Source of the DNA: a bacterium
GTDB lineage: Bacteria > Sysuimicrobiota > Sysuimicrobiia > Sysuimicrobiales > Humicultoraceae
NCBI GenBank assembly: GCA_041497675.1
Contig: JBGQGY010000119.1
Span: 1-11,083 of the forward strand
Length of the DNA stretch: 11,083 nt
Direction of reading: 5' to 3'
Every line of letters begins with the position of its first letter. The first letter of the stretch is position 1. Shown here piece by piece: positions 1 through 11,083 of the stretch. The notes below the pieces were generated by a model, which made no database searches, was not told where the DNA came from, and saw only the letters and a program-made list of their open reading frames with translations. The position numbers were made by a program, and so were the translations under genes.

Positions 1-14
1 CGCGGTGACCAACG

Positions 15-908
15 CTAGGCGGGCAGCGACTCTTCCCGGACGATCCGCATGATCACCTGCCACTCATTGTATCCCGAGGTCGTAGGCGCGGTGCCCGCCT
101 GGCCGCGCGCCCAGATGACTCTTCGCTTGAGCGCCTCGCCCGCCGGAAAATCCACGCTGCCGGGCGGCGAGCACAGATCGATGATCAGCGCGTCGGGCTT
201 GGTGCGCTCGAGGATCTCGCGCGTGAGGACCAGCCCCGACGCGGAGCTCACCACGAGCGGAAACTCGCCGATGCGGTCACGGAGGTCGTTCAGGTGCATC
301 GTCCGGAGCCCCATCGCCCACGCCCGCGCGAGCTGCGAGGGGTTCCGCGCGCACAGCGTGACGTCAGCGTCCACGGCCTTGAAAATCTGCGCGACGCTCA
401 TCCCCACGCGCCCCATGCCGATACACAGCGTCGAGAGCCCGAGGATCGTGGTCTCCGTGTGCTCGATGGCGACCTTGAGGGCCCCCTCTGCCGTCGGGAC
501 CGCGTGCAGGATGGCCAGCGCGTCGTCGTCACCGAACCCGATCGCGCGGACTTTCCCCTCGGCGTTCTTCATGATCCCCGCGCTCGCACGGCCAAACACC
601 AGCAACGCGCCGGGCCGGGCGCCGCCGAGCACGTCGCCGGTCAGATACAGTTTGTCGCTCGCAAACGGCGCGTAGAGCGCGTCATCGGCCGCCAGACCCG
701 GAATGGGTCCGACGATCAAATGCGCCCCCTTGACCGCTTCAGCCAGCGATGCCGCCGGCGGGCGGTCCGCCGCCACGTCGGCGCCGGGCGCCCCTCCGTA
801 GGTCTTGACCGTCGCGCCGGCCGCGCGGGCCTGGCGCATGATTTCCAGCATGCGGCGGTCGCCACCAAGCACCGCCACGGTCTTCCCCGTCAACTCTCCG
901 GTCGTCAC
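15..908 (-). CDS. dpsA: Dipicolinate synthase subunit A-like NAD(P)-binding oxidoreductase (SpoVFA/DpsA family)
   Basis: 297 aa, collinear with recalled B. subtilis SpoVFA motifs: N-terminal LTGKTVAVLGGDRRMLE (cf. LTGLKIAVIGGDARQLE), AVPTAEG...AIEHTETTI, Rossmann GMGRVG, ARNPSQLARAWAMG, IIDLCSPPGSVDF (cf. ILDLASRPGGTDF), APTTSG. GTG start overlaps the upstream TGA stop (GTGA, 905-908). Confidence 0.85.
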   Translation of the reverse strand: MTTGELTGKTVAVLGGDRRMLEIMRQARAAGATVKTYGGAPGADVAADRPPAASLAEAVKGAHLIVGPIPGLAADDALYAPFASDKLYLTGDVLGGARPGALLVFGRASAGIMKNAEGKVRAIGFGDDDALAILHAVPTAEGALKVAIEHTETTILGLSTLCIGMGRVGMSVAQIFKAVDADVTLCARNPSQLARAWAMGLRTMHLNDLRDRIGEFPLVVSSASGLVLTREILERTKPDALIIDLCSPPGSVDFPAGEALKRRVIWARGQAGTAPTTSGYNEWQVIMRIVREESLPA

Positions 909-1930
909 GGCAGATATTGATTGGACCAGAGCGTCCCCTCGCCGGTCTCGGCCTTCACCCCGCGGCCGACTGAGTCAAAGACACTCAGATAGCCTTTGAT
1001 ACCGGCCTCGCTGAACTTGCCGTCGGCGCTGATGGCCGGCAAGAGCGCTTCCCACGACGTCTTGAGCACATCGGCAGGTGTGTCCGAGAAGTACTTGGTG
1101 TTGAGGATCTTCAGGGCTTCGTCGGTGTTCTTTCGCATCCACGCGTTCGCCTTGCCCACCGCCCTCAGGTACGCGCGCACGAGACGCGGGTTGTGTCGCG
1201 CAAACGGCTCGGTCACCGACAGCGCCACATAGGTCACGCTGGCGAGTTCGGGGACGTCGCCCGCCGTGTTCTTGATGATGATCCGCCCGACGCCTTCGCG
1301 CTCCAGCGTCTGCGGCAGCGGCGGCGAGAGCATGAACCCATCGATACGGCTGGACTTGAGCGCGGCCCCGAGCGCCGGCACACCGCCGACCTGCACGAGC
1401 TGGGCGTCGCGGTCGGGATTCATCCCGACCCGCGTCATGAAGTAGCGTGGGAAGATGTCGGTGGGCGCGCCCGGACGCGTGATCCCGATGTTCAGACCGC
1501 GGAGCGCCCGGAACCGATCCATGATCGGGGTCTGCCGGGTCACTCGCAGCCGCTCGGCGACATCCGTGCGCATAATGAAATCGAGCGTCACACGGTTGAC
1601 CAGGTTGTAGACCATCATCAGCGAGATGCCCTGGTCTTTCACCTGGGCCGCCTGGAGGGGATCGGTGTCGGAGAAGTGCGCCTGTCCCCCGATCAGCGAG
1701 GCGTTGCCGAGAATGCCGCTGTCGATCTCAACGTACTCGACGTCGAGACCCTCTTCTTTAAAGAACCCCTTCTCGATCGCCAGATAGATCGGCGCCATAT
1801 AGAGCACGCGAAAGCCGGTATGCTTGAGCTTCATCGTCTGGCCTACGCCCGGCGATGGAGTGGTTGCGATCAGGAATCCAACGAGGATCAGGGCGACACA
1901 CGCCGCCCACCACCGACGATGCACACTCAT
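905..1930 (-). CDS. ABC transporter substrate-binding protein, NitT/TauT (SsuA/THI5/NMT1-like) family
   Basis: 341 aa; basic then hydrophobic signal peptide (HRRWWAACVALILVGFLIA); family-typical segments YMAPIYLAIEKGFFKEEGLDVE, LRGLNIGITRPGAPTD, and NPRLVRAYLRAVGKANAW. GGAGG RBS upstream of the ATG. Confidence 0.88.
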   Translation of the reverse strand: MSVHRRWWAACVALILVGFLIATTPSPGVGQTMKLKHTGFRVLYMAPIYLAIEKGFFKEEGLDVEYVEIDSGILGNASLIGGQAHFSDTDPLQAAQVKDQGISLMMVYNLVNRVTLDFIMRTDVAERLRVTRQTPIMDRFRALRGLNIGITRPGAPTDIFPRYFMTRVGMNPDRDAQLVQVGGVPALGAALKSSRIDGFMLSPPLPQTLEREGVGRIIIKNTAGDVPELASVTYVALSVTEPFARHNPRLVRAYLRAVGKANAWMRKNTDEALKILNTKYFSDTPADVLKTSWEALLPAISADGKFSEAGIKGYLSVFDSVGRGVKAETGEGTLWSNQYLP

Positions 1931-1954
1931 CCTGCTTCCCTCCAGACGCGCATG

Positions 1955-1984
1955 AAGATATGTGATTCACTATTCTGCATTCAA
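1955..1984 (-). promoter_or_regulatory. Putative sigma70-type promoter for the NitT/TauT SBP-dpsA operon, overlapped by a candidate operator
   Basis: AT-rich island in GC-rich DNA. Minus strand reads TTGAAT (1984-1979), 18 nt spacer, TATCTT (1960-1955). ATTC recurs at 1965, 1972 and 1979 (7-bp period), and GTGA-T-TCAC (1962-1970) is a palindrome. Confidence 0.6.
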
Positions 1985-2003
1985 TACGAGACAGGGTGCT
2001 CCT

Positions 2004-3560
2004 CTAGCGGCGGTCGAGCCAGACGTTCCAGTAGGAGGGACCGGGGACGCCCGTGAAGCCTTTGACTTCCTCGCGCAGCGCGTGCAGCCAGTACCAGTCG
2101 CCGATCTTAACCGTCGCCGCGTCCTCATAGAACTGCCGCTGCGCGCGCTTCCAGATCTCGAGGCGGACTTTCGGGTCAGTATGGCGCGTGAGCAGTTTCA
2201 AGTGCGCGTCCATCTCGCGGCTCTCGTACCAGCCGGGAAACGAGGGCAGCAGCACGAGCAGATTCGTCGGGTCGGGCACGAAGCTGAACCCGGTGGTGAA
2301 CACGTCGTAGAGGTCGGGTCGCGCGCGCCGCGTGCCGACGGTCGCCGTGTCGGATACCTGCAGATCGATCACGAAGCCCGCGCGTTCGAGTTGCGCCTTG
2401 GCAATACTCGTCGCGGTGAGGTGCGGCACGAACTCGCTCGACACCAGCCACCGAATCGGTTGCCCGCGATATCCCGCCTCCGCCAGCAGCTGCCGGGCCC
2501 GGTCAGGATTCTTCTGATTGTAGAACTCCTTGCCGGCGTCGTTCCAGAGCGGATGCTCCTTGGGCATCATCCCCGGGTCGACGCGCCAAAATTGGCGCGG
2601 GCCGAACGTGCCGCGCAGGATGGCTTCCATGTCGAGCGCGATCTGCACGGCCCGCCGCATCCGCAGATCGGTCATCACACCCTGGCGCTTGTTGAAGATG
2701 AATCCCTGCCAGGCCGGCACCGGGATCACGAACGGGATGACGCCCCGGAGACCCTGCAGCCGCGCAAACTCATCGTGGGGTACCGTGTCGGCGAACTGGT
2801 ACTCTCCTCGCGTGACCCCGGCCACACGCACCGCGGGGTCGGGCAGTGAGAGGAAGAAGATCGAGTCAATGTAGGCCTCACGCCGGCCCGCGAACCCGCT
2901 TGGGGCCTCGTCAACCGGTTTGTATTGATCGAACCGGTCGAGGCGGACGTGCCGGTCGGGCAGGTACTCGCCGAACTTGTACGGCCCGGTGCCGATGAAG
3001 CGGCGGATCTGACCGGTGCCGGCCTCGTCGACGACTTCCTTCGGATAGATGACGGCGCCCTGACCCGGGAAACCCAGGTTGAGGAGCGTCAGCGCGTTGG
3101 GGTCGCGCATGCGCAGTTCCACCGTGGAGCGATCTATCGCGGTCAGCGACTGCACGTCGCGGAACAACTCGCGGCCACGCGCCGCGATACGCCCCCACCG
3201 CGTCAGCGACGCGATGACGTCGTCGGCCACCAGCTCCTTGCCGTTGTGGAACTGCACGCCCTTGCGGAGATAGAACGTGTACAACAGCCGGTTGGGACTC
3301 ATCGTCCAGCGTTCGACCAACAGCGGCCGCGGTTCATACGCGGCGTTGAGCGCGAAGAGCCCCTCGTACATGTGGACGCCAATGTCGCGCGTGATGGTGA
3401 CCGACGTCCAGTGGAGGTCGAGGCTCGGCGGATCACCGGTGTGGGCGTGCCGGATCACCCCGCCGCGTTGTGGTTGGGCGGGAGCAGACAGCAATGGGGC
3501 GGGGGCGAAGGCCAGCGCCAGCACCCCGATGACTACGCCGATGTGCCAGAGACGCGGCAT
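2004..3560 (-). CDS. ABC transporter substrate-binding protein, family 5 (peptide/opine/nickel, DppA-like)
   Basis: Signal peptide, PQRGGVIRHAHTGDPPSLD, LRKGVQFHNG, DVIASLTRW, IGTGPYKF, LLAEAGY and C-terminal WNVWLD. The GAGGT RBS overlaps the vapC stop; ATG at 3560 gives better spacing than GTG at 3563. Confidence 0.92.
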   Translation of the reverse strand: MPRLWHIGVVIGVLALAFAPAPLLSAPAQPQRGGVIRHAHTGDPPSLDLHWTSVTITRDIGVHMYEGLFALNAAYEPRPLLVERWTMSPNRLLYTFYLRKGVQFHNGKELVADDVIASLTRWGRIAARGRELFRDVQSLTAIDRSTVELRMRDPNALTLLNLGFPGQGAVIYPKEVVDEAGTGQIRRFIGTGPYKFGEYLPDRHVRLDRFDQYKPVDEAPSGFAGRREAYIDSIFFLSLPDPAVRVAGVTRGEYQFADTVPHDEFARLQGLRGVIPFVIPVPAWQGFIFNKRQGVMTDLRMRRAVQIALDMEAILRGTFGPRQFWRVDPGMMPKEHPLWNDAGKEFYNQKNPDRARQLLAEAGYRGQPIRWLVSSEFVPHLTATSIAKAQLERAGFVIDLQVSDTATVGTRRARPDLYDVFTTGFSFVPDPTNLLVLLPSFPGWYESREMDAHLKLLTRHTDPKVRLEIWKRAQRQFYEDAATVKIGDWYWLHALREEVKGFTGVPGPSYWNVWLDRR

Positions 3561-3569
3561 CACGCTACC

Positions 3570-4049
3570 TCATTCGCTGGATTCTGCGAACCAACCTGTC
3601 ACCGCCCGCGCCGACCCGAGGCGTCGGAGCCCGGGGATGCTGTCGAACCCGGCATCGAAGCTGACGATCGCCTTGTATCCTACCTCATCGGCCGCAACCC
3701 GTAGAAGCGCATCGTGAAAGCTCACGCCGCCCGTGGTTTCTTCCATGACCGCCACGCACTGAGCGAACCACCGGGGCACGTGAGGATAGAGCCAGGTGAT
3801 CGCCGTCTCAGGGATCGTCTCAACCAACAGCTTGACGTGGGCGGCAAACGCCCCGCGGTCGTTGCGCTCACGACACCGGCGGGCGTAGACGGTGAGGACC
3901 TCGTTCACGACGCAGTCGGGCGTCAGGGTGAGGGCGCCGCGGTCTCGAAGCGCGCCGTACATGGCGCGGGCCTCACCGTGCAGCGCGTCACGCCGGTCGA
4001 ACAACGCCACCAGATAGCTGGCGTCGAGGCAAATCGGCTCAGCCGTCAT
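3570..4049 (-). CDS. vapC: PIN-domain ribonuclease, type II toxin (VapC family)
   Basis: Likely start is ATG at 4049 (MTAEPICLDASYLVALFDRRDALH, 159 aa). The PIN acidic residues are present in LDAS, VVNEV, SFHDALL and SFDAGFD. Overlaps the antitoxin stop by 11 nt. Confidence 0.88.
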   Translation of the reverse strand: MTAEPICLDASYLVALFDRRDALHGEARAMYGALRDRGALTLTPDCVVNEVLTVYARRCRERNDRGAFAAHVKLLVETIPETAITWLYPHVPRWFAQCVAVMEETTGGVSFHDALLRVAADEVGYKAIVSFDAGFDSIPGLRRLGSARAVTGWFAESSE

Positions 4050-4287
4050 CTCGTTCCGTGTCGGCCAGCGCGTCGCCGCCGAGGTCAAACGCGCCGACCA
4101 ACCCCTCGAGCCTACGTACGTCGACCGGAACGGCGACGGCCCGGGGCTGGGCGGCCGGCTCCAGCACAATCCTGCGGCCCTGGACCGCGATCCTGAGGAG
4201 GTCTCCCTCCTTGAGGGTGAGTTCGTCTCGGACGGACGCGGGCAGGGTGATCTGACCCTTGTGCTTCAGACGCACAAAAGCCTCCAT
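4039..4287 (-). CDS. AbrB/MazE/SpoVT-family antitoxin (VapB-like)
   Basis: 82 aa; swapped-hairpin motif KGQITLPASVRDELTLKEGDLL...GRRIVLEP; acidic C-terminal tail; AGGAG RBS 7 nt before the ATG; directly upstream of the PIN gene. Confidence 0.9.
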   Translation of the reverse strand: MEAFVRLKHKGQITLPASVRDELTLKEGDLLRIAVQGRRIVLEPAAQPRAVAVPVDVRRLEGLVGAFDLGGDALADTERDDG

Positions 4288-4298
4288 GAGAGGGCTCC

Positions 4299-4325
4299 TA
4301 GTAGGAAAGTATGACTTTCCTACTA
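4299..4325. promoter_or_regulatory. Perfect inverted repeat, probable TA autoregulatory operator
   Basis: TAGTAGGAAAGT-ATG-ACTTTCCTACTA (12-bp arms, 3-bp spacer), lying between the candidate -10 box and the antitoxin RBS. Confidence 0.75.
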
Positions 4326-4333
4326 TCCTATCA
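4325..4333 (-). promoter_or_regulatory. Candidate extended -10 promoter for the vapBC operon
   Basis: Minus strand TG-A-TAGGAT fits the TGnTAnnnT pattern and abuts the inverted repeat. No convincing -35. Confidence 0.5.
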
Positions 4334-4355
4334 CATTGCGCCCCCTGTGGAGGTG

Positions 4356-4377
4356 ATCGGCCGGACGCGGCCGGTTT
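4356..4377. terminator. GC-rich hairpin just downstream of the amidohydrolase stop (weak terminator or stabiliser)
   Basis: CGGCCG-GACG-CGGCCG (4358-4373). The T-run follows on the + strand only, so it is not a canonical terminator for the minus-strand transcript. Confidence 0.3.
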
Positions 4378-5664
4378 TCAGCTTCTCGCGGCGCCCACCG
4401 GCACGCCGACCGGTCGCCGATCCGCCACGATCTTCCCGTCCTTGATCACCAGCGGGATGCGCTTCAGATCCTGCAAAATCTTCACGTCCTCGAGCGGGTC
4501 GCCGTCGACACAGACCAGGTCCGCGAACTTCCCGCGCGCCACCACGCCGACGTCCTTGAAGTCGATCGCGTCCGCCGCGCCACCGGTGGCCGAGACGATC
4601 GCCTCCATCGGCGTCAGACCCGCCTCGACCAGCATCTCGAGCTCGTAGGCGCCCTGCCCGTGATAGACGTACGGCATCGCGGCATCGGTGCCGCAGATGA
4701 TCTTCACGCCGCGCTCGCGCGCGCGGCCCGCCGTCTTCCACGCGTTGGAAATCGCCTTCTCACGCCAGACCGGCAGGTTCGGGTCGCCCGGCGGCAAAGC
4801 CGCGTCGCCGTGCTCGCGGAATCGCCCGACGACCGAGAGGGTGGGACAAAGCACCGTGCCGCGTTTCGCCATCTCGTCGAGCTGTTCATCGGAGAGGTAG
4901 AACCCGTGCTCGACGCCGTCGATGCCCTCTTCAATTGCCCATGTCGCGCCCGGACCGCCGTAGCAGTGCGCGGTCACGCGGCGGCCGTGCCAGTGGGCCT
5001 CTTCGAAGATCGCGTGCATCGTCTCGCGCGTCATCTCCGGTGCGCAGTAGCCGAAGTAGCGGCGGACGTGCTCGGTGAGCGTCGCGTTGATTTTGATGAA
5101 GTCGACGTTGTTCCTCAAATTCAGCCGCACGGCCTTGCGCCCTTCCGTCGGATCGTCGGCCACCGCCGACGGTCCCGGCAGGCTCAGGTGCGGGGCGAGA
5201 TACTTCTCGCGGTCCATGTGCCCAGCGGTCGAGGTGATGCCGAGCCCGCAGGCCCAGATGCGCGGCCCAACCACGTCGCCCCGGTTGATCGCATCGCGTA
5301 GCGCCACGTCGGCGTAGTAGCGGCAGGCGGCATCACGCACGGTTGTCCAGCCGGCCTCGAGGTCGCGCGTCGCATTCTTGAAGCAGGCGAGCGTCGTCGC
5401 GGGGATGGACTGCGCGAGCTCGGCGACACCAAACGCGCCGTCGCGGGGACTGCCGCTCCCAACGAGGTGCACGTGACAGTCGATCAACCCAGGCAGCACG
5501 GTCTGGCGCGAGGCGTCGATGACATCGTAGCCTGCGGGGACCGCGGTCTCGCCCTCGGGCGCGACGACGTCGACCCGGTTCTTCTCGATCAGGATCACGA
5601 CGTTGCGGCGCGGCGGCTGACCGGTTCCGTCGATGAGCCGGCCGGCTCGAATGGCAAGCGGCAT
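4378..5664 (-). CDS. Metal-dependent amidohydrolase (Xaa-Pro dipeptidase/imidazolonepropionase-like subgroup)
   Basis: Start at ATG 5664 (MPLAIRAGRLIDGTG) with a GGGAGG RBS, 428 aa. Motifs: TVLPGLIDCHVH (HxH), GWTTVRD, DFIK (candidate carboxylated Lys), VTAH, VEHG, GTDA (catalytic Asp), and GKFADLVCVDGDPLED. Confidence 0.92.
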   Translation of the reverse strand: MPLAIRAGRLIDGTGQPPRRNVVILIEKNRVDVVAPEGETAVPAGYDVIDASRQTVLPGLIDCHVHLVGSGSPRDGAFGVAELAQSIPATTLACFKNATRDLEAGWTTVRDAACRYYADVALRDAINRGDVVGPRIWACGLGITSTAGHMDREKYLAPHLSLPGPSAVADDPTEGRKAVRLNLRNNVDFIKINATLTEHVRRYFGYCAPEMTRETMHAIFEEAHWHGRRVTAHCYGGPGATWAIEEGIDGVEHGFYLSDEQLDEMAKRGTVLCPTLSVVGRFREHGDAALPPGDPNLPVWREKAISNAWKTAGRARERGVKIICGTDAAMPYVYHGQGAYELEMLVEAGLTPMEAIVSATGGAADAIDFKDVGVVARGKFADLVCVDGDPLEDVKILQDLKRIPLVIKDGKIVADRRPVGVPVGAARS

Positions 5665-5733
5665 GGTGGCCCTCCCTATAGACTGGAATCGCGGGTGCAG
5701 AAGATTCAGTTCGCGCTTGTGATAGCGAGTCCT

Positions 5734-5777
5734 GTGGTCAGAGGAAAGTGGCCACCGTGTCAGAATGCCGGTATCAT
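5734..5777 (+). promoter_or_regulatory. Candidate promoter and operator for the + strand ABC operon
   Basis: TGGCCA (5749-5754), 17 nt, TATCAT (5772-5777). The imperfect inverted repeat GTGGTCA-N8-TGGCCAC (5734-5755) overlaps the -35. Confidence 0.35.
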
Positions 5778-5814
5778 CGCTCACCGATCGTGCCACACCC
5801 CGGAGGTTGAGCCC

Positions 5815-7428
5815 TTGGGACGCCATCGCGGGCACATCAGCCTGCTCGCGCTCGTGTTTGTGCTTGCGCTCTCGCTCGGCGTGTTCGGAGCGTCGTCATC
5901 GCCCCGCGACGCCGGCCGCTACGGCGGCGACCGTTACGGCGGCGTCCTACGCGTCGCTATCAACGCCGAGCCGCCCGGGTTCGATCTCCAGATCCACACC
6001 GCGCAGATCGCCTTCACCATCGGCCAGCACGTGTTTGAGACGCTGTTCACGCTGAACGCGCGCAAGCAGTTCGTGCCGTTCTTGCTGGATTCGTACACCG
6101 TCGACGCGGACAGCCGGACGTTCACCTTCAAGGTCCGCGCCGGGGTGCGGTTCCACACCGGCGCCGAGATGACGTCGGCCGACGTGCTGGCGTCGCTCCA
6201 GCGCTGGCAGCGCGTCAGCGGCCGCGGGCGCCAGCTCCTCGCGAACCTGACGGGCGCCACCGCGCCCGATGCGACGACCGTCACGCTCGTGTTCTCGCAG
6301 CCCAACGGCGCGTTGATCAGCGCGCTGGCGATCCCCACGCAGGGGATGGTCGTCCTGCCCAGGGAGATCATCGATCGCAACCGCGGCGCCGACGGGAGAG
6401 ACCGCGAGCTCAAAGGGGCCGATCTGATCGGCACCGGTCCGTACCGCCTCGCGGAGTGGCTGCCGGACCGCTACACGCGGCTCGTGCGGTTCCGCGAGTA
6501 CACGCACCGGAACGATCCCGCAAACGGGATGGCCGGGAACCGCTCCGCCTACGCGGACGAAATTCGATTCATCCCCGTGCCGGATAACCTCACCCGCCTG
6601 GCCGGATTGATCTCGGGTGAATACGATCTCGCCAACCCGCTGGTGCCCGACATGTACGACCGCGTGCAGCGGACGCCGGCCCTTGTCGGACAGGTCGTGG
6701 GGCCTGGCGGCGGCGTGGTCGCCGTGTTCAACAAACGGCGAGGCCCCTTCGTCGACGTCCGCATGCGCCAGGCCGCCTGGTACGCGACCGATCCGAAACA
6801 AGTGATGATGGCCGTCAGCGAGAACAACGTCTTCTATCGCCTGACGCCCGCGCTGGCCGGCACGGAATGGGGCGTGTGGAACTTCCCCAACGTGGGGAGC
6901 GACGTCTACGGTCACGGCCGTGATCCCGAGCGGGCGCAGGCCCTGATGCGCGAGGCCGGATATCGCGGCGAGCCGATCAGGTGGATCACGACGCGCGACT
7001 TCGCCTACATGGACCGCTCATCGCAGATCGCCGCCGAGCAGATGAAGCGCGCCGGGCTCAATGTCGAGCTCGTCGTGTCGGATTGGGCGACCGTGATTGC
7101 CGACCGCAACCGGCCCGAGCGCTACGAGATCTTCAGCACCGGCATCTCGTTCCTCGGCGACCCCACCGCGACCGCGGCGTTCACGCCGACCTGGCCGGGA
7201 TGGTATGAGTCATCCCGCAACACCTCCAACTATCAATCGCTCGTCCAGGAAACGAACGCGCAGCGCCGCCGTGAGCTCGCGCGCGAGCAGCAGCGGATCT
7301 TCTGGGACGAGATCCCCTACATGCAGTGGGGCGAGTTGCTTCAGTTCCGGGCGCACCGGCGGGCCGTGCAGAATGTGCCCACCGACAACCTGTACGTGCT
7401 CTGGAACGCCTGGCTGGACAAGCGGTAG
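5815..7428 (+). CDS. ABC transporter substrate-binding protein, family 5 (DppA-like)
   Basis: GGAGGT RBS (5802-5807) 7 nt before an in-frame TTG at 5815, giving the signal peptide MGRHRGHISLLALVFVLALSLG. Motifs YGGVLRVAINAEPPGFD, VRFHTG, IGTGPY, EAGY and WNAWLD; 537 aa. Confidence 0.9.
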   Translation: MGRHRGHISLLALVFVLALSLGVFGASSSPRDAGRYGGDRYGGVLRVAINAEPPGFDLQIHTAQIAFTIGQHVFETLFTLNARKQFVPFLLDSYTVDADSRTFTFKVRAGVRFHTGAEMTSADVLASLQRWQRVSGRGRQLLANLTGATAPDATTVTLVFSQPNGALISALAIPTQGMVVLPREIIDRNRGADGRDRELKGADLIGTGPYRLAEWLPDRYTRLVRFREYTHRNDPANGMAGNRSAYADEIRFIPVPDNLTRLAGLISGEYDLANPLVPDMYDRVQRTPALVGQVVGPGGGVVAVFNKRRGPFVDVRMRQAAWYATDPKQVMMAVSENNVFYRLTPALAGTEWGVWNFPNVGSDVYGHGRDPERAQALMREAGYRGEPIRWITTRDFAYMDRSSQIAAEQMKRAGLNVELVVSDWATVIADRNRPERYEIFSTGISFLGDPTATAAFTPTWPGWYESSRNTSNYQSLVQETNAQRRRELAREQQRIFWDEIPYMQWGELLQFRAHRRAVQNVPTDNLYVLWNAWLDKR

Positions 7429-7445
7429 CGGCGCGCGGGCGCGTC

Positions 7446-8369
7446 ATGGTCCGGTACGTCGTCGTCAGGCTCCTCGTAGCCGTCCCGGTCGTGCTGATCG
7501 TGGCGTCCCTGGTGTTCGTGCTCGGCCGGGTGATGCCCGGCGATCCCGTGGCCGTGATGCTCGGCGATCAGGGCGCGCCCGAGGACATCGCCCGGCTGCG
7601 TCAGACATTGGGGCTCGATGACCCGCTCCCGCTGCAGTATGTGCGGTGGCTCGGGCAGGCGTTGCTCCGGCTCGACCTCGGTGACAGCATCTATCTGAAA
7701 CGCCCGGTCGTGCAGGCGCTGGCCGAGCGCATCGCACCGACGTTCATGCTCACCGCGCTCGGCGCCGGTCTGGCGATCCTCGGGGGCGTCAGCCTGGGTG
7801 TGACATCGGCGCTCCATCGCAATACGTGGGTGGACCGCGTCGTAATGGTACTGGCCCTGCTTGGTCTCTCGATCCCCAGCTTCTGGCTCGGACTCGCGCT
7901 CATCCTGATCTTCGCGGTCTGGCTGCACGTGCTGCCGTCCAGCGGCTACGACGGCGCGCGCTACCTGCTGCTCCCCGCCGTGGCGATTGGGCTGTCCGGC
8001 ATGGGCATCATCGCGCGGATGGCGCGCTCGAGTCTGCTCGACGTCCTCCGCCAGTCGTACGTGCAGACGGCGCGGAGCAAGGGGTTGACGAATCGGACCG
8101 TGATCTGGCGTCACGCGATGCGCAACGCGTTGGTCCCGACGCTCACCGTCGTCGGGCTGATCGTGACGAGCCTGGCGGGCGGCGCGATCGTCGTCGAGAG
8201 CGTGTTCGCGATCCCCGGCGCGGGACGCCTCATCATCCAGTCGGTGGCGCGACGCGACTACCCGGTCATTCAGGGCGGCGTGATGTTCGTCGCGCTGCTT
8301 TACGTGCTGGCCAATCTCGTCGTCGACGTCCTCTACGCCTACATCGACCCGCGGGTTCGCTACTCGTAA
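7446..8369 (+). CDS. Peptide/nickel ABC transporter permease (DppB/OppB-like)
   Basis: ATG at 7446 (MVRYVVVRLL...MPGDP...LGLDDPLPLQY), multiple TM helices, EAA-type loop DVLRQSYVQTARSKGL, RRDYPVIQG, and C-terminal DVLYAYIDPRVR. Confidence 0.93.
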   Translation: MVRYVVVRLLVAVPVVLIVASLVFVLGRVMPGDPVAVMLGDQGAPEDIARLRQTLGLDDPLPLQYVRWLGQALLRLDLGDSIYLKRPVVQALAERIAPTFMLTALGAGLAILGGVSLGVTSALHRNTWVDRVVMVLALLGLSIPSFWLGLALILIFAVWLHVLPSSGYDGARYLLLPAVAIGLSGMGIIARMARSSLLDVLRQSYVQTARSKGLTNRTVIWRHAMRNALVPTLTVVGLIVTSLAGGAIVVESVFAIPGAGRLIIQSVARRDYPVIQGGVMFVALLYVLANLVVDVLYAYIDPRVRYS

Positions 8370-8373
8370 CCCG

Positions 8374-9204
8374 ATGGCGACGTGGCGCCGCCTCGCCGGC
8401 CGGCACTCCAACATCGCGCTCGGACTCGCGCTGGTCCTGCTGATCGCCGGTCTCTCCGCGGGCGCGCCGCTGCTCTCGCGGCGTGACCCCACCGCCGCCG
8501 ACGTACCGAACCAGCTGCACCGGCCCTCGCGCGCGTTCCCGTTGGGCACCGATCACCTAGGACGCGACCTCTTCGCCCGCGTCCTCTACGGCGGGAGGGT
8601 GACGCTGCTGATCGGTCTCGCCGTCGTGCTCCTCACGGCCGCGGGTGGCGCCGGGGTCGGTCTGGCGGCCGGGATGTCTCCCGCGCTGGATCGCTGGATG
8701 ATGCGCGTGATGGACGCGCTGCTCGCGCTGCCGGCGATCCTGTTGGCGATCGCCGCGATGACCATCCTCGGCCGATCGGTGCTCAACGTCGTCGTGGCCC
8801 TGGCGATCTCGTCGATGCCGCGCATGGCCCGGTTGGTGCGGGGGTCGGCGTTGGTCCTGCGCGAGGGCCCGATGGTCGAGGCCGCGCGCGCGATTGGGGC
8901 CGGGACGCGGCGGATTCTCATACGCCACATCCTGCCAAACGTCGTCTCTCCCATCGTCGTCCAGGGCACGTACACGTTTTCGACGGCCGTGCTGACAGAG
9001 GCATCGCTGTCGTTCCTCGGCGTCGGCCCGGCGCATGGGGTCCCGTCCTGGGGGAGCGTGCTGAGCGAAGGCCGCGATCTGATCGATCAGGCGCCGTGGA
9101 TGACCATCTTCCCCGGCATCGCCATCGTGCTAACGGTCCTGGGGATCAACCTGCTCGGCGACGGGCTCCGGGATGCTCTCGATCCGCAGTTGCGGGGTCT
9201 CTAG
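8374..9204 (+). CDS. Peptide/nickel ABC transporter permease (DppC/OppC-like)
   Basis: 276 aa; LGTDHLGRDLFARVLYGGR, EAA motif VEAARAIGA...RHILPN, EASLSFLG, PSWG, and NLLGDGLRDALDP. Confidence 0.94.
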   Translation: MATWRRLAGRHSNIALGLALVLLIAGLSAGAPLLSRRDPTAADVPNQLHRPSRAFPLGTDHLGRDLFARVLYGGRVTLLIGLAVVLLTAAGGAGVGLAAGMSPALDRWMMRVMDALLALPAILLAIAAMTILGRSVLNVVVALAISSMPRMARLVRGSALVLREGPMVEAARAIGAGTRRILIRHILPNVVSPIVVQGTYTFSTAVLTEASLSFLGVGPAHGVPSWGSVLSEGRDLIDQAPWMTIFPGIAIVLTVLGINLLGDGLRDALDPQLRGL

Positions 9205-9237
9205 AATCCGAGGTCTCGATATCCAAGGAGGAGTGAC

Positions 9238-9990
9238 GTGACACCAACGGAACGGTACGCGGCTGAAGTCACCGCACTGCTCGCGCGCATCGTGAAGGAA
9301 GAGTCGGAAAACATTCGCAAGGCGGCCGGCATGCTGGCCGACGTGATCGCGCGGGATCGGTTGATCTTCCCATTCGGCACGGGCGGGCACTCGCTCATGG
9401 GCTCCGAAGAGATGGCGCGGCGGGCCGGCGGGCTCGCATCGGTCTACCCGATCATCGACCCGGGGATCTCCGTCATGTTCGGACCGGTCCGCGCCAGCGC
9501 GCTCGAGCGCACGGTCGGCTACGCGCGGAGCGTGCTGAGCACGTATCCGATCACGTCCCAAGACGTCCTGATCATCATCAACGCGTACGGCATCAACGCG
9601 TGCTCGATCGACACGGCCATGTGGGCAAAAGAGCGCAAGGTCCCCACCATCGCGATTACATCGCCTTCGTTCAGCCGGGCCATGCCAAAGGATCTGGTGG
9701 CGCGACATCCCAGCGGACACAACCTGTTCGAGCTGGTCGATCTCGTCATCGACAACAAGATGCCACCCGGCGACGCCGTCTTGAAGTTCGAGGGTCTGAA
9801 GACCCCGGTCTCGCCGGTGACCACGATTCTCAACGCGTTCGTCATCGAGTCGCTGACCGGTGAAACGGTGAATCTGCTGTTGCAGCGCGGGATCACGCCG
9901 CCCGTGTGGACCAGTTCTAACGTCCCCGGCGGTGACGAAGCCAACAAGGAGCACATGGCGCGCTTCGCGCCGCGCATCCGCTGGCTGTGA
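9238..9990 (+). CDS. SIS (sugar isomerase)-domain protein, UPF0309/GmhA-like fold
   Basis: 250 aa; strong AAGGAGG RBS before GTG; FGTGGHS, EEMARRAGGL, LERTVGYA, RHPSGHNLFELVDLVIDN..PPGDA, and PPVWTSSNVPGGDE. Confidence 0.85.
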   Translation: MTPTERYAAEVTALLARIVKEESENIRKAAGMLADVIARDRLIFPFGTGGHSLMGSEEMARRAGGLASVYPIIDPGISVMFGPVRASALERTVGYARSVLSTYPITSQDVLIIINAYGINACSIDTAMWAKERKVPTIAITSPSFSRAMPKDLVARHPSGHNLFELVDLVIDNKMPPGDAVLKFEGLKTPVSPVTTILNAFVIESLTGETVNLLLQRGITPPVWTSSNVPGGDEANKEHMARFAPRIRWL

Positions 9991-11083
9991 GCCGCGGGCG
10001 GCGCTTCGGAGTGTGTGCGTACGTCGGCACCGACGTCGCGCTCGAGCCACAGCTGAAGTATCTGGACGCGGCGATCGCCCAGGGCTGCGCGCTGGTGATG
10101 ACGTCGCTGCATTTGCCCGAGATGGCCACGGCGCGCGCGCCCGCCGAGTGCCGTGCGATCGCGGCCCGCACGCGTCCGGCGGGCGTCACGTTCATCGCCG
10201 ACGTCTCACCGGTAACCTTTCGGCATCTGGGTGGATCGCCGGCGAACACGACGCCGCTGGCGGATGTGGGTCTCGACGGCATCCGCCCCGACTACGGATT
10301 CGATGCCGGTGATCTCGCCGCGATGGCCCGCGGGCCGGGTCCGGCCGTCGTGTTGAACGCGACCGACGTGACGGACGAGCGCCTGGAGGCCGTAGCAGCG
10401 GCCGGGCCACACGGACTCGCCGGCGCATGGGCCATCCACAACTTCTATCCAAGACCCGAGACGGGCATCGCGTTGGACGTCTGCGTCGAGCGCAGCATGC
10501 GGCTCGCGCGGCTGGGCGTGCGGGTCGGGGCGTTTGTGGCGTCGCAGCACGTGCGGCGGGGGCCGGTCCACGAAGGGATGCCGACGATTGAGGATTTCCG
10601 CCGGCTGCCGCCCGCGCGCGCGGCTGAGATGCTGTTTGCGACCGGTGCGATCGACGCGGTGTTGCTTGGGGATCCTTCATTAGATGACGCCGAGGTCAAG
10701 GCACTGGCCGGCGTCGCCGGGCGCGACGAGATCATGATTCGCGCGCGCCGTCACGGTGAGCCGTCGCGCGAGGAACTCGCCGTCATGGACGGACCGCTGA
10801 CGTGCTGGGCGGTCGCGCAGTATCTGCTGCGCACGGGGAACCCGGCGCTCCGGCCCGCCGCGGCTGCCGGGCCTCGCGGGACGATCGCGCCCCGCAACAC
10901 GGAAGCCCGCGCAGCGTACAGCATCACGATCGATAACGACCATTATCCCCGGTTCGCCGGCACGCTGCACGTGGTCAGGACCGACCTACCCGCGGACCCG
11001 CGCGTCAACGTCGTCGGCTCGGTCGACCCCGAGGATCGCATGCTGATCGACCTCCTGCGACCGAGCGATCGGTTTCGCTTCAA
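9987..11083 (+). CDS. MupG/DUF871-family TIM-barrel protein (6-phospho-N-acetylmuramidase-like), truncated by the window end
   Basis: Not in the ORF track because there is no stop in the window. GTG at 9987 overlaps the SIS gene TGA, and the frame is open for 365 codons. Manual translation gives FGVCAY, MTSLHLPE, IADVSP, IRPDYGF, VLNAT, HNFYPRPETGI, RGPVHEGMPTIE, LLGD, ITIDNDHYPRFAG, LPADPRVNVVG and RFRF, which match DUF871 motifs in order. Confidence 0.88.
   Translation, partial: MSRGRRFGVCAYVGTDVALEPQLKYLDAAIAQGCALVMTSLHLPEMATARAPAECRAIAARTRPAGVTFIADVSPVTFRHLGGSPANTTPLADVGLDGIRPDYGFDAGDLAAMARGPGPAVVLNATDVTDERLEAVAAAGPHGLAGAWAIHNFYPRPETGIALDVCVERSMRLARLGVRVGAFVASQHVRRGPVHEGMPTIEDFRRLPPARAAEMLFATGAIDAVLLGDPSLDDAEVKALAGVAGRDEIMIRARRHGEPSREELAVMDGPLTCWAVAQYLLRTGNPALRPAAAAGPRGTIAPRNTEARAAYSITIDNDHYPRFAGTLHVVRTDLPADPRVNVVGSVDPEDRMLIDLLRPSDRFRF

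Follow-up and report, generated by a model that had tools for sequence, protein, structure and literature searches.

An operon joining a peptide-type ABC importer to unusual GH170 and NagS-like enzymes hints at amino-sugar salvage from unphosphorylated sugar

The window analysed here is an entire contig (C119) of 11,083 nucleotides, and sequence past position 11083 in the source genome (G000) lies outside its reach. Because the window is the whole contig, downstream gene content was taken from two close metagenome relatives, L082 and L083. Five operon genes, all on the plus strand, lie within 5815–11083 where the first-pass annotation had placed them, and a divergent gene and a promoter-like site precede them:

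4378–5664, minus strand: amidohydrolase, Xaa-Pro-dipeptidase-like, 428 aa (Pfam Amidohydro_1), sharing the intergenic region with the operon
5749–5777, plus strand: promoter-like site, TGGCCA, 17 nt, TATCAT, a consensus match only, in the 150-bp divergent intergenic region
5815–7428, plus strand: family-5 (Dpp/Opp/Nik-type) substrate-binding protein, 537 aa (SBP_bac_5, E 1.7e-59)
7446–8369, plus strand: DppB/NikB-type ABC permease, 307 aa (BPD_transp_1 and BPD_transp_1_N, E 5.2e-43)
8374–9204, plus strand: DppC/NikC-type ABC permease, 276 aa (BPD_transp_1, E 6.8e-27)
9238–9990, plus strand: NagS-like SIS_2 protein of the UPF0309/PRK02947 family, NAYGIN subfamily, 250 aa (SIS_2, E 1.4e-37)
9987–11083, plus strand: predicted divergent GH170 (DUF871, MupG-type) hydrolase (MupG_N and MupG_C), cut by the contig end

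The binding-protein gene begins with a TTG at 5815, preceded by GGAGG at 5802–5806. Read base by base, its TAG (7426–7428) is separated by 17 nt from the ATG of the first permease gene at 7446, whose TAA (8367–8369) lies 4 nt before the ATG of the second at 8374. The TAG of the second permease gene (9202–9204) is followed by 33 nt containing AAGGAGG and then by the GTG of the SIS gene at 9238. At the last junction, the GTG of the hydrolase gene at 9987 overlaps the TGA of the SIS gene (9988–9990) as GTGA, and the SIS and hydrolase genes are predicted to be translationally coupled. The five-gene operon with gaps of 17, 4 and 33 nt and a GTGA overlap is thereby confirmed by Pfam matches and base-by-base reading. 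No terminator-like site was found on the plus strand between the operon genes. The promoter-like site rests on a consensus match, one being found against 0.6 expected from shuffles. The divergent amidohydrolase scores 289 bits against NF051886, under the cut-off of 500; it is conserved at an unchanged position in L083 with 97% identity, and the gene is also present in a same-genus genome, G001.

The first three genes encode the core of a Dpp/Opp-type importer by Pfam, a family-5 binding protein and two BPD_transp_1 permeases. The N-terminus of the binding protein is signal-peptide-like. Against the NCBIfam equivalogs it matches none at cut-off (best GsiB, 79 bits versus 594), and the permeases likewise fall under theirs, the first matching Opp2B best at 328 bits and the second matching Opp4C at 255 bits, both versus a cut-off of 350. 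The best solved relatives of the binding protein are 8VDX, which has no assigned ligand, AgaA (6HLX), 5U4O and YliB, together with AccA; by their structure titles AgaA and AccA are opine binders of the same transporter family. DppA and OppA are not among these relatives, which bind varied ligands. Non-peptide cargo is familiar in family 5, for instance in the chitobiose/cellobiose binders of Vibrio and Thermotoga and in MppA, which binds murein tripeptide. The window operon differs from such importers in having no ATPase genes: neither the window nor L083 has a gene for an oligo_HPY-tailed ATPase between or after the operon genes. About 90 ATPase-less cassettes of the Dpp type occur in the genome versus five ATPase pairs and one fragment, with all pairs encoded elsewhere, so this importer type is the default of the genome. 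With about 90 copies of such a generic uptake module, adjoining many kinds of enzyme genes, the label "peptide-type" says little about the cargo.

The last gene encodes a homologue of MupG of Staphylococcus aureus, a 6-phospho-N-acetylmuramidase and the founding member of GH170/DUF871 (PMC6262408). The first-pass assignment to DUF871 holds by HMM search, as both domains score above their gathering cut-offs across 9987–11081 (MupG_N, E 3.1e-48, 164.8 bits versus 24; MupG_C, E 1.9e-17, 63.9 bits versus 24.4). Since close homologues are 368–369 aa long, about three codons and the stop are missing at the contig end. Its solved relatives by phmmer are 2P0O (E 7.6e-39) and 1X7F (E 9.4e-32), and the same two entries rank first and second in Foldseek for an AlphaFold2 model with a pLDDT of 91.3, with TM-scores up to 0.81–0.85. 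The hydrolase keeps the GH170 invariants E45, D72, R100, D102, N124, H151, N152, Y154, R156 and E158 as well as R191, E202, R205, D229, R282, R308, D316, N317 and R322, among them seven of the eight arginines conserved across the family, and with this core intact it looks active. It thus appears, judging from sequence, to resemble MupG in both Pfam domains, the 2P0O/1X7F fold, the core invariants, a cytoplasmic location and a place behind an importer. It differs from MupG in that the operon lacks a MurP PTS and has neither MurQ nor MurR alongside, and in belonging to a rare clade that is changed at twelve near-invariant positions.

These positions (S10, F38, S126, T127, H204, N273, D275, R287, G311, Y323, E326 and Q328) are each conserved at 85% or more in 152 other family members, from 158 of 161 sequences aligned. 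All twelve are changed in the window hydrolase and in L082–L086, and no other member among the 152 deviates at more than four. The signature recurs in all ten database clusters at 55% identity or above, at 10 to 12 positions in each. Six of the lost residues, R287, Y323, Q328, H204, D275 and E326, are 97–100% conserved elsewhere, and the AlphaFold2 model places sites 10, 38, 126 and 127 on, or immediately beside, the C-terminal ends of barrel strands 1, 2 and 5. In TIM barrels the C-terminal strand ends form the catalytic face. In the tree the clade is monophyletic (support 1.0) and its stem measures 1.22 substitutions per site, and only two of 836 representative family members are more than 50% identical to the window hydrolase. 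The canonical D275, R287, Y323, E326 and Q328 persist in a second ABC-linked GH170 group (L102, L123) and therefore are not simply markers of a substrate delivered by a PTS. The twelve changes are consistent with the second alternative of the first-pass annotation, a MupG clade that may act on a different substrate.

The SIS protein was expected to perform an isomerase-like next step. Instead, it is by sequence a distant homologue of NagS, neither of MurQ type nor an ordinary isomerase. It scores 252 bits against NF002805/PRK02947 (cut-off 135), aligns with solved NagS (SCO4393, 9EOL) at E 1.8e-36 and with 3CVJ at E 4.6e-33, carries the SIS_2 fold over its whole length and is about 34% identical to NagS by hand count on the alignment. 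MurQ was rejected as an identity, as only SIS_2 and NF002805 match, and TIGR00274, GKRP_SIS_N and GKRP-like_C do not. NagS of Streptomyces coelicolor is a GlcNAc-6P dehydratase whose orthologues share at least 58.7% identity, occur in Streptomycetaceae and are divergent from dmdR1 (PMC12680351). The window protein differs on every one of these counts, its identity being about 34% and its neighbours being ABC and GH170 genes with no dmdR1.

In the NagS structure, Ser54, Ser119 and Ser121 bind the sugar phosphate, H53, R64, E94 and D179 along with S91 and N228 are essential or important for catalysis, and homologues from the wider family at 26–36% identity are inactive on GlcNAc-6P (PMC12680351). 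Those inactive proteins stand at a distance from NagS similar to that of the window protein, a likeness that does not imply membership of the NAYGIN subfamily. The counterparts of H53, R64, S91, E94, D179 and N228 are all identical in the window protein. Among the phosphate-holding serines S54 is kept, S119 becomes N115 and S121 becomes Y117, and I119 stands where relatives have Arg, such that the phosphate-binding S-x-S-G-R loop reads N-A-Y-G-I. Among the 120 closest database homologues the S-x-S-G-R loop does not occur, and 111 have NAYGIN exactly; the 18 NagS-like proteins that come from 13 PTS-containing loci all keep Ser at position 119. Ten NAYGIN proteins from nine Bacillota loci, a survey covering 10 of the 11 places found, all adjoin SSF, TRAP or ABC transporters, with no PTS parts detected around them. 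The loop variant is therefore the mark of a large subfamily with non-PTS transporter neighbours in the loci examined. An Arg at window position 85, invariant in the subfamily, is a further gain. Since Arg85, N115 and Y117 could form another phosphate or anion site, loss of the serine loop is no proof of lost phosphate binding. The Bacillota loci in addition carry NagA and NagB, which use 6-phosphates, with no obvious kinase, so the subfamily evidently works as a rule with a kinase in trans.

Across public GH170 loci, a PTS EIIC lies within 5 kb in 140 of 160 and MurQ in 118 of 160; within the available DNA, neither occurs in any of the five window-clade loci L082–L086. After the hydrolase gene in L082 and L083 there is no kinase, ATPase or PTS gene. 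The downstream kinase proposed in the first-pass annotation, and the murQ, nagA and dppD/F genes sought with it, are thus missing from both relatives, as is the MurP-like PTS that would have spoken against its reading. Linkage to the ABC genes is confined to the window and L083, whose hydrolase is 81% identical and whose gene order is maintained at 85% nucleotide identity; family-5 ABC genes are absent beside the 57–58% identical hydrolases of L084 to L086. DUF871/family-5 synteny accordingly holds in the window and L083 and fails in L084–L086, which in part bears out a condition that the first-pass annotation had set against its own reading, a lack of conserved linkage in relatives. The ABC linkage is shallow, with the SIS–hydrolase pair as the only conserved part. 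In L084 (hydrolase 58%, SIS protein 72% identical) a gene for an EamA-type secondary transporter, again a non-phosphorylating route, comes after the pair, and the source genome encodes an EamA homologue on contig C50 that is 51% identical. The only other recurrent architecture joining GH170 to a NagS-like SIS protein is a Firmicute operon of GntR, PIG-L deacetylase, PTS EIIB/C, GH170 and EIIA that ends in one or two NagS-like SIS_2 genes (L120 and L022 by Pfam; L109, L144, L147, L155 and L106 by tblastn). In contrast to the window operon, it is PTS-fed and keeps both the serine of the SIS phosphate loop and the canonical GH170 residues.

The 98.6%-complete genome gives no match to the PTS_EIIC Pfam model and none by tblastn with HPr, EIIA, EIIB and EIIC seeds, which upholds the earlier view of a PTS-independent locus. 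On another contig, C87, a family-5 ABC importer is encoded with a BadF-type kinase, MurQ (337 bits versus a cut-off of 302) and AnmK (also above its NCBIfam cut-off), and C87 is a clearer PTS-independent MurNAc cluster than the window operon. The genome also encodes NagA, a single ROK protein on C19, and NamZ and GH3 NagZ for unphosphorylated MurNAc/GlcNAc disaccharides, the last two of which count against assigning a specific cargo to the operon. PTS-independent MurNAc routes are reportedly served by MurT–MurK–MurQ in Tannerella forsythia, and MurK of Clostridium acetobutylicum is a component of another. Such systems resemble the window operon in placing cytoplasmic processing behind a non-PTS importer, and C87 has a similar set, but they handle a monosaccharide with a kinase in cis and MurQ, none of which the window operon has.

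Taken together, we read the locus tentatively, at a probability of about 0.45, as an operon that takes up and breaks down an amino-sugar glycoside independently of a PTS; the glycoside would be imported unphosphorylated, cleaved and then processed. The binding protein and two permeases would import the unphosphorylated cargo with energy from one of the five DppD/F-type ATPase pairs found elsewhere in the genome. Most plausibly this cargo would be a disaccharide, of beta-linked N-acetylhexosamine or MurNAc type, released by turnover of cell wall or chitin. In the cytoplasm, the GH170 hydrolase would cut the glycosidic bond with no need of a 6-phosphate, and the NagS-like SIS enzyme would act on the released N-acetyl sugar by chemistry of the NagS/MurQ type, an elimination or hydration at C2–C3. 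Later phosphorylation and entry into central metabolism would draw on the BadF-type kinase, MurQ, AnmK, NagA and NagZ from other contigs. We infer the cargo, the order of steps and the phosphate-independence of both enzymes. A bolder joint claim, possible yet doubtful, is that the pair represents the first phosphate-independent branches of two sugar-6-phosphate families, acting in salvage before any kinase step; the GH170 clade would then cleave an unphosphorylated MurNAc- or GlcNAc-type glycoside and the NAYGIN enzyme would carry out 2,3-elimination/hydration on an unphosphorylated N-acetyl sugar.

The main rival keeps canonical chemistry and is itself rather unlikely: the disaccharide or sugar would again enter unphosphorylated through the ABC importer, a kinase in trans would phosphorylate C6 first, and the GH170 and SIS enzymes would use 6-phosphates as MupG and NagS do. 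The kinase would be either the BadF-type enzyme of C87, where MurQ and AnmK adjoin it, or the one ROK protein, encoded on C19. The studied GH170 members MupG (PMC6262408), ChbE (PMC12791066) and CelX (PMC6271610) all use PTS-delivered phospho-sugars. A BadF-family kinase, MurQ, AnmK and NagA are all present in the genome, trans kinases are usual for Bacillota NAYGIN genes beside NagA/NagB, Arg85 could bind phosphate, and seven of eight family-wide GH170 arginines are retained. However, two of the three NagS phosphate serines and the loop Arg are replaced in the SIS protein, the hydrolase has lost the six nearly universal residues named above, and the BadF kinase belongs to its own complete C87 cluster with its own ABC importer. 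Also counting against this rival, we know of no kinase for a MurNAc-GlcNAc-type disaccharide.

Less probable again is that the importer and the enzyme pair are recent neighbours with no common substrate, the ABC cargo being peptides or another solute, for example for the dipeptidase-like amidohydrolase, and the sugar of the pair arriving by another route, such as the C50 EamA-type homologue or internal cell-wall turnover. The restriction of ABC linkage to the window and L083, the pairing with EamA in L084 and the similar cassettes beside many kinds of enzyme genes are in line with this, as is the status of the amidohydrolase as a conserved backbone gene in the same-genus genome; of the 94 genomes searched across the phylum only one has GH170, a pattern suggesting that the pair was acquired and inserted. 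Against it stand the gap from second permease to SIS gene, 33 nt with a ribosome-binding site and no terminator, the order maintained in L083, and a binding protein no closer to DppA/OppA than to opine or glutathione binders. Finally, a GH170 protein with other or no catalysis, the pair serving sensing or another reaction class, accords with the twelve changed positions, the long stem branch and GH170 catalytic residues described as "enigmatic" (PMC6262408), but is very unlikely given a confident model with the family fold and about 20 invariant polar residues kept across sequences only 55–92% identical, which shows purifying selection on an active-site-like set.

In the reading preferred here, a bacterium that seems to have no PTS couples a peptide-type importer with atypical forms of two amino-sugar enzymes in one operon, a hint of cell-wall or amino-sugar salvage that begins with unphosphorylated sugar. 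Within GH170 a single member has been characterised biochemically, and the NagS family was first described in 2025, with relatives outside Streptomycetaceae left without a substrate. The split by loop type and transporter type, along with this operon, could define new specificities in both families. If true, the phosphate-independent reading would give a function to the large NAYGIN subfamily, whose members accompany SSF, TRAP and ABC transporters across several phyla, and would show how PTS-less bacteria salvage cell-wall or chitin sugars.

The window is the complete contig C119 (11,083 bp), and its right end carries a compact operon of five genes on the + strand, running from 5815 to the contig end, and base-by-base reading of its junctions bears out the gaps of 17, 4 and 33 nt and the GTGA overlap of the first-pass annotation. 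All five products match Pfam models well above the curated cut-offs, and the proposed DUF871 assignment is confirmed by HMM, both MupG domains being matched in the last protein.

5815-7428, + strand: family-5 solute-binding protein
7446-8369 and 8374-9204, + strand: two Dpp/Nik-type permeases
9238-9990, + strand: SIS_2 protein
9987-11081, + strand, open at the contig end: protein with both MupG domains (the hydrolase)

A single promoter-like site lies at 5749-5777, the 33-nt gap between the second permease gene and the SIS gene contains AAGGAGG, and no + strand terminator-like site occurs between the operon genes. No Rfam family scores above threshold in the window, and 5600-5900 holds no inverted repeat. 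Judged by its close homologues, which are 368-369 aa long, the hydrolase is short of about three codons.

The assembly of the host genome, G000 (3.97 Mb in 272 contigs, completeness 98.6%, contamination 3.6%), breaks at this point, and the content 3′ of the hydrolase was therefore read in two metagenomic relatives, L082 and L083 (91% and 81% hydrolase identity). L083 is collinear with the window through PIN/MazE, the divergent amidohydrolase gene, the binding protein, both permeases, the SIS gene and the hydrolase, and continues with a PHA-depolymerase-type esterase followed by opposite-strand genes; in L082, a 600-nt gap separates the hydrolase from a convergent ARPP-1 gene. The kinase, murQ, nagA or dppD/F genes to be looked for downstream do not follow the hydrolase in either locus, and neither does a PTS gene, MurP-like or other. 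The DNA 3′ of the L082 hydrolase matches no other contig in G000, and that of L083 matches a distant NMT1-type gene on contig C92 only.

The left end of the window (a DpaA-like gene and an NMT1-type binding protein) and the amidohydrolase gene share 83-87% DNA identity with a same-genus contig, G001:C78, so the window belongs to this lineage; G001:C78 stops 216 bp beyond the amidohydrolase gene. Searches of five relatives (G001, G002, G003, G006 and G026) gave no orthologue of 5741-11083, the matches being paralogous ABC genes of at most 65% identity. The hydrolase was found in one of 41 genomes of an order-level sample and one of 94 searched in the phylum, many of them incomplete, and in both cases the genome is G000 itself. 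Acquisition of the SIS-hydrolase pair from outside the lineage fits this distribution. The DpaA-like gene (15-908, − strand) scores 216 bits against the model for dipicolinate synthase subunit A, below the cut-off of 261, and a 99% identical partial copy on the small contig C226 (1-498) points to heterogeneity of the strain or a duplicate in the assembly. The segment 1945-4397 is absent from the otherwise collinear G001:C78 and is an insertion or deletion difference among close relatives; it holds a PIN toxin (3570-4037) and MazE-type antitoxin (4039-4287), a pair that occurs in L083, and an orphan family-5 binding protein (2004-3563, − strand) with no permeases of its own. Along its entire length, this orphan shares 36% identity with the binding protein of the operon (E 8e-115), and the operon's permeases may use it as a second receptor.

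The hydrolase is a true member of GH170, as judged by its domains, its sequence similarity to 2P0O and 1X7F, which are also the best structural matches of its model, and a model pLDDT of 91.3. In a midpoint-rooted tree of 158 of 161 sequences (three were left out for length or ambiguity), it forms one clade with the proteins of the metagenomic loci L082-L086; the clade has support of 1.0, its stem measures 1.22 substitutions per site, and its sister group lacks support. In the clade, changes affect all 12 further positions with conservation of at least 85% among the other 152 sequences (S10C, F38M, S126T/A, T127D, H204F/L, N273C, D275A/S, R287A, G311Y, Y323F, E326T and Q328H), and none of these 152 deviates at more than four of them. 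Exhaustive searching of 1.84 billion representative proteins with HMMER returned 836 GH170 members, two of them above 50% identity to the hydrolase; the signature recurs, at 10 to 12 positions, in each of the ten 90%-identity clusters of at least 55% identity. According to the secondary structure of the model, positions 10, 38, 126 and 127 are located at barrel strands 1, 2 and 5 or immediately past them. The C-terminal ends of the strands form the catalytic face of TIM barrels, and by this rule the four positions are predicted to lie there; seven of the twelve changes fall in the C-terminal domain (273-328). Elsewhere in the family, three much longer proteins (P0261, 697 aa; P0334, 677 aa; P0360, 877 aa) have one end that resembles GH170, and fused GH170 forms therefore exist.

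The SIS protein matches SIS_2 and NF002805/PRK02947 only and is not MurQ. Its best solved relatives are 3CVJ and SCO4393 (9EOL, E 1.8e-36), the latter described in 2025 as the GlcNAc-6P dehydratase NagS (PMC12680351). The available text of that report gives H53, R64, E94 and D179 as essential, S91 and N228 as important, and S54, S119 and S121 as holding the phosphate, and states that non-Streptomycetaceae homologues of 26-36% identity do not dehydrate GlcNAc-6P. Counted on the HMMER alignment, the window protein shares about 34% identity with NagS and keeps counterparts of all six essential or important residues and of S54. The remaining phosphate contacts are replaced, S119 by N115 and S121 by Y117, and I119 stands where relatives carry Arg. 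The resulting loop, N-A-Y-G-I-N, occurs in all four window-clade proteins among 22 NagS-like sequences compared; the 18 others, from 13 PTS-containing GH170 loci, all begin this motif with Ser, and their second serine site is occupied by Ser (11) or Gly (7). A plain substitution for MurQ was also considered and set aside, because Planococcus-type loci contain both MurQ and a NagS-like gene and G000 has a true MurQ.

This loop is a widespread variant and no private oddity, as a database search shows. Among the 120 best homologues (46-98% identity), with Armatimonadota, Chloroflexota, Firmicutes and Trueperaceae among the named sources, 111 carry exact NAYGIN and nine carry close variants; none has the S-x-S-G-R loop. 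In 401 Bacillota genomes, matches at E 1e-50 or better occur in nine, at 11 places, and the ten places surveyed, in nine loci (L188-L196; the weakest place, L185, was omitted), all encode the variant loop. Sodium:solute symporters (SSF), TRAP transporters or ABC importers adjoin these genes, and other neighbours, annotated from 57 selected ORFs, include NagA, NagB, NagC-like ROK regulators, a ceramidase-like 445-aa protein and N-acylglucosamine 2-epimerase-family genes. Neither a PTS part nor an obvious kinase was detected in the nine loci. The loop type tracks the transport mode throughout the loci examined, the serine-type loci having all been found via the mostly PTS-linked GH170. The amidohydrolase was considered as a further conserved partner of NAYGIN SIS genes and rejected, as none of the nine loci matches it at E 1e-8 or better.

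PTS linkage is the usual context of GH170, a family with a sparse published record. MupG of S. aureus is reported to cleave MurNAc-6P-GlcNAc made by the PTS MurP, the available text giving its catalytic residues as unknown (PMC6262408); ChbE of L. paracasei is reported to be required for growth on PTS-imported diacetylchitobiose (PMC12791066), and CelX to lie in a cellobiose PTS operon (PMC6271610). Among 160 fetched GH170 loci, a PTS EIIC gene lies within 5 kb in 140; MurQ occurs in 118 and a NagS-like gene in 14. In the genome collection no relative of the hydrolase exceeds 42% identity, and the next-nearest relatives (36-42%; Symbiobacterium, Thermaerobacter and contigs from metagenomes) have their genes in the classic order PTS EIIBC, hydrolase, MurQ. 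A recurrent and apparently uncharacterised Firmicute operon combines GntR, a PIG-L-family deacetylase, PTS EIIB/EIIC, GH170, EIIA and one or two NagS-like SIS_2 genes (L120 and L022 by Pfam; L109, L144, L147, L155 and L106 by tblastn), with HPr and a NagA-like gene sometimes following. Among the literature matches listed for GH170, the ChbE study is the sole functional one of a member and none concerns structure or mechanism; none was found for 'UPF0309', and the abstract of a study of mycobacterial MurNAc recycling (PMC13041923) names no enzyme of the GH170 or NagS-like families. The matches listed from the literature searched, which covered few subscription journals, include no description of an ABC-fed GH170 or of a NAYGIN subfamily.

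The predicted independence from a PTS is supported across G000, in which Pfam PTS_EIIC has no match and tblastn finds nothing with seeds from the fetched loci (HPr, EIIA, EIIB and EIIC of three kinds). By tblastn with the window proteins, G000 encodes about 94 DppB-type and 91 DppC-type permeases together with 67 or more family-5 binding proteins; the ATPase tail oligo_HPY was found 11 times, as five pairs within complete operons and one fragment, leaving about 85 Dpp-type cassettes with no ATPase genes of their own. With five ATPase pairs against some 90 permease genes of each type, ATPase-less cassettes are the rule and have to draw on shared ATPases. An amidohydrolase gene comes after the nearest paralogous cassette (47-58% identity); same-genus relatives likewise have many ABC paralogues. 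A NagA above the TIGR00221 cut-off adjoins a GH3 NagZ on contig C10, and NamZ is encoded on C83. It is a cluster on contig C87 (locus L164, 6243-14580), not the window, that represents the clear MurNAc route supplied by a peptide-type ABC importer and independent of a PTS. This cluster encodes GNAT, a family-5 binding protein, a pair of permeases, a PBP4B/AmpH-like serine hydrolase and a BadF-family kinase, as well as MurQ and AnmK, both of which exceed their NCBIfam cut-offs. We take this cluster to resemble the E. coli murQ-murP-yfeW set, with the PTS exchanged for an ABC importer and a kinase.

We favour, at a probability of roughly 0.45, a route in which an amino-sugar glycoside would be imported unphosphorylated by the operon's ABC importer and cleaved by the hydrolase, the SIS enzyme would perform NagS/MurQ-type chemistry on the released N-acetyl sugar, and kinases would act after that step. 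This reading is preferred because both enzymes diverged together from PTS-linked relatives and the SIS change strikes a known phosphate loop. MurNAc-GlcNAc is the obvious candidate cargo, but for disaccharides of this kind G000 is already equipped with NamZ and NagZ. The main alternative, less likely, is that a kinase encoded elsewhere phosphorylates the cargo first; in its favour, the NAYGIN subfamily has an invariant Arg of its own at position 85 that could rebuild an anion site. Two further loci, L102 and L123, bear on the same choice. In both, a CUT1-type ABC importer (permeases and binding protein) and Amidohydro_2 precede a GH170 with canonical residues (in L123 with a Rieske protein intervening and AraC- and PadR-type regulators upstream), and no kinase is visible. 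ABC linkage of GH170 therefore arose more than once, and the changed residues of the window's clade cannot be taken simply as a lost phosphate site.

It is improbable that importer and enzymes are merely co-located, a reading on which the relatives of the pair bear in both directions. The collinear L083 retains the ABC genes, L084 has the pair without them and with an EamA-type transporter gene next in line, L085 has a NamZ gene convergent with the hydrolase gene, and in L086 the SIS gene is reduced to a remnant (L084-L086, 57-58% hydrolase identity). Of the expected conserved linkage, the part concerning the SIS-hydrolase pair stands, and the pair is thus the unit that is conserved; linkage to the ABC genes, which are not beside the pair in L084, is shallow. 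A hydrolase devoid of glycosidase function is the least likely reading and very doubtful, the twelve changes notwithstanding, in a clade that keeps some 20 family-wide invariant residues. The operon is PTS-independent and couples a generic importer of the organism to two divergent amino-sugar enzymes that are conserved as a pair.
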